Below are positions 1-64,000 of a stretch of DNA of 64,000 nucleotides, one piece after another. The stretch spans positions 358,623-422,622 of the forward strand of contig JBHLKM010000001.1 of the NCBI GenBank assembly GCA_048886685.1, given 5' to 3'. This DNA is from Candidatus Hodarchaeota archaeon (GTDB lineage Archaea > Asgardarchaeota > Lokiarchaeia > Sigyniarchaeales > SOKP01). The notes under the pieces are model-generated. The model had not been told where the DNA came from. It searched no databases and was given only the letters and a program-made list of their open reading frames with translations. Within the stretch, counting starts at the first letter, position 1, and each line of letters opens with the position of its first letter. Made by a program: the position numbers and the translations under genes.

Positions 1-506
1 TTAAAAAGTTCTGGGTTTGGTTTTTTAATCCCAATTTCATCGGAAATTACAACCAAATCAATTAAATCATCGATTTTAAGCCTTAAAATTTTTTCATATT
101 GTTTAATTGGGATTCCGTCTGTAATAATTGCTGTTTTTATTGATAATTTTCTTAATCTCTCTAAACATTCCTTAACATCGTCATATAATTGAATTGAATC
201 AACTTTTTCTTGATGATATGCCATAACTGCCGAAGCTATATATTTATAACGGCTATTATATGATATGTATTCTACCTCGTCTCTCATTTGGTTCAATCTT
301 CGAATAAAGTAATTATAATGTTTCGAAGAATTTGAACCATACTCACTTACGATTTCTCTGATTATCTGAATTGCTTTATCTCTATCCATTTTTAAACCTA
401 AGCGAATCATTGCGTCTATTCCTTTAATTCTCGCTCTTTCTGACAAGCCTGTTGAGTCAAATAAACAATCATCCAGATCAAATCCAATTAATTTTATAGA
501 ATTCAT
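1..506 (-). CDS. HAD-superfamily hydrolase (TIGR02253-like), truncated by window edge
   Basis: Manual translation from ATG at 506: MNSIKLIGFDLDDCLFDS (motif I DxD)...AIITDG (motif II)...SDEIGIKKPNPELF (motif III K); absent from ORF track because it runs off the edge. Confidence 0.9.
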   Translation of the reverse strand, partial: MNSIKLIGFDLDDCLFDSTGLSERARIKGIDAMIRLGLKMDRDKAIQIIREIVSEYGSNSSKHYNYFIRRLNQMRDEVEYISYNSRYKYIASAVMAYHQEKVDSIQLYDDVKECLERLRKLSIKTAIITDGIPIKQYEKILRLKIDDLIDLVVISDEIGIKKPNPELF

Positions 507-714
507 TGTCACAGTCAATTATTCTCTTAAATTTATAAAACTAACGTATGTTTGTTGTTTATAATAACCATCTAAAGATATTAGAGGTTAAGTAAAGATA
601 GATTTATTTAACTTTAATAATATATAATCTTTAATATTAATTTGTTTAGATTTAACATTATCAAATTAGCTGTTCTGCTTATAAATTAAAAAATTCATGA
701 TGGAGATTCATTAA

Positions 715-1824
715 TTGAAAACAGCTGTATCATTATCTTATTTCCATAGAAAAATTGGACCGTTAGTATTTTTTTCTTACCCTAAAAATACTTTAGATAA
801 GGAATTATCGGTTAAAATAGCTAATATTATGGATCAACAATATAATGAAGGATTTTTTACACATTCATTTGAAAACTTAAAATCGATGAATTACTACTTT
901 GAAATTCATTCTGATTGGGCACGTGGAAATAAAGAAATGTTAATGATTTCTATAATATTAGATCAACAAATTTCGGCAGAAGTAGAAGAAATTTTATCAA
1001 GTTTGTGTGCAGAATTTTCGGAAAGATTACAATCAAACGAGGAAATATACACAGCCTTCTATATAAAAGATTTGAATAGCTTTGATGACAATGATAAAGA
1101 AATTATAATCAAGAATGAAGCATTAATAGAAGCGTGGGTAAATGGTTTATACTGGGCGATAGTTGAATACACATGGGAAAAAACCGAAGAGGAAAAAATA
1201 GCAGTCCTATTAAATGATAAATATTTTTTTGAAACATTAGAAAAATTATCAAATGGTCCAATTACTTTAGAATGGCTAAGAGAATGGTTTATCGAAGAGT
1301 TTCCAGAAAAAGATTTAGATGAAATTATCGATACGCTAGTTGATAAACAATTTATATTTATAAATCAAATTGGGTTGGTTGAAAAATATGTACTTCTATT
1401 GAAGGAAGTTAATACTGAGAGAATACCGCCTGATAGTGTGATTGAATATATTGATGACAAACCAGAATTAATAGATTTACTCCTCCCTAAAGTTCAGGAA
1501 TACTTCAGTGAGTATGAAAAAAAAACAGAGGAGGAAATAAAACAAGACAGTTTTATCTTATTTAAAATAATGGCAGACTCTAAGAAATATAATGTTCTTT
1601 CCGAATTAAGAAATGGGTTAATTTCAAAGGATAAATTACCAAAGTTAGTTTCAAAAAAGTCACTTGATTCTTTAATGGAAAATATAGAATTTCTTAAGAA
1701 GTATGATGTAATAGAAGAATTGAATTATGATAATGAAACATATATTGTATTAAAAACAAATCTTCAAATAACCACCACCTTTCCAGAATGGATGAGAAAG
1801 TTGTTACCAAAAGAAATGGAATGA
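715..1824 (+). CDS. Asgard longin/uDENN-like protein (folliculin/SMCR8/NPRL2-like N-terminus) with probable winged-helix-like C-terminal region
   Basis: N-terminal SYFHRKIGPLVFFSYP resembles the uDENN F-x-x-x-x-GP strand; DWARGNKEMLMISII resembles the folliculin/SMCR8 ARG motif. Confidence 0.6.
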   Translation: MKTAVSLSYFHRKIGPLVFFSYPKNTLDKELSVKIANIMDQQYNEGFFTHSFENLKSMNYYFEIHSDWARGNKEMLMISIILDQQISAEVEEILSSLCAEFSERLQSNEEIYTAFYIKDLNSFDDNDKEIIIKNEALIEAWVNGLYWAIVEYTWEKTEEEKIAVLLNDKYFFETLEKLSNGPITLEWLREWFIEEFPEKDLDEIIDTLVDKQFIFINQIGLVEKYVLLLKEVNTERIPPDSVIEYIDDKPELIDLLLPKVQEYFSEYEKKTEEEIKQDSFILFKIMADSKKYNVLSELRNGLISKDKLPKLVSKKSLDSLMENIEFLKKYDVIEELNYDNETYIVLKTNLQITTTFPEWMRKLLPKEME

Positions 1825-1869
1825 AATTTATGATATTTCATTAGAAATTAATAAAATTACCAGTTTACA

Positions 1870-2127
1870 ATGCTTAATGGAGAAGAGTCCAAAGAAGATT
1901 TAAAAAACCTTTTAGGATACATGGGAATTGAAATATTATTTGCTATTGATAAAGGAGCAAAAAATTTTGAAACAATTAAATTATTTTCAGGATTACCAAT
2001 TTCATGTGTTAAAGGAAGAATTCCTGTATTACTTGAATTAAATCTAATTAAGATAGTAAAGAAAGAGCATTTTTTGACAGAGAAGGGACTCAAATTAAAA
2101 AATCAGTTAGAATTAGATTCAAATTAG
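1870..2127 (+). CDS. small winged helix-turn-helix protein
   Basis: 85 aa; IKLFSGLPISCVKGRIPVLLELNLI...HFLTEKG is a wHTH helix plus wing (LTEKG). Confidence 0.65.
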   Translation: MLNGEESKEDLKNLLGYMGIEILFAIDKGAKNFETIKLFSGLPISCVKGRIPVLLELNLIKIVKKEHFLTEKGLKLKNQLELDSN

Positions 2128-2159
2128 TTGAGTATTGGAATATAACTCTTAAATTTTAG

Positions 2160-2241
2160 GAGAAAAAATCAGATTGGGGCGACAAGAATCATCACTAAGA
2201 GCATTAGTTCTTATTGTCATAAGCTCATCATATTTCTTCTC
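2160..2241 (-). ncRNA. box C/D guide sRNA, predicted to guide 2'-O-methylation of the 23S G2251 equivalent
   Basis: Minus strand: box C ATGATGA (2231-2225), D' CTAA (2207-2204), C' GTGATGA (2195-2189), box D CTGA (2172-2169), terminal stem AGAAGAAA/TTTTTTCT; D guide ...GTCGCCCCAAT complementary to UGGGGCG. Confidence 0.8.
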
Positions 2242-2294
2242 GTGTTATAATAGTTTTTATTCTTTAATTTTTTTACGATTAAGAAATCTTCTAA

Positions 2295-2771
2295 TTAATT
2301 ATCTTTATGATTTTGATTCAATGTTTCTCGCTTCAAATCTCTAAATTTGTTTTCATAATAACCAGGTCTCTTAAAACCTCCATGTTTATCAATAAATTCT
2401 TTTAAACCGCCTTCTTTTAGGATTTGATTTTTATAAGAAGTATATTCACTAACAGATATTTCTTTACGCTTTACTAAATAATCTAAAATACCTAGTGCTT
2501 CTTCTGTTGTAGTACATCTTCTTATGAAGTCTATGGCTCCCGGGTTTATTAATTCTCTTGGATGGCGATTATTAGAATTTAAATTACGTGGGTCAATATT
2601 GGTCTTGATTGAATTGATTTTAATTAATTTCTTTTTTTCAGTTATTTCTGTTATTAAATGGGGAAAATTTTTATTAAATTCATTTTTGTCATATGTTATT
2701 GTTAAACCATTTTCTTCCTTAATAATTGGCTTTTTAGTTTCTTTTTTCTCATCGATTTTATTATTTTCCAT
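2295..2771 (-). CDS. DUF2095-family archaeal protein
   Basis: Motifs F-x-K-x-FPHL and NPGAIDFIRRCTTTEEALGILDYLVKRKEIS...GYY. Confidence 0.75.
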   Translation of the reverse strand: MENNKIDEKKETKKPIIKEENGLTITYDKNEFNKNFPHLITEITEKKKLIKINSIKTNIDPRNLNSNNRHPRELINPGAIDFIRRCTTTEEALGILDYLVKRKEISVSEYTSYKNQILKEGGLKEFIDKHGGFKRPGYYENKFRDLKRETLNQNHKDN

Positions 2772-2977
2772 TAAGACATTCCTTTATTCAAAAATTATTG
2801 AATAAGAAATAATTAAACAATATAATAAAATTATTGTTTAAAATGGAAAATGGAATTATTTATCATAAACTAGATTAATGAGAATATGAATGCATATTAT
2901 CAAAATTATTTGACCATAAAAGTAATAAAATATGCTTATTTTTAATTAATAACAATTTATAGATGTGTTAACTAAAT

Positions 2978-3562
2978 ATGAAGTCTGGATACCGGTACGT
3001 GAAAGAAACTTTTGAGAAGCACGAGAAAGGATATCAAACACCGTATTGGCAGCGTGGTATTGAATATAGAAAAGGGAAATCTATTCAAAGGGTTGAAAAA
3101 CCGACTAAAATTCACCGAGCAAGAGAATTGGGATATAAAGCTAAACAAGGATATATAGTTGTAAGAACTAAGATTCGAAAAGGAGGAATGCATAAAATCC
3201 GTCCAAAGCGAGGCAGAAAACCGAGGGCATTGGGTGTTTCTAAATACACAACAGGAAAGAATCTTCAATGGATTGCTGAAGAAAGAGTTCAAAGAAAGTA
3301 TCCAAACTTGCAAATATTAAACTCATACAAAATTTATGCCGATGGTCAACACTGGTACTACGAAGTTATTTTAGTGGATCCAAATCATCCTGTGATCAAA
3401 TCTGATCCAAAAATTAATTGGATTTGTGAATCTCAACATAAAAAAAGGGTAACTCGGGGATTAACCTCCGCTGGAAAGAGAGCAAGGGGTTTACATAAAA
3501 AAGGATGGGGATCTGAAAAATCAAGGCCAAGTATTCGAGCTAATAAAGGACGGGGTAAATAG
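2978..3562 (+). CDS. rpl15e: 50S ribosomal protein L15e
   Basis: RARELGYKAKQGY, IAEERVQRKYPNL, YEVILVDP, RGLTSAGK motifs. Confidence 0.98.
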   Translation: MKSGYRYVKETFEKHEKGYQTPYWQRGIEYRKGKSIQRVEKPTKIHRARELGYKAKQGYIVVRTKIRKGGMHKIRPKRGRKPRALGVSKYTTGKNLQWIAEERVQRKYPNLQILNSYKIYADGQHWYYEVILVDPNHPVIKSDPKINWICESQHKKRVTRGLTSAGKRARGLHKKGWGSEKSRPSIRANKGRGK

Positions 3563-3687
3563 CCTTATTCATCTTTATACTTTTAAATTAAGTTTGGCTA
3601 TAATAGGTCAAATTTCTAAAGTAAAATTATTCTCTTGTCCATATTTGAAGAACTCTATCTTAGATTTAATAAGGGAATAAAATAGAG

Positions 3688-3791
3688 CGGACCCGGCAGG
3701 ATTCGAACCTGCGACATTCAGATTAGAAGTCTGACGCCCTATTTACTCGGCTATTATAAGGAAAAAAGCCACCAGGCTAGGCTACGAGTCC
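3688..3791 (-). tRNA. tRNA-Arg(TCT) with 29-nt intron in the D-loop (3743-3771)
   Basis: Acceptor GGACTCG/CGGGTCC, anticodon arm TCAGA-CTTCTAA-TCTGA, T arm GCAGG-TTCGAAT-CCTGC; removing the intron restores GCCTAGCCTGGATAGGGC. Confidence 0.93.
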
Positions 3792-4124
3792 TTTTTTAAA
3801 TTATTAAGATTTAGAATCATATATTATCTTTAAGTTTTATTACACCGAATCCCCGTTAACTTAGAATTAAAAAGTGATTGAAAAAGTAAGTTTAACCTAA
3901 AAATAAAGATATGGTGTTTAATCTCAAAATCTAAAACGTTTTTTAACATGGAACTTCACTCAATCCTTAAGCGCTATTATGTCCGTTGAAAAAAGCTAAA
4001 ATATATTTACTTAATTAATAAATTATTAATATATTTCTTTTAATAATTGTAATTCTTAAATTAAATTTAAGACCTATGATGAATTTAATATCTTGAAGAA
4101 GTAAGTTAAAGGTGAATATCAACC

Positions 4125-4847
4125 TTGCTCAAGAAAAAGCTTTATATACATCAAAACATTCCATATGTTTTTAATTGGAATAAGGAGCACCATAAACAGA
4201 AATTTTCTCAAATAACAGCTAATCGGATTGAATTGAATAAACTTAAGGAATATTTTGGGTTAGTTTATAAAGGTATTATACCAAATAACTTATTTAATTC
4301 TGGAATTTTTCCTAGAGTTTCACAATTTAAAATAAAAGGGATAAAAACTGTTTTTATTAGAAGCTTTAGTAAAAAATTAATTAGATCTGGAAAGATACAA
4401 TATTATGATTCAAATTCTAAGTTATCTCAATATGTTCAAAGAGTTTTTGACAATTATAAAGTAAATAAAATTAATAGAATCCCTGGTCACGAACCAGTTT
4501 TAAAGAACATTCTCATTAAAGACAAAGATTCAATAGCAATTGAAGTTCCCATTTGGAATAAAATAAAAGGTAGGGTGATTACGGGACATATTGATTTACT
4601 CCAAGTTAAAAATGATTTAATAAAAGTAATTGATTACAAACCAGAAGGAAATTTTTTACTCTCATTACCTCAAGTAGCGATGTATGGACATTTATTGAAA
4701 TCTAAATTAAACATTGAAAATATTAAATGTATTTCTTTCAATAAGGATGAGGCTTGGGAATATGATCCTAGTATTTTGGTGGCAGAAATAAAGGATTATT
4801 TGATTTTTCATCAAATAAATCAAAGACCATGGGAAAATTATTTATAA
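4125..4847 (+). CDS. PD-(D/E)XK nuclease (RecB/Cas4-like superfamily)
   Basis: IAIEVP...ITGHIDLL...VIDYKP...QVAMY (E, D, DxK and QxxxY motifs). Confidence 0.8.
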   Translation: MLKKKLYIHQNIPYVFNWNKEHHKQKFSQITANRIELNKLKEYFGLVYKGIIPNNLFNSGIFPRVSQFKIKGIKTVFIRSFSKKLIRSGKIQYYDSNSKLSQYVQRVFDNYKVNKINRIPGHEPVLKNILIKDKDSIAIEVPIWNKIKGRVITGHIDLLQVKNDLIKVIDYKPEGNFLLSLPQVAMYGHLLKSKLNIENIKCISFNKDEAWEYDPSILVAEIKDYLIFHQINQRPWENYL

Positions 4848-4858
4848 AAATATTTGAG

Positions 4859-5134
4859 TTAAAGATTTTTTTCTTTTGCTTTAGAAGCCTCGAGTTCTTC
4901 TTTAGATTTTAAATAACCTTTTAATAAGAGATAACATAAAAACAGAGCGATAAATTCCACAATTAAACTAAAAAATGTTATTGCTATCCCATTAAACTCT
5001 AAATATCTTAGAAAGATTGCAACCCAAAGACCAGAAGATGCTAAAATAAAAACTATAAAACCTCTTATGATATCCATAAAAGAATTTTTTATGTAACCTA
5101 ACTCTTTCCTAATCCAAGTAAATATTGAAGACAT
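4859..5134 (-). CDS. small two-TM membrane protein
   Basis: Two hydrophobic segments, charged C-tail. Confidence 0.6.
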   Translation of the reverse strand: MSSIFTWIRKELGYIKNSFMDIIRGFIVFILASSGLWVAIFLRYLEFNGIAITFFSLIVEFIALFLCYLLLKGYLKSKEELEASKAKEKNL

Positions 5135-5242
5135 AAGAAATAATACTTGTGTTCTGATAATTCTTTAAGTAAATTAAATAAAGAATATTTTAATATCTTT
5201 CTTATTTTGAAATAAAATCTCTTTAAAGCAATTTCAGGATAT

Positions 5243-7447
5243 TTATTTCATTTTAAACTTAGAATATAATGCCTTATCTAATAAAATCCCAATTTTTTTA
5301 GCAATTTGTGTAGCAATTTCGTATCTTTCACCGTCAAGAAGATCTGGTCTATTCCCACTTACTCTTTTACTTAAAACATCAGTACTTATATCACTTACAA
5401 TTTTTTTAATTTTCTCGAAATCAGGTAATTTAATTTTTGGATCAAAGGTCTTGATTTTTTCAACTGCAAAATCAAAAAATTGACTAATTAAATCAATTGG
5501 ATCCCCTCTAAGTTCGCTATGTAGTTTAATATTTTCAGTAGCGGTTTTCGAATCTTTTTCTTGCCAATATAATTGATTCGGATTGATTCCAGGACTGTTG
5601 ATCCTCATAAGAGAGCTAGTTATTCTCCTTTCAATCCAATTTAAAGTGTTTAATTCTTGCCGCTCGCGTAATTTCTTAGCTTCTACTTCCTTTTCTTTTT
5701 CCTTTGCTTCAATCTTTTGTTCTACTTCTGCTTTTCGTAATCGCTCAAATTTTTCTAATCTTTTTATTATATCAAAACCAATACAGTAAGAGATTGGTGA
5801 AATTAAATCAGGCTTTAACTTTAAAGATGTTATATCTCTATATATCTCGCCATCATTATTTTTCAATTGGGAAATTCCCTCTTTTAAAGATATTTCAATT
5901 AATCGAGCTAAAATAAATCCATTAACCAAGAATGGCTGATTGGATGCATTTAAAACTATTACCAGCTCTTCTTGCCGCTTCTTTAATCTTTCTATTATTA
6001 ATTCTTCTAATTTAATCTTTACCCATTCTTCTGAATCTGTAGTACTAACTATTTTTTTTATTGCTAATAGGTATAATGATCTATCATTTGAAACTTTGGA
6101 ATAGAGTTCAATGATTCTACTAAGTTGTCTTAAAATTTTTGATAAAATATAGAAGAATATATCTTTCACTATTTTATTGAGTATATCTTCAAATTCAAGG
6201 ATAAATAAAATATGGGAATAATTTTTTAAATTCAATTCCTCTAAGAACACTTTATCAATAACTTGTTTCTTTTTGGAATAACCTAGATTGATTTTTCTGT
6301 CATTTATTGACATAATATCAAGTTTTTTTATATTATATCTGATCATTTTTCTTTTAACTTCTTCAGATATTTTATTATCCAAGTTTGAGAGATAGAGAAT
6401 ATTAAAAACTCCATATTTCTTCAATATATAAATTATTTCATCAAAACTGCACTCGTTTAAACACTGTAAATAATATATAAAATCATTTGGATTTTTTTTC
6501 AGTTTTTCGATTAATTCAGATTTTAAAAAAAGAAGTAATTTTTCTTCAAATTGGTCATAATTGATTTTCTCATTAAGTGCTTCTTCAATCCTTTTGATTA
6601 AAGCTTTTTTGATATTATTTGCTTCTCTAAAGGCTTTTAATCCCGGGATAGAAATAGGAAAACATTCAAAATTAAAATCCACAACTTTCCTTTTTATCAT
6701 TCTAACCGGCATTGCCTCAATTTGTAATTCTTTATAAGATTTAAATTCAAAATCTTGGCGAATTATATTAATCATTCGATCTAGTGTTGCTAATTCTATA
6801 AATTTATCCTCCTTTTCTTCTAGTTCTAGCTTTTTTTCTATATCTACGGAGATTTCTTTGAACGCAGAGCTGTCTTCTAGAATCTCCTTTTTAGTTTCAT
6901 TTGTAAGGCCTATTAGATCACCAATTAAATCATAAAAATAAAATGGAGGATAATTAAGAATTATTTCCTGCAATTCTTTTTCAATTTGATTCTCAATCTC
7001 TTTTATCATCTTTTCTTTTTGTAATTCTTGGAGATCTGTTTTTCTGACCTCAATGAGAAATGAAAGAAATCTATTTTCAAGATCTATTATCTTATTAAGA
7101 AGGCTTATTTCTAAAGAAAAAGAATTTTTTAATAGAGTTCCAACTTCCTCAATTAATATACCCTTTTCAGATAATTCTAGCTTTCTCGTTGAATCAAATG
7201 TAAATTTATTTGAATCTATTATGTTTTGTACTTTAAGACCTAAATTATGATATATATGAACGGTTGCTGTTGCTATCAATAAATCTTTAAAATTTGTATC
7301 TTGACTGGTTAGTTCAAAGATTTTAATCCTATCTGCTTCTCTTTTAAAATGAGAGATTATTAAATCAACTGTTTGAAAAAATCTGAATGTACTTTCTACT
7401 GCTGTAGTTTTTCTTTTTACCCCACTTATCATAGTCATTTCATCCAT
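5243..7447 (-). CDS. large helical/coiled-coil hypothetical protein
   Basis: 734-aa ORF, E/K-rich coiled-coil segments, overlaps upstream gene by 13 nt. Confidence 0.75.
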   Translation of the reverse strand: MDEMTMISGVKRKTTAVESTFRFFQTVDLIISHFKREADRIKIFELTSQDTNFKDLLIATATVHIYHNLGLKVQNIIDSNKFTFDSTRKLELSEKGILIEEVGTLLKNSFSLEISLLNKIIDLENRFLSFLIEVRKTDLQELQKEKMIKEIENQIEKELQEIILNYPPFYFYDLIGDLIGLTNETKKEILEDSSAFKEISVDIEKKLELEEKEDKFIELATLDRMINIIRQDFEFKSYKELQIEAMPVRMIKRKVVDFNFECFPISIPGLKAFREANNIKKALIKRIEEALNEKINYDQFEEKLLLFLKSELIEKLKKNPNDFIYYLQCLNECSFDEIIYILKKYGVFNILYLSNLDNKISEEVKRKMIRYNIKKLDIMSINDRKINLGYSKKKQVIDKVFLEELNLKNYSHILFILEFEDILNKIVKDIFFYILSKILRQLSRIIELYSKVSNDRSLYLLAIKKIVSTTDSEEWVKIKLEELIIERLKKRQEELVIVLNASNQPFLVNGFILARLIEISLKEGISQLKNNDGEIYRDITSLKLKPDLISPISYCIGFDIIKRLEKFERLRKAEVEQKIEAKEKEKEVEAKKLRERQELNTLNWIERRITSSLMRINSPGINPNQLYWQEKDSKTATENIKLHSELRGDPIDLISQFFDFAVEKIKTFDPKIKLPDFEKIKKIVSDISTDVLSKRVSGNRPDLLDGERYEIATQIAKKIGILLDKALYSKFKMK

Positions 7448-9735
7448 TCTCTATAGACTTCTTTAAAATTATCTGACAATTCAAATCTTACATTATTATG
7501 CCAAAACTTAAAATCTATAACATGAAAAAGATCTCCCTTAAATAATTCCTTTTCTTCATTTGTTAGATTATGTTTTAAAATCAATGTAAGAGGCCTTGGA
7601 ACAAGCTTTGAAAAATATTTTAGATCCATATTTTTAATATAATTATAGAAAGTTACTTTATCATTAATTTTGAAGAATTCAATAGGTATCAATTTCTCTT
7701 TTTGAAAACTTTTTAAAATAAGTTCATTTTTGACTTTATCTTTAACATATTTTGGAAATTCTTCATTAATTCCTATGCTTAATTCATATTGTTTATAAAA
7801 CTCAAGAAGGTAGTTTTTTTCCTCAGGAGTAGCTACTTTTGCAACATAAGAATCTAAGAATTCTAAAAATTTCTCATGTTTCTGTTCATTTCGTTCTCGT
7901 TCTTCAAGATATTGTAAAAAGTCATGATAAATCTCAGTTAAAGCCCAATCTCTCTTATTTTCAATTTTTAAGAATTTCTTAGTATAATCGACGATCCACT
8001 GTAAAACATAAGACTTCCATTCTAAATTAATCCCTCCAATTCTCTTCTCTAGAAAACGATGAAATTTATTTGCAAAACTAACAGGATCTGTTACATCATT
8101 ACCTGTTTCATCTTTAATATAACGATTGATTGTCGAATGTCTTAAGATATAACTTAAAAGATAATTCAGTTCGTTTGAAAACCTTTTAAATTTATCTATA
8201 TGTATTCTAATCACATTAATATCACCTTCCATCTGGACTTCAGCAAATGAAACTAAATCTTCAATTTTCAGATGGATGTTATCAAAGAATGATTCAACAT
8301 TATTATTAACTAATCTATTAAACTGTTCTACTAGTTTTTGCTCATTAAAGTGAATATTTTTTCTTAAAGTTATTGCCTCGATTTCAATTTGATTTAAAAG
8401 GTCTTCTTGAAACTTTTCTATTAGTCTAATACCTAATATTTTTGCGGGTTTTTGTTCTTCATTAAATTGTTGTTTAAGTTTCTCGATTAATTCACTTGTT
8501 AATGTTATCAAGCGACGAAGGGAAAGATAATCCGGAAGAGATATTTTTATTAAATCTAAACTTTTCTTGTTAATTTCAGAGAAATAGTTAAAAACAGATC
8601 TTAATTCTGCAACTCTTATTTTTTCCTTTTGAATAACTGTCTGTTTGATAAATCCAATCGCAATATTACACATCTCTTCAAAATTTTTATCTTCTAATTT
8701 TCCTTTATTAACAATAAATTGTTTAAATTTCATTAAAATGTCAATTAAATCTCCCATTTCTCCAGAAGTGAGAAACATGTTTGAATATTCTAAAAATTTA
8801 TTTAAATACCCTTCTATAGTTAGTAAAATATTATTACATTTAGCAACTAACCATTCTCCTGTGTGAGGTTCCGTAAGACTATCGATTTCTATTCTGATAA
8901 GATTAATCAAGTATTTAATTATTTCATCCTGAAATTCGTCTAAAGTACCAGTATTTGCTAAATTCATAAGACTTGTTCCAAGATTTAAGGTTTTATCGAT
9001 AATAAAATTAGCACTAGGTTCAGATATTGAATATTTGAGATGTTCTATTGCTTGTTGCCCCTCGAAAGGTGTCTTAATTTTTTCAAATTTGGAATCTAAT
9101 AAATTTATCTCAAGTGGTCTTTTATTCCATAAAATATCAACATTAGATGTAATTTTTGCATATGGATTTAACATTTCTTTTTCCGTTGGGAGTGAGGTAC
9201 TTAACCCGATTAATTTCTTATTCCATTTATCTTCAATTAGTTCTCCAAAAAGTTTTTTACTAAATCTCGAAGCAAATTTATCATAGAAATGTTGTCTATT
9301 AATATTCGTAAATTCTGGGCGATCTGCAAATTCTTCAACTTCATAAAATAATTTACTTATATTATTTATAGAGCTTCTTGATTTATGGACATCTAAATAC
9401 CCTGTTTCTGGTTTTAAAGCTAGAAGCAAACTTTCGCATTCTTTAAACTTTCCTGGTATAAAAATCATCGATTTGGGATAAATATTTGTTTTTGCGCTTT
9501 CTTCATCTAAATTATATAAATCAAATTCAATACTGAACACTTCTGCTCCAGTATAATCTCTCAATATGGCATTATACATTGTTAAAAATTGAATTACCTC
9601 TCTTGAGAGTTCATTAACTTTATTTCTTGTTAATCTTCCAGGGCCAATTACATCCCCCGCTACAAAATCATTTGGAGATGAATATCCAAATATTAAAGAA
9701 AATTGATAATTTATAGATTCTCGAGTAGTTATCAT
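7435..9735 (-). CDS. large hypothetical protein (alpha/beta N-terminus, long helical C-terminus)
   Basis: 766-aa ORF, no recognisable catalytic motif. Confidence 0.75.
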   Translation of the reverse strand: MITTRESINYQFSLIFGYSSPNDFVAGDVIGPGRLTRNKVNELSREVIQFLTMYNAILRDYTGAEVFSIEFDLYNLDEESAKTNIYPKSMIFIPGKFKECESLLLALKPETGYLDVHKSRSSINNISKLFYEVEEFADRPEFTNINRQHFYDKFASRFSKKLFGELIEDKWNKKLIGLSTSLPTEKEMLNPYAKITSNVDILWNKRPLEINLLDSKFEKIKTPFEGQQAIEHLKYSISEPSANFIIDKTLNLGTSLMNLANTGTLDEFQDEIIKYLINLIRIEIDSLTEPHTGEWLVAKCNNILLTIEGYLNKFLEYSNMFLTSGEMGDLIDILMKFKQFIVNKGKLEDKNFEEMCNIAIGFIKQTVIQKEKIRVAELRSVFNYFSEINKKSLDLIKISLPDYLSLRRLITLTSELIEKLKQQFNEEQKPAKILGIRLIEKFQEDLLNQIEIEAITLRKNIHFNEQKLVEQFNRLVNNNVESFFDNIHLKIEDLVSFAEVQMEGDINVIRIHIDKFKRFSNELNYLLSYILRHSTINRYIKDETGNDVTDPVSFANKFHRFLEKRIGGINLEWKSYVLQWIVDYTKKFLKIENKRDWALTEIYHDFLQYLEERERNEQKHEKFLEFLDSYVAKVATPEEKNYLLEFYKQYELSIGINEEFPKYVKDKVKNELILKSFQKEKLIPIEFFKINDKVTFYNYIKNMDLKYFSKLVPRPLTLILKHNLTNEEKELFKGDLFHVIDFKFWHNNVRFELSDNFKEVYREWMK

Positions 9736-10026
9736 AATTTAATATCAATAGAGCTTAGTTGATAAATAAATAAAACTTCAGTATTAATTATTTTTGCACA
9801 ATACTTCTTATATTTTTAAGAGTTGCCTTAAATATTTTTAAGTTTATATAATATTAAAATTTACTTTTGAGTAGATTGTTGTTATAAAACGTAGAATTCT
9901 TGAATGGATTGCGCTTTAGAATCTCTTTTCGCATTGAAATATAAAAATAAAAATATAATAAGTAAAATTATTATTATAAATATAACAATCAATATTAATT
10001 CCTTTAAGCAATAAAGGTGGAGACTC

Positions 10027-10431
10027 ATACAATTCGGATCTGATTTAGGAATAAACCAAGAAGATATCGAGAAAATTAGTCCTCAAATTACATTTATAAC
10101 TTCTAATGCAGATATAGAAGCTATAGCGCTCGTAAGTTCTGAAGGTTATCAAATAGCATTTTCAGCGTTACCCCAATATCATGTTGATGGTGATCAATTT
10201 TGTGGACTTGCTAGTGCCTTATTAATGACTGGGAGATCAACAATTCAAACTTTATTTCAAGAGGATTTAAGTGAGGTTATTGTAAGAGCAGAAAATGGCT
10301 ATATTGTAATTACCAATGCCGGACGTTTAGTGATTGTTTGTGCTGGAACGATAATAGATACGTTGATGAAAACTGTAAAAGTTATGCGAATCGCTGCTAA
10401 AAATTTATATAAAGTATTCGAAAATAGGTAA
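10027..10431 (+). CDS. roadblock/LC7 (MglB-like) domain protein; true start probably upstream of the track ORF (ATA at 10027)
   Basis: In-frame extension gives ...DIEAIALVSSEGYQIAF...CGLASALLMTG...SEVIVRAENGYIVI, a complete roadblock fold; no ATG/GTG/TTG between the stop at 10012 and 10225; AGGTGG at 10015-10020. Confidence 0.8.
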   Translation: MQFGSDLGINQEDIEKISPQITFITSNADIEAIALVSSEGYQIAFSALPQYHVDGDQFCGLASALLMTGRSTIQTLFQEDLSEVIVRAENGYIVITNAGRLVIVCAGTIIDTLMKTVKVMRIAAKNLYKVFENR

Positions 10432-10562
10432 AACTTTTGTATTACTTTTTCTAAATAATTTAAATGAAAATACGTTTGACATTTCTATAAATCAGATTTT
10501 CATTAATAAATAATATCAAAAGAAAATAGTTAAGTTTTTAAACTATACAATAAAATAACCAC

Positions 10563-10570
10563 TATATTAA
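10563..10570 (+). promoter_or_regulatory. candidate TATA box for the trp leader/trpB2 transcript
   Basis: TATATTAA centred about 26 nt upstream of the leader ATG at 10593, consistent with a leaderless transcript. Confidence 0.45.
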
Positions 10571-10592
10571 ATTTTCTATTCAATAATCAATC

Positions 10593-10649
10593 ATGACACT
10601 TGCTAAAAACCTTGCTTGGTGTTGGCAGTGGCCTTGGCGTTGGCGATAA
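10593..10649 (+). CDS. Trp-rich leader peptide MTLAKNLAWCWQWPWRWR (trpL-like uORF)
   Basis: ATG ACA CTT GCT AAA AAC CTT GCT TGG TGT TGG CAG TGG CCT TGG CGT TGG CGA TAA; 5 TGG in alternate codons, GC-rich island about 150 nt upstream of trpB2. Confidence 0.85.
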   Translation: MTLAKNLAWCWQWPWRWR

Positions 10650-10733
10650 CGCCTTTACATTGGATAAAATTTAATTAAAACAAACTTTTTTTCATACCTT
10701 AGTTTTTACTAAGATTAAAAAGTCCTTTTTAAT
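10636..10733 (+). promoter_or_regulatory. candidate attenuator/terminator structures downstream of the Trp codons
   Basis: GGCGTT/AACGCC (10636-10653) competing with GGCG-ATAA-CGCC (10642-10653); T7 tract 10686-10692; hairpins CTTAGT-TTTT-ACTAAG (10698-10713) and ATTAAAAA-GTCC-TTTTTAAT (10714-10733). Confidence 0.5.
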
Positions 10734-10798
10734 TTGCATTAAACTATTGAATTCCGATATTTTAATGACACACATTTAATGTATGAAAATAATTATAT

Positions 10799-12214
10799 GT
10801 GGTAAATAAAATGGTAGATTATTTCAAAGCACGGATTTTATTAGAACCAAATGAGGTTCCTAAGGAATGGGTAAATATTGTGCCGGATTTGCCTGCGCCT
10901 ATGACGCCTTTAGTCAACCCTATGGATGGGAAACCTGCCCCGCCTGAAATGGCTTTTGCAATTTTTCCAAAAGAATGTGTGTTGCAGGAAGTATCTCAAG
11001 AAGAAACGATACCCATCCCTAATGAGGTAAGAGAGATATTCGTAAGTACTTACAGACCAACTCCTCTTCATCGCGCTTTAAGGTTGGAAAAACAGTTAGG
11101 AATAGAAGGAGATGATATAAAAATATTCTATAAGAATGAATCCGTATCTCCTACAGGATCACATAAGCCTAATACTGCTATTGCTCAAGCATATTATGCC
11201 AAGAAGGATGGATTAGAAGAGTTAGTCACTGAAACTGGTGCTGGCCAATGGGGTTCAGGTTTAGCGTATGGATGTAATTTATTTGATATCAAATGTACAG
11301 TTTATATGGTGAGAGCAAGTTTCTTCCAAAAACCAGGTAGAAAAATTTTGATGAGGTCGTATAATGCCGAAGTTCATGCTAGTCCTTCAAACTTAACCGA
11401 ATCAGGAAAAATGTTTGTAGAAAAAGATCCAGATCACCCAGGTAGTCTAGGAATTGCGATTTCTGAAGCAGTTGAACACAGTTTAGGCAAGGAGAAGAGT
11501 AGATATTCCTTAGGAAGCGTAGTAAATTTTGTACTACTGCATCAAACAATTGTTGGACAAGAAGCAAAGATCCAATTAGAAAAGGTAGGGATTAAAAAGC
11601 CTGATGTTGTAATTGGATGTATGGGGGGTGGATCTAACTTCGCTGGTTTAATGATTCCATTCGCTAAGGATAAATTGAATGGAATTAGTCCAGAAATTGA
11701 AATAATAGGAGTAGAACCACGTGCATGTCCTAGCGTATGCAAAGGTGAGTATCGATGGGATTTTGGAGATACTTCAATGAAAGGGCCAATTGTAAAAATG
11801 CACACTCTCGGTCATACCTTTATTCCAAGCCCGATTCATGCTGGTGGATTAAGGTACCATGGAATTGCTCCAATTGTTTCAATATTATACAACAATAAAG
11901 TAATGTCAGCTGTAATGCATCATCAAACTGAAATTATTGAAGCAGCATTACAATTTGCACAAGCAGAAGGAATTCTTGCTGCTCCCGAAACAGCACATGC
12001 AGTTAAGGAAGCAATCGATCAAGCTTTAAAAGCCAAGGAGGAGAAAGAAAAGAAAGTCATTCTATTTAATTTTAGCGGTCATGGATTTTTTGATTTATTA
12101 GCTTATAAAAGTTACATGACGGGTGAATTAGAAGATTACGAGTTACCGACAGAAGAAATCCAAAGAGCCTTAGCTTCCGACGAAATGCCAAAAATTGATG
12201 AGTCTCAATTCTAA
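10799..12214 (+). CDS. trpB2: tryptophan synthase beta chain, TrpB2 type (PLP enzyme); start may be ATG 10811
   Basis: YRPTPLHRA, GSHKPNTA (PLP Lys), TETGAGQWG, GGGSN, IHAGGLRYHG, APETAHA, NFSGHG. Confidence 0.95.
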   Translation: MVNKMVDYFKARILLEPNEVPKEWVNIVPDLPAPMTPLVNPMDGKPAPPEMAFAIFPKECVLQEVSQEETIPIPNEVREIFVSTYRPTPLHRALRLEKQLGIEGDDIKIFYKNESVSPTGSHKPNTAIAQAYYAKKDGLEELVTETGAGQWGSGLAYGCNLFDIKCTVYMVRASFFQKPGRKILMRSYNAEVHASPSNLTESGKMFVEKDPDHPGSLGIAISEAVEHSLGKEKSRYSLGSVVNFVLLHQTIVGQEAKIQLEKVGIKKPDVVIGCMGGGSNFAGLMIPFAKDKLNGISPEIEIIGVEPRACPSVCKGEYRWDFGDTSMKGPIVKMHTLGHTFIPSPIHAGGLRYHGIAPIVSILYNNKVMSAVMHHQTEIIEAALQFAQAEGILAAPETAHAVKEAIDQALKAKEEKEKKVILFNFSGHGFFDLLAYKSYMTGELEDYELPTEEIQRALASDEMPKIDESQF

Positions 12215-12316
12215 ATTATTATAAATTTATTTTTTTTTTCTTTTAATATTGATTTAGAGAAAATCTTAAAATTTAGGGATACTTTAAATATTAAAATTTC
12301 AAGAGATTGGTACTTA

Positions 12317-13384
12317 TTGAACCCCTTTTCATTTATTATTATTTGTTTCTTCTATTTTTATGGTTTTATCCTTTTCTATATCACTTATCTAACAAAAAAA
12401 AAAAGCGAGAAAAGAGCTTTTATCAATAATCTCGCAAACTCTATTATACTCATAACTTCTATTACAATTAATTTATTAATTATCTATTATAGAAATCCGA
12501 GTAATACTAGTTTTATTGCTTTCCCTTTTGATATTTTAATGCTTATATTTATTTTTTTATTTATCCCAGTTTTTTCTTTTTTTGTAATTAAGGAAAAGAG
12601 AAAAATTGAAAATGGCAGAATACCTCATGAAGAATTTAAATCAAAATCGAAAATTTTACCATTAAAATATGATATATATAGAAAAATGACTCATTTAGTT
12701 GTATTGGGGATAATATTTTTCTATTTTACCTTAGGTTTTTTAGTTCAGAATGTTTTTAAATATATTTCAGAACTGTTACCTAACTTTTTTATTGAAATGT
12801 TTGATATGGGTGATGATATAATGGTTTTTACTCAAAATTTAGTAGTTTTTTTAGTTGGCGTCTCTTTAATTGGATTATTAACAGCAGATTTTACTAGAGT
12901 CCTTCAGCCAAAATATTATCCTTTAAAACCAGTAAATCAAATACTTAAAGAAAAAGAATTATATATGCGATTAGGACCTCATATTTCAATGAGTATTGGT
13001 TGTTTTTCTATAATCCTTTTATATGGTCTTATTCAACCAGTAGGGCCTCTGATAATCTGTACTTCAATGGCCATGGCTGTTTTTGGAGATACAGCATCGA
13101 ATTTATTTGGTCGAACGTTAGGAAAAAGAAAAATTCGCGAAACGGAAAAAACTTATGAAGGTTTACTTGCTGGAGTCATAATTGCATTCATCTCTGGATT
13201 TATAGTATTAATAATCCTTAAAGATTTTTATTCACCTAAGAACTTTGGATTAATTTTTTTACCATTATTAGGAGCTATAATCCTTGGTTTTATAGATTAC
13301 CTAGATCTTGAAATAGATGATAATTTATCTTATAATTTCATTCTATCAACTGTTTTATTTTTTTGTTCACTTCTTCTCTTCTAA
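12317..13384 (+). CDS. dolichol/phytol kinase-like CTP-dependent membrane kinase
   Basis: RKMTHL, GDTASNLFGRTLG, KTYEG, DDNL motifs; multi-TM. Confidence 0.8.
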   Translation: MNPFSFIIICFFYFYGFILFYITYLTKKKSEKRAFINNLANSIILITSITINLLIIYYRNPSNTSFIAFPFDILMLIFIFLFIPVFSFFVIKEKRKIENGRIPHEEFKSKSKILPLKYDIYRKMTHLVVLGIIFFYFTLGFLVQNVFKYISELLPNFFIEMFDMGDDIMVFTQNLVVFLVGVSLIGLLTADFTRVLQPKYYPLKPVNQILKEKELYMRLGPHISMSIGCFSIILLYGLIQPVGPLIICTSMAMAVFGDTASNLFGRTLGKRKIRETEKTYEGLLAGVIIAFISGFIVLIILKDFYSPKNFGLIFLPLLGAIILGFIDYLDLEIDDNLSYNFILSTVLFFCSLLLF

Positions 13385-13427
13385 TTTAATTTTAACAAAA
13401 GCTTTTTCAATTAAGCTGATTTAATTT

Positions 13428-13937
13428 ATGAAAATGATGGAAGAAAAATTAAAAATCGATAAAATTTCTAAGGGAACAGTTATCGATCATATTGATGCAG
13501 GATATGCTTTAACAATTCTTGGCCTCACTGGCCTTGATGAAACTAAGAATTTAATAACTATAGGTGTTAATGTCTCTTCTAAAAAATATCAAACAAAAGA
13601 TATAATCAAAATCGAAAACGTATTTTTAAATGAAACTCAAATGCAACAAATTTCGATACTATCCCCAAACGCCAGTATTTCCTTAATTGAAAATTATAAA
13701 GTTATTGAAAAGAAGAAGGTGAAAATTCCAGAGATTATTAAAAAACTTATACTTTGTGTTAATCAAACCTGTATTTCAAATTCAGATGAACCTATTGATT
13801 CAGAGTTCTTAGTTTTAGAAGAAAAACCTTTAAAAATCCAATGTGCCTATTGTGAGCGGATATACAAACTAGAAGAAATCGTGTTCACATCCAAAGAAAA
13901 AAAGGAAAAAGTAGTAAAACAAACTATCAAATTATAG
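13428..13937 (+). CDS. pyrI: aspartate carbamoyltransferase regulatory chain
   Basis: KISKGTVIDHI, KDIIKIEN, CVNQTCIS...CAYCER zinc site. Confidence 0.95.
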   Translation: MKMMEEKLKIDKISKGTVIDHIDAGYALTILGLTGLDETKNLITIGVNVSSKKYQTKDIIKIENVFLNETQMQQISILSPNASISLIENYKVIEKKKVKIPEIIKKLILCVNQTCISNSDEPIDSEFLVLEEKPLKIQCAYCERIYKLEEIVFTSKEKKEKVVKQTIKL

Positions 13938-14216
13938 TCTCTTTCAATACTAAATGATAATGAAGATTTCAATTTCGACCATTTTAGTAGAATAAACCTA
14001 AAGAGTACTGTATAATTCCCTAAAATGATATTTTAAAGATATAACCTCTTATCCTCTATTATTTAAATACTTTAAACTCTTTAATCCAGATAATCTTTAA
14101 AGTAAGTGTTGTAATATTATTCCCAGTTTTTGAAAGTTTATATATAGCTGATAGATATAAGAGGATCGTCAGGTCTTACCCCATCTAATCTAAATACAGC
14201 TATAAAATTAAGTTTC

Positions 14217-14306
14217 TACTGGGAATGTATTTATAAATTAGAAGAAATTGTATTTAAATCTAAAGAAAAAAAGGAAAATATTGTAAAACAAAGAATTCAG
14301 TTATGA
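14217..14306 (+). pseudogene. diverged duplicate of the last 30 codons of pyrI
   Basis: YWECIYKLEEIVFKSKEKKENIVKQRIQL* versus pyrI YCERIYKLEEIVFTSKEKKEKVVKQTIKL* (13848-13937); 22/29 aa identical. Confidence 0.85.
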
Positions 14307-14324
14307 GATTGTGTTAAATCATTT

Positions 14325-14765
14325 TTAAATAAATATTTCTAAAATTGAAGAGAAATCAGGAATGAAGAAAAGAAGAGTGTGAGTAAGTACACCTCCAATC
14401 ATAAATAAAAAGAAAAATATCCCTATTCCTGGCAATATGACATTTTTCCATGTCCACTCTTCCTTGTCATATTCAAATTTTAAAATAAAATTATTTACAA
14501 TGAAAGGGAATATAAACCACCACGTTAACATCCATAAAAATAAAAACCATCCAATTAATCCAAATAATAATCTTCCGATAATGGCACTTAGAAAACCGGT
14601 TATTGCACGTATCCAGTATAGTTTTGTTTCTTTTTCTAGTCGAAGATCTAAATCTTTAGTTGCCTTCTTTTCTACTTTAATTGATTTATTTTGGAGTTCT
14701 TTCTTTTTCTCCTTTATTAACTTTTGCCTTCTTTTTTTAATATCTACTCTCTTGCGCTTTCCCAT
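14325..14765 (-). CDS. EMC6/Rab5IP-like three-TM membrane protein
   Basis: LYWIRAITGFLSAIIGRLLFGLIGWF...WKNVILPGIGIFFFLF pattern resembles EMC6; basic N-terminal tail. Confidence 0.55.
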   Translation of the reverse strand: MGKRKRVDIKKRRQKLIKEKKKELQNKSIKVEKKATKDLDLRLEKETKLYWIRAITGFLSAIIGRLLFGLIGWFLFLWMLTWWFIFPFIVNNFILKFEYDKEEWTWKNVILPGIGIFFFLFMIGGVLTHTLLFFIPDFSSILEIFI

Positions 14766-14839
14766 AATTATTAATATAAATATTATTTACTATAAAAATA
14801 ATTATATAACTCGATAAACTAAAAATTAGACAAGACATT

Positions 14840-16897
14840 ATGAATATCACAATGGAATTTTCCAATTTTGATGTATTCGCCATTGTTAAAGAATTGGATA
14901 CAATACTAAGAAATGGTTCGATTTCTAATATATATGAAGTTCAAGATTTATTAATTTTAAAAATAAATACGAATTTTGGGAAAAAAAATTTAATCATTAA
15001 AAAAGATTCACGGATTAATATAACGGAATATAATTATCCTATCCCTTCATTCCCCAGTCAATATATTAGAGCCTTGAGAAAGTTCTTAAAAAATAGACAG
15101 ATAATAGGGGTTTCTCAATACAAACTTGACAGAATTATAATAATAGAATTAACTAATAGAGACGAAGGAACTTGGAAATTTGTGATTGAGTTATTTAATA
15201 AGGGAAATTTTTTACTTCTTGATCAAAATGACATTATTATCATTGCCAAAAAATATCGGAAATTTAAGGATCGCACTATACTTGCAAAGAACGAATATAT
15301 TTTTCCTACTTCTCAAAAAAGAGATTTTTTCTCGATTAACAGGGAGGATTTCGAAGCATTATTTAAATTATCTGAAAGGGAAGTTGTAAGAGACATATCG
15401 AGAAAACTAAAGTTATCTGGTTTATATAGTGAAGAATTATGTAAAAGAGCAAGATTAAATAAGAAAAAGCTTGGTAAAGATCTAAGTGAAGCAGATTTTA
15501 ACAATTTATACGAATCTTTCAAGGGAATAAGAAATCAGCTCTTGTTTGGTTCGATAGACGCTCATATCATATTAGATCAACAAGGAAATGAAGTTACTGT
15601 TTTACCCTTTGAAACTAAGATTTTTGAAGATTATGAAAAAGTAAGATATTCTAGTTTTAACGAAGCTGTCGATGATTTTTATTCAAAAATTGACTTTGAG
15701 TCTATTAAAATCCCTAAAGATCGAAAAATAGAAGATCAGATCAGATCTCAGGAGAAGATATTAAAAAATCAACAAGATTATCTTGAAGAACTTAGAAAGA
15801 AAAAGAAAAAATACTATACAATAGGAGATTTTCTATATGCTAATTTCAATAAATTTGAAAAGTTGTTATCTGTTATTTTGGATGCGAGAAAAAAGGGATA
15901 CCCTTGGGATGAAATTAACGATAAATTGCAGCAAGCAAAGATTGATAGATTAGATGGAGCGGAGTTTTTTGACAAAATCTTACCTGCAATGAATCAAGTT
16001 TTAATAAAAGTTAATGGGAATGACGTTTATATAGATTTAAGAAAAAGTTTTGGAGAAAACGCAAATATAATTTATATGAAAGGGAAAAAAGCAGAAAAAA
16101 AAATAAAAGGAACAATTAAAGCAATTAAAGATACGAAAGAAAAAATAGAAAAATTAGTACATAAAAAGGAAGCAATAGATACTGGTATTGATTTCTTGAT
16201 TAGAAAACCAAAAAAAAAATGGTATGAAAAATTTAGATGGTTCAATTCATCCGATGGATTTTTAATTATTGGTGGAAGAGATGCTACGTCTAATGAAATA
16301 ATCTTCAAAAAACATCTAGCCACTAATGATTTAGTATTCCATACAAGCTTTCCTGGTTCTCCTTTAGCTGTGATTAAAAATCCAAATAATCAGGTAATCA
16401 CACCTGAAACTATTAATGAAACCGCAGAATTTGTTGCTAGTTATTCGCGAGCATGGAAAGAGAATTGGGGTGTAGTAGATGTTTTTTATGTAGAACCTAC
16501 CCAAATAACAAAAACACCACCTTCAGGAGAATATTTACAGAAAGGTTCATTTATCATTTCAGGGAAAAAGAACCTAATAAAGAATGCAAAAACAGAATTA
16601 ACGATTGGATTGAAATTTGCTGAGTTAAATGACAGATCAAATAAAGAAAGGCAAGTTTTCTATCCTAAAATAATTTGTGGTCCTGAAAAAGCAATCAAAA
16701 AGCAAACAAATCATACAATAACTATTGTACCATCTAAATCAAGTAGTTTAACAGCAGGTAATTTAGCTAAGGAAATAAAATCTTATTATCTTAATAATGT
16801 AGATAAAGATCTAAAAAAATGGGTAGAAATATTATCTTTAGACGAAATACTTTTGTTTCTTCCTAGTGGATTGTCTATGATAAAAAAAGATGCTTAA
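14840..16897 (+). CDS. rqcH: ribosome quality-control factor RqcH/NEMF (NFACT family)
   Basis: NFACT-N (LRKFL, LDRII, IELF), coiled coils, KKWYEKFRWFNSSDGFLIIGGRDA NFACT-R, GEYLQKGSF. Confidence 0.93.
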   Translation: MNITMEFSNFDVFAIVKELDTILRNGSISNIYEVQDLLILKINTNFGKKNLIIKKDSRINITEYNYPIPSFPSQYIRALRKFLKNRQIIGVSQYKLDRIIIIELTNRDEGTWKFVIELFNKGNFLLLDQNDIIIIAKKYRKFKDRTILAKNEYIFPTSQKRDFFSINREDFEALFKLSEREVVRDISRKLKLSGLYSEELCKRARLNKKKLGKDLSEADFNNLYESFKGIRNQLLFGSIDAHIILDQQGNEVTVLPFETKIFEDYEKVRYSSFNEAVDDFYSKIDFESIKIPKDRKIEDQIRSQEKILKNQQDYLEELRKKKKKYYTIGDFLYANFNKFEKLLSVILDARKKGYPWDEINDKLQQAKIDRLDGAEFFDKILPAMNQVLIKVNGNDVYIDLRKSFGENANIIYMKGKKAEKKIKGTIKAIKDTKEKIEKLVHKKEAIDTGIDFLIRKPKKKWYEKFRWFNSSDGFLIIGGRDATSNEIIFKKHLATNDLVFHTSFPGSPLAVIKNPNNQVITPETINETAEFVASYSRAWKENWGVVDVFYVEPTQITKTPPSGEYLQKGSFIISGKKNLIKNAKTELTIGLKFAELNDRSNKERQVFYPKIICGPEKAIKKQTNHTITIVPSKSSSLTAGNLAKEIKSYYLNNVDKDLKKWVEILSLDEILLFLPSGLSMIKKDA

Positions 16898-17637
16898 AGA
16901 AGACTTTGCCATTTCTTTATTTTAGGAATATTTTTATAATTGTCAAATAAAATACCATTAATACCTAAAGTAATCAAGGATTTAATTTTATTTATTGGGT
17001 TTTCGCTTCTAAGAAAATCCCAAGATAAAGATATAATCTTGTTTTTACGACACTTTTCAATAAATTCTTGCGAAATTAAGCTCGATCTTAAACTAATCAT
17101 GTCAATTTTCAAGATCGTACTTTTGTCATTACTTAACTCTAGAAATTCTGTCAGTGATAATCCTTGTCCCTTTGTAATATTATAACACATTTTATTCTGA
17201 GGAAATTTTTTTTTAAATTCCAATAAATCCATTAAATATTTCCCACTAATAATGCAATCTTCTAATAGATCATTTTCTATAATTAATTTAACAATATCAT
17301 CAATCAAGCTCTTTTCTTTTAATTCAATCATAAATTTAGTTTTTCCTTTTAGTTCATTGAAAACCTCAGATAATAAGGGAATAAAAGATAAATTAACTTT
17401 TGTCCTAAAATTTAATATTTCTTTATGAGTAAGCTCCTTTACTAATCCCATGCCATTAGTAGTCCTTTTTAAAGTAGGATCATGTATTACTATGAGTTTT
17501 TCATCTTTAGTTTTTCGAACATCAAGTTCAATACAGTCTGCACCATACTCTATCGCTTTTTTGAAAGCTAGGATTGTATTTTCGTCATAAGATACACTAG
17601 TACCTCTATGTCCGATAAAAAGAAAGTCTTGAATCAT
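16894..17637 (-). CDS. glycerophosphodiester phosphodiesterase
   Basis: IGHRG...ENT, IELDVRKTKD, VIHD, IELK. Confidence 0.92.
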   Translation of the reverse strand: MIQDFLFIGHRGTSVSYDENTILAFKKAIEYGADCIELDVRKTKDEKLIVIHDPTLKRTTNGMGLVKELTHKEILNFRTKVNLSFIPLLSEVFNELKGKTKFMIELKEKSLIDDIVKLIIENDLLEDCIISGKYLMDLLEFKKKFPQNKMCYNITKGQGLSLTEFLELSNDKSTILKIDMISLRSSLISQEFIEKCRKNKIISLSWDFLRSENPINKIKSLITLGINGILFDNYKNIPKIKKWQSLL

Positions 17638-17651
17638 TATTTCTTAAGTTG

Positions 17652-18080
17652 TTATAATTCTTGGACTATATATAAATAGATTATAATCACTAATAATCCA
17701 ATAAATGATAAAGCAAATACCCAAAGATTTAATATTGTTTGCATTAAAGAAAGAGCGATGAGTAATAATAATTCTTTCCAGTCTAATGGTTTACCCGTTA
17801 ATTCTTTATAATTTCCAACACTAATCATTATGAAAAGAAAAAATAAAAGAATTGTAATCACTTTTATCAAAAAATCTAACATATCAAATAAAATATTGAT
17901 ATTAGTAAAAATGGAAATTTCTAGTATTACAAATATTATATTAAAAAAAAGCGAAATAATGTAAAAAATTATACTGAGAACACAAGCAATAATAACTGTT
18001 CTATAAGCAAATTTGTCATCAGATCTTCTTTTAATCTTTAATTTCTGCTCTTTTATTTGATCTTTAGGAACTTTTGACAT
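17652..18080 (-). CDS. membrane protein of unknown function
   Basis: 3-4 hydrophobic helices. Confidence 0.6.
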   Translation of the reverse strand: MSKVPKDQIKEQKLKIKRRSDDKFAYRTVIIACVLSIIFYIISLFFNIIFVILEISIFTNINILFDMLDFLIKVITILLFFLFIMISVGNYKELTGKPLDWKELLLLIALSLMQTILNLWVFALSFIGLLVIIIYLYIVQEL

Positions 18081-18081
18081 A

Positions 18082-18879
18082 CTAACTTCTCAATCTTTCA
18101 ACTTTCTCTTTTAATTTAATAATTTTATAGATGTAGTACCCGAAGAAAATTCCAATTACACTAAATGCTATTATTGACAAAATGATAAGAATTAAGTCTA
18201 TTAATATCAGTTCTTCTTCAATCGGTTCTTTAATATTAATAATAATAATTTCGCTTTTTATAATACCTTGAGGGTAAGCAGGATTTTCTCCATAGGTTAT
18301 GTTAAATGCATAACTCTCATAATCGAGTATTGAATCTTCACTTTCTCCATTTGTATTGTTTTGTCCAATTGGAAAAGAAAATTCATAAATAGATATATCT
18401 CCTTTTAATTTCGCCGCACCGTCACCATCATATCGTGTATCATTCAAAAACAAGCTGTTATTAATGTAATAATCAAGATAAATAAAATCATTAGCACTTA
18501 TATTCGTAAACTGAACAAATTTCGCATCAATAAAATCTTCTAAGCTTTCTGAAGAACTATTGGAAACTAAAATCCCTATAAATTCAGTATCATTATGATA
18601 TCCTGAAAATAAATCAAGTTGTAATGATATAAAAAGTTCTTGGTTAGTTTGCATAACCCATAGATCTATTGGTAAATCTGTAAGATTAATTTGAGTTTTA
18701 AACGATTTATTCCATTCACCTATAGAATCATCAATATTCCCATCAATAATAGGAGCTTGCCCAAATTCGGGATTAATTTCTACTGCGGCACCATAACTAC
18801 TAATTATGTAAAAAGATGATACTATAGAAATATTTACCAGTAGAATCCACAATAATACAAAAAATGCTATTTTCCTCAA
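18082..18879 (-). CDS. secreted, C-terminally anchored protein with DOMON/CBM9-like domain
   Basis: N-terminal signal, APIIDGNIDDSIGEW and YEFSFP motifs, C-terminal TM with basic tail. Confidence 0.55.
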   Translation of the reverse strand: MRKIAFFVLLWILLVNISIVSSFYIISSYGAAVEINPEFGQAPIIDGNIDDSIGEWNKSFKTQINLTDLPIDLWVMQTNQELFISLQLDLFSGYHNDTEFIGILVSNSSSESLEDFIDAKFVQFTNISANDFIYLDYYINNSLFLNDTRYDGDGAAKLKGDISIYEFSFPIGQNNTNGESEDSILDYESYAFNITYGENPAYPQGIIKSEIIIINIKEPIEEELILIDLILIILSIIAFSVIGIFFGYYIYKIIKLKEKVERLRS

Positions 18880-19053
18880 GGTGAATAAGCCATTTATTTT
18901 TAATTTGCTATATCATTAGTTTTGTTTAATATTAAAATTGATAATTAAAATTTAATTTAATATTTTTCCTTACTTTATTCTATAATATTCAATTTTTACA
19001 TCAATACAAATTATCAAAAAAAATGTGAAGAAATAACTCAGTTTTAACATAAT

Positions 19054-19503
19054 TTAAGTTAAATATTTTGGAAGCAAAACAACACAATTGAATTTATTAA
19101 GATAAGTAATAATATAATTAATCAAATTTTTAATTTCATGTTTGGCTTCAGATTGATTATTATTACTATACTCGATAAATGGTTTTGGTCCAATAGCTAC
19201 AAGAGCGCCGGTTAAATCTTTTTCTCTCTTTATAAAAAACCAAAATGGTTTTTTTTTTTCATTATCCTTAACTATTAACAACATCCAAGGATTTAATGTC
19301 CAATCTTTCTCATCTGGATCAATCACTTTTTCTATGGCTTTATGAGTAATATATTTTCTAGACATCTTTATTGACTTAATAAGGGCATTAAAAAAGCTTC
19401 TTTTTATTTTCAGGTAGCCCCCAAAATAAGCTTTGGCATCAAATAATTCCAATATTTGGTCAGTTCCATCTGATAATTTAAGAAATATTTTCCAGGGTTC
19501 CAT
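19054..19503 (-). CDS. hypothetical protein
   Basis: 149-aa ORF, last gene of the rpp30-pop5 run. Confidence 0.65.
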   Translation of the reverse strand: MEPWKIFLKLSDGTDQILELFDAKAYFGGYLKIKRSFFNALIKSIKMSRKYITHKAIEKVIDPDEKDWTLNPWMLLIVKDNEKKKPFWFFIKREKDLTGALVAIGPKPFIEYSNNNQSEAKHEIKNLINYIITYLNKFNCVVLLPKYLT

Positions 19504-19505
19504 AA

Positions 19506-19946
19506 TTAAGAGTCTCCGCTGTTCTTTAATCTTACTTCTTCAATTTTTATTTCTTTAAATATATTTTTAATCTTTTCTAATGAATTCCTTAAATCCTTTT
19601 TTTTACTGTCAGAAATGCCTAAATTTAGATAACATTCATAATAGATGTGCCTTTTAATCTTTAAAAAGCCGGATGTATGGATAACTTGAAATTTCTGAAG
19701 TATTTTTGATATTTCTTTTAGTATGTTTTTAGATAATTTAATACCATATAAACTAATCTTAATGACTTTTTCTTTCTTTATGGGGTAAATTGATAGTTTT
19801 ATAGAATTTTCAATAGAGGATTGGATGATTAATAAATTATTGTAATCTTTTAAGTTTTTAAATTTCGAGAGAGAAATTCTTGGGTTAGTATTCAAAAAAT
19901 CCTCTAATTGTTGAATATACGCATCTGTTATATTTAAACTATCCAT
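19506..19946 (-). CDS. hypothetical protein (possible ACT-like C-terminal domain)
   Basis: 146-aa ORF co-oriented with RNase P genes; VIHTSG...YECY beta-alpha-beta pattern. Confidence 0.55.
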   Translation of the reverse strand: MDSLNITDAYIQQLEDFLNTNPRISLSKFKNLKDYNNLLIIQSSIENSIKLSIYPIKKEKVIKISLYGIKLSKNILKEISKILQKFQVIHTSGFLKIKRHIYYECYLNLGISDSKKKDLRNSLEKIKNIFKEIKIEEVRLKNSGDS

Positions 19947-19966
19947 TCTATATACAAATGATATTA

Positions 19967-20317
19967 TTAATCTATTTTATTCTTTTTTATGATGGGGCTT
20001 TTTTTTTTTAATGATTTTATAGTACCAGAAGTCTTTAATGGAGATAAAATAACTCTTTTTCCATTTATTTCCTGAACAAGGGTTAATGCTGTAATAATTA
20101 CCTCTTTAGTTTCATGAGAGAATCTTATAATTGCATAATTCTCTGTTAAATTTAAATCAACTAGCCATAATCCAATTTTATTTGCTTCTTTCATCCCAAA
20201 ATAATGCCATATTGACTGCCATACAGATTTAAGAATAACATTTTGATCTAGAGATAGGTCTGATTCCTTTATTATTTTGAACATAATGTATCTTTGCCTT
20301 TCTTTTTTAGTGATAAT
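19967..20317 (-). CDS. rnp2: RNase P subunit Pop5/Rpp14; start probably upstream of the track ATG (ATT 20317 or ATC 20314)
   Basis: In-frame upstream KKERQRYIMF motif, YFG, TSGTIKSL; GAGGAG at 20327-20322. Confidence 0.85.
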   Translation of the reverse strand: MITKKERQRYIMFKIIKESDLSLDQNVILKSVWQSIWHYFGMKEANKIGLWLVDLNLTENYAIIRFSHETKEVIITALTLVQEINGKRVILSPLKTSGTIKSLKKKSPIIKKNKID

Positions 20318-20347
20318 AAATCTCCTCTTAAGTTAATTAAAAATTTA

Positions 20348-21019
20348 TTAGCATTTATAAATTTTTTCTATTAGCATTTTTGGATTTGTAATATAAGCTT
20401 TTTTTGCTATATTTATAGGAATTTCTAAAAGTGAGTTACAGATGCTTATTAATGCTCTTGGATGTCTGTAATCAAATAAATTCATAAAGTTTCCACTGAT
20501 TATATAATTAGCTTTTGATTTTAGTGCTATATGGATGAATTTATATAAAGTTCTAAAGTTTTTTGATTGAATTGTTTTATTATTCACCATTATTGGTGCC
20601 AAAGAAAATTCTATAAAAATATTATTCTGCTTAGTTAAAGAAATTACCCCAGAGGTAAGTGTTTTTATAATTTCTGGATCAGAAAAAGAAACAATATCAA
20701 CTCTTGAATCTTTCGAACACTGCAATTGTACCTCTCTATTCAGAGATTCTATTGATAGTATATCTCTAAAATTGTTAAATTTTTTTATTTTTTTCTTAAA
20801 TTCTTCAATAGTTTTTACTCGTAAATTAATTCGGAAATATACATTAACATTTGATTTATTTTCTATTTTTTGTCTAATATCTATAGGAACTTTTTCAATG
20901 TCATTCTTTGGTTCTAAAATTATATTTTTTATACCTAATTCTCTACAAAATTCTAATCTCTTTTTAACTTCATCAATATTTTTTATATCTACAGGCAGTC
21001 TTGATTCAAAATATGACAA
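20348..21019 (-). CDS. rnp3: RNase P subunit Rpp30
   Basis: RVDIVS, IFIEFSLAP, ISGN...DYRHPRALIS; adjacent to Pop5. Confidence 0.85.
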   Translation of the reverse strand: MSYFESRLPVDIKNIDEVKKRLEFCRELGIKNIILEPKNDIEKVPIDIRQKIENKSNVNVYFRINLRVKTIEEFKKKIKKFNNFRDILSIESLNREVQLQCSKDSRVDIVSFSDPEIIKTLTSGVISLTKQNNIFIEFSLAPIMVNNKTIQSKNFRTLYKFIHIALKSKANYIISGNFMNLFDYRHPRALISICNSLLEIPINIAKKAYITNPKMLIEKIYKC

Positions 21020-21137
21020 TAAGGTATTTACCTCAAAAAAATGTTTTACATTATATAATTAATCTAGGGTCTCTGAAAATAAAAAAATTTTATTATAAAT
21101 AAATATTTAAAATGGTGATTTTTCGAAAAAAAGGGGT

Positions 21138-22433
21138 GTGTATTTGATTAAAAGAAGAAAGCTCTCAGAAGTAAGAAAAAAGATTGATGATGGGACTGCT
21201 GTCGTATTCACAGTGCAAGAATTATTAAATCTAATTAGGAATGATGAAGAAGTTAAGTTTGAGGATGTTGACGTAATAACAACAGCAACAAAAGCTCTTA
21301 TGAGTGGAATTATGGGAATTTTTTCATTCCGATTAACACCACCTAAAACTTTGCGAAAATTTACGAAAGTGAGTATGAATGGAATCCCTTGTTTTCCTGG
21401 TCCTTGTCCAAATGAATACTTGGGCATAGTAGATTTGATAGTCTATGGAACAGCTCAAAGTGAGACAGTAGAAAATTATTGTGGTGGTTCATTGTTTAGA
21501 GAGCTTGTGGAAGGAAAGAATATAAAAATCCTAGCAAAGAGTGCTGAAGGTGAAACTGTGAAGAGTGATATGACTTTAGAAGATATGCAATTTGCTAAAT
21601 TAATGGGCACTAGACAGTCTATTAAAAATTACAATGCAATGATTAACTGTGAAACATATGAAGTAAATACTATTTTTTCTTGTCTTCCATTTAACCCCGA
21701 TAATTCAGAAATTACTTTTTCTGGATGTGGTGCTTTAAATCCTTTTCAGAATGATCCTGAGTTTGAATCTTTCGGTGTTGGTTCACCAATTCTGGTAAAT
21801 GGAAATATTGGTTACCTTGTTGGACCTGGTACTCGTAATTATATTGCTAAGCCTAATATGATGACAATAGCAGCTTTTAAGGGGATGAAACCGGAATTTA
21901 TGGGTGCTTTTAAAACTTCTTATGGGTTAGAGCCGATATGTAGTTTAGCCCTTCCTATCCCCATATTAAATGAGAATATCTTTAACAATCTCGTAAAATC
22001 TGATAGAGATGTTAAATTGAATATATTAAGTTTGATAGGTAGAGAAAAAGTAGGAGAAATTACCTATGGGGACGTTTGGGATAATAATTTCAGAATGAAG
22101 TTTAATCCTGAAGTATGTAAAAGATGTGATAAATGTGATGTTATTGATAAATGCCCAACAGACGCATTTATTATCAATAACGGCATTATTACCGGAGTAG
22201 ATCGATTACGCTGTTTTAATTGTGGTAATTGTGCTATTTTATGTCCAGAAGCCTTTGAATTGGATTTGAAATCAATTAAATTTGAAGAAAAGGAAATACC
22301 AGTTGTTTTAAGACAATCAGATAGAAATGGAGCAATAATTTTAGCTGAACAATTGAAATCTATGATCCTTAGCGGAGAATTTCCTTTAAAAAAACCGATT
22401 AGTAAATTAAAATTTGCTAAAGAGGTAAAATAA
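21138..22433 (+). CDS. DUF39/homocysteine-synthase-family protein with C-terminal 2x[4Fe-4S] ferredoxin (methanogenesis marker 16-like)
   Basis: DVDVITTAT..MSG, GPCPNEYLG, FSGCGALNPFQNDP, CKRCDKC...CP, CFNCGNC...CP, RQSDR. Confidence 0.8.
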   Translation: MYLIKRRKLSEVRKKIDDGTAVVFTVQELLNLIRNDEEVKFEDVDVITTATKALMSGIMGIFSFRLTPPKTLRKFTKVSMNGIPCFPGPCPNEYLGIVDLIVYGTAQSETVENYCGGSLFRELVEGKNIKILAKSAEGETVKSDMTLEDMQFAKLMGTRQSIKNYNAMINCETYEVNTIFSCLPFNPDNSEITFSGCGALNPFQNDPEFESFGVGSPILVNGNIGYLVGPGTRNYIAKPNMMTIAAFKGMKPEFMGAFKTSYGLEPICSLALPIPILNENIFNNLVKSDRDVKLNILSLIGREKVGEITYGDVWDNNFRMKFNPEVCKRCDKCDVIDKCPTDAFIINNGIITGVDRLRCFNCGNCAILCPEAFELDLKSIKFEEKEIPVVLRQSDRNGAIILAEQLKSMILSGEFPLKKPISKLKFAKEVK

Positions 22434-22607
22434 GAAACATTTTATAGGCAAGATAAAAACAGGAAGATAGGGGAATGTTAATTATTGGATTTTGCTTACT
22501 ATAATTCAATTATTAACCTCTACTTGATACTTTCTAACATAGATATCTTTGATATTATCGGATTTATCGGTAAAAAAGTTTATCTTTAATTTGTAATTTA
22601 GAGAATT

Positions 22608-24341
22608 ATGAGTAATCAAATATTGAATGGTGGAGATTTAACGGTTAAATCCCTCTTAAAAGCGGGAGTTTCAAAAATATTTGGGTTAGTTGGTGGTGAA
22701 TTATTAAAAATTTATGATGCAATAGAACGTTGGGGTCGAGAACAGGGCATTGACACAGTTATGGTAAGACATGAACAGGCAGGAGGACATATGGCAGACG
22801 CGTGGGCTAGATCCACTGGAGAAATTGGGGTTTGTTTAGGAACTGTTGGACCTGGAGTAACTCACCTTGTCCCTGCCGTAGCCACCGCTAATGCTGATTC
22901 TATTCCTTTATTAGTTATTGGGGCTCAGATAGGTAGGATGTTTGAAGATACTGGTATTCTACAAGGAGGAATTGATCAAATAGCTTTAATGAAACCCATA
23001 ACAAAAGCTCAAATCCAAGTAGAAGAACCTTATGAGATCCCTAAAGCTCTTCAAAAAGCAATAAGAATTGCTTTATCTGGAAGAAGAGGGCCCGTATACA
23101 TGGAATTTAGGGAAACTGCTTTGGTTAGAAACGCAACTGAGGATGCCAATAAAGAAATTTTAAATCCTGAAAAATATAGACCTATTAATAGACCAAATAG
23201 TGGGCCGGAAGATATTAAACAAGCAGTTGAAATCTTAAAAAGCGCTAAAAGACCATTAATCGTGGCTGGTGGTGGTGTAATTGCTTCAGAAGCTTCAAAG
23301 GAATTAATACTACTATCCGAAACCTATGTCATACCTTCAGGAACTACAATTAACGGGATAGGATCAATCGGAAGCGACAAAAAAACCTTTTTAGATTCCT
23401 ATTTGATTAATGCCTCATATCGTACAGCTGCATCTGAAGCAGATGTGGTTTTATCACTTGGTTGTAAATGGGATTATTCAATATTTTATGGAACAAAACC
23501 TCTCTGGAATCAAGATCAAAAAGTAATTCAAATTGACATTGATCCTAATGAAATTGGTAAAAACAGATCAATCGAGCTAGGTATTATTGGCGATTGTAAA
23601 GCAGTTCTCAATCAACTATTACATGAAATGGAGGAAAACCTTCCAAAAAACAAAATAACGGAATGGACAGAATGGAATAATTATTTACAAGAAATTAGGC
23701 AAAATCAATTAACCTCAAATCTAAAATTACTTGATTCCAAAAAATCACCAATGAAACCAGAAAGACTTGTGTATGAATTGTTTGATTATGTTCCAGAAGA
23801 TACACAAATAGTACTAGACGGAGGTGATATTGTAATTTTTTCCTACAAATTTATAAACCATAAACCAAGGTCGCCTAGATCAACATTTTTCCCAATATCA
23901 ATGGGTCATCTAGGAATTGGTATTCCTTATTCGATTGCAGTTAAATTGGCAAAACCAGATAAACTTGTAGTGTGTTTATCCGGAGATGGAAGTTTTTTAT
24001 TCAATGTACAGGAATTAGAAACGGCAGTAAGATTAAATTTACCAATAATCGTTGTCATTGCTAATAATTGTGCATGGGGGATGATAAAAAGTAACCAAAA
24101 AAGAGGTTATGGAAAAAGGTATTGCGATGTAGATTTTCCTCCAATAAATTATTCTGAAATAGCCAAAGGTTTTGGGTGCTATGGAGAAAAGATTAAAAAA
24201 CCAGAGGAAATTAAGCATGCAGTACGACGAGCTATAGATTCCAAGAAGCCAGCAGTCATAGATGTTGATATTTCATTTGAAACCCCCACTCCAATGAGGT
24301 TTTTAGCTCAATATAAAAAGAATATGGGACTTTATGGATAG
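22608..24341 (+). CDS. thiamine pyrophosphate-binding enzyme (acetolactate synthase/2-hydroxyacyl-CoA lyase family)
   Basis: VRHEQAGGHMADAWAR, GPG, GDGSF...NNCAWG TPP motif. Confidence 0.9.
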   Translation: MSNQILNGGDLTVKSLLKAGVSKIFGLVGGELLKIYDAIERWGREQGIDTVMVRHEQAGGHMADAWARSTGEIGVCLGTVGPGVTHLVPAVATANADSIPLLVIGAQIGRMFEDTGILQGGIDQIALMKPITKAQIQVEEPYEIPKALQKAIRIALSGRRGPVYMEFRETALVRNATEDANKEILNPEKYRPINRPNSGPEDIKQAVEILKSAKRPLIVAGGGVIASEASKELILLSETYVIPSGTTINGIGSIGSDKKTFLDSYLINASYRTAASEADVVLSLGCKWDYSIFYGTKPLWNQDQKVIQIDIDPNEIGKNRSIELGIIGDCKAVLNQLLHEMEENLPKNKITEWTEWNNYLQEIRQNQLTSNLKLLDSKKSPMKPERLVYELFDYVPEDTQIVLDGGDIVIFSYKFINHKPRSPRSTFFPISMGHLGIGIPYSIAVKLAKPDKLVVCLSGDGSFLFNVQELETAVRLNLPIIVVIANNCAWGMIKSNQKRGYGKRYCDVDFPPINYSEIAKGFGCYGEKIKKPEEIKHAVRRAIDSKKPAVIDVDISFETPTPMRFLAQYKKNMGLYG

Positions 24342-24384
24342 TATATATTATATAAAATAATGTATCTAGAAAAGAGATGGAATT

Positions 24385-25179
24385 ATGAATGAAAATTTTT
24401 TAGAAGGAAAAGTAGCCCTGGTTACAGGTGCGGGTAGTGGATTTGGGCGCGAAATGGCTCTTGCATTCGCAAGTAAAGGGGCAAGCTTGGTTCTAAATGA
24501 TATTGATTTTGAAGCTATTAAAGAAACTCGTGAGATGGTTTTAAAATTATTTAATGTTGATATCTTACTAGCAGAAGCAGACATTTCTAATGAGGAACAA
24601 GTTGATGCTATGAGAAGCAACGTTTTTCAAAAATTTGATAATGTATTTCTTTTGGTAAATAATGCGGGAATAAGAGGGGGATCATCATCCTTAAAAACTA
24701 AGACTAAGGATTATAACCGGATTATGGATGTAAATGTGAAAGGTGCATGGAATGTAACGAAATCTTTTTATAGAAAAATGGCCAAACAAAAATTTAAGCC
24801 AGTTACTGGAAAAATTATTAATATAACTTCATGTGCGGGTACAGAATGTGGTTTAAATCCTTTTATTGGTATGTACAGTGTAAGTAAAGCGGCTCTTATT
24901 GCCTTTACGAAACTCTGGGCTCTTGAATTAGGGCCAAATAACATTACGGTGAATGCAATTTGTCCTGGTATTTTTCTTACACCAATATACAATAATGATC
25001 CTGAATTTATTAGAGAATGGATAAAACTTAGAAATATCAAGCTCCCTTTAGACAAGATTGGAGAAGCTAGCCAGGTTGCCGACGTTGCATTATTCTTAGC
25101 ATCTCCAGCTTCTGATTATATTACAGGTCAAAATATTATTATTGATGGAGGAATGACCATTTCTATCAATAAATTATAA
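24385..25179 (+). CDS. classical short-chain dehydrogenase/reductase
   Basis: TGAGSGFG, NNAG, YSVSK catalytic motif. Confidence 0.93.
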   Translation: MNENFLEGKVALVTGAGSGFGREMALAFASKGASLVLNDIDFEAIKETREMVLKLFNVDILLAEADISNEEQVDAMRSNVFQKFDNVFLLVNNAGIRGGSSSLKTKTKDYNRIMDVNVKGAWNVTKSFYRKMAKQKFKPVTGKIINITSCAGTECGLNPFIGMYSVSKAALIAFTKLWALELGPNNITVNAICPGIFLTPIYNNDPEFIREWIKLRNIKLPLDKIGEASQVADVALFLASPASDYITGQNIIIDGGMTISINKL

Positions 25180-25248
25180 TCACACATTTCTCCTAAATTT
25201 TGAAGTTAAAATGTTAATAAACTCTTGATTTGTATTTAGAAGATTCAC

Positions 25249-25680
25249 CTAAGATATTTTTTCACATTCTTCATTAATAACTTTCATAGTTACGTTGAAA
25301 TCCTGCCACCAGTCTTGACCTTGTTGAGCAACCAACATTGGATCTATTTTTCGAGTGTCTAAACATCTTATTTCTTCTTTTAAAGCTTTAATTTTACTTT
25401 TCCAAATTTCAGAAAATATACCTTGTATATTTATTTTTACCTTTTTGACTAATTCTTCATAAGTCACTGAAACATCTTCAGATTTTTGCAACTTTTGAAG
25501 CTGTTCGAATTTAACTTTTTCTTTTGCTCGATTTAAATCCCCACAGCTAATATTAATAGAAAAAGGTTCATCTTTTCCCCATTTACAAAATGTCTGAATT
25601 TCACATAGAGAACAATAATCATTAAAACTTATGGTATAATCCTCTAATCCGATAATTGAATAATTCAAAATTTTCGGCAT
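25249..25680 (-). CDS. hypothetical Cys-containing protein
   Basis: 143 aa; YCSLCEIQTFC...SC possible metal site. Confidence 0.65.
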   Translation of the reverse strand: MPKILNYSIIGLEDYTISFNDYCSLCEIQTFCKWGKDEPFSINISCGDLNRAKEKVKFEQLQKLQKSEDVSVTYEELVKKVKINIQGIFSEIWKSKIKALKEEIRCLDTRKIDPMLVAQQGQDWWQDFNVTMKVINEECEKIS

Positions 25681-25827
25681 GAATACTACCTAGTTTTTTA
25701 ACTAAAAATAAAACCAATACACTATTATACTTTAGGTCAAAAAATTTTTTAAACGTGTATTATTAAATTTATTAGTTCGGTACTGAAATTTAAAAAAATT
25801 TCATATTAAAGCTAAATTTCCCAAAAA

Positions 25828-25901
25828 GGGAGAGTGGCTTAGCCTGGTATAGCGCACGGCTGATAACCGTGAGGTCGGGGGTTCGAAGCCCCCCTTTCCC
25901 A
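25828..25901 (+). tRNA. tRNA-Ile(GAT), no intron
   Basis: Acceptor GGGAGAG/CTTTCCC, anticodon arm CACGG-CTGATAA-CCGTG, T arm GGGGG-TTCGAAG-CCCCC. Confidence 0.96.
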
Positions 25902-25965
25902 TTTTTTTTTTCTTTGAGTTAATTTCAATAAATCCCTATTATTTTTTTAATTATCTTACTATAAT

Positions 25966-26571
25966 ATGAATTTGAAAATGAAAAATATTATAATCTCTGG
26001 TACTCCAGGTTGTGGTAAAACGTCCGTGGCAAATGAATTGTCTAAATTAGTTAATGCTAAAATTATTTCTTTAAATGAGGAAGCAATTTCTGATAATTTT
26101 TCCTTCGAATATGACAATGAAAGGAAAACTCATATTGTGGATTTTAAAATATTTCTTCCCTATATCATAAAAAAAATCAAGAAAATAAAAAGAGAAAATC
26201 CTCATTTTTTGATAATAGAGAGTCATTTTTCTGATATTATCCCAAAAAAATATATTGATCTTGTCTTTATTTTGAGATGTGATCCAGATGAATTAGTAAA
26301 TCGGCTAAAAGGAAAGAATTATAATCCAAAAAAAATAACAGAAAATGTTCAAACAGAAATATTGGGAAATTGTGTGAATTATTTTATTCAAAAAAAAATC
26401 AAAAAACCTCTTTATGAAATTGATACTACTAACTTTAGTATTGAATCAGTAACAAGGATAGTAAAAGATATAATAGATGGGAAAATAGATAGGAAAAAAT
26501 ATCAGGTAGGTAAAATCGATTGGTTAGAAAAACTATATCAAGAAGATCGGTTGAAAGAATTCTTCGATTAA
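25966..26571 (+). CDS. Fap7/AK6-type adenylate kinase
   Basis: ISGTPGCGKTS Walker A, IIESH motif, ENVQTEILG. Confidence 0.88.
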   Translation: MNLKMKNIIISGTPGCGKTSVANELSKLVNAKIISLNEEAISDNFSFEYDNERKTHIVDFKIFLPYIIKKIKKIKRENPHFLIIESHFSDIIPKKYIDLVFILRCDPDELVNRLKGKNYNPKKITENVQTEILGNCVNYFIQKKIKKPLYEIDTTNFSIESVTRIVKDIIDGKIDRKKYQVGKIDWLEKLYQEDRLKEFFD

Positions 26572-26589
26572 GAAAAGAATATAATTAGT

Positions 26590-28245
26590 GTGAAAAAAGT
26601 GAATTGGGAGATAACTGAAATAGATGCTTTAGGACGGATAGGCAAAATAACCGTTAATAATAAGGATATGATTACTCCAAATTTGTTTCCCGTTGTCCAT
26701 CCTTATAAAAACATCCTTAATATTTCAGATCTTAAGAAGATAGGAGCTCAAGCTGTTTTTACAAATGCTTACATTATCTATCAGAATCCGCAACTGAGAG
26801 ATATGGTTTTAGAAAAAGGAATACATAAATTTTTGAATTTTAATGGAATTATAGCCACAGATAGCGGAGCTTTTCAAAAATATATGTATAATAATACTGA
26901 TATTAAAATTAATCCAGAAATCATTGAAAAATTCCAAGAAGAGATTGGCTCAGATTTTCCGGTAATTTTAGACGTACCAGTTCAACCTGATGACGATTAT
27001 AAAACTGCAAAAGAAAAAGTAGATTTATCTATACAAAGAGCTAAAGACAATATTAATAGAAGAACTAATGATACATGCTATTGGTTTGGTCCAATTCACG
27101 GAGCAAAATATTTTGACTTATTAAAAATAAGTACTTTTGAAATGGCTAAATTAGATTTTAGTGTTTATGCAATTGGAGGTTTAGTTAAATCGTTATTAAA
27201 TTATAGATTTGATTTAGTAATTAAAATACTTTTAAATGTAAAAAAAAATATAGTTATGAATAAGCCAATTCATATGTTTGGATTAGGTTTACCGCAATTC
27301 TTTTCTTTGGCAGTAGCTTGTGGGTGTGATTTGATGGATTCTGCTGCTTATGCTCTTTTTGCTGAAGAAAATAGATATTTTACTTTATCTACAGGAACAA
27401 GGAAGTTAGAGGAACTTGAAGAATTCCCTTGCCATTGTCCTATTTGTTGCCAATATAACCCTAAAGAGGTAAAAAACTTTGAAAGTGAATTTCGAACTGA
27501 ACTATTAGCAAAACATAACTTATATATTTCCTTTTCAGAATTGAGAACTGTTCGACAAGCTATTAAGGAAGGTAATTTATGGGAGCTTGTAGAGCAAAGA
27601 GTAAGGAGTCACCCCCATTTAGTAAATGCTCTAAATTCAATAAAATCGAACCTACCCCTTTTTGAGATGTGTGAAAAGATATATAAATCGCACGGAAGAT
27701 TGTACGCTTCTCCAGAGAGTTTGAATAGACCATTGCTACATCGTTATGATTTAAAGCTAAGAAATAACTATAGAGTTCCATTAGAAGCGAAGTTTTTAAT
27801 ATTGTTGCCTGAATTGGATGTAAAAGGTTATAAATCACCAAGTATAAAAAGATGGATGGAGGAAATAGATAATAATACAATTATACCTAGAAATTTACTT
27901 CACGTGGTCTTTATTTCTGAATTCTTTGGAATTATTCCACTTGAATTAAGTTCTACTTTTCCAATGGGACAATATGAATCAATAGATAGTTTAGGGATTA
28001 ATAATAAGTTATCTCGAAATATAGAACAAAAGTTTAAGAATTTCTTTAAAATATATAGTCATCATTATAATAAATGTGGAGTATTAATTCCAGAAAAATT
28101 TATCAATCAATTCAATGAAGAGACAGATTATTCAAAAAAAGAGATTATGATTAGCCTATTCGAAAAGATAAGATTAAATGTTTCGCTAAATATTTCCGTT
28201 TTTAATGATATATCGGGTGTTTTAAATTTTTTCAAGGTTGAATGA
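26590..28245 (+). CDS. tgtA: archaeosine tRNA-guanine(15) transglycosylase
   Basis: TDSGAFQ, HMFGLG, GCDLMDSAAY, CHCPIC zinc site, HNL, WELVEQRVRSHP; no obvious C-terminal PUA domain. Confidence 0.93.
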   Translation: MKKVNWEITEIDALGRIGKITVNNKDMITPNLFPVVHPYKNILNISDLKKIGAQAVFTNAYIIYQNPQLRDMVLEKGIHKFLNFNGIIATDSGAFQKYMYNNTDIKINPEIIEKFQEEIGSDFPVILDVPVQPDDDYKTAKEKVDLSIQRAKDNINRRTNDTCYWFGPIHGAKYFDLLKISTFEMAKLDFSVYAIGGLVKSLLNYRFDLVIKILLNVKKNIVMNKPIHMFGLGLPQFFSLAVACGCDLMDSAAYALFAEENRYFTLSTGTRKLEELEEFPCHCPICCQYNPKEVKNFESEFRTELLAKHNLYISFSELRTVRQAIKEGNLWELVEQRVRSHPHLVNALNSIKSNLPLFEMCEKIYKSHGRLYASPESLNRPLLHRYDLKLRNNYRVPLEAKFLILLPELDVKGYKSPSIKRWMEEIDNNTIIPRNLLHVVFISEFFGIIPLELSSTFPMGQYESIDSLGINNKLSRNIEQKFKNFFKIYSHHYNKCGVLIPEKFINQFNEETDYSKKEIMISLFEKIRLNVSLNISVFNDISGVLNFFKVE

Positions 28246-28248
28246 TTT

Positions 28249-28671
28249 TTGACAATAGTAGAAAAAATTCATGCATACGGGCATGAGAATATAATATGTA
28301 GACATAATTCTACAATAGAAATTACAAAAGATAAAAACCTAACTAAAAAGGGGGATTGTATAATAGGTGTGAATGCTTCAAAAGCTTGTAATGACCTAAC
28401 TTTAGAAACGAAAAATCAAATAAAAAGTGGAAAAAAGTTTAAAATTGTGTTAAAAGTGGAAAATATACAAGATTGTTTTTATGGTTTTGGAAATAAGGAA
28501 TTACGATTATTAGATAACAACGATATGGTTTTCCGTAAAAGCAATTTTATTTGTGATAGGACTGTTTTAATAAACTGCACAAAATCATCAATTGAATTAA
28601 ACAGAGATTTAACCAGAACCTTAAAAAATCCTAAAACGAAATTATTGATAAGTATTGAAGTAGATGAGTGA
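28249..28671 (+). CDS. DUF371 family protein
   Basis: GHENI...H..TIEITKD..LTKKGDCIIGV, RKSNFICDRT. Confidence 0.88.
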   Translation: MTIVEKIHAYGHENIICRHNSTIEITKDKNLTKKGDCIIGVNASKACNDLTLETKNQIKSGKKFKIVLKVENIQDCFYGFGNKELRLLDNNDMVFRKSNFICDRTVLINCTKSSIELNRDLTRTLKNPKTKLLISIEVDE

Positions 28672-29824
28672 AAAAGATCTAGATAATAAATCTAAAATCA
28701 CATTTATAAAGCTTAAAAAAACAGATGCTCAATATTTTATCCAATTTGTAAAAAATAATTTCAAATTTGATTCAGTTATTGATAATAAATACAAATCAGA
28801 GCATATCGAGAACGATATTATATTCCCGTTGGTAGAAAATAAAAAGATTATTGATAAATTAGTGAAGACCATGGAAAATCTCATTTCTTTCGATTTTGTT
28901 TCTAAAAGAGGGGAAATCAATCCAAATTTCAAATATAAAACCCTAAGAGAAGCATTAAGAGGGAATATTCCAACTCAATACTTAAATATAATTCCAAAAT
29001 CTTATGATATTATCGGAAATATCGCAATTCTAGAGTTTGAGAAACCAGACCAAGTTAATAATAGTAAATATAATGAAATTAAAGACATAGTAGCTAAAGC
29101 AGTAATTGATGTAAATAAAAGTGTCCTATCTGTATTTGAAAAAAAAAGTCAAATCAAAGGGTCATACCGATTAAGGGATTTAGCTTATTTGGGAGGTGAA
29201 AATAACTCTATAACAGTACATAAAGAAAATAATTGCGTTTTCCATCTCGATATAAAAACGACCTATTTTTCACCAAGGTTAGTCTATGAAAGACGTAGAA
29301 TTTCGGAAAGCAACATACAAAAAGATGAGGTGATTGTTGACATGTTTAGTGGTGTGGGCACTTTTTCTATCCAAATAGCTAAGTTAAATCCAGTATTAAT
29401 CCACGCCTTCGATTTAAACCTTGCTGCTTATAAGTTTCTTAAAAGAAATATTGATTCAAATAAGCTCAAGGGCAAGGTTTTTCCTTATAATATGAATATT
29501 AGAGATTTAATTAATCCATCAAACCAAACAGGAAGGATGTTATATAATAATACAGACCGTATTATAATGAATTTACCTGAAAATTCTATAAATTTTATAG
29601 ATGTAGCATGTTTCTTAATGAAAAAATCAGGAGGAATATTACACTTTTACCAGTTTTCAGAAAAACCTTATGCAATAGAAAAAACAATAGAAGCTTTAAA
29701 TAAGAAATTAAATGAATTCAATTGGACTATCAATAATATTTTTGACTCTAAAATTGTAAAATCGTACTCTCCTAAAGCAGAATTAGTAGTAGTTGATTTA
29801 TATATTAAGAATTTACACTCTTAA
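28664..29824 (+). CDS. trm5: Trm5/TYW2-family tRNA methyltransferase
   Basis: SYDIIGNIA, YFSPRL..ER, VDMFSGVG, DRIIMNLP. Confidence 0.85.
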   Translation: MSEKDLDNKSKITFIKLKKTDAQYFIQFVKNNFKFDSVIDNKYKSEHIENDIIFPLVENKKIIDKLVKTMENLISFDFVSKRGEINPNFKYKTLREALRGNIPTQYLNIIPKSYDIIGNIAILEFEKPDQVNNSKYNEIKDIVAKAVIDVNKSVLSVFEKKSQIKGSYRLRDLAYLGGENNSITVHKENNCVFHLDIKTTYFSPRLVYERRRISESNIQKDEVIVDMFSGVGTFSIQIAKLNPVLIHAFDLNLAAYKFLKRNIDSNKLKGKVFPYNMNIRDLINPSNQTGRMLYNNTDRIIMNLPENSINFIDVACFLMKKSGGILHFYQFSEKPYAIEKTIEALNKKLNEFNWTINNIFDSKIVKSYSPKAELVVVDLYIKNLHS

Positions 29825-30385
29825 GTAAAACTTTATTTTTATTTTCTAATTTTTCAAGTTCACTTTATTTAAAGTAGGAATTTTTATTTCTAATTTCCTA
29901 TAAAACCTTAAAGAATATCATTTTCAGTATAATTCTTTTCTTTGTAGTTTAAATAGTAGAATGAAAATATTATAATATGCCACGCGGTGGAGAAATAGGT
30001 AGTTAATATATTTAAGAATCATTTCCTGATTCTCCTATTTTATTCCTCTCTTTTTTATTTTACATGAAAACATCCTATATGAATCAATTAACCTCTATCA
30101 GTTGTTCTTAGGCTTTAATTCTACTATAATTTTTTTTATGTACCTTAAAAGAATGATTATAAAAATAAAATATACCAGGCAATGCAGAAGTAAGGAATTA
30201 AATGGCCTTAGAATCATATAACAATCCTATTATTTCTCATTCTTCTTTTTTGACACTCTATGATTTTATAAGTCTCTTTTATATGAAATTATGGTTGTTT
30301 AAAAATAGAATTAGATAATATTATTTAAAGACTAAAAAGAATTATAACTTTTTTCAATCAAAATCTAAAAAAAAATGAAAAGACA

Positions 30386-32017
30386 ATGTTTAATCATGAT
30401 AGAAAAGTATTCAGGATTATGTACCTTTTTCCACAAGAAACAGGAAAAGGTCCGAATGCAATCTATACCTTTTTCTTAAGGATTTCTAATTATTTAAATT
30501 CAAGAAAAGAAGAATTATCAGTTGGAATTGATGAAATTTATATTGATTTACGATATGAGGATATAACCTCTTTTAACTTTCATAATTTAGACCTCTACCT
30601 GAAGGAATTAAAATCATTATTAGAAGAGATTTATAATGAATTCCGATTTGATTTGGTAGCTATTTCATGTTATTCATCTTATGAATATTTGAACTCTATA
30701 ATAGTTGCAAATATTATTAAGGCTTATTTCAATCCTAAAGTTAAAATCGTTGTTGGGGGATATCATCCGAGTATCTTTCCTCAAGATTTTCAGTCTGATA
30801 ATTTTCCTAGCTTTATAAATAAATATTTTCAGATTAATAAAAAAATCTTTGATTTTCTGATCAAAGGCGAAGGAGAAATTACTTTTTTCATGTTGATAAA
30901 AAAGCTTCTTAATAAAAAATTAAAAAACTTGAATAATAAAAACTGTAGCATCTTGGAAGGAGAAGTTTTTCATTCGCTTAATGATCTACCTCTAATTGAT
31001 CTTAGTCTTTTAAAAAGATATAAGAAAAAATTAAGAGGGAAGCGATTAAATATAGACTTTGGACGGGGTTGCATGTTTCGTTGTAAAATTTGCATTCCTT
31101 CAACGGGTCTGGATTTACCCTTCCATAAAAATGTTAGATTTAAGTCGATAGAACGGTGTATAGAAGAATTAAAAATCATTAGAGATACAAGTTGGCTAAA
31201 AATTAGTTCTATATTTATAAGTGATCCTGTTTTTTTCCCAAAAAGGAGCCTTCGTAATGATTTCTATGAGAAATTAAGGGAATTCATGGAAAATGAAGTG
31301 AAATATCCTTATACGATAGGAATCTATGATAGAGTTGATTTATGTCTTAGAGAAGACCTTTTACACTACAAAGAATTTAATATAATGCCTCATCTAGGAT
31401 TTGAATCTTCTTCAATTCCTATATTGAAAATTTTAAACAAAATTCATTCTAAAGATGACGGAGCCTTGAAAGAATATAGAAATAAATTACTTGATCTTAT
31501 CATATTTTCTAACAAAATAGAGCTGAATATATGGTTATTCCTAATTATCGGACTTCCTGGAGAAACAGTAGAAGTTATAGAAGATAATCGAGATTTTTTT
31601 CTAAAGAAGAGATTCAATGGTGAGTGTTTAAGCGAGATGTATAAAATTATTTTAGATATTAGATATTACAAAGCGATTCCAGGTTCTAGTATTTTTAGTT
31701 CTTGTGAAAGTAAATATGGAACTAAAATCTATTATAAGGAATGGTGGAGAGAACCTCTTGAAAATCACCGGGCTTATAATAAAATTGTAAAACCGAGTAA
31801 AGATTTAGATTTTCTAGACTCTTTAAAACTCAACTATAAATGGATAAAAGAATTTATAACGTATCAAATAAATAATAAAGCCCCATTTTACAGCAAGGCA
31901 GATTTCAAGATTTTAAGAGAAGGTTACTTTAAATTAAGCCATATGTATAAAGATCCTACATCAAATTATCACTCATTTGTTCCTGAAAGCTGGAAGCAAG
32001 GTATTATTTTTCCCTAA
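30386..32017 (+). CDS. cobalamin-binding radical SAM protein
   Basis: B12 domain (VAISCYSS, VVGGYHPS, GEGE) plus GRGCMFRCKIC (CxxxCxxC), GFES, IIGLPGET. Confidence 0.9.
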   Translation: MFNHDRKVFRIMYLFPQETGKGPNAIYTFFLRISNYLNSRKEELSVGIDEIYIDLRYEDITSFNFHNLDLYLKELKSLLEEIYNEFRFDLVAISCYSSYEYLNSIIVANIIKAYFNPKVKIVVGGYHPSIFPQDFQSDNFPSFINKYFQINKKIFDFLIKGEGEITFFMLIKKLLNKKLKNLNNKNCSILEGEVFHSLNDLPLIDLSLLKRYKKKLRGKRLNIDFGRGCMFRCKICIPSTGLDLPFHKNVRFKSIERCIEELKIIRDTSWLKISSIFISDPVFFPKRSLRNDFYEKLREFMENEVKYPYTIGIYDRVDLCLREDLLHYKEFNIMPHLGFESSSIPILKILNKIHSKDDGALKEYRNKLLDLIIFSNKIELNIWLFLIIGLPGETVEVIEDNRDFFLKKRFNGECLSEMYKIILDIRYYKAIPGSSIFSSCESKYGTKIYYKEWWREPLENHRAYNKIVKPSKDLDFLDSLKLNYKWIKEFITYQINNKAPFYSKADFKILREGYFKLSHMYKDPTSNYHSFVPESWKQGIIFP

Positions 32018-32042
32018 TTCCTTTTTAAAATAAAATTCATAA

Positions 32043-33269
32043 TTATATATTTACATATAATAAAGGAATGATGGAGAAATTCAATAAAATACCCCCAATG
32101 ATAATAATATATTCTGTAGCAATAAAATTAGATAGTAGAGTTCCTAATGGAAGAAAAATGAAGGTTGATAAATGTCTAAAGGATGCGATTAGATGAAAGT
32201 AAACTGATCTACTGCTTGTATTAAATTTCATGATATAAACTGAAATGTTAAGGTTAGTTATCGTCCCTAGGGAACATCCAACAAAATATAACATTATAAA
32301 TAAGGTAAATGGTACGATAGTGTACAGTATATATATAATTCCAATTACTGGAATTAAAATAAATATAATTTTTTTAGGATTTGTTCTTTTAATAAGAAAA
32401 CTACCTATTGCACTACTAGTTATGCTAATTATAAAATAAAAAATTAGCATAAAATTAAAAAAGTTAAAATTAATGATTCCAAATTTATTTAGTAAGAAAG
32501 GAAAAAAAGGATAAATAAAAATCACATCACTAAATGCAAAAAATATAAAAATGCAGAGAAAAATTAATGTGGTCTTAGAATTTAGAGAACTTTTTAAATT
32601 TAAACACTTAAAATTATAAAATTTTTCAGAGTTTTGAATAGTTTTGGGTTTAGGCTGATTAATTTCAGAAATGAATGGTAAAACGCTTAATAATGGTATT
32701 AAAAGAAGATAACTACAAAAAATTAAGGTTTCCCAAGAGCTAATCGAATATAAATCATTTATTAAAAGAAAATATAAAAAGAATGGAAAAAACTTTCCTA
32801 AGGCTTCGCCAACAAAAATAAAAAAAAGATGACGCCTCCTGATTTCATTAGTTGGTGATATGTCGATTATTAAAGATTTTGTAGACACGTCTAACATTGT
32901 ACTTGAAATATAAATTAGAAAAAGGAAAATCCCAAAAATTAGAATGTTATTAAAAGTGAAGCCAATTAATATATAAATTAAAACTAAAGTATAACCAGAA
33001 AAAATAATATAATACTTCCGTTGGTACCCTCTAATTTTATACTTATCTGTTATTGTGGCAAAGATCGGTCGTAATAATAAAATTGAATAAGCAAAGAATT
33101 GAATTAATGCTATTAGGAAAAGATTAACATTTAAAACATCAAAAAAAAGAATTGGAAAATAGGTGTTCAAAAAAACAAAAATGGAAGAATATCCCAAGTA
33201 AATAAGTATAAAGGAGATATAGTTCACTTTAAAAATGGATTTAGATACAAACCTTTTTGATTTAAACAT
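32043..33269 (-). CDS. MFS transporter (AmpG/BT1-like)
   Basis: About 12 TM; RPIFATITDKY...RKYY and DVSTKSL motifs. Confidence 0.8.
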   Translation of the reverse strand: MFKSKRFVSKSIFKVNYISFILIYLGYSSIFVFLNTYFPILFFDVLNVNLFLIALIQFFAYSILLLRPIFATITDKYKIRGYQRKYYIIFSGYTLVLIYILIGFTFNNILIFGIFLFLIYISSTMLDVSTKSLIIDISPTNEIRRRHLFFIFVGEALGKFFPFFLYFLLINDLYSISSWETLIFCSYLLLIPLLSVLPFISEINQPKPKTIQNSEKFYNFKCLNLKSSLNSKTTLIFLCIFIFFAFSDVIFIYPFFPFLLNKFGIINFNFFNFMLIFYFIISITSSAIGSFLIKRTNPKKIIFILIPVIGIIYILYTIVPFTLFIMLYFVGCSLGTITNLNISVYIMKFNTSSRSVYFHLIASFRHLSTFIFLPLGTLLSNFIATEYIIIIGGILLNFSIIPLLYVNI

Positions 33270-33437
33270 TATTCATTTTATAGTTAGATAATAATTATTT
33301 AAAGAAAACAAAAAGCATATTAGATCCAGTTTAAAGGGCGTTCAATTTGATTGTAGAATTAGGTTAAGAGCTATTGTTTTTGAGATTTTTTATTAATCTG
33401 TAGAGTTTAAATACAAGAGTTTTAACTCTAGTATGAA

Positions 33438-34070
33438 ATGCTCTATTTCTTGGAACCGAAAAAAATAGTTCCTTCTTCAGGAAGAGTACTAAATGATATA
33501 ATTAGCGGGTTAGAGAATTGGTGTATTGCGTTTAATGAACTTTTTATAATTTTTTCAAAATATCTCAAATTTATATTCGTATTTTTAATCTTTTTTATAG
33601 GAATTTTAACATTATTGAGATTGAGGGGTGTATATCGTCAATCAAGATTAGCAGAGGCTGATAAACAAGAAGATACATTTACTAGAACCAGGCTAGTTCT
33701 TGGTTCGCTTTATATCTTTCTGGGTTTTGGGATTTTGTTTAATTATTTAACATTTTTCTTTATCTGGATTTTTGACCCTTTACCTGATCGATTAATTTAT
33801 AATTTTATTGATTTCATTGGAATTGATCCTTTATATATGAATGGAATAATGGATATTTCTACTTCTCAATATCCTCATGAAAAGACTATTTATTACTGCT
33901 TCTCATTTGCTTCATTGATGTCAGTTTTGAGTATATTATTATGTTTATGGTATCTAATAAACAATAATAGACTTATCAACAATCCTATGAGAGCTGTTGG
34001 TGGTTTAATTTCAGGAATTATGGGAGGCATCTTGTTTGGTTTTACAACTTATTTTCCTTTTTTTTTGTGA
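33438..34070 (+). CDS. membrane protein of unknown function
   Basis: Four hydrophobic segments. Confidence 0.65.
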   Translation: MLYFLEPKKIVPSSGRVLNDIISGLENWCIAFNELFIIFSKYLKFIFVFLIFFIGILTLLRLRGVYRQSRLAEADKQEDTFTRTRLVLGSLYIFLGFGILFNYLTFFFIWIFDPLPDRLIYNFIDFIGIDPLYMNGIMDISTSQYPHEKTIYYCFSFASLMSVLSILLCLWYLINNNRLINNPMRAVGGLISGIMGGILFGFTTYFPFFL

Positions 34071-34332
34071 TTTAACATATTATCCTCATAATCCACCAAA
34101 TCAATAAATTCTATGATATTGTGATTTATTATTACCCCAAAAACAGATACTAAATCAAGAACGAAACATTTATATAATTTATCTAAATATATATTATTTG
34201 CATCTGAGATTATTATCGATTTTCAGTCACGTGAAATTTGGAGTAATAAATCAAATTTCTAATCGGTATACGGGTTATTTTACGATAAGAAAATATAGGT
34301 ATAAGGAAGTTTTATAATTTTAAAGATATAAA

Positions 34333-35232
34333 TTGGTTGTTATTATGGAAATAGAATCAGATTTAAGTAATCTTTCAAATTCTTGTCCTGAATGTGGGGG
34401 CAAGGTTATTCCACTCCATGAAAGGGGAGAAATTGTTTGTGGACAATGCGGATTAGTTATAAGCGAACGAATTTTGGATATTTCTCATAGTGGTAAGAGA
34501 GCATTTACTAAACAAGAAAAAGAAAATAGGGAAAGAACAGGCTCTCCCATTTCAATTCTATTACCAGATATGGGTTTAAGCACGATAATTGATAAATCCA
34601 ACATTAAAAGCCCTGATTTGAAACGAGCTGCTAAATGGAATTCTCGAATGACGTGGGATAAGCGAAACATGTTAATTGCAACAACAGAATTAAAAAGAAT
34701 CGGGAGTAATTTAAACTTACCAAACCATGTAAAGAAGGCAGCTATAAGACTTTATATTGAGGCTTTTAAAAAGAAACTTCTCAGGGGAAGATCAATTAAT
34801 GGAATGGTTGCTGCTTGCTTGTATTTTGCTTGTAGAGAAAGAAAAATACCTCGTACACTCCAGGAGATTTTAGAGCAAACATCCATAAGTGCGAAAAATG
34901 TTAGAAGATGTTATAGAACTTTAATCAGAGAATTAAATTTGAAAGTTCCATCAACAGATCCAATATCCCTTATCCCTCGCTTTATAGCAGAATTAGAGCT
35001 AGATGCGGACGCAGAGAATGGGACTATTAAGATTTTACAAACATTTACATCTAAGTTTTCCACTTCTGGAAAAGATCCAAAAGGATTATGTGCAGGAGCA
35101 TTATATTTAGTTTGTAAAATGAAGGATAAACGAATATCACAAAAAGAGATTGCGAATTTAGTAGGGGTAACTGAGGTAACCCTCCGCTCAAGATATAAAG
35201 AATTGATTAAAATGTTAAATATTATGGTATGA
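34333..35232 (+). CDS. tfb: transcription initiation factor IIB (start probably ATG 34345)
   Basis: CPECGG...CGQCG zinc ribbon, RERTG B-reader, LRGRS, GKDPKG, GVTEVTLRSRYKEL. Confidence 0.96.
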   Translation: MVVIMEIESDLSNLSNSCPECGGKVIPLHERGEIVCGQCGLVISERILDISHSGKRAFTKQEKENRERTGSPISILLPDMGLSTIIDKSNIKSPDLKRAAKWNSRMTWDKRNMLIATTELKRIGSNLNLPNHVKKAAIRLYIEAFKKKLLRGRSINGMVAACLYFACRERKIPRTLQEILEQTSISAKNVRRCYRTLIRELNLKVPSTDPISLIPRFIAELELDADAENGTIKILQTFTSKFSTSGKDPKGLCAGALYLVCKMKDKRISQKEIANLVGVTEVTLRSRYKELIKMLNIMV

Positions 35233-35255
35233 TTTTAAATAAAATATAATTTTTT

Positions 35256-35837
35256 TTATTCTTCTTTTTTTATCATTAATTTTAAGAAATCAGGTAATGT
35301 TAACAAATAGCCTTGAGCATTTGGGAGTTGATTTTTAATCTTAATAAATAATTGAGAGTAATTTTCTGCTCGATCCTTTTGTTTTAACACATCATTTCGC
35401 GTTTGTTCTCGAATAGATTCAACAGGAATTCCTCTCATCACCGTACGAGCAGGAATTGTTAATCCAGGAGGGACTTGGCTTCCATTCATAATAATGACTC
35501 CTTCACCTATTGATGCTTCTTCATAGATGAGGGTTCCTTCCTTAATTTGTACGTAGTCTTCCATGAAGCAACCTAGCAATGCTACTCCAGATTCAATTAT
35601 GCAGTACCTACCAATATTAATAGAACTTTTTTGGGATCTTGTCAACATCATTACTCCATCAAAAATTGTAGAATATTCACCTATGACAATTGGCGAATTT
35701 TCTGCGCGAATGATTGAGCCTGGCCATACAATTGCGTTATCGTTTACTTTTACATCCCCAATTAAAGTACTTTGAGGGCTAACATAAGAATTTGGACTTA
35801 TCTTGGGTTTTTTCCCGTTATATTCAATTATCGGCAT
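35256..35837 (-). CDS. gamma-carbonic-anhydrase-like left-handed beta-helix protein lacking His ligands
   Basis: PKISPNSYV...LIGDV, hexapeptide repeats, VPPG..IP; the sequence contains no histidine. Confidence 0.8.
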   Translation of the reverse strand: MPIIEYNGKKPKISPNSYVSPQSTLIGDVKVNDNAIVWPGSIIRAENSPIVIGEYSTIFDGVMMLTRSQKSSINIGRYCIIESGVALLGCFMEDYVQIKEGTLIYEEASIGEGVIIMNGSQVPPGLTIPARTVMRGIPVESIREQTRNDVLKQKDRAENYSQLFIKIKNQLPNAQGYLLTLPDFLKLMIKKEE

Positions 35838-35967
35838 ATTAACTTCACAAAAATTATACTTAATGAGAAAAAAAAAAATAGCTATTTAAAGACAAATTAT
35901 CTCTCAATAAATTTAAACTTTTATTTGGGAATTATTTAGTTCTTTTACTCTAATTGTAGATGAATTT

Positions 35968-36783
35968 TTAATAATAAATTCTAAATGGGTCACATGATTC
36001 AAATAATGTAAATTCAACATAAGGGAACTCTAAACTTAAGATATTACATAATTTTTTCAATGCAAGAATTTCCATTTTATAATGTGATGTCTCAACTATC
36101 GCGAGTCCAATGTCCCTACTAAAATTTGCTCCAAAATAGTTTATTCTGCCTGTGATATAACAATCACAATCCAAGGCTTTAGCCTTTCTTAGGTATAATA
36201 TATTTGGGGTGTCTCCTCCGACAATACAAACTGTTTTGATAATTTTCTTAAGATCACCCACATATGAGACATGTGTTAAATCTAAGTGTGTTTTAATTCT
36301 TTTAATTAAAGTTTCTAAAATCATTTTTTGATTATTATTTAAATAATGTTTGGGAGTGCATATTCGTCCTATTGGGATTTTCATTCCTTTATTATTTTTT
36401 ATGTCAAATGTTCTTTCTAAGTTCAAGTAGAGAGCCTCAGCTATTGTCTCTGATACACCTCCTTCTGCCGCGATGAATGAAGAATTTAATACAAATATTG
36501 CAACTGGGTATTTAGTTAGCAAAGTTAGTTTTTTTATTATATCCTGATTAAATTTTTTAATTGAGTTATTTATTAAACCATGATGGGAGATTATTAGATT
36601 CACTTTATTTTTTAAAGCAAAATGTAATGCTTCAATGCTTAAGTCTATGGTTAACATTACTTTTTTTATTGACTTATTGACTCTATTCTGATTATATTGG
36701 AAACCATAAATCTCTGAATTTAATTTAAATATCTTGGGAGATAACTTATTTATTAAAACTGATTGTATTTCTTGAAGAACCAT
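35968..36783 (-). CDS. NIF3/DUF34 family protein
   Basis: LIISHHGL, IGR, YITG, SHYKME. Confidence 0.85.
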   Translation of the reverse strand: MVLQEIQSVLINKLSPKIFKLNSEIYGFQYNQNRVNKSIKKVMLTIDLSIEALHFALKNKVNLIISHHGLINNSIKKFNQDIIKKLTLLTKYPVAIFVLNSSFIAAEGGVSETIAEALYLNLERTFDIKNNKGMKIPIGRICTPKHYLNNNQKMILETLIKRIKTHLDLTHVSYVGDLKKIIKTVCIVGGDTPNILYLRKAKALDCDCYITGRINYFGANFSRDIGLAIVETSHYKMEILALKKLCNILSLEFPYVEFTLFESCDPFRIYY

Positions 36784-36912
36784 AATAATCAGTGTCTCTT
36801 AATCATAATGTGAAAATTTTTATAATTTAATATGATAAAACTCAGTAATGGTTTTTTAATTTAAATTTGAAAATTAAAAAATCTAATTGAAGTTCACCCA
36901 AAATAAAAGAGG

Positions 36913-37335
36913 TTGAAAATAATGAAAAGTGAAGATTGTATCTTTTGTAAAATTACCAGGAAAGAAATTCCATCTAAGATTGTATATGAAAATAATCTAA
37001 ATCTTGCATTTTTAGATATTTCCCCCATTTCTAAAGGCCATACAATAGTTATACCAAAGAATCATTATTCTACAATAGAAGATATTCCAGATAAGGAATT
37101 AATCGAAGTATATAAAATAGTGAAAAGAATTGCTACGATGATCCATGAAAAACTACAAATTGATGGGTACAATATCCTTCAAAATAATTTTACGGCTGCA
37201 GGGCAAGTAGTAAAACATTTCCATATTCATATAATTCCAAGAAATTTTGATGATGATAAATTTAGATTAAAAATACCTAGAAATCAAGCAGTTGAAGCAG
37301 ATCTTGATGGTGTTCTAGATGAATTAGGCCTCTAA
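36913..37335 (+). CDS. HIT family hydrolase
   Basis: DCIFCKI, AFLDISP..KGH, HFHIHIIPR. Confidence 0.95.
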   Translation: MKIMKSEDCIFCKITRKEIPSKIVYENNLNLAFLDISPISKGHTIVIPKNHYSTIEDIPDKELIEVYKIVKRIATMIHEKLQIDGYNILQNNFTAAGQVVKHFHIHIIPRNFDDDKFRLKIPRNQAVEADLDGVLDELGL

Positions 37336-37405
37336 AATAAAAATTAACTTTGTTTTTTTTTAGTTTCGTTTAGTTTAAAAGGTTAGTCTTAAATAAAAAA
37401 TAAGA

Positions 37406-37606
37406 ATGAAAATTAAAAAATTTCTTAAGAAATTAGGCTCTGGAATCAGAAATTTTTTTTCTGATGAATATGGTGGAAATCTTGTGGAATATGCTTTACT
37501 TGTTGGTTTTGCTCTTTTTATCTTCTTTATTATTATAGGAGTAATCACGTCTATTCTTGATTGGACGGTGGGGTTGTCAAATGATTTTTTGGATATTTTT
37601 GGATGA
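37406..37606 (+). CDS. Flp/Fap-like type IV pilin with class III signal peptide
   Basis: Basic leader then FFSDEYG|GNLVEYALLVG with E5-Y6 and a hydrophobic helix; 66 aa. Confidence 0.75.
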   Translation: MKIKKFLKKLGSGIRNFFSDEYGGNLVEYALLVGFALFIFFIIIGVITSILDWTVGLSNDFLDIFG

Positions 37607-37624
37607 TTAAATAACTACTAAAAG

Positions 37625-38011
37625 CTAAGTTATTTTTTCATTTTCAATCTTAACAATTTTATTGTCTATAAACATAAAATTAAATTTTTCACCCCAGTCA
37701 TCAAGTTGACTTATTACAAAATCAGTGTCCAAATTCAAATGGTCTATAAATACATCAAAAGGTATCCTGTCTGCTCTTTTCAAATATTTACTTATTTTCT
37801 TATCTAATTCATTTGGTTCAGGTGGCTTTTCTTTTCTTTTCCTCGCCCTTAATTTTTCTAATAAAGGATCATTTTTATTATCGTTAAAGAAATATTCTAC
37901 AATATTGCTAATTACTTGTGCTCTTGTAGCACCAAAAACATCTACAAGTTCTTCAATTAGCTTCATATAGCTATTATTTAAGGTTACTGTTGTCCTTGAA
38001 GTCTCAGTCAT
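37625..38011 (-). CDS. ribbon-helix-helix DNA-binding protein with extra C-terminal domain
   Basis: RTTVTL strand, LIEELV, TRAQVISNIV helices. Confidence 0.7.
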   Translation of the reverse strand: MTETSRTTVTLNNSYMKLIEELVDVFGATRAQVISNIVEYFFNDNKNDPLLEKLRARKRKEKPPEPNELDKKISKYLKRADRIPFDVFIDHLNLDTDFVISQLDDWGEKFNFMFIDNKIVKIENEKIT

Positions 38012-38072
38012 TTTTAGGATCTAAAAATTTTTTATCTAATTTTCTAATAACTTTTTTCATTTTTAAATCTTA

Positions 38073-38107
38073 ATGCTTATTGATGATAATAATGCATAAA
38101 TAAGCAT
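38073..38107. promoter_or_regulatory. 9-bp inverted repeat between divergent regulators (candidate operator)
   Basis: ATGCTTATT (38073-38081) / AATAAGCAT (38099-38107), next to a TATA-like element at 38111-38120. Confidence 0.4.
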
Positions 38108-38220
38108 CATTTATATATTATTTGGGATTAATATGATCATAAGAACAAATTCTTAACATTTAAATTAAAAAGTCGAATATTTGTCGTTTTTGATTTTGTT
38201 AATAAAAGGAGGAATAAATT

Positions 38221-38475
38221 ATGGCAAATGAAACTATTATTGAGAAATTTTCTGAATCTAAAGATTTTTTATCTCCAATTCAATATAATTTACTCAAAAC
38301 TTTGGATACGATTGGCCCTTCTACGCGTAAAGATTTAGTAAAACAACTTAAAACACCAAGAACTACAATCTATGATAATTTAGTAAAACTTCAAAAAAGA
38401 AAATTAATAGAAAAATTCTCTCGTAATGATGGGAAGAGAGGACGACCATTAGTTTTTTGGAAATTAAAAACCTAA
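38221..38475 (+). CDS. TrmB/MarR-like winged-helix regulator
   Basis: GPSTRKDL...TPRTTIYDNLVKLQKRKLI...GRP; GGAGG SD. Confidence 0.85.
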   Translation: MANETIIEKFSESKDFLSPIQYNLLKTLDTIGPSTRKDLVKQLKTPRTTIYDNLVKLQKRKLIEKFSRNDGKRGRPLVFWKLKT

Positions 38476-38520
38476 AACAGTTTTCCTTTTTTATTTTTTT
38501 ATATATAATAACATATATAC

Positions 38521-38702
38521 TCCTATATTTCTACTGGAATTTTTATTTAGAATAGTTAAAAATGGAAAATTAACTAAATAATTTAGAATAGAGCCCCAGT
38601 AAAAAATTACTCAATTATATTTAAATAAATTTATTAAATTTTTAATATCTCTAAATATCAACTTTAAAACTCTAAAAAGAATTCTCCAGTGGAAAAAGAG
38701 GA
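38521..38702. other. candidate replication origin (oriC): inverted ORB boxes flanking an AT-rich unwinding element
   Basis: TCCAGTAGAAATATAGGA (minus, 38538-38521) and TCCAGTGGAAAAAGAGGA (plus, 38685-38702), 15/18 identical, both matching the archaeal ORB core TCCAGTGGAAA; weaker CCCAGTAAAAA at 38595. Confidence 0.7.
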
Positions 38703-38749
38703 CTCTAAAAAATAAATTAATAGAATTAAATTATCAGGAAATAAAACTA

Positions 38750-40582
38750 TTATTTTGGAATATAATAAAATTCGTTTATTCTTTTCTGATAAATATCCTT
38801 ATTGCTTCCTGTTTTATTTACTCGTGGTCTTTTCGTTATCGAATCTCTCCTAAATGTAATTCCCATAATTTTTAGGAACAAATTAAATCCATCTCTTAAA
38901 TTCTGAGGTGCCATAGCCTTTCCTTCTAGCCCTGGAATACCATCAAATACTAAAATAGAATCAGCAATAAAATCTTGTGTTATTATATCATGTTCTACAA
39001 CAAATCCTGCTTTCTTTAATTCCTCAATTGATTTTCTTAAAAGTTGAGCAACTTGTAACCTCATTTCCACATCTAAAAATGCCGAAGGTTCATCTAAGAG
39101 ATAGATATCAGCATTAGTTGATAGACATTTTGCAATTGCTACTCTTTGTAATTCTCCACCACTTAATTCTGAAATTTTACGTTCCTTGAGATTTTCAAGA
39201 AGTAAACTATTAATTAATCTCTTCTTAAAAGATTGACTGAGATGAGGGGCCATTTTTATTTGAGAAATGAGATCAGAAACTAGCATATCCTCTTCCATTT
39301 TTATGTATTGAGATTTTACTGAAACTGATAACTTACCGTCATTATTACTATTATTATCATTATGACTTACAGTAGTAGCTTTATGTGCAATTGTATTTAT
39401 AAATGTAGTTTTTCCTATTCCATTAGGTCCTAAAATCCCTATTATCTCCCCAGAATGAATTTCACTCCCATTAGTGTTCAATTTAAAATTGTCTAGAGAA
39501 ACTTCGATATCCTCATAAGAGAAAATAACTTCTCCAGAACCATAAAGAGACTCTTGGGGTGGACGTTCATGAAATAAGATAGGTTCATCTCTAAATCTTA
39601 CATTTTCATCTTTAATATATCCATTCAGATAAATGTTTATTCCAACTCTTACTCCTTGAGGATGAGAAATAATTCCATATACTCCTGGTTCACCATACAA
39701 GATTGAGACGTAATCACTAAGATAATCCAATATTGCCAAATCATGTTCTACAACTATTATAGTTTTATTTTCTTCTGATAATGTTCTGATTAATTTAGCC
39801 ATATTGATTCTTTCACTAACGTCTAAATATGAGCTTGGTTCATCAAACAAATATACGTCCCCATCTTTTAGGTAAGCCGCAGCAATAGCTACTCTTTGAA
39901 GTTCTCCACCTGATAATACTGAAATGTCTCTATCTAAAATCTCCTTTAGGTTTAATTTCTCAACAATTTGATCTAACTTTTTTATTTCGTCCCCCTTACT
40001 TAAAAGATCAACTACTCTTCCCTTTACATATTTTGGGATTATAGTTATATTTTGAGGTTTATACACAATATTTAATTCATTTTCTTTAAGATCTATAAAA
40101 TATTGATGTAATTCGGAGCCTTTAAAGTGATCAATTATTTGTTTCCAATCAGGAGCATTATCTCCAAACTTACCAAGATTCAATTTTATTTCATTTGATA
40201 ATATTTTTAACATAGTACTTTTCCCTATTCCATTTTGACCGATTAAACCAAGAACTTTTCCCTTTTTAGGTATCGCCATCCGAAAGAGAGAAAATTGATC
40301 TGGTCCATAACGATAAGAAATTTGATTTTTTAAGGGGTCTGGCAAATTTACGATGCTTATAGCATTAAATGGGCATTTTTTAATACATATACCCTCTCCT
40401 GAACAGAGACTTTCTGTAATTATTACAAATTTTTCATCAGGGCTTAGTACGATGGTTTTATCTCCTGTTCTCACTCTAGGGCAATATTTTATACATGGTT
40501 TTTCTCCATAGGGGCTACATTTGTTTGGTTTACAAAAATCCTTGTTTAGAACAGCGATTCTCATTATTTGACTCACGTTCAC
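38750..40582 (-). CDS. rli: ABCE1/RLI ribosome recycling ATPase (start probably ATG 40564)
   Basis: N-terminal FeS Cys cluster, two NBDs (GQNGIGKS, GPNGIGKT, LSGGELQR x2), ITFRRD...RPRVNK hinge. Confidence 0.96.
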   Translation of the reverse strand: MNVSQIMRIAVLNKDFCKPNKCSPYGEKPCIKYCPRVRTGDKTIVLSPDEKFVIITESLCSGEGICIKKCPFNAISIVNLPDPLKNQISYRYGPDQFSLFRMAIPKKGKVLGLIGQNGIGKSTMLKILSNEIKLNLGKFGDNAPDWKQIIDHFKGSELHQYFIDLKENELNIVYKPQNITIIPKYVKGRVVDLLSKGDEIKKLDQIVEKLNLKEILDRDISVLSGGELQRVAIAAAYLKDGDVYLFDEPSSYLDVSERINMAKLIRTLSEENKTIIVVEHDLAILDYLSDYVSILYGEPGVYGIISHPQGVRVGINIYLNGYIKDENVRFRDEPILFHERPPQESLYGSGEVIFSYEDIEVSLDNFKLNTNGSEIHSGEIIGILGPNGIGKTTFINTIAHKATTVSHNDNNSNNDGKLSVSVKSQYIKMEEDMLVSDLISQIKMAPHLSQSFKKRLINSLLLENLKERKISELSGGELQRVAIAKCLSTNADIYLLDEPSAFLDVEMRLQVAQLLRKSIEELKKAGFVVEHDIITQDFIADSILVFDGIPGLEGKAMAPQNLRDGFNLFLKIMGITFRRDSITKRPRVNKTGSNKDIYQKRINEFYYIPK

Positions 40583-40699
40583 TTATAAAAAAAATAGTTG
40601 AATAAAGTGTTTGACGTTAAATAAACTATTATAAATAAAAAGAAAAGTTTTTGGTAACTGTCATGATTATTTAATCTAAAAGGGAAAATATATTATTTC

Positions 40700-42448
40700 T
40701 TGTTCATTAAAACTATAAAGAATAGCCTAAATAGTGAAGAGAATTTGAGTGAAGGTTATCCAGTTCATTGGTTAGATGAAATAATTAACAAAATTTTAAA
40801 GAGAAATGAATCTTTAATTACTTTAGCAACGGGAAAAACACCTTCTGGCTTCATTCATCTTGGAATATTACGAGAAATCATCATTTGTGATTCTATAAGA
40901 AAAATCCTCGAAGAAAAAGGTTTTGCTGTAAGATTTTTTCTATTCTTTGATAGTTTAGACGCTGCTAAAAGATTCCCGAATTATATTGATCAGAAATTTC
41001 AAAATGAACATTTAGGAAAGCCCTATTCCTACATACCATGTCCATTTCGAGATTGCCAATGTGAAAGTTATGCTCACCATTTTGGAAATGATTTATCATC
41101 GACTTTCCCTGATTTCGGGATAAAAACAGAGATAATTTGGACGCATGAATTATATAAGACCAAAAAAATGCAAGAAATGATTAAAATTGCGTTAGAAAAT
41201 ACAGAAAGAATAAAGGAAATAATGCGAAAAAATATTTTACCAACCTTAGACGATAAAAAGAAAATTAACTTTATAGAAATGCAAAAAAGTTGGATGCCGG
41301 TTATGGTAATATGTGAAAAATGTAATAAAATTCAACATCGGGAAAAAGATGGAACAATTAAACCAAATCGAGTAACTAAATACTTGAGAGAAGACCAAAA
41401 GGTAGTATATTCATGTAATTCCTGCGGTCATACAGAAAAATTATCTATTTATAGTGGTAGGTTAAAATTAAGCTGGAAAGTCGATTGGCCAGCAAAATGG
41501 GCTCTTTATAAAACAACATGTGAACCCGCAGGTAAGGATCATAGTGTCAAAGGTGGAGCTTATGTAATAGGATTAGAATTATGCCAAGAATTATATAATT
41601 ATATTGGACCTGTCACAGTACCCTATGAATGGGTAAGATTAGGTGATCGAGACATGAAAACCTCTAAGGGTATCGTTTTTACCCCTAAAAAATATCTAGA
41701 AATCGCTGATCCAGAAATATTTAAGGCAATAATTTTAAAAATTAATCCTTTAAAGCATATTTCATTTAGAATTGAAGAACTTCCCCAATATTATGATTTT
41801 TATGAAAATATGGAGGAAACTTATTTCTCAGAAATAAAGGAAGGAGAATCAAGTAAAAAAGAATTACAATATATATATCCTTTAACCCAGATTCATAAAA
41901 TACCTGATAAAAAATCCATAAGGATACCATTTAAATTATTGATTTTTCTCTCACAAGTTCAGAACATTTTAAGTCTAGAAAAATTATATGAAAAAGCAAA
42001 AGAAGCATCTAATTTAGAAAATTTTGAAAAAATAATTACCTTAGAACAATTTAAAAACCTTATTAGACAAACGACTGATTGGCTAACTGCTGTGAAAGAG
42101 GTCATTGAAACAGAAAAGAATAATAAGGTTAGAAATGAGATATTAAGAAAAATAAATATTTTTACTATTCCAAAAGATATTAACAGTGATGTCTTAAATT
42201 CATTAACAGATATACAAAAAAAAGGTATTAAATTACTAAAAGACTATCTTTCTAAAGAGGAACATTTAGATTCTGATATGATCCAGAATAAGATTTTTAC
42301 AATAGCTAATAATGATTTAGAAATAGCGCCACGTAAAATGTTTGAAGCAATTTATCAAGTTATTCTAGGAAAAAAATCAGGACCGAGGTTGGGTTCGTTT
42401 TTAACCTTATTAGATAAACAATGGTTATTGGAAAGATTGGATATATAA
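40700..42448 (+). CDS. lysS: class I lysyl-tRNA synthetase
   Basis: HW, TPSGFIHLG..RE, WKVDWPAKW, EPAGKDH, MKTSKG, GPRLGSF. Confidence 0.95.
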   Translation: MFIKTIKNSLNSEENLSEGYPVHWLDEIINKILKRNESLITLATGKTPSGFIHLGILREIIICDSIRKILEEKGFAVRFFLFFDSLDAAKRFPNYIDQKFQNEHLGKPYSYIPCPFRDCQCESYAHHFGNDLSSTFPDFGIKTEIIWTHELYKTKKMQEMIKIALENTERIKEIMRKNILPTLDDKKKINFIEMQKSWMPVMVICEKCNKIQHREKDGTIKPNRVTKYLREDQKVVYSCNSCGHTEKLSIYSGRLKLSWKVDWPAKWALYKTTCEPAGKDHSVKGGAYVIGLELCQELYNYIGPVTVPYEWVRLGDRDMKTSKGIVFTPKKYLEIADPEIFKAIILKINPLKHISFRIEELPQYYDFYENMEETYFSEIKEGESSKKELQYIYPLTQIHKIPDKKSIRIPFKLLIFLSQVQNILSLEKLYEKAKEASNLENFEKIITLEQFKNLIRQTTDWLTAVKEVIETEKNNKVRNEILRKINIFTIPKDINSDVLNSLTDIQKKGIKLLKDYLSKEEHLDSDMIQNKIFTIANNDLEIAPRKMFEAIYQVILGKKSGPRLGSFLTLLDKQWLLERLDI

Positions 42449-42486
42449 TATCAGGTGAATTTTAAAATCCACCTATTTAAACCGTT

Positions 42487-42657
42487 TTAATTTTTTTTCC
42501 TTCTGAATAATTTTCTCTTTTTCTTTTCTTTTAATTTTTTATAGCATTCAGGACAATAAGTATAAGCTTCAATAATCATTTCTCCGCATTGTTTACAATG
42601 TTTATGGGGATAAATATAAGGTTCTACTTTTTTTTTATATCTTTCGAATTTGCTCAA
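42487..42657 (-). CDS. DUF2116-like zinc-ribbon protein (56 aa, below ORF-track cutoff)
   Basis: TTG start after GGAG; MSKFERYKKKVEPYIYPHKHCKQCGEMIIEAYTYCPECYKKLKEKKKRKLFRRKKN. Confidence 0.75.
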   Translation of the reverse strand: MSKFERYKKKVEPYIYPHKHCKQCGEMIIEAYTYCPECYKKLKEKKKRKLFRRKKN

Positions 42658-42698
42658 ATTTATTCTCCTGTCGTTTTAAATATACAATATTTTATTGA

Positions 42699-43961
42699 TT
42701 ATATTTTTTTCACTCCATCTCTATCAATCTCAACTTGATAAAATCTAGCATTTTTAAGTTGTTCTGTTATTTCTACTGGATATGTAGGAAATTTTGAAAT
42801 GAAAATTCTTTTATCCTCTATAATCTCAATCAATTTATCCTTCCAATATTTTAAAATTGATTCGATTTTGTCTGGATTTACTAAAGCGAAGACTGAGCCC
42901 CCATTACCCGCTCCAGTTAATTTTGCAGCATACACATCACGATGTTCTTCAATTAATTCTATTAAAATGTTGTTTACTAAACCAATCCCATATTCAAATC
43001 CAGCTCGTTCCATTACTTTGTTCATAATTCTTGTATTTTCCTTAAAGAATTCTCCTAAAAGTTTCCAATCATGTTTCATTAAAGCAAACCTAGACTTCCA
43101 AGCTAATTCCGCTAACTTTTTATAATTATTCACTATTTTTGGGTCTTGCTGTAAGTACAATTTCCGTAATTTCCCATGAACATCACCACTATCATGAGTC
43201 ACACCAGAAAAGCATATAATTATTGGTAAACTAATTATTTCATAAGTTTCATCGATTCTATCAAAGATTGCTAAAGGTTCATGAGAGATATCTTTATGGT
43301 AAAGCTTTCCAAAATAAGAACAAAACCCTAATCCTCCCCTACTTATGATATATCGATCTGAATAACCAGATGTAACTTTTAAATCTTTATCCTCTACTTT
43401 AGTAGCAATTTCAGCAATTATATCTTTATTTATTGGATATTCATAATGCTTAACTGTGTTGAGATTGTTATATAGATTGAAATAACATGCAAGACCATAA
43501 ATGACAGCAATTATTATTGCTGTACTACCCCCTAAGCCACTTTGTGGCGGTATAGTTGATAATAATCCAATTTCGATATTTGATTTTAAAAATTTTTCAT
43601 TAAAACAAGAATTCATTTTAAGTAATCTGTATATTGTAGCATAAATTAGTCGTTGATCTTTGGATAATTTCTTTAAAATCTCACTTTTTTTCTTTGTTAA
43701 AGTTTCTTCACTTACTACCTCAAGCTTTAAATCGGATTTCGTTTGTTTAATCCTATAGATTTTTAATCTACTCTCTTGATCCAATTTTTTTATATAGAGA
43801 AATACTGACAAAGGATCATGTTTACCATTGATTGCGACCGAAGGCATCCAAAAATCTCCCTCTACAGCATCTAAGGGATTTATTAAATTGATTCTAGATG
43901 GTGCTTGGATTAATATATCTGGATTTAATTTGGAAAGAAATTCTTTAATATTATTCAGCAA
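42699..43961 (-). CDS. GHMP-family sugar kinase
   Basis: APSRI, IPPQSGLGGS, AKLTGAGNGG. Confidence 0.88.
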   Translation of the reverse strand: MLNNIKEFLSKLNPDILIQAPSRINLINPLDAVEGDFWMPSVAINGKHDPLSVFLYIKKLDQESRLKIYRIKQTKSDLKLEVVSEETLTKKKSEILKKLSKDQRLIYATIYRLLKMNSCFNEKFLKSNIEIGLLSTIPPQSGLGGSTAIIIAVIYGLACYFNLYNNLNTVKHYEYPINKDIIAEIATKVEDKDLKVTSGYSDRYIISRGGLGFCSYFGKLYHKDISHEPLAIFDRIDETYEIISLPIIICFSGVTHDSGDVHGKLRKLYLQQDPKIVNNYKKLAELAWKSRFALMKHDWKLLGEFFKENTRIMNKVMERAGFEYGIGLVNNILIELIEEHRDVYAAKLTGAGNGGSVFALVNPDKIESILKYWKDKLIEIIEDKRIFISKFPTYPVEITEQLKNARFYQVEIDRDGVKKI

Positions 43962-44219
43962 CTCTATAATATAAATTATGAAATAACTTAAATAATAATA
44001 GAATCGGTCATTTTTTTAAGTTTTGTATTCATAATTTTATTATCTATTTGAATATATAATTGAAATTCACATGACATCAAATCTTTTCATAATTCAGCCT
44101 TATTTCTTTCATTTTTAATATTGCTGATTACTGAGTTAAATAACTACCTTATTTTGCCTTATTATTTGATTATCACAAATGAGCTATGTTTTTATAATTA
44201 ATAATAAAAAATTAAATGT

Positions 44220-45338
44220 ATGATCAAAAAGGGTAAATTTCAGTTATTATCATATTTGGTTGATGAATATTTAATCTATTACAAGAGTTTAAATAAAAAC
44301 AAGAAACTTATAGCTTTTGCAATCTTTGAAGCTGTTGCAATTAACCCATTTATTGCTGCTTTAAATCAGCTTCTAAAAAAAAGGTATATCCAATATTATA
44401 CAATTCAATTGAATATATTAGGAAATATTAACAATATTTTTTTAGTAAATTTCGAAGAAATAAAAAAAGAAAGAATAATAAAGGCTTTCCATGAACTACA
44501 GCAAAAATTAGTTGAAGAAAATAAACAATATAAAATTTTAAGAAACTCTAAATTAGAAAGAAAATTTTTAGAACCAATTATAAAAAATATGGATTCAAAT
44601 GTATCACTTATGAAACATGGTGAATCTATATTAGTCCTAAACAACGATAAATCATATCTATTAGATTTTTATTATATAGATTTTAATTATTTAGAAAAAA
44701 AGGATACTTTTATCAATAATTTTATAAAAATTATTAATAATTATGATCGAGAAGGGTACTTAATCCTTAATTTTAAAATAGATAATAATGAAGAAATTAA
44801 ATTTAGTCCTTATTTTGTTGAATACATTACTAAAACCGATGATTCATTTAAAATTGAGAATAATATCAATACTTTCTTCAATCATAATTTATTAAAAAGG
44901 TATAATTTAAAGATTAAAGAAATCTTTATTTATTTATGGAGATTAGGAATCTCTAACGGCGTTTTTCCCCTAAAATATCTTAATTTATCATCTACAACTA
45001 AGAACCAAAACACTTTAACAAGGTTAGTAAAATTTAATCAAGAACTTGAACAAAATCTATTAAAATATCAATTAGAGTATATTAGGTTTAGTAAAAATTT
45101 ATTATTCATTGAAGAAAAATTTTTATTTATAATTTTAACAAAATTGGATTCAGATTATATCCAAAAAATAATTGAAAAGCATCATTCGAAATATTTCATA
45201 TATATCACAATTTTAAGTAAAAAAGAGTTAGAGAAATTAGTAAATATCACAAATTTAAAATCTCTACATAATATACAGGTTTTAAATTCAAATGAAATTG
45301 TAAATTTGGACTATAACATATTTAAGAAAAACAGATAA
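44220..45338 (+). CDS. hypothetical protein
   Basis: 372-aa ORF, no recognised motif. Confidence 0.6.
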   Translation: MIKKGKFQLLSYLVDEYLIYYKSLNKNKKLIAFAIFEAVAINPFIAALNQLLKKRYIQYYTIQLNILGNINNIFLVNFEEIKKERIIKAFHELQQKLVEENKQYKILRNSKLERKFLEPIIKNMDSNVSLMKHGESILVLNNDKSYLLDFYYIDFNYLEKKDTFINNFIKIINNYDREGYLILNFKIDNNEEIKFSPYFVEYITKTDDSFKIENNINTFFNHNLLKRYNLKIKEIFIYLWRLGISNGVFPLKYLNLSSTTKNQNTLTRLVKFNQELEQNLLKYQLEYIRFSKNLLFIEEKFLFIILTKLDSDYIQKIIEKHHSKYFIYITILSKKELEKLVNITNLKSLHNIQVLNSNEIVNLDYNIFKKNR

Positions 45339-45602
45339 TTAAAATATCCCTAATTCGATAGCAATATCTTGAGCAGAATTATCAGGATGAAGCTTTATAA
45401 ATGCTTTTTTCTCTCCTTTAGGTGTTATCATTGTATTTACCTTTATCACCTTTACATTATGTATTCTTTCGATTGCTTTTTTAATTTGATTTTTATTTGC
45501 TGATCTATCAACAATAAAAACTAATTTGTTTTCTTTTTCAATTAAATCAAATGTCTTTTCAGTAATTAATGGTCTTTTAACTATTGTATAAAATTTTTCC
45601 AA
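45339..45602 (-). CDS. rpl23: 50S ribosomal protein L23
   Basis: [29 protein letters not shown]. Confidence 0.97.
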
Positions 45603-45603
45603 A

Positions 45604-46392
45604 TTAAATTAACACCTCTATATTATTCAATTCGTTAAAAGCAGATTGAGACCATAGTATTAACCTACCTGAAACACCACCCGGAGCTAAATTATCAATT
45701 GATATGTTTTCAAACTTAATTACATCTGTTCCTGGAATATTTCTTGAGGCTTTAACAATTCCAAAATCATCTTTTATTATGATTAATATCCCTTTTTTGT
45801 GTTTATATTTACGTCCTCTTCCTTTACCTTTTCCACTCCTTATTTTTCTACTCTTCTTTATTTTATTTAATTCTTCTTCAAACCCCAAATTATTTAGAAT
45901 TGAAAACATTTGTTCTGTTTTTTTAATAGTTTGAATTTTATCATCAATAACTAGAGGTAATTCTGGGAGATTATCAATATTATGCCCTCGCTTCAAAACC
46001 CAATATTTATCCCCAGAAGCAGAAATTGCTGAAATAATTGATAGCTTCTTCGTTTTTTTATTAATTTTTTTGTCGAGCACTTTTTCAGATTTAATAGGGT
46101 GTGTACGGCGTCCTCCTTTTGCAAAAGGAACCCTTCCAACATTTCTTGCTGTAGGAAAGCCGGATCCCTTTCTTCTAGGTGCTCGAGACATACCATAACC
46201 AGTGCCCCAACTCTCTGAAATATTTTTTAATCCCGCTCCTATATCTCTTCCTTGACTTTGTTTGGTTTTGCTCTGAGAGACATTGGTAGCCACTTGAATA
46301 AGATCCTTTCTAGGTTTAACATTAAAGATTTCAGGTTTATCAATTAAACCTTTCTTTTTTCCATCTAAATCATAAATATTGATTTTTTCCAT
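45604..46392 (-). CDS. rpl4: 50S ribosomal protein L4
   Basis: [31 protein letters not shown]. Confidence 0.97.
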
Positions 46393-46413
46393 GAAGACAC
46401 CTTTTATTTAATT

Positions 46414-47442
46414 TTATTTCCTTTGGTGGCTTTCTCGACTTATAAATGTAATTTCCGGAGATTTAACTAAAAAGGATTTCAATGGTCTTATTGTTTTTCT
46501 TATCCTTATTAGGCGTTTCTTAGGACCTGGTACAGATCCTAGTACTAACAAATAATCGCCTTGGATTTTACCGTAACGAATATATCCCCCCTTTGGATTA
46601 ATTTCTTCCTCATTTTCGCCTAATAGCATAATTCTTTTGTGATATTCCGTTCTCTGGTGATATCCCAGTTGTCCAGCACGGGGTACTGTGTAGAGAACTC
46701 TAGCTGGATGCCATGGTCCAATACAAGCTACAGCTCTCCTTATTTTACTATTTTTTCTTGATAAAATTTTAATTCCAAATCTTTTAACAGGACCTTGAAA
46801 ACCCTTACCCTTTGTTACAGCAATTATGTCAACAAGTTCACCCTCGCTTAAAACATCTCTAGCTCTAATTTCGTTACCCAAGTTTTCAAAAGCAAAATCA
46901 AATTCTTCTTGTGGGCGATTTAAAGAATTTACTTTAATTTCTATTATGTCTGGCTTTTTTCTAGGCAAAGAAGTCTTATAAGGTTGAGTTTGAAATATTC
47001 CCCTAATCTCACTTGTATCATTTAATTCTTTTATAATATTCTTTTTTGTATTATTAATATCAGATTTTTCAAAATTGGGAGGACTAACTTTTCGAATTAT
47101 AAAATTGTTAAATTCATTAGTAAATATTTCACCAACTAGATATTTCCCATACTCATCTTCGTTATACACTCGAATACCTATAAGAATTAATGGAGGAACC
47201 TCAATTACAGTAACCGGTTTCATTAATTCTTTTCCATAATAAGGACTATTTGGTTGATCTTCTATATAAATTACATGAGTCATTCCCGCTTTAAAACCAG
47301 CGAATCCAAGGAAATTAATCTCTTTTAAATTGTCTAGCCAATGCCTTATTCGACCTTTTTCTGAAGCAGCTCTTTTTCTAGGAAGAAATGCTAACGATCC
47401 GTGTCTTGGTGCATGCTTTTTACGATGACCCATAATAATCAC
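46414..47442 (-). CDS. rpl3: 50S ribosomal protein L3 (start probably ATG 47433)
   Basis: PRHGSLAFLPRKRA, GFKAGMTH, KGKGFQGPVKR, GQLGYHQRTE. Confidence 0.98.
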   Translation of the reverse strand: MIIMGHRKKHAPRHGSLAFLPRKRAASEKGRIRHWLDNLKEINFLGFAGFKAGMTHVIYIEDQPNSPYYGKELMKPVTVIEVPPLILIGIRVYNEDEYGKYLVGEIFTNEFNNFIIRKVSPPNFEKSDINNTKKNIIKELNDTSEIRGIFQTQPYKTSLPRKKPDIIEIKVNSLNRPQEEFDFAFENLGNEIRARDVLSEGELVDIIAVTKGKGFQGPVKRFGIKILSRKNSKIRRAVACIGPWHPARVLYTVPRAGQLGYHQRTEYHKRIMLLGENEEEINPKGGYIRYGKIQGDYLLVLGSVPGPKKRLIRIRKTIRPLKSFLVKSPEITFISRESHQRK

Positions 47443-47563
47443 TAACTTTTAGAATGGAATTTTTCAAAATAAATAAATTTTTTCATTCCTACTTAAAATT
47501 GCTGGTTTTCACAGACGAATAAAAAAGGGCTATTTAAATTTTTATATACAAAAAGAAATTTAA

Positions 47564-49726
47564 ATGATTTTAAAGAATGCTAGCTTTTTTCAAGAAAAAG
47601 AAAATTTAACTGGTAAAAAAGAAACAATTTTAATTATCGATTGTAAAAAATGCCTTGAAAAAGAAGAAAATATCACAGGGAATAAGCAATGTTTAAATTG
47701 CTTATTTTATAATTTGTATTTCTATAAAGATAAAAAGTTTGATTCGATTTCAATATTATCTAGTGATCAATTAATTCAATATCGTCAATTTGAGCCAATT
47801 TTAGAATATTATAAAAAGTTAAAAAAAATCAACACGATAATTAAGAAGTTTTTAAATATAAGAAACGTAAAATGCAATTTTGAGGAATTTAAATGCGAGA
47901 ACTTTCAGAGTTTTTCCAAAGTAAATAGAATACGCGAGTTTGAATATTATGATCCTATATTTATATATAAAATATTATTAAAGGTGAATTCTGATTTTAG
48001 AAAAAAAGTATTAAAAAATCCAATTTGCCGAAAATGTCAGAATTATATTGAAGATTTATTAGAATCCCTATTAAAAATATTCAATAACTTGGAATTAATC
48101 AAAGGTTATAATAAATTTAATAATAAGAATGGCAATTTTTATGATTTTCTACTTGCCAGCTCTTCTATTTTGGCTAAAAAAACACAAGAAAATCGAAAAT
48201 TATCTGAAATAGAGAATAACAAATTATTAGCCACTTATAACATCGGAGGATATGAAAATTTTCAAGTGTGGATACATCAAATCCCATACGAGAATGAAAA
48301 ACTATATAGTGTAAAAATAATTCTTGAGGAAGATGAGGAGGAGGATTATTTTAATAGGATTATAAACGATATCATTTTAAATGTAAAAGTCCCCGAATTT
48401 GAACGAATTATTCCCTTGGAAAAACTAATAGATCTCTATAAAAAAGAATCAATATCTTTATTAAAATCAAAATATAGACTTTCAGAGCCAACATTAGAGA
48501 AATATGGCTTCATCGCAGCATTAAAAAAATTGTTTTTATATAAAATATTTCCACTTTTACTTGATGATCATATAGAAGAAATTTTCTTAGACTCTCCTGA
48601 TGATGAAATATATTTAAATCATCAGACATTTGGCCGATGTCGAACTATAATAAGATTCAGTTCAAAAGAAATTGAACGATTTAAAACATTGTTTAGACTA
48701 TACAGTGGTAAGAGACTTGATTACATGAATCCAAGTATAAAATTAGTAATTAAAAACCATTATTTTAATTGTAGATTTGCAGTAGATACCGAACCTATTC
48801 AAATTGATACATTTGCTTTGGATATTAGAAAATTAAATAAAAATATATTTACAATACAGGATTTATTGAAAAATGATACATTAGATCCAAAAATAGCTGC
48901 GTTCTTATATTTTGTTCTCTTAAGAAGAAGAAATATAACAATTACTGGTGAAACAGACACAGGTAAAACAACCTTAATTAATACATTAGATTTATTAACT
49001 CCAAAAGAGTTAAGGAAAATATATATCGAAAACGTAACTGAATCACTAAAACAGTCTGATTCAGGCAACCATCAACTAAAATATCGAGTCGATTCTTTAG
49101 AAGAACCGCCTTTTAGAAAGTATTCAAAAAGTAATATTATCAAAACACTCTTACACCGCTCTCCTGATATAATATATTTGGGAGAAATTTTAACCAAAGA
49201 GGAAGCGGAAGCAATGTTTCATTGTTTAGCAGCTGGATTAAAAGGATTTCAAACAATTCATTCAAATAATATAAATTCATTAATAAATCGCTTTCTCTAT
49301 CATTTTAATATAAATGAATCGTGTCTTTCTGATTTAGACTTACTGATATTAATGAAAAAAGAATTTAATAAAAGACGAATATTTTCTATTTCTGAAATTA
49401 AAAAGAATACAAGTAAAGGAAACAGTTTCTGTAGTATAATCTTTAAATATGACCCCTTGTCAAAAGATTGGAAATTATTGAAATCCCTCTATGAAACGGA
49501 GGTATTAACCGAAATTATCGAATATGAAAATTTATCGAAAGAAAAATTTACGTCTTTTATGAAGGTTTATAATGAAATTTTTGAATTTATCTCTAGTATT
49601 AAAAGACTAGATAACACTAAATTAATCAATTTGTTTCATAGAATCTCTTATTATTCGTTTATTTCTATTGAATCTCTTAATCAATTCTGGAATAACTGGA
49701 AAAATAAGAGGGCTTTAAAACATTAA
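47564..49726 (+). CDS. type II/IV secretion (TadA/CpaF/VirB11-like) ATPase with Cys-rich N-terminus
   Basis: IEEIFLD, DIRK, GETDTGKTT Walker A, RSPDIIYLGE Walker B, FQTIHS His box. Confidence 0.88.
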   Translation: MILKNASFFQEKENLTGKKETILIIDCKKCLEKEENITGNKQCLNCLFYNLYFYKDKKFDSISILSSDQLIQYRQFEPILEYYKKLKKINTIIKKFLNIRNVKCNFEEFKCENFQSFSKVNRIREFEYYDPIFIYKILLKVNSDFRKKVLKNPICRKCQNYIEDLLESLLKIFNNLELIKGYNKFNNKNGNFYDFLLASSSILAKKTQENRKLSEIENNKLLATYNIGGYENFQVWIHQIPYENEKLYSVKIILEEDEEEDYFNRIINDIILNVKVPEFERIIPLEKLIDLYKKESISLLKSKYRLSEPTLEKYGFIAALKKLFLYKIFPLLLDDHIEEIFLDSPDDEIYLNHQTFGRCRTIIRFSSKEIERFKTLFRLYSGKRLDYMNPSIKLVIKNHYFNCRFAVDTEPIQIDTFALDIRKLNKNIFTIQDLLKNDTLDPKIAAFLYFVLLRRRNITITGETDTGKTTLINTLDLLTPKELRKIYIENVTESLKQSDSGNHQLKYRVDSLEEPPFRKYSKSNIIKTLLHRSPDIIYLGEILTKEEAEAMFHCLAAGLKGFQTIHSNNINSLINRFLYHFNINESCLSDLDLLILMKKEFNKRRIFSISEIKKNTSKGNSFCSIIFKYDPLSKDWKLLKSLYETEVLTEIIEYENLSKEKFTSFMKVYNEIFEFISSIKRLDNTKLINLFHRISYYSFISIESLNQFWNNWKNKRALKH

Positions 49727-49742
49727 ATTTTAAATCTCTTTT

Positions 49743-50165
49743 ATGACTAGTCTTATAGAAAAGGCGCTTCTTTTAGGTTTTAGTATCTTTTTATTAACAA
49801 TTTTTTCTTCTATTTTAATTCCTTTTCTTAATGAAATGACAAATTTTAACAAGAGAGGGAATAATGACTTAGACAGTTATACGGTTCTTTTTTATGAGAT
49901 TGATTCAGCAGTTATTTATGTTATTAAGAATCCAGAAGAATTTTACCAAAAAGAGATTAAATACCCAAGCGATCTTAATATTACATTCATTGAAAACTTC
50001 ATTATTTATGAGTTTAAATTAGGAGATGATAAATTTAGTAAGGTTTTAATTCATAACACCAGTTTTCTTAATTGCTTCTTTTATAACATGACTCCACAGA
50101 TATATCTCCTCAATGTTTCTTATGCTTTTTCCTATATAATAGTTGATTTTATTAATTTACATTAG
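49743..50165 (+). CDS. pilin-like protein
   Basis: MTSLIEKALLLGFSIFLLTIF N-terminal hydrophobic helix with Glu; between ATPase and TadC-like genes. Confidence 0.55.
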   Translation: MTSLIEKALLLGFSIFLLTIFSSILIPFLNEMTNFNKRGNNDLDSYTVLFYEIDSAVIYVIKNPEEFYQKEIKYPSDLNITFIENFIIYEFKLGDDKFSKVLIHNTSFLNCFFYNMTPQIYLLNVSYAFSYIIVDFINLH

Positions 50166-50170
50166 ATTTT

Positions 50171-51703
50171 TTGGATTTTATGAAAGATATCAAAAATTAT
50201 ATTGAATTTTGCAGAAAATTTCAAAGTTATAGAATCCCAAAACTGAGATTTAAAGAATTAAATGAGAGATATCAATATCTATATAGAACAAAATATAATA
50301 TTAGCGATGTGGATATCGATAAAGCGAGTTTTATAATTTTTTTATCATGTAATTTTATTTCTATATCTCTTTCATTACTCTTTACTTCTTTTAATTTATT
50401 AATCATTATTCTATATTCAATAATTCTATCACTAATTATTTCGTATAAATTTAATTCAGTTCTTTATAAGCATATTTATAAGAACGAATCACAGTTAAAT
50501 TCACTTCTTTATGTAATTAGAATTGATTTTTCATTAATTCAAAAAACCACTGATTCCAATTCTGATAAATGTTTAAATTTTATTGAATTGATTAAGGAAT
50601 ATAATATTCCCGGATTAGCTTATTCTAAAACTATTTTTAAAAGAATTCACGAAGGAAAATCACCTGAAAAAGAATTAACTGAATTTAAAACCCCATCAAT
50701 GGATTTTAATAATTATATTAAATCATTAATTATAAATAAATTCGAAAGCTATGATTTCGACAATTTTACTGAAAGTTCATTAGAAAACCAATTTAAAATC
50801 TATCTAAGACAAATTCAATCAAAGATTAGTATTCTGTTCTTTATAGGACTGTTTTTTCCAATAGGTTTATGCTTTCTAATTTTATTTCAATTAATTAATG
50901 TAGTTTTCCTAATCTTTTTTCTCCCTCTTTTCTTAATTTCTTTAAACCTAATATTTAAGAGGTTTATGAGAAACCAAAGTTACTTAATAGGTTTAATTAA
51001 TGACTATTCTGGTCCAGAAAGAAAAAAGTTTAAAGAATTTATATTGCTTTTACAGATTTTTGCAAGCAATTTGAAAAGTAATATATCTCCCGAAGTTGCA
51101 TTTTTAAAATCCTATAACCAGAACAAAAATTTATTTAATATATTAAAAAAAAGTTTAAAGAATCAAATATCTTGTCTTCTGAATTTTTCCTATTCGATTA
51201 GTGAGATATTAGAAATTTTAAAATCAGAATTAAAATCTTGGCGTTATACATTAATTTTAGACGCAATAAATAAGTACGTTGAGAAAAGTGCTTATTATTC
51301 TTCTAGTAAAATATTTGAAATTCTAGCTACGATTTATAAACATCAAAAGCTTGAGAAAAAATTAGAAATTATGATGAAAGGGGAAAAATTTAAGATTTTT
51401 TTCTTCATTTTTCTTCTACCAGTAATTACTGGTGCTATATCTGGATTTTTCCCTTTTTTCACTATCGTTATTAAGAATCTTGAATTAGTTGGCAATGTTG
51501 TTAATATTTTCTTTAAAAATCCAATTAATCTATTCTCTATAGGGATCATTATCTTAGTATTGGTCTCAACTATCTCGATTACATCTAATTATTTCTTAAG
51601 AATTATATATTATGAAAAAAAGTTACTAATTATTTTTTGTTCAAATATAATATTTATATTAACTTTTCTAATTTCATTTATTAATATCGGAAATTTTATT
51701 TAA
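50171..51703 (+). CDS. TadB/TadC (T2SS F-like) pilus platform membrane protein
   Basis: Two repeats with RIHEGKSPEK and NLKSNISPE motifs each followed by TM helices; operon with ATPase. Confidence 0.65.
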   Translation: MDFMKDIKNYIEFCRKFQSYRIPKLRFKELNERYQYLYRTKYNISDVDIDKASFIIFLSCNFISISLSLLFTSFNLLIIILYSIILSLIISYKFNSVLYKHIYKNESQLNSLLYVIRIDFSLIQKTTDSNSDKCLNFIELIKEYNIPGLAYSKTIFKRIHEGKSPEKELTEFKTPSMDFNNYIKSLIINKFESYDFDNFTESSLENQFKIYLRQIQSKISILFFIGLFFPIGLCFLILFQLINVVFLIFFLPLFLISLNLIFKRFMRNQSYLIGLINDYSGPERKKFKEFILLLQIFASNLKSNISPEVAFLKSYNQNKNLFNILKKSLKNQISCLLNFSYSISEILEILKSELKSWRYTLILDAINKYVEKSAYYSSSKIFEILATIYKHQKLEKKLEIMMKGEKFKIFFFIFLLPVITGAISGFFPFFTIVIKNLELVGNVVNIFFKNPINLFSIGIIILVLVSTISITSNYFLRIIYYEKKLLIIFCSNIIFILTFLISFINIGNFI

Positions 51704-51730
51704 ATAAATAAAAGACTCGTTTGGTTAAGG

Positions 51731-52030
51731 TTAACAATAAATAAAAAGATATATTAATTCCACGAATAAGGATATACCTATAAAAATGTTAAGGACCCAA
51801 GAATAAGAAATAATCAAATTATAAAACGGAGAATCTTCTAGATTATTTATTAACGTTATTAACTCTAATTTTTCTATCATTAAATGGAAAGGTATTATTA
51901 AAATTAAAAACATTAGAAAACCTAATGAAGTTATAAGAATGTCGGTTGAAATAACGGAGAATATAAAAATGAATATGTTTATCGTTAAGATAATACAAAT
52001 TTCTACAATTAGAATGTTTAATTGCAGCAT
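51731..52030 (-). CDS. small membrane protein
   Basis: Highly hydrophobic 99-aa ORF. Confidence 0.45.
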   Translation of the reverse strand: MLQLNILIVEICIILTINIFIFIFSVISTDILITSLGFLMFLILIIPFHLMIEKLELITLINNLEDSPFYNLIISYSWVLNIFIGISLFVELIYLFIYC

Positions 52031-52226
52031 TCATTAAAAATCTTCATTATCAACTATTTAAAGTCAACATCTTATTAGATAGGCGGAGGTAAACATAATT
52101 TTACAATATTATCAGGGTTTTAGATTTATCTAAAAATTAATATTAGGTCGTCATTTTCGTGTCATAAGTTTTAGTGAATATTCTTTATTAGAAAATGTTA
52201 TATAATAAAAAAAGCTGATAGTAATT

Positions 52227-52718
52227 ATGAAGAACTTAAAATTAAAAGGGTTAAAATTTAATAAAGGCAAATATCAGCTATATAATGATCGGTTTGCTTT
52301 TTTCCCTCCGCATATTATTGATATTTTAGCATCTATTTATGGAGAAGGTGTAAAATCGTTATTAGTTTGGCTAGGTAAAAAAACAGGATGGAAAATGATT
52401 CAAAATTGGGAAGAAAACTTAAAACCAAAATCTTTGGATGATTTAGTGAATCAGTTTACTTATATTATAAGTAACCACGGTTGGGGAAGGTTCGTTCCTA
52501 AAACTATATCCGAAGATTTAATAATAATTGATTTATATAATAATATTTCATCAGAATTAGAAAATAAATCAAGATATTTCTGTTATTTTATTACAGGATT
52601 ATTAAGCGGTTTTGGAGAATTTGCTCTATATAGAGTAAATGTGATAGAAACACAGTGTTGTCTTGAAGATTTAAATCAAAATTATTGTCAATTTAGAATT
52701 AAAGTAAAAAACAAATGA
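52227..52718 (+). CDS. V4R/Bet3(TRAPP)-like domain protein
   Basis: HGWGRF, CYFITGLLSG, ETQC...YCQF. Confidence 0.85.
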   Translation: MKNLKLKGLKFNKGKYQLYNDRFAFFPPHIIDILASIYGEGVKSLLVWLGKKTGWKMIQNWEENLKPKSLDDLVNQFTYIISNHGWGRFVPKTISEDLIIIDLYNNISSELENKSRYFCYFITGLLSGFGEFALYRVNVIETQCCLEDLNQNYCQFRIKVKNK

Positions 52719-52724
52719 GATTTC

Positions 52725-53132
52725 TTACCAAGGGTCCCATTCTTCAGGATTCAACTCATTCTTATCATTTTCTTCGAAATTTTTATCTGAAGAGTCAAGA
52801 TTAATAGGATATATATCCTCATTAATATTAGAAAGGTGGTTCAATTCTTGGGGTTTTGGTTCAATTAATACAGGTTCTTCATCAATTAAACCTGTTTCTT
52901 CTCCAATTACGACGTCTTTAAAAGCAGATATTAAGGAGAGAAAATTGAAAAATTCTTCTCTATTCATTTCGACTTTAATTGATTTTTCATCTTTTATAAG
53001 AGCTAGTTTAATAATCCGAACTTCGCCACTAATTTCTACAGAAGTTATTTCAATATTTTCATTTCTATTTTTTAACTGAATCCTCCATGAAGTTTCTCTT
53101 GTTTTTTCAATTTCCATAATTATTTTCTCCAC
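52725..53132 (-). CDS. hypothetical protein with acidic tail ending EEWDPW
   Basis: 135-aa ORF. Confidence 0.6.
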   Translation of the reverse strand: MEKIIMEIEKTRETSWRIQLKNRNENIEITSVEISGEVRIIKLALIKDEKSIKVEMNREEFFNFLSLISAFKDVVIGEETGLIDEEPVLIEPKPQELNHLSNINEDIYPINLDSSDKNFEENDKNELNPEEWDPW

Positions 53133-53202
53133 ATTGCAAATTTATTAAAGAACATTATTCTAGTAAAAATCATTAAATTTAAAATTAATTCGAAATAATT
53201 TG

Positions 53203-53871
53203 TTAAACTCCAAGATTTATATTGAAAATGGAATAATATGTAAGGATGATGGTTATTATTAAAGGGGGTCGAATTTGACATAAAGTTTGAAATTTGTTTT
53301 TTTTAATATTATAGATTAAACTTAATGATTTAATTAGATATTTTCCCTCAACATAATCACCAATTTCTGAATAATTAAAAAATTTATAAAACATTTTTAT
53401 AAATTCTCTCTTAAAAATTGAGATTTCTGAATTAGTATTAAAGAAAAGTAAAAAAGAATAAGTATTTTTTAATAGGTTATTATTAAGCCAGTTAACTATG
53501 AAATATATTACGAAAAATAACGAAAATACTAAATAAAAAGTAAATATAATAGCGAAATTTAGAAAAAGAATGGGATGGACGATAAAAATAATAATAAACA
53601 ATTTACCATCACTACCACCAATAATCTTTAAAGAAAAGAGGATAAGGGACAAAACTAATATAATTAATATTATAAATACTTTCATAAAAAGAAAAAAAGC
53701 AAGTTTCTCAAAAAACAATGAATACTCAATAATATTTAACACAACAACGATTACATAACTTAATTTAAAGAAATTTTTTGGAACTTTTCTAAAATTTAAA
53801 TCAAAATATAGAAAAACAAGAAAGAACCCATTTAAGAATATAAAACTGATAAATAGAGACAAATTAGTCAT
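53203..53871 (-). CDS. A24 prepilin/preflagellin peptidase (FlaK/TadV-like)
   Basis: YFDLNFRKVP (first Asp) and IIGGSDGKL (GxxD second Asp), multi-TM. Confidence 0.8.
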   Translation of the reverse strand: MTNLSLFISFIFLNGFFLVFLYFDLNFRKVPKNFFKLSYVIVVVLNIIEYSLFFEKLAFFLFMKVFIILIILVLSLILFSLKIIGGSDGKLFIIIFIVHPILFLNFAIIFTFYLVFSLFFVIYFIVNWLNNNLLKNTYSFLLFFNTNSEISIFKREFIKMFYKFFNYSEIGDYVEGKYLIKSLSLIYNIKKNKFQTLCQIRPPLIITIILTYYSIFNINLGV

Positions 53872-53872
53872 A

Positions 53873-54172
53873 TCAATGAAAATCTCCTTCCCAGATCTCT
53901 ATGAATTTCTTTAAACTGCGTGCTTTTATATTTTCTATTTTATATCTAAAAATTTTAATCCTTCCAAACCTTTTTTCTTGTATTAAATCAAGATTTTTAA
54001 GGTGATTTAGATGTTTTACAACATTAGAATAATTTAATCTAGTATGATTAATAATCAACGAAATAGTTAATTCTTCATTCTTAGCTAAGGTTTTTAGGAT
54101 TTTAACTCTAGCTTTTGAACCAAATAGATCTTCGATTAAAAACTTTTCTTTAGAAATAATCATGTTATACAT
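53873..54172 (-). CDS. ArsR-like winged-helix protein
   Basis: LFGSKARVKIL, HLNHL, GRIKIF; overlaps cdc6 stop. Confidence 0.8.
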   Translation of the reverse strand: MYNMIISKEKFLIEDLFGSKARVKILKTLAKNEELTISLIINHTRLNYSNVVKHLNHLKNLDLIQEKRFGRIKIFRYKIENIKARSLKKFIEIWEGDFH

Positions 54173-55364
54173 TTAGCCCTTTCGATTTAAGTATCTCAAT
54201 AATGATGTTTTCTAATTTTGATAGGTTTATTTCAGGTATCTGAATTAACGCTTTTCTGCCTTTTATTTTCTCACTTAAGACTTTAATTACGATTATATTT
54301 TCTCTTTTAAACTCTTGAAGATAATTCCATAGTTGAGAATTAGATCTGGAAGGCAATCCTACATTTTCACATATAATTTGATATATTTTTAAAATATCCA
54401 AAAATGAGATTTCTGTATCATAAGATTTCCTCAAACCTTTTACAATAGAAAGCAAGAGAAATAGTTTCTGTGAAGAAATATACTTTAAAATATCTAAAGT
54501 TGAAAATGGTACCATTTCTTGACTTCCAAGCCTAATACACTCAGGATTTATAAATTTTAAATTCTTTCCTTCAGCAATCTTAGCAGATTTCCATAAAACA
54601 TTTAACCCATTGCGAATATCTCCATTAATATACGTTGAATCAGCAATCATTTCAATTAGATCATCAGCTATAACATTCTCTTTTAAGCTAAGCTGTACTC
54701 TATATTTTAAGATGTCAAATATCTGTTTTTTAGTATAATTATTGAATTTAATAATATTCCTTTGTAAGGTACTCACAGTACTGTAGTCTAAGTTATTTAA
54801 ACATGAAAGATCTCTTACAATCCCGATAATTGAGATTCTTTCTTGAACATTTACGGAGTCATCGTTAATTCGAGTTAAGGAATAAATCAGATCTTCTCCC
54901 TTATTTATAAGATAGCTTAATTCATCCAAAACAATCAAAATGTGTGTATCTTGTTGATTCAAGTAATCAATGAGGATCTCTAGTAAATCTTGAGGAGAAT
55001 ATCCTCTTTTTGGAAAGTTCTTATTTATTAGTTGAATAATTCTAATTAGGACCTTATAACTAGTCCGTTCTTTTCGGCAATTAACATGTACGTATTTAAT
55101 GGCTACGCTTCTTTCATTTGACGCTTTTTTAAGAATTTCCCCAAAATATTTTACTGTAACTGTTTTACCAATCCCCGTTTTTCCAGTTATTAGGATTTTT
55201 CTAGAAATTGAATTCGGCTCCGTTATTAGTGCTAAAAATAGTTGGGATAATAAGGATAATTCTTTATCTCGGTGTGGTAATTTATTCGGAACGAAATTCA
55301 TATCAAGTTTGCGTTCATCTTGAAATAATGATGGTTTTTTAAGTAATTCTTCAAAATATTCCAT
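54165..55364 (-). CDS. cdc6: Cdc6/Orc1 replication initiator
   Basis: FVPNKLPHRDKEL, GKTGIGKT, HVNCR, IVLDE, GDIRNGL. Confidence 0.95.
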   Translation of the reverse strand: MEYFEELLKKPSLFQDERKLDMNFVPNKLPHRDKELSLLSQLFLALITEPNSISRKILITGKTGIGKTVTVKYFGEILKKASNERSVAIKYVHVNCRKERTSYKVLIRIIQLINKNFPKRGYSPQDLLEILIDYLNQQDTHILIVLDELSYLINKGEDLIYSLTRINDDSVNVQERISIIGIVRDLSCLNNLDYSTVSTLQRNIIKFNNYTKKQIFDILKYRVQLSLKENVIADDLIEMIADSTYINGDIRNGLNVLWKSAKIAEGKNLKFINPECIRLGSQEMVPFSTLDILKYISSQKLFLLLSIVKGLRKSYDTEISFLDILKIYQIICENVGLPSRSNSQLWNYLQEFKRENIIVIKVLSEKIKGRKALIQIPEINLSKLENIIIEILKSKGLNV

Positions 55365-55630
55365 GGTAACACAGATTATAAAATAAGAATTTATTATAAA
55401 TTTAAAAAAAGATCCCTTTTAAGAAAATACAGAGTCTTAATTTTTTTATTATAGAACCAAGAGAGATTAAATGGATTTTTGAATATTAAATAGGCGTTGA
55501 TTTGATTGTTCATTAGATTTACTCAAAAAAAGAAGATAAGAATAGAAATAATTTTTATCAGCTTGAAGATAATTGGCAAGAAATATTACTGCATTTAAGT
55601 AAATTATATTTAAGTACTTTCTTTAAGAAT

Positions 55631-56842
55631 TTAATATCTAATTGTTATCTCAGTTAACAATTTTTTCCTTCCCTTCTTAAATCTATATAACAAAGGAAAT
55701 AAAATTAGTAATGAGCTTATTGATAAAATAGTAAACAAAATAACATTTGAATTTAGTATATTATTTCTTTTAGAGTTACTTATATTTATGTTTAAAGAGA
55801 TTGTTTTATTTTCCATATAAACAGTTCCATTATATACAAGAGTTAATTTCAAATTTTCAATTTTACTGGTAAAATTCAACAGTTCATAAGGTATTATTAC
55901 CAATAAAACACCATAATTATCGGTTTTAAATATCTGGGTGAAAATTAAGCTTTGATTCCACAAAATCTCTACTTCAATATTCTGATTATCAAGTGGTATT
56001 ATTGAATCATTTAAAAAATAATAATATATTAGGTGAATTATTATATCTTCCTTTTTTGTTAGATTTTCATCATAATCAATTATATCAACAAATATGGGAT
56101 TTTTGTCAAGAAATATCTCATATTGAAATATTGAATCATTATAAACTTTGTTTTGTAAAAATATAAATGTTAATTTATTCAAACCTATATTTAAATGAAC
56201 CATTGATGAAATAGACACTTCAATAATTCCTAAGTGATTAGTAGTGAAATTTTTTTCGAATATTATTGAGTTATTTACGCTAATCATGAATAAAATCAAT
56301 TGGTTACATAAAAAAGGATTATTTTCAATAATATCATCATAAAAATGTGCCATGAACGTTAAGTCTTCACCATAATTTATACGATCTCTAAATCCATATA
56401 ATTCACATAATGGAATTCGCTTAAATATTATAATTTCCTTAGTTTCTCTGGGAATTGGCTCAATTGATCCGTCTCCATCCCAAAAATAATGAAAAAATCT
56501 TATAAAAACAGTATTTGAGTAATTTAACAACATGGTTTTTAAGCTAGTAATATTTACAATCCATCCTTCAGTAAATTGGCCAATATTATCATATTCTGAA
56601 GAATTCCAAATAATATTGTCTAAAGAATCGTAAATATGTATTTGAATATAACCATACTCGTTAGAAGGATTGTAATTTAATTCCCATGATGCATTTATCC
56701 TTATTTCCTCGTTTGTGTAATAAAAATCTTTATCAACTTCAAAAGAGAGTATGTTACAATAAAAAGCTAAGGTATCCTTTGAAACAAAAGGAATTTCAAC
56801 AAGAAAAACTAAAATAATTAAAAGTACTTTTTTTTTTTTCAC
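55631..56842 (-). CDS. secreted beta-rich, C-terminally anchored surface protein
   Basis: Signal peptide, TTNHLG/KTDNYG Ig-like repeats, many N-x-S/T sequons, C-terminal TM. Confidence 0.65.
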   Translation of the reverse strand: MKKKKVLLIILVFLVEIPFVSKDTLAFYCNILSFEVDKDFYYTNEEIRINASWELNYNPSNEYGYIQIHIYDSLDNIIWNSSEYDNIGQFTEGWIVNITSLKTMLLNYSNTVFIRFFHYFWDGDGSIEPIPRETKEIIIFKRIPLCELYGFRDRINYGEDLTFMAHFYDDIIENNPFLCNQLILFMISVNNSIIFEKNFTTNHLGIIEVSISSMVHLNIGLNKLTFIFLQNKVYNDSIFQYEIFLDKNPIFVDIIDYDENLTKKEDIIIHLIYYYFLNDSIIPLDNQNIEVEILWNQSLIFTQIFKTDNYGVLLVIIPYELLNFTSKIENLKLTLVYNGTVYMENKTISLNINISNSKRNNILNSNVILFTILSISSLLILFPLLYRFKKGRKKLLTEITIRY

Positions 56843-56949
56843 ATCATAAAACTCTATGTTAAAGTATAAAAACCAAGATAATTACAAAAAAATTTATTTT
56901 ACCGATTATTTTATTTCAAAAGTATCAATGCTTAGAGTAAGTTATTAAT

Positions 56950-57144
56950 ATGGGAAAAGTAAGAACTATTTTAATTAAAAATGTGTCTAAAGAATTAATT
57001 AATAAATATCCAAATGTATTTACTACCAATTTTGAACAAAATAAAAAACTTTTGGATAAATATCTTGAAGTAGATTCAAAGCATTTAAGAAATCGTATTT
57101 CAGGGTATATAGTAAATTTATTAAAAATAAGAAATCGAGAATAA
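56950..57144 (+). CDS. rps17e: 30S ribosomal protein S17e
   Basis: MGKVRT, F.TNFEQNK, SKHLRNRISGY. Confidence 0.97.
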   Translation: MGKVRTILIKNVSKELINKYPNVFTTNFEQNKKLLDKYLEVDSKHLRNRISGYIVNLLKIRNRE

Positions 57145-57231
57145 TTTCTAATATAATAAAGTAATTATAGAGAATTATTTTATATTAATTACTAATGAAA
57201 AGGGATTGAAATTAACGACGATATTAAGAAA

Positions 57232-57591
57232 ATGGCAGATCTCCTTAGATCTGGTCATACTATGCTAAATATTGCTTGTCCTATTTGTAATAATCCAGTA
57301 TTTAGGAATAAAGAAGGGGATAAATTTTGTCCAAGTTGTAATAGGAAAGTGGTAGTTATTAATGATAAGATCACCCAAAATTTAGAGAAGAAAGAAGCAA
57401 TTTCTGAAAATAATCGAATTAGTGAAGTAATAACAAATAAAGACGTTTTAAAATCATTAAATGAAGTCATTCTCAATAAAATGCAATGGATAACAGAAAA
57501 ATTAAAATCGGAGACCCAACTTGAAATAATAAAAAATTATACTGATATATTATCAAGACTTTATGATCTCTTAAATAAAATTACATTATAA
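57232..57591 (+). CDS. autoantigen-p27 (SSSCA1)-like zinc-ribbon protein
   Basis: MADLLRSGHTML...CPIC...FCPSC. Confidence 0.85.
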   Translation: MADLLRSGHTMLNIACPICNNPVFRNKEGDKFCPSCNRKVVVINDKITQNLEKKEAISENNRISEVITNKDVLKSLNEVILNKMQWITEKLKSETQLEIIKNYTDILSRLYDLLNKITL

Positions 57592-57698
57592 ATTAATACC
57601 AATAAAAATTTAGATCATTTACGGTTGATTATTACATAAATATACAAATATTTGATAAAAAATAAATAAATTAATTAATACAATAAAAAAAGTATAAG

Positions 57699-57811
57699 TG
57701 CTTCTGCCGGGATTTGAACCCGGGTCCCGAGGGTGAGAGCCTCAGATGCTTGATCTTAATCCTATCATAATATAAGCAGGATATAAATTGACCGGTCTAC
57801 ACTACAGAAGC
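57699..57811 (-). tRNA. tRNA-Glu(CTC) with 38-nt intron at the D-loop/D-stem junction (57750-57787)
   Basis: Acceptor GCTTCTG/CAGAAGC, anticodon arm TGAGG-CTCTCAC-CCTCG, T arm CCGGG-TTCAAAT-CCCGG; BHB GGTC/GATC helix with AA^T and AA^G bulges. Confidence 0.93.
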
Positions 57812-57958
57812 AATTTTTCTATCACTGACTCGTTATTATTCTAACTTTTATAAATTCAGATTATTTAAAAAATTTAATTTAATTAGATGAAATAGAATGA
57901 TAGTTATTAATAGAACACTTCAATCTCACCTAAAATTTGTTCCAAAGAATCAATGATA

Positions 57959-58984
57959 TTAACTGTTTATGAAAAAAGGCTTTAAAAGATTAACATAATG
58001 ATCTCTTATAGAATATTCAGCAATATTAGTTGCCTCAGAAATCATTTTCTGTGTTAAAACCGCTTTTTGTTTATATTCTTTTGCTAATAACTTATCTGCC
58101 AAATAAATTATAGCACCAGTCAAAATAAAAGGATTTCTACCCCCACGCTGCCATATTGGTAATTCTTTTAAAATTCTACGACATTTTTTAAGCAATTTGT
58201 TTTGAAATTCATTTTTTGACCAAAGAACTCCCTTTTTTTCTAATCTTTCTGACAAAAATTTGTGATTTATAACTTGGTTAATTATTCTAATAACATAATC
58301 TTCACTCTTATGAGGCATAGAACCAATGTTTAGATGATGTTTATATCTTATACCATCTCTTAAGATTAACCTAGGATTAACCCGATGCCCAAAATTTTGA
58401 AATGCTTTTGATATTTCGTTTATCGTAATAGGGGCATTATGGTATTCTTTCCTAACAGCATGAAAAATACAAAAAGCAATTAAAGATATGTTATTAATAA
58501 TTTTTTTTTCATTTCTTATTATCTTTTTATAATAATAAGCGGCATTATTACGCAAGTTTTTATTTAGGTTTAAATATAATGAGATTTTATTTAGGATGTT
58601 GAAAATTCTATATTCTGTTTCATGATTTTTAATTCTTAAAAACTGACCATAATTTTTTTTCAGCCTTCTAAATAGTTTTTGTTCATTGGGTGGTAAAGGT
58701 TTCCCTGTTTTATCTTTTAAATATTTAGAGTTTTCATAATCAATAAATGAGCCCAAACCACCAATAAAATCCGTTCTTTCTCCCAATGCTACATATTGCT
58801 TATTTAAATTACTCGTTCCATTTGTGTTATCAAAAATAAATGAAGAAGTTTTAAAAACCCCGCTAATGACTAGACCACACTCATTGCAAATGGTTTCAAA
58901 ACTATTAAAAATAATATTTCCACCACATTCAGGACACTTCTCAACTGATTTTATATTACTTTCTTTTTGACTAATGCTAAACAC
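57959..58984 (-). CDS. divergent TFB/TFIIB paralog
   Basis: CPECGG...CNECG zinc ribbon, two cyclin-fold repeats, GRNPFILTGAIIY, TQKMISEATNIAEYSIR. Confidence 0.8.
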   Translation of the reverse strand: MFSISQKESNIKSVEKCPECGGNIIFNSFETICNECGLVISGVFKTSSFIFDNTNGTSNLNKQYVALGERTDFIGGLGSFIDYENSKYLKDKTGKPLPPNEQKLFRRLKKNYGQFLRIKNHETEYRIFNILNKISLYLNLNKNLRNNAAYYYKKIIRNEKKIINNISLIAFCIFHAVRKEYHNAPITINEISKAFQNFGHRVNPRLILRDGIRYKHHLNIGSMPHKSEDYVIRIINQVINHKFLSERLEKKGVLWSKNEFQNKLLKKCRRILKELPIWQRGGRNPFILTGAIIYLADKLLAKEYKQKAVLTQKMISEATNIAEYSIRDHYVNLLKPFFINS

Positions 58985-59206
58985 TAAAACAATTCAATTT
59001 TAGGTATTATAGTTCTAGTTTAATTTATTTTAACTATGTAGAATGGTAGTAGAGTTGATGTGATTGTTTTTACTTAGTATCGAAATTTCTATCCTTAGAG
59101 AATGAGAGAGAGATGACAAAATGTAAAAAATATGGGATTTAAAATGTCTAATTTAGATTAAAATTAAACAGTTTTATGAAGTTTTAATATTATTCAGGAG
59201 GTTTAA

Positions 59207-59440
59207 ATGAGAACAGATCAAAATTATGAACACATAAAAAATATACCAATTAATAATATTGACGTGTTAAGAGAAATTCAGAGAAAACTAAATGATATTT
59301 TTCAAGGTAAAAGAAAGATCATGTATTCTGATATCATTAATTTAATCATAAGAGAAGGCAAAGTAGGAGAAAATTATAATAATTTAATCTTGTGGTGTAA
59401 TTATAAGATTAGATCAGGAGAAATTTTTGTAGAGATTTAA
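59207..59440 (+). CDS. small hypothetical protein
   Basis: 77 aa, strong GGAGGT SD. Confidence 0.65.
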   Translation: MRTDQNYEHIKNIPINNIDVLREIQRKLNDIFQGKRKIMYSDIINLIIREGKVGENYNNLILWCNYKIRSGEIFVEI

Positions 59441-59657
59441 GTATCAATGTGTAATTGATGCTTCTTACTTATAATTTATTTTGTATAGAAGTTAAAAAAT
59501 ATCAAAAAGGAATTATAAATACTTAATTATAATAGTATTAAATTATTTATTTTAATAATAACTAGAAATTTTTTTCGTTCATCACTAATTTTAAGTTAAA
59601 ATATTCATAGGAACGAATTATTTACTTTATAATTGATTTGTTAAGGTAGAATTTTCT

Positions 59658-60344
59658 ATGGTTCGATTTACAGCAGATCATAAGGTTTATATAAAGATTC
59701 TCTATTGGGGTATGGCAGGATCAGGAAAAACAACAATTGTTGATACATTATATAGATTTACAAAAGAGAACGAAAAAGACATTGCTCCAACCGGTAATTT
59801 AACAAAGATATCTATGGCTAGCGGATCAACCCTCTATTTTGATAGAGGTATTTTTATGTCTACGAAACAAAAAAGCAGAGGGAAGGTTTTTTATCATGTC
59901 TATACTGTTGCTGGACAAAGAAGGTTTTCTCCCTTAAGAAAAAAGATTTTTAAAGGAACAGATGGAGTTATTTTTACTGTTGATTCACAAACTCATTTTT
60001 TTGAGGATAACATCGAATCTTTAAAGGAATTGAAGAATATTACAAGAGGGAAATTAATTAAAGAAATCCCCCTTATAGTTATGTTAAATAAGCAGGATCT
60101 AACAGAAGTTATTGGAGAAGAAGATTTTAAGCAAGTACTAAAAGATGAAAAACTATGGTTTGAACCTGAAGATAAACTTTATAGGTGGAATCCTATAATT
60201 TATCCAACATGCGCATTATATGAAAAAAGAAGTAATGTATATCGTAGTTTCTCTGAATGTGCAAGGAGAACGGGTTTATATCAGATATATGGTGATGGTG
60301 AAGCTCCAATCGGGGATAATTTTAAGGACTTTCGTGAATTTTAA
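59658..60344 (+). CDS. MglA/Arf-like small GTPase
   Basis: G1 GMAGSGKTT, G2 STLYFD, G3 TVAGQ, G4 NKQD. Confidence 0.9.
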   Translation: MVRFTADHKVYIKILYWGMAGSGKTTIVDTLYRFTKENEKDIAPTGNLTKISMASGSTLYFDRGIFMSTKQKSRGKVFYHVYTVAGQRRFSPLRKKIFKGTDGVIFTVDSQTHFFEDNIESLKELKNITRGKLIKEIPLIVMLNKQDLTEVIGEEDFKQVLKDEKLWFEPEDKLYRWNPIIYPTCALYEKRSNVYRSFSECARRTGLYQIYGDGEAPIGDNFKDFREF

Positions 60345-60633
60345 AACACCTTAAACCATATTTTTTATTTAATTTTGTTTTTATTTCATAATCCTAATAT
60401 TAAATTAATATTTTAAATGCTTAAGTTTTAAGGGAGCTTTAAGGTTGTAAATATTCGATGAAAATAACTGGACTAGGATGATCTACGAGAAGTAGGAATG
60501 ATAACTTATAGTTACTTTGAGGATTATAAAAACCTTAACTCCCCTAAATAAACTTTACTAGATTTAAATAAAATATAAAAATATTCCTTCATTACACTTG
60601 TATAATTTTATAATTTATTGAAGTGAGTAAAGA

Positions 60634-60819
60634 ACGGGTTTATATAATAGAATAAAAGATAGCTTGCCCGAGCAATTTTCAATTTTTCAACTAATGAGTG
60701 TATTAGGAATAGATGCTTCAGAAGTAAGAAAAGTTAGAAATTTATTAAATCAATTTGTTTTGTATGGATATATTAAACGAATTTCAAAAAATATGTACCA
60801 GAAAATTGAAAATAAATAA
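60634..60819 (+). CDS. small winged-helix protein (not in ORF track); probable ACG start, alternative TTG 60664
   Basis: (M)GLYNRIKDSLPEQFSIFQLMSVLGIDASEVRKVRNLLNQFVLYGYIKRISKNMYQKIENK; wHTH pattern with GYIKRIS..Y wing; AGTGA SD-like element upstream. Confidence 0.55.
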   Translation, partial: TGLYNRIKDSLPEQFSIFQLMSVLGIDASEVRKVRNLLNQFVLYGYIKRISKNMYQKIENK

Positions 60820-60830
60820 TATATTAAAAA

Positions 60831-61442
60831 TTAATTACTTATTTCTATATTTACTATTAGCTGAGGGAATATATATTTAATTAGTTGGCTGAATGAATCC
60901 AACACTCCTTCTCCTTTTATTGCAACTGTTTTTTTCAAGGATAGTTGTTTAAATTTCGCATATTCAATGCAAGAGATAAAATCAGCTTCTTCGACCCTAT
61001 TCATTTCAGATAAATCATATTTATTTAATGATATGACAATAGGGATATTATATATCTCATGACCAAATAATGTTCCTAATTCATTCCATGACCTTAAATT
61101 ATGTTCTAAACACTCCTTTTGGGAATCAACTACAAATATTATTCCATCTACTCCATTTAAAGTCGCTGGTCTTGTGCTGGCATAAAAATCTTGACCTGTT
61201 GCGGAATAAACTAGAAATTTTAAGTTCCATTTAGCTCCCTTAAACTTTAGGACACCAAAATCAAAAAATAGGGTTCGGCCTACTGTACTCTCAATAGACT
61301 TCAATGAGTTTTCTTTATTAAAACAAGAAAAAAGAAATTTCACTGAAGTTGTCTTTCCTGACATTGCAGGTCCATAATATACAATCTTAACCTGTAAGGT
61401 TTTATTTTCAAAGTTAAAAATCATGTTTAATTCTAACCCCAC
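60831..61442 (-). CDS. MglA-like small GTPase
   Basis: KIVYYGPAMSGKTT, GRTLFFD, SATGQ, NKYD. Confidence 0.92.
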   Translation of the reverse strand: MGLELNMIFNFENKTLQVKIVYYGPAMSGKTTSVKFLFSCFNKENSLKSIESTVGRTLFFDFGVLKFKGAKWNLKFLVYSATGQDFYASTRPATLNGVDGIIFVVDSQKECLEHNLRSWNELGTLFGHEIYNIPIVISLNKYDLSEMNRVEEADFISCIEYAKFKQLSLKKTVAIKGEGVLDSFSQLIKYIFPQLIVNIEISN

Positions 61443-62329
61443 AGTGATACAATTTTATCACCCATAAATGATTTTTTACCATCTTCGATTAAATCTGAAA
61501 AATCCTCACCCCACTCCTTACTTATAAATGATATAATCCTCTCAATTGGGGCTTCTTCATAATCTATTGTTTCTAGTAAAGTTTTACTTCCAATTTTTGT
61601 ATAGATTTCAATATTGCTCAATAAATTTAATCTAGATAATATGAAAAAAGCTCTTTTGGAACCAGAATAGAAATTTTGTATTTCTCTTTTGAATATATTT
61701 TTTTTCAACTCACTTTTTTCAACTTCAAAATCCAAAAGCGTTTTTATTAATTCTTTATCAAGATCATTTGAAGTAATTTTATCGTTCAAAACGCGCTTCA
61801 TTTTAATTATTGATTTTTCAGTGTCTTGTGAGATTTTTTTGAATATATTTTCTTCAAGGGTTAAATCAACTGATTTTAAACTCATTTGTTCTAGATCTAT
61901 AGAAAAATTATTAGAAAAGAAAGAAATGTATAAAACAACTTTAGCTTTTTTGCTAATAAAATCTTTTAATTTAAGTAATTCGTCTTTTTGTCTTGGCTTT
62001 ACTATACCAATAAGCCAAGAATCAATATTTTTAAAAGTATTCAAAGCCTTAATAGCAACATTGCAAGGACATCTGATATGAGCTCTTTGATAATTATAAT
62101 CTATATTTTCATTTGAAATTAAATCTTCATATTCAGCTATAGATACAAAATCTGTGTAGAAAACATAATCCCTTCTAAAATGAACAAGTTCAGATAATTC
62201 AATCAAAAAGCTGTTTATTTTCTCTGAATCATTTCCAAATACGATTATTGGAATTCTGTCAAGTAAACAGTATAAAATTAAGGAGATGTAATGTCTTTTG
62301 AATTTATCTAAGATCTTGAAAAAATTCAT
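61433..62329 (-). CDS. cDENN/folliculin-C-terminal-like protein
   Basis: LILYCLLDRIPIIVFGNDSEKINSFLIELSELV resembles the cDENN helix-strand-helix start; between roadblock and GTPase genes. Confidence 0.55.
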   Translation of the reverse strand: MNFFKILDKFKRHYISLILYCLLDRIPIIVFGNDSEKINSFLIELSELVHFRRDYVFYTDFVSIAEYEDLISNENIDYNYQRAHIRCPCNVAIKALNTFKNIDSWLIGIVKPRQKDELLKLKDFISKKAKVVLYISFFSNNFSIDLEQMSLKSVDLTLEENIFKKISQDTEKSIIKMKRVLNDKITSNDLDKELIKTLLDFEVEKSELKKNIFKREIQNFYSGSKRAFFILSRLNLLSNIEIYTKIGSKTLLETIDYEEAPIERIISFISKEWGEDFSDLIEDGKKSFMGDKIVSLWG

Positions 62330-62342
62330 TTTTTCCTCACGA

Positions 62343-63353
62343 TTACTTTATCACTAATTCTCCTAACATCCTTTTTATATCAAATGTTTGGATATCTTGA
62401 ATTTCGGATGCTTCCTTAATAAGATTACTAATCTTTTTTGTAAATTGCGGAAGAATTAATCTTATAAGCCCTAATTTTTGCCTCGCTTTTCCAATAACAG
62501 CGCTGAAGATCGATTTTCCCAATCCCTCGATGAATTGAAAAGAATTCTGGCAGTCGAGTAAGATACTCTCAGCATGCATTTTTTTTAACAACCATGCACA
62601 TCGATTGGCTGTTTGAAAGAGAGAATAACTCATAGCAGATGTTTTATCTAAGATTTCTGTATTTATTTCCATTTTTTTTAGTAATTTAGAAGCGATAAAA
62701 CCTCCTTCAATAGTTATAAATGCATACTTTAAATCATGTATAGTCATAGAAATATTATTCAAGGCTTTTTGTAATTCCAATGATATAGATTTTGAGAAAC
62801 TTAACGAAAATGGAGATAATTTAAAATTTAACTGCTCATTTTCTTTAACACTGAACCCTTCTATTATATTTTGAATCTTTTGGCTATTAAATTGAATTAA
62901 AGGGGGTTTAAAAGTTTCTCCTGATGTTATTAAGCTTGTTTTGATTTTTCTTAAACATTCACTAGTTTGGAGGAAAATTCCACCCAAATTAATATTTGGT
63001 TGAGCAGTAATAGCTATAAAAAATTCATGCTTATCATCTAAAATGCCTTGTACTTCTAAAATCCTATTTAGTGAGTTGTGTACTGGACTATTTAATGGTG
63101 CGATCAAAATTTTTGCCTTCTTACCCTCTATCAATATATATTTTAAATCTCTAGGATGTAAATGGATACCTACGTTGAAAATTGCGCTTGTAGCGGAACT
63201 CACGTTGAATATTTCATCCTTAGAAAACCAAACACCTGTTGATTGAATAGGATTTCCGTCTCTTTGAGTTAAAACAGCATTTTCTACACCCTTAATTTGT
63301 TTAATTTGGTCCAAATGGATTCCGATTTTTTCATTGAGCTGCATATTAAACAA
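62343..63353 (-). CDS. tandem double roadblock/MglB-like protein
   Basis: GVENAVLTQRDGNPI...SSATSAIF...ILIEG and YAFITIEGGFIAS...SAMSYSLF...ILLD: two roadblock repeats. Confidence 0.8.
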   Translation of the reverse strand: MFNMQLNEKIGIHLDQIKQIKGVENAVLTQRDGNPIQSTGVWFSKDEIFNVSSATSAIFNVGIHLHPRDLKYILIEGKKAKILIAPLNSPVHNSLNRILEVQGILDDKHEFFIAITAQPNINLGGIFLQTSECLRKIKTSLITSGETFKPPLIQFNSQKIQNIIEGFSVKENEQLNFKLSPFSLSFSKSISLELQKALNNISMTIHDLKYAFITIEGGFIASKLLKKMEINTEILDKTSAMSYSLFQTANRCAWLLKKMHAESILLDCQNSFQFIEGLGKSIFSAVIGKARQKLGLIRLILPQFTKKISNLIKEASEIQDIQTFDIKRMLGELVIK

Positions 63354-63681
63354 AATGTTCTATTTTTGAATTGATATCATTTTATTTTAAAAGGGATTTT
63401 TAAACTACGAAAATTTAATAACCTAAACTTGAACCTACTAAGAAAAACAAAAAAATTTAAAATATATCTTGCCTTTATTATATAATAGCAAATCGTATCT
63501 TTACCGGTGTAAGCTTGGATTACGGTAAACATCCGTTAAATGAAGAGTTTTCTCACAGATGCGGTATAAAAAATGTAGTTATATTCTAATTATATAACTG
63601 AAGAAAGTTTAATTAAGATCCCCAATTAAGTTAGAATTCCAAATTCTAAGACTAGCTTTGTGATACACTTCACAATTTATT

Positions 63682-64000
<319 letters not shown>

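What the first reader, a model, noticed from the sequence alone, without database searches (positions are those of the whole stretch)
10560..10811. Trp-rich leader peptide upstream of trpB2: candidate ribosome-dependent tryptophan attenuator in an Asgard archaeon
Seen: an 18-codon ORF (10593-10649), MTLAKNLAWCWQWPWRWR, with five TGG codons in strict alternation, forming a GC-rich island in very AT-rich DNA about 150 nt before the tryptophan synthase beta (TrpB2) gene. A TATA-like box lies about 26 nt upstream of its ATG. The last Trp codons and the stop overlap two mutually exclusive stems that share CGCC (GGCGTT/AACGCC versus GGCG-ATAA-CGCC), followed by a T7 tract (10686-10692) and two more hairpins (10698-10733). 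Established: Trp-codon leader peptides (trpL) control bacterial trp genes by attenuation; archaeal RNA polymerase terminates at U-tracts or via FttA on untranslated RNA; archaeal trp regulation is mainly known through the TrpY repressor. Inference: ribosome stalling at Trp codons under Trp limitation lets transcription or translation proceed into trpB2. I know of no such bacterial-style leader described in Asgard archaea, but cannot confirm novelty without a search.
Basis: partly seen in the sequence, partly recalled or inferred. Interest (0 to 1): 0.93.

Follow-up and report, generated by a model that had tools for sequence, protein, structure and literature searches.

The report
Tryptophan-sensing leader peptide, Asgard archaeon
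A tiny 18-codon gene with five tryptophan codons, folded inside a conserved RNA structure, sits in front of the only tryptophan-making gene found in this Asgard archaeon, with matching leucine, isoleucine and cysteine versions in front of the matching genes; it looks like the ribosome-based amino-acid sensors of bacteria, for which I found no published archaeal example.

Summary
The uORF at 10593-10649 is real and under selection. A W-x-W uORF precedes trpB2 in 69 of 76 distinct family-level loci, in other Lokiarchaeia families and some other Asgard families, and independently precedes the trpD-first trp operon. ATG and stop lie in the Trp frame (39/42 and 38/42 loci, against at most 2/42 in other frames). 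The same genome has conserved Leu-, Ile- and Cys-run uORFs before leuA, leuS, ileS and a cysK-like gene. TrpY was not found in this order; FttA is present.

The proposed TATA is the 5' arm of a covarying helix that encloses the uORF. The two 'exclusive' stems are registers of one stop-codon hairpin. I found no antiterminator, no hairpin abutting the U7 tract, and no predicted switch at the trpB2 ribosome-binding site.

Verdict: a ribosome-stalling Trp sensor (about 0.88), most likely acting by premature termination at the U-rich tract (about 0.55, inferred). It works like bacterial leader-peptide attenuation but is not a classical trpL attenuator. This scan reported the same element earlier in other genomes. 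No functional data exist.

The parts
10529..10542 (+). Conserved BRE-TATA promoter element (TTTTTAAA 10535-10542); transcription start inferred near 10562-10566
   Evidence: Conserved in the family alignment; motif 49-66 nt upstream of the uORF ATG in 36 of 42 representatives. The start site itself is inferred.
10566..10584 (+).
   Evidence: 17 bp with 10659-10675 in the MFE of 10560-10700. Cognate duplex -7.9 vs non-cognate -5.0 kcal/mol over 42 homologs, with the upstream control flat. In the MFE of 36/42.
10593..10649 (+). Leader uORF, 18 codons, Trp at codons 9, 11, 13, 15 and 17
   Evidence: Homologs in 69/76 family loci; frame test.
10597..10630 (+). Internal helix P2 (10597-10606 with 10622-10630): early codons pair with the W-Q-W codons
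   Evidence: MFE; predicted in 34/42 homologs but with no cognate advantage by rank. Weakly supported.
10636..10653 (+). Stop-codon hairpin P1 (10636-10642 with 10647-10653, GCGA loop), covering the last Trp codon and the stop
   Evidence: 89% of cells paired, 10 cells with two-sided changes, 0/500 shuffles.
10659..10675 (+). 3' arm of P0, starting at the conserved CAnnGG motif
10678..10705 (+). Pyrimidine/U-rich tract including U7 (10686-10692): candidate FttA/aCPSF1 or intrinsic termination site
   Evidence: U fraction 0.51-0.64 over this interval in 42 homologs vs 0.41 after ordinary stops. Function inferred.
10734..10773 (+). Conserved hairpin H3 with an A-N-A bulge and an AWUUC loop; apical part retained in three lineages that lost the uORF; role unknown
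   Evidence: 11 of 14 pairs with two-sided changes, 0/500 shuffles, G-U substitutions; top covarying pair 10734:10773; L073, L075, L104.
10799..10805 (+). Shine-Dalgarno-like GUGGUAA of trpB2
   Evidence: 16S 3' end GGAUCACCUCCU; GGU conserved upstream of the ATG.
10811..12214 (+). Stand-alone trpB2 (TrpB-like PLP enzyme), the regulated gene
   Evidence: trpA, trpC and trpD not found in the genome (100% complete, 8% contaminated).

Best explanation
This is a cognate-codon leader-peptide sensor of charged tRNA-Trp. SHOWN by sequence comparison: a promoter about 55 nt upstream, a uORF kept in the Trp frame, a covarying RNA fold (P0 enclosing the uORF, P1 over the last Trp codon and the stop), a U-rich tract 30-55 nt after the stop, and trpB2 with its own SD. 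INFERRED: with ample Trp the ribosome runs through the 18 codons and leaves. The leader closes into the P0/P1/P2 junction, which buries its own start region and leaves ribosome-free U-rich RNA just behind the polymerase. FttA/aCPSF1 (or the U-tract alone) then ends transcription before trpB2; the published FttA geometry with U7 at -36..-30 would put the cut near U10699. When Trp-tRNA is scarce the ribosome stalls on the Trp codons, P1 and P2 cannot form, and the polymerase passes the tract, so trpB2 (probably an indole-salvage Trp synthase in a genome without trpA/C/D) is expressed. My odds: sensor about 0.88; termination or co-transcriptional cleavage as the output about 0.55 overall. How the stall blocks termination is not shown.
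For: W-x-W uORF in all 30 first trpB2 loci, in 69/76 distinct family loci, in other families and orders of the class and in three other Asgard families. Frame test: ATG 39/42 vs 0 and 1; stop 38/42 vs 0 and 2. Compensating indels keep the last TGG in frame in L091/092/094/095. The same type of uORF precedes trpD, first gene of the full trp operon, in 10 of 11 loci with enough upstream DNA. Cognate controls: Leu runs before leuA 30/30 and leuS 8/8, Ile runs before ileS in 3/3 close orthologs, Cys clusters before a cysK-like gene 2/2. Spacer codons are rare ones (CAG 64 vs CAA 19; Arg only CGN) against trpB2 usage (CAA 693 vs CAG 105), so they are constrained as RNA, not as peptide. Covariation of P0, P1 and H3. 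TrpY-like genes in only 5/159 class genomes, none in this order; the two family-f6 trpB2 loci examined have TrpY and no leader. FttA/aCPSF1 is encoded. RNA-library contigs of a relative join the Trp codons to trpB2 (one study, DNA not excluded).
Against: No covarying antiterminator. Modelled ribosome positions do not change the accessibility of the U-rich tract. With a 27-nt footprint (PMC7261190), a ribosome stalled on the Trp codons ends about 30-55 nt upstream of U7, so simple steric exclusion of FttA is not evident. P0 ends 10 nt before U7 and the gap varies among homologs. P0 is not statistically supported outside this family. leuA leaders have a strong stop hairpin but no U-tract after it. 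The window's uORF has no SD. Seven family loci lack the leader. Homologs are related, so counts overstate independence. There are no expression data with and without Trp.
Confidence: 0.55

Rival explanations
1. Same Trp sensor, but the output is mRNA stability. After the ribosome leaves, the closed leader and exposed U-rich tract are cut post-transcriptionally (aCPSF1 or RNase J-like), and a stalled ribosome protects the message; H3 may be a 5' stability hairpin. This would not need transcription-translation coupling.
For: H3 is strongly conserved and partly retained where the uORF is lost. FttA is itself a U-preferring endo/exonuclease (PMC11616081). No terminator-antiterminator pair was found. 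DNA and ribosomes were reported spatially separated in Loki cells (PMC8776820).
Against: The leader also heads seven-gene trp operons, where early termination is the economical control (inference). The U-rich tract sits where post-stop terminators sit.
Confidence: 0.17
2. Same Trp sensor, but the output is translation initiation of trpB2 (SD sequestration relieved by the stalled ribosome), as proposed for the actinobacterial LEU element.
For: The trpB2 SD/start region is predicted to be largely paired (about 0.4 unpaired). Some leuA leaders can pair Leu codons with the SD in MFE folds. Precedent in PMC1262725.
Against: No cognate pairing of any leader segment with the SD region, and no change of SD accessibility with ribosome position, for Trp leaders or between stall and stop for Leu/Ile/Cys leaders. 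The stop-to-gene distance ranges from about 50 to 430 nt.
Confidence: 0.12
3. Arrest peptide (TnaC or fungal AAP type): free Trp or indole in the exit tunnel arrests the ribosome through the WxWxW peptide and so represses or induces trpB2.
For: Aromatic, basic and proline-containing C-terminus next to the stop.
Against: Peptide length (12-25 codons in this family, 55-70 in others), Trp number (2-6) and spacer residues vary. C-terminal frameshifts are tolerated (L005, L009, L072). Spacers are constrained at codon level. Parallel Leu/Ile/Cys runs fit codon sensing.
Confidence: 0.05
4. An untranslated structured RNA or protein-binding element (TGGCNN hexamer repeat; TRAP-like or riboswitch-like) whose open frame is incidental.
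For: The repeat is conserved at nucleotide level and pairs within the fold. The window's uORF has no SD.
Against: Start and stop are confined to the Trp frame. Indels restore the frame. The codon identity tracks the amino acid handled by the downstream gene in four classes.
Confidence: 0.05
5. A small functional protein unrelated to trpB2 control, or chance.
For: None beyond the existence of archaeal small proteins.
Against: Linked to two different Trp loci and lost in some lineages while trpB2 stays. The peptide is not conserved outside the W-x repeat. It is the top hit of the genome-wide scan.
Confidence: 0.02

Closest known systems
Enterobacterial trpL attenuator (Rfam Trp_leader RF00513) and predicted classical trp/trpS/leuS attenuators of Actinobacteria (PMC1262725)
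   Same: Short leader ORF with Trp codons near its end, a hairpin overlapping those codons and the stop, upstream of Trp synthesis genes; parallel leaders for Leu, Ile and Cys genes and for aminoacyl-tRNA synthetases.
   Different: Archaeal host and TATA promoter. Trp codons alternate (TGGCNN repeat) instead of being tandem. No 2:3 antiterminator and no GC hairpin abutting the U-tract. A 5'UTR helix encloses the whole uORF. No Rfam match.
Leader-peptide attenuators without intrinsic terminators: mycobacterial poly-Cys leaders (PMC1262725; bioRxiv 10.1101/834739, title and abstract start only) and Rho-dependent E. coli tna
   Same: Cognate codons next to the stop, no conserved terminator hairpin, pyrimidine-rich tract downstream; factor-dependent termination is the natural candidate.
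   Different: The candidate factor is FttA/aCPSF1, not Rho. TnaC senses excess free Trp through its peptide and controls a catabolic operon (own knowledge).
TrpY repressor (Methanothermobacter) and Tar/TK0271 activator (Thermococcus), PMC6737238
   Same: Trp-responsive control of archaeal trp genes. TrpY-family genes lie divergent from trpB2 in several Asgard families that lack the leader.
   Different: Those are DNA-binding proteins acting at initiation. TrpY was not found in this genome or order; Tar was not searched.
Eukaryotic regulatory uORFs (GCN4/ATF4, fungal arginine attenuator peptide; own knowledge)
   Same: A uORF couples amino-acid status to a downstream gene.
   Different: Those rely on cap-dependent scanning. 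Here the downstream gene has its own SD and the sensor is a run of cognate codons.

Membership tests
Classical trpL-type transcription attenuator | Short leader ORF with multiple Trp codons upstream of Trp synthesis genes | tested here: met
   (alternating rather than tandem codons).
Classical trpL-type transcription attenuator | Protector hairpin (1:2) overlapping the regulatory codons | tested here: met
   P1 covaries; P2 predicted only.
Classical trpL-type transcription attenuator | Alternative antiterminator helix (2:3) | tested here: not met
   No cognate advantage for post-stop pairing with downstream segments; no ribosome-dependent refolding.
Classical trpL-type transcription attenuator | Intrinsic terminator: stable hairpin directly followed by a U-tract | tested here: not met
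   P0 ends 10 nt before U7, variable in homologs; H3 is followed by A-rich sequence.
Classical trpL-type transcription attenuator | Match to Rfam Trp_leader models | tested here: not met
   No relevant match up to E=10.
Classical trpL-type transcription attenuator | Trp-tRNA-dependent premature termination | not testable with these tools
   Only assembled RNA contigs of a relative were available; they cannot show ends or levels.
Factor-dependent leader-peptide attenuator (poly-Cys / tna-like geometry) | Cognate codons at the uORF end with no conserved intrinsic terminator | tested here: met
Factor-dependent leader-peptide attenuator (poly-Cys / tna-like geometry) | Pyrimidine-rich loading tract after the stop and a termination factor in the genome | tested here: met
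   Tract. FttA/aCPSF1 over cut-off.
Factor-dependent leader-peptide attenuator (poly-Cys / tna-like geometry) | Stalled ribosome physically covers or refolds the loading site | tested here: inconclusive
   The footprint ends about 30-55 nt upstream of U7 and there is no predicted accessibility change; folding models ignore kinetics.
TnaC/AAP-type arrest peptide | Conserved peptide sequence and spacing | tested here: not met
Translational attenuator (SD sequestration) | Leader segment pairs with the downstream SD and is released by the stalled ribosome | tested here: not met
TrpY regulon | TrpY-family gene in the genome | tested here: not met
   Not found with this query in G000 or in any of the 152 genomes of the order searched.

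The most novel reading that the evidence does not exclude
Asgard archaea run a genome-wide set of ribosome-stalling leader peptides (Trp, Leu, Ile, Cys and probably more) that control premature transcription termination through FttA/aCPSF1, the homologue of eukaryotic CPSF73, using an RNA clamp instead of a terminator-antiterminator pair. This would be the first transcription attenuation in archaea and genetic evidence that ribosomes reach nascent RNA in Lokiarchaeia.
Probability: 0.45. Interest if true: 0.95.

Novelty: new variant of a known kind. Interest (0 to 1): 0.86.

Why it matters
[quoted passage not shown] A conserved codon-sensing leader in the closest prokaryotic relatives of eukaryotes is therefore unexpected. 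[quoted passage not shown] DNA and ribosome signals were reported spatially separated there (PMC8776820), and a review names coupling in these cells as a key question (PMC10732040). If the output is termination, ribosomes must reach nascent RNA within about 100 nt of the promoter; if it is decay or translation, this is a prokaryote-style sensor working without coupling. Cultured Lokiarchaeia appear to carry the element (genome identity inferred from size, from memory), so it can be tested.

Tried and rejected
- Rfam scan to E=10: nothing relevant.
- Second stem register as an on/off switch: rejected; 68% paired and lineage-specific.
- Hand-spotted 2:3 pairing (ACAU/AUGU) that looked compensatory in close relatives: no cognate advantage over 42 representatives.
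- CAnnGG pairing with the H3 loop: no covariation.
- Ribosome-footprint folding: no switch at the U-tract or the SD.
- P0 outside this family: no better than control.
- Column-wise mutual information on the full alignment was mostly phylogenetic noise apart from H3 and P1.
- An internal promoter before H3 (a TTTTTAAA-like run) lacks a purine-rich BRE and would start inside H3; rejected by inspection.
- Avoidance of WW because TGGTGG mimics an SD: rejected, since WW and WC occur.
- RNA runs: only assembled contigs. Their end at L036:1844 lies 30 nt from the first difference with the near-identical trpD leader, so it is a k-mer graph junction, not an RNA end. The uncovered promoter side proves nothing.
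- Distant IleRS genes (about 40% identity) have no Ile leader.
- The FttA paper PMC7103508 was not held.
- No structure or complex prediction was run, as no claim needs it.

Full report
Observation. The ORF is as described: ATG 10593, stop ending 10649, 18 codons with Trp at every second codon from 9 to 17. Five TGG codons in this spacing occur once in the 4.4 Mb genome. In a blind scan of 2798 intergenic upstream ORFs for end-clustered amino acids it ranks first. The downstream gene is TrpB2, starting at 10811. trpA, trpC and trpD were not found in the genome, so TrpB2 stands alone; indole salvage is its likely role (own knowledge of the family). Relatives are named Promethearchaeota, i.e. 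Lokiarchaeia.

Conservation and selection for translation. All 30 first trpB2 loci had a Trp-rich uORF upstream. Among 76 distinct loci of this family, 69 have it, with 2-6 Trp codons and an in-frame ATG, GTG or TTG. In 42 representatives below 80% identity, an open ATG lies in the Trp frame in 39 (other frames 0 and 1) and a stop follows within four codons in 38 (0 and 2). In one clade a deletion and an insertion inside the repeat keep the last TGG in frame. The leader recurs in other families and orders of the class and in three other Asgard families, with lengths from 12 to about 70 codons. These genomes are related, so the counts are not independent events.

Independent contexts. The same type of uORF precedes trpD, first gene of the complete trp operon, in 10 of the 11 such loci with enough upstream DNA. 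The genome-wide scan also turned up Leu-rich uORFs before leuA and leuS, a Cys-rich one before a cysteine-synthase-like gene and, on inspection, an Ile-rich one before ileS. These are conserved: leuA 30/30, leuS 8/8, ileS 3/3 close orthologs, cysK-like 2/2. The repeated codon always names the amino acid handled by the next gene, which is the signature of tRNA-charging sensors. The known archaeal regulator TrpY was found in only 5 of 159 class genomes, all in two families outside this order. The two family-f6 trpB2 loci examined have a divergent TrpY gene and no leader; one f5 locus has both.

RNA anatomy. The conserved promoter is TTTTTAAA at 10535-10542, not the element 26 nt before the ATG, which puts the start near 10562-10566 (inferred). 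Across 42 homologs each 5' UTR pairs better with its own post-stop segment (-7.9 kcal/mol) than with others (-5.0), while an untranscribed control shows no such effect. Inside P0 lie P1 (10636-10653), supported by compensatory changes, and a predicted P2. After P0 comes a U-rich tract (U 0.51-0.64 against 0.41 after ordinary stops) containing U7. Further on is a strongly covarying hairpin H3 (10734-10773) with a three-base bulge, partly kept in lineages that lost the uORF. Spacer codons between the Trp codons are rare codons, so they serve the RNA rather than the peptide.

What is missing. No antiterminator covaries, no hairpin abuts the U-tract, and placing a 27-nt ribosome footprint (PMC7261190) at any Trp codon or at the stop changes neither U-tract nor SD accessibility. 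The Leu, Ile and Cys leaders likewise show no SD switch between stall and stop. The element is therefore not a classical trpL attenuator, and SD sequestration is unsupported.

Mechanism. I commit to premature termination as the most likely output (about 0.55), with the sensor itself at about 0.88. The genome encodes FttA/aCPSF1. FttA engages 36 nt of nascent RNA, prefers U at -23 and U-rich RNA at -30 to -36, and is hypothesised to be excluded by a coupled ribosome (PMC11616081). With U7 in the -36..-30 slot, position -23 is U10699. In the model, a ribosome that finishes the uORF lets the leader close and bury its own start, leaving naked U-rich RNA; a ribosome stalled on Trp codons keeps the leader open until the polymerase has passed. 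The weak step is that the stalled ribosome ends about 30-55 nt short of U7, so how it prevents termination is not shown. mRNA decay (0.17) and translational control (0.12) remain. RNA-library contigs from a related genome join the Trp codons to trpB2, consistent with one transcript, but they come from one study, cannot exclude DNA and give no ends or levels.

Comparison and novelty. It works like bacterial leader-peptide attenuation and is closest in geometry to the terminator-less poly-Cys leaders of mycobacteria (PMC1262725). It fails membership of the classical family on the antiterminator, the terminator and the Rfam match. A 2021 paper states that no transcription attenuation is known in archaea (PMC8448881), described archaeal trp control is by TrpY or Tar (PMC6737238), and my searches for an archaeal case returned none. 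Earlier agents of this scan reported the same Trp element, and the Leu and Ile leaders, in other genomes. These are not independent support; their word 'junction' led me to look for P0, which I then tested.

Verdict. A real, conserved, probably translated Trp sensor, and a new variant of a known kind in a domain where the kind is unreported. [quoted passage not shown] Interest 0.86.

Noticed in passing
window 10027-10431 (+): The upstream Roadblock/LC7 gene (PF03259) appears to start at ATA 10027 behind a GGTG SD. Homologs have ATA 19, ATT 10, ATC 4, TTG 9, GTG 3, ATG 7, TTA 1 at this position: a conserved non-AUG start.
   Followed up: partly
L149 (G000:C3, leuA), L150 (G000:C9, leuS), L153 (G000:C12, ileS), L151 (G000:C14, cysK-like): Cognate Leu-, Leu-, Ile- and Cys-rich leader ORFs with structure starting at the stop, conserved in relatives. 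The ileS leader has a 9-bp 5'UTR helix like P0. The leuS leader can pair its post-stop segment either with the Leu codons or with a downstream segment.
   Followed up: partly
L043, L044, L056, L058, L109, L119, L121: 'Long' Trp leaders of 55-70 codons share a conserved start region, apparently a CTG start in family f7, overlapped by an out-of-frame mini-ORF of 3-7 codons containing one Trp codon.
   Followed up: no
L053 10114-10221 and 10549-10620 (-): Two Trp-rich uORFs in tandem upstream of one trp operon.
   Followed up: no
L073, L075, L104; L080, L083, L085, L087: Loss of the uORF: the first group keeps part of hairpin H3, the second has a short UTR with neither. These are natural comparisons for the role of H3.
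   Followed up: partly
L110-L112, L117, L120, L123, L124, L128, L041, L042, L045: TrpY-family gene divergent from trpB2 in several Asgard families; L045 has both TrpY and a leader (family confirmed for L041, L045, L110).
   Followed up: partly
L113, L115, L116, L125: A short ORF resembling an HTH protein lies directly upstream of trpB2 in families f10/f11, with no leader; family not checked.
   Followed up: no
L036 and L059 (genome G054): The trpB2 and trpD leaders share a 36-nt identical stretch, suggesting duplication or conversion of the leader between loci.
   Followed up: partly
window 12317-13384 (+): 355-aa membrane protein after trpB2 with no Pfam or NCBIfam hit; a T10 run follows the trpB2 stop, so it is probably a separate transcript.
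   Followed up: no
window 4125-4847 (+): 240-aa ORF with a PD-(D/E)xK-like motif by eye and no Pfam hit.
   Followed up: no

Follow-up and report, generated by a model that had tools for sequence, protein, structure and literature searches.

In archaea an origin of replication usually adjoins the gene of its initiator, in a pairing of replicator and initiator (PMC4010727). A close described counterpart of the locus reported here is oriC1 of Sulfolobus, the core of which is a 130-bp ORB3-DUE-ORB2 arrangement bound by Orc1-1, with an essential central motif (ucm) bound by UBP (PMC12141716). The archaeal consensus ORB is CTTCCAGTGGAAACGAAAGGGGT (after Pelve et al., PMC4153887, Table 2), and that of Methanomassiliicoccales is GTTCCAGTGGAAATGG-AGGGGTA, with a TTTGCAGTGGAAAT variant included (PMC4153887). 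The ORB pairs predicted in Methanomassiliicoccales consist of TTCCAGTGGAAAT-NN(N)-AGGGGT boxes, inverted and 39-256 bp apart, among which a TTGCAGTGGAAAT variant also occurs; most of these ORBs, and all of the inverted pairs, adjoin orc1/cdc6.1 (PMC4153887). A different solution is found at oriC3 of Sulfolobus, which has no ORB or mini-ORB and lies beside whiP, a gene for a winged-helix protein that is a Cdt1-like initiator and not an Orc1/Cdc6 (PMC4010727). No mapped replication origin of an Asgard archaeon was found in the reviews and genome papers searched, and closed genomes of Lokiarchaeia have been reported to have no bidirectional GC-skew pattern (PMC11291895).

The window analysed here is the whole 64-kb stretch of DNA (G000:C1:358623-422622) that makes up the final part of a 422.6-kb contig in a 4.42-Mb draft genome of 47 contigs (G000, mean GC 30.9%). 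The nearest relatives of proteins encoded around the locus belong to MAGs labelled Lokiarchaeota or Promethearchaeota, which places the genome among the Asgard archaea. Within the window lies an element that, with a probability of roughly 80%, is a chromosomal replication origin of the classic oriC1 type in this Lokiarchaeia-type Asgard archaeon, the initiator gene of which is located elsewhere.

The inverted ORB pair and its AT-rich spacer

The locus has every feature that had been described from the letters of the window. Two 18-bp boxes, TCCAGTAGAAATATAGGA on the minus strand (38521-38538) and TCCAGTGGAAAAAGAGGA on the plus strand (38685-38702), are identical at 15 of 18 positions, with AGGA tails that point outward in both; a third box, CCCAGTAAAAA, is present at 38595-38605; and the whole is situated in a gap between convergent genes, one encoding a winged-helix protein (plus strand) and the other ABCE1 (minus strand). 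Comparison with relatives allowed each 18-bp box to be lengthened to 25 nt, so that the element occupies a gene-free stretch of about 190 bases (38515-38708). Its features and those of its surroundings are as follows.

38221-38475, plus strand: gene for an 84-aa winged-helix protein, the constant neighbour of the element
38476-38749: gene-free gap flanked by the convergent winged-helix and ABCE1 genes
38515-38539, minus strand: left ORB, 25 nt, TTCCAGTAGAAATATAGGAGTATAT, with the dyad core TCCAGTAGAAA at 38528-38538 and a GGAG tail pointing away from the spacer
38540-38683, no strand: AT-rich spacer, candidate duplex unwinding element
38547-38555 and 38583-38591, plus strand: two direct copies of TTAGAATAG, found by a direct-repeat search
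38593-38605, plus strand: central motif GCCCCAGTAAAAA, which includes the third box, near the midpoint of the spacer
38616-38638, no strand: conserved AT block TATATTTAAATAAATTTATTAAA, resembling a TATA box
38684-38708, plus strand: right ORB, 25 nt, CTCCAGTGGAAAAAGAGGACTCTAA, with its core at 38685-38695 and its tail pointing away from the spacer
38750-40582, minus strand: ABCE1 gene
40700-42448: gene for Class-I LysRS, beyond ABCE1
54165-55364, minus strand: gene for the Cdc6 paralog of the window, 15.5 kb from the element
Contig C15, 37169-38476: orc1-1 ortholog

Each box is laid out as a consensus core, a 3-nt spacer and an AGGAGT or AGGACT tail. By hand count against the consensus GTTCCAGTGGAAATGG-AGGGGTA, the left box agrees at 18 of 23 positions and the right box at 16 of 23, with equal spacing. 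The G-tail of the window boxes is GGAG or GGAC only, and the full GGGGT tail is found on homologous boxes of relatives with higher GC content (G032, G152, G149, G155, G246, G158 and G196). The boxes of G032, TTCCAGTGGAAATCGTGGGGTGT and TTCCACTCGAAATCAAGGGGTGT, are fully canonical and inverted, with their tails outward; those of G031 are palindromic cores without a clear G-tail. The literature searched offered no statement on the orientation of G-tails in experimentally mapped origins. By the features that define archaeal origins of the ORB (oriC1) type, the element matches the consensus (TCCA-N-TGGAAA core, short spacer and G-string) and comprises at least two inverted ORBs around AT-rich DNA in a genome that encodes an initiator of the Orc1-1 type, but the initiator gene is not adjacent to it.

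As had been proposed, the DNA between the boxes is very AT-rich: the 146 bp between the 11-nt cores have 15.8% GC, which places them in the lowest 0.6% of 146-bp windows in G000. The length of the spacer is about 140-180 bp throughout the family. The pair of TTAGAATAG copies is conserved in the genus alignment, and the paired arrangement occurs once in G000. The CCCAG of the central motif is almost invariant across the genus, the composite of the central motif and the preceding AGAATAG is unique in G000, and CCCCAGT or CCCCATT also appears between the ORB pairs of other families and classes (G031, G246, G158 and G155). The AT block TATATTTAAATAAATTTATTAAA, unique in G000 and strongly conserved in genus and family, may either belong to the unwinding element or act as a promoter; the conserved TATTTAAATA block, if it is a promoter, could count against the interpretation of the element as an origin.

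Like oriC1 of Sulfolobus/Saccharolobus, the element has inverted ORBs around an AT-rich spacer (130 bp there, 146 bp between the cores here) and a short conserved motif near the midpoint, and an Orc1-1 ortholog is encoded in the genome. The resemblance of CCCCAGT to the ucm of Sulfolobus would be one of position only. In Sulfolobus orc1-1 adjoins oriC1, whereas here a different contig carries it (in the closed genome of G031 the distance to the element is about 290 kb), the G-tail is cut to GGAG, and a small winged-helix gene is resident beside the candidate origin. The inverted pairs of Methanomassiliicoccales likewise differ from the window pair in adjoining an initiator gene.

A whole-genome scan for ORBs, which the sequence-only reading had called for, found the pair to be unique in G000. 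The core TCCAGTRGAAA is present in 9 copies in the 4.42-Mb genome, only the two boxes being followed by an NNNAGGA tail, and the inverted-pair pattern TTTCNANTGSA-N135-160-TSCANTNGAAA appeared in none of 100 dinucleotide shuffles of the window. With a 25-nt weight matrix trained on 36 boxes from relatives (G000 being left out), the left box scored 33.2 bits and the right box 28.3, and the next site in G000 scored 16.5. Neither the motif scan nor the weight-matrix scan found any further full ORB in G000, and no ORB was found near the cdc6 gene of the window or near its paralog on contig C2. A canonical-looking ORB on contig C16 was rejected because it lies inside a coding region.

Conservation was assessed in the ABCE1 loci of 19 congeneric species (79-91% identity at the protein level). 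Both boxes are kept in all 19 loci, about 160-175 bp apart, together with the two TTAGAATAG copies, the near-invariant CCCAG centre and a block ATATTTAAATAAT-TTATTAA. The boxes drift within the genus, the left to TTGCAGTGGAAAT and the right to TCCAATCGAAAT, and the changes are non-compensatory. The expectation that the boxes would be conserved downstream of ABCE1 was thus borne out as far as the boxes are concerned, but it is the winged-helix gene, not ABCE1, that is their constant neighbour. In two single-contig genomes of the same genus (G005 and G021), neither an ABCE1 ortholog nor a convincing DNA match to the locus was found, the best DNA match in G005 being rejected as a chance match. 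The strict pair pattern is present in 92 of the 149 genomes of the order (81 of 129 in family f1, 8 of 14 in f2 and 2 of 4 in f4), compared with 1 of 149 for the reversed control.

The region is non-coding, and the TATA-like block (TATATTTAAATAA) and the interior motifs, all of them conserved, would also suit a promoter together with a gene for a small non-coding RNA, or a 3' regulatory element common to the two convergent genes, in which the boxes would be the arms of an RNA or DNA stem. Such an explanation is very unlikely, given that the boxes correspond to the ORB consensus and that the predictions of structure were negative. The element had no match in Rfam at E-values up to 10; RNAalifold returned about 0 kcal/mol, with no consensus structure and no covarying pairs on either strand; and forced pairing of one arm with the other held in 77.3% of cells, compared with 76.0% after shuffling, with the variable positions mostly unpaired. 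A structured non-coding RNA gene was rejected on these grounds, and since there is neither a fold nor covariation of the arms, their complementarity is attributable to the presence of two copies of one protein-binding consensus.

The winged-helix gene as neighbour of the element

The gene encoding the 84-aa winged-helix protein adjoins the element in all 20 of the loci examined in family f1 and G031, and also in G024, G037 and G032; in every f1 genus examined, the element is found 30-150 bp beyond the 3' end of this gene. The neighbourhood consists of housekeeping genes (HIT, NIF3, ABCE1 and LysRS), the synteny of which is kept across the family. Homologs of the winged-helix gene are present in 152 of 300 genomes throughout the phylum. 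In other classes the gene is located beside a canonical inverted ORB pair only (G152, G155, G246 and G158), beside orc1-1 only (G172, G214, G166 and G224), or beside both (G149, G196, G345 and G175). This clustering of ORB pair, winged-helix gene and orc1-1 in other classes suggests that an ancestral cluster has been split in this order: as gene order would have it, the simplest history is that orc1-1, the winged-helix gene and oriC were once together, and that orc1-1 left while the other two stayed.

The locus G149:C1:621587-624775, in a closed Asgard genome of 1.4 Mb, combines a canonical inverted ORB pair, the winged-helix gene and orc1-1 at approximately 622-624 kb. The published chromosome of Odinarchaeum LCB_4 has its position +1 set at an origin picked by skew (PMC9246712); if G149 is Odinarchaeum LCB_4, the distance from that +1 to the ORB cluster is about 44% of the genome.

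The 84-aa protein is annotated only as a MarR, ArsR or HTH regulator, or as hypothetical. Its matches to Pfam families are all below the cut-off (HTH_20, 24.6 bits with a cut-off of 27; TrmB, 24.2 with 25.6; MarR_2, 24.3 with 27), and its AlphaFold2 model, searched with Foldseek, is that of a generic winged helix, with a TM score of 0.79 to the winged helix of TFE-alpha. No likeness to Cdc6_C or Cdt1 was detected by Pfam (E-values up to 10), PDB sequence search, AlphaFold2 or Foldseek. The situation resembles that of oriC3 in Sulfolobus in that the gene next to the presumptive origin encodes a winged-helix protein other than Orc1/Cdc6, but it differs in that the boxes here are canonical ORBs and in that the 84-aa protein, unlike the Cdt1-like WhiP, is a single generic winged helix.

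Two elements upstream of the winged-helix gene are nearly invariant in the 19 species: an inverted repeat, ATGCTTAT-N22-ATAAGCAT, around TGATGA (38073-38110), just upstream of a TTTATATA box, and a GTCG-N7-GTCG repeat (38172-38186) about 50 nt before the start codon. These are probably operators for some regulator, possibly the 84-aa protein itself; the promoter and the interior of the candidate origin have no motif in common. Inverted repeats are typical targets of small winged-helix proteins, and the linkage of gene and element extends across the order and into other classes, so the boxes might be conceived as operators for the 84-aa protein instead of Orc1, at a transcription-factor locus that has no role in replication. 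The chances of this are slim: the boxes, which lie beyond the coding part at its 3' end, are separated by 157 bp, a distance too great for a single dimer, and the gene has other conserved motifs in its own promoter, as described above. The box is, moreover, the pan-archaeal ORB, found in lineages and papers in which the 84-aa protein is not mentioned.

If the element is an origin of the oriC1 type, then by analogy with ucm and UBP of Sulfolobus, the central CCCCAGT and the 84-aa protein probably belong to the origin module. That the 84-aa protein might be a dedicated Asgard-wide origin factor, binding CCCCAGT or otherwise modulating Orc1-1 and MCM at the origin as a functional counterpart of UBP or WhiP, is a tentative and rather doubtful extension of the same analogy, according to which the winged-helix gene would have stayed with the origin on the departure of orc1-1 because its product acts in cis-proximity.

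Orc1/Cdc6 paralogs and strand asymmetry

The G000 genome encodes three Orc1/Cdc6 paralogs, located in the window, on contig C15 and on contig C2. The cdc6 gene of the window is about 15.5 kb away from the element, with no ORB-like site upstream, just as the sequence-only reading had it; the accompanying suggestion that its product is the cognate initiator has not fared well. The closest match of this protein is the Cdc6 of Pyrobaculum (1FNN, 1e-51), and structures of Orc1-1 match it at only 8e-35 and 4e-29, whereas for the product of the C15 gene the matches are 2V1U (3e-88) and 2QBY_A (8e-86), two chains of Orc1-1-type initiators from structures with bound ORB DNA. Because the C15 paralog is by far the better match to Orc1-1, the divergent paralog of the window is probably not the cognate initiator, and the C15 gene is the clear orc1-1 ortholog. 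The C2 paralog is divergent.

Within the genus, a cdc6 paralog that is not orc1-1 lies 10-15 kb from the candidate origin (the window, G022:C29 and G002:C20). In G031 such a gene is 99 kb from the element and still near the ABCE1 and LysRS genes, and for this reason the closeness of cdc6 and the element in the window looks like a by-product of synteny.

The promoter of orc1-1 is highly conserved in the family and contains short ORB cores, TGCAATNGAAAT and ATTTCGAGTGGAAA, 10-40 nt apart, just 3' of the TATA box. Among 33 loci examined, 26 have at least one strict ORB core within 150 nt of orc1-1, where 0.02 would be expected per 150 bp. In G000, two inverted short cores conserved throughout the family are situated directly behind the TATA box of orc1-1 (C15:37085-37130). 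Their presence in orc1-1 promoters is a link, for this lineage, between the motif and Orc1-1. As these cores have neither a G-tail nor an AT-rich spacer, they resemble an operator, and they are probably autoregulatory, though the region upstream of orc1-1 could with its ORB cores be a second or the true origin.

It is therefore necessary to consider that the boxes of the window are real Orc1-binding sites that belong to a dormant or secondary origin, or to a regulatory or chromatin site, replication being initiated elsewhere, for example ahead of orc1-1, or through recombination. In favour of this, 26 of 33 orc1-1 promoters keep ORB cores, archaea with dormant origins are known and some can grow without any origin, and the skew of G000 is uninformative. 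This alternative is nevertheless considered unlikely: the cores at orc1-1 have the look of an operator (10-40 nt apart beside a TATA box, with no G-tail and no AT spacer), no full ORB other than the two boxes is found in G000, and the peak of AT skew in the closed genome of G031 is at the element and not at orc1-1.

G031, of family f2, has a closed genome of 4,361,485 bp, in which no replication genes adjoin the element. The relevant positions are as follows.

609,637-609,799: element
610,150-610,425: winged-helix gene
696 kb: ABCE1 gene
708-710 kb: cdc6 gene of the window type
902-903 kb: orc1-1, about 290 kb (292 kb) from the element

Skew in G031 was sampled as 20 kb per 50 kb (40%), with the contiguous region 310-1220 kb in addition. 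Over the whole genome, cumulative AT skew is highest at 590-650 kb, a range that includes the element (609.7 kb), and lowest half a genome away at about 2.8-2.9 Mb; orc1-1 (902 kb) and the other cdc6 gene (709 kb) are off the peak. In a two-replichore regression with ORF orientation controlled, the best origin by AT skew is at 600 kb (t = -7.0, leading strand T-rich), and the best by GC skew is at 520 kb, 80-90 kb away (t = +4.0, leading strand G-rich). When the terminus is left free, an origin at about 1.06 Mb fits equally well, and this position is tolerated because of an outlier at 1.03-1.05 Mb. The outlier itself (G031:C1:1,030,000-1,050,000) has AT skews of +719 and +487 per 10 kb despite mostly minus-strand ORFs, for which an atypical gene or an insertion may be responsible. 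In G000, where the contig ends 25 kb beyond the element, AT skew tracks gene orientation (r = 0.69) and the residual is noise. The examination of skew that had been suggested as a check thus gave a divided answer, with an AT-skew maximum at the element in G031 on the one hand, and on the other a G000 skew that follows gene orientation and a GC-skew optimum in G031 that is offset.

The inflection also bears on the idea that the element belongs, as an origin, to an integrated plasmid or virus and not to the chromosome. The idea has some appeal in view of the proposed capture of archaeal origins from extrachromosomal elements, but here the element is single-copy and set among housekeeping genes in family-wide synteny, no integrase or repeat borders were seen, and in G031 the element coincides with an inflection of skew over the whole chromosome, so that an origin of this kind is scarcely credible.

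A candidate origin apart from its initiator gene

The proposal that the element is an oriC separated from its initiator gene draws support from boxes that fit the ORB consensus, form a pair found nowhere else in the genome and are conserved, from the AT skew of G031 and from the linkage of ORB pairs to orc1-1 in other classes; its function is deduced from these. According to the proposed mechanism, Orc1-1 would be made from the C15 gene and act in trans, one monomer binding to each of the inverted ORBs with its winged helix on the TCCAGTRGAAA dyad core and its AAA+ domain on the GGAG tail. The bound pair would steer the loading of the MCM helicase to the 146-bp, 84% AT spacer, where the duplex would open and the origin would fire, giving bidirectional replication.

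Adjacency of replicator and initiator is usual and is not mechanistically required. In bacteria such as Escherichia coli, oriC is located apart from dnaA, and the initiator acts in trans and autoregulates its synthesis through boxes in its own promoter. A trans-acting initiator would be the point of likeness, by way of analogy only, the initiator family and the type of box being different.

The departures of this locus from known origins are its separation from the initiator gene throughout the order and the presence of a winged-helix gene common to several Asgard classes. The element is a sequence-defined, conserved and unique candidate origin in an Asgard archaeon, and if it functions as such, the rule that an origin is found beside its initiator gene fails across a whole order. 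In the winged-helix gene, which accompanies the candidate origin across Asgard classes, the lineage closest to eukaryotes offers a concrete candidate for a previously undescribed factor associated with origins.
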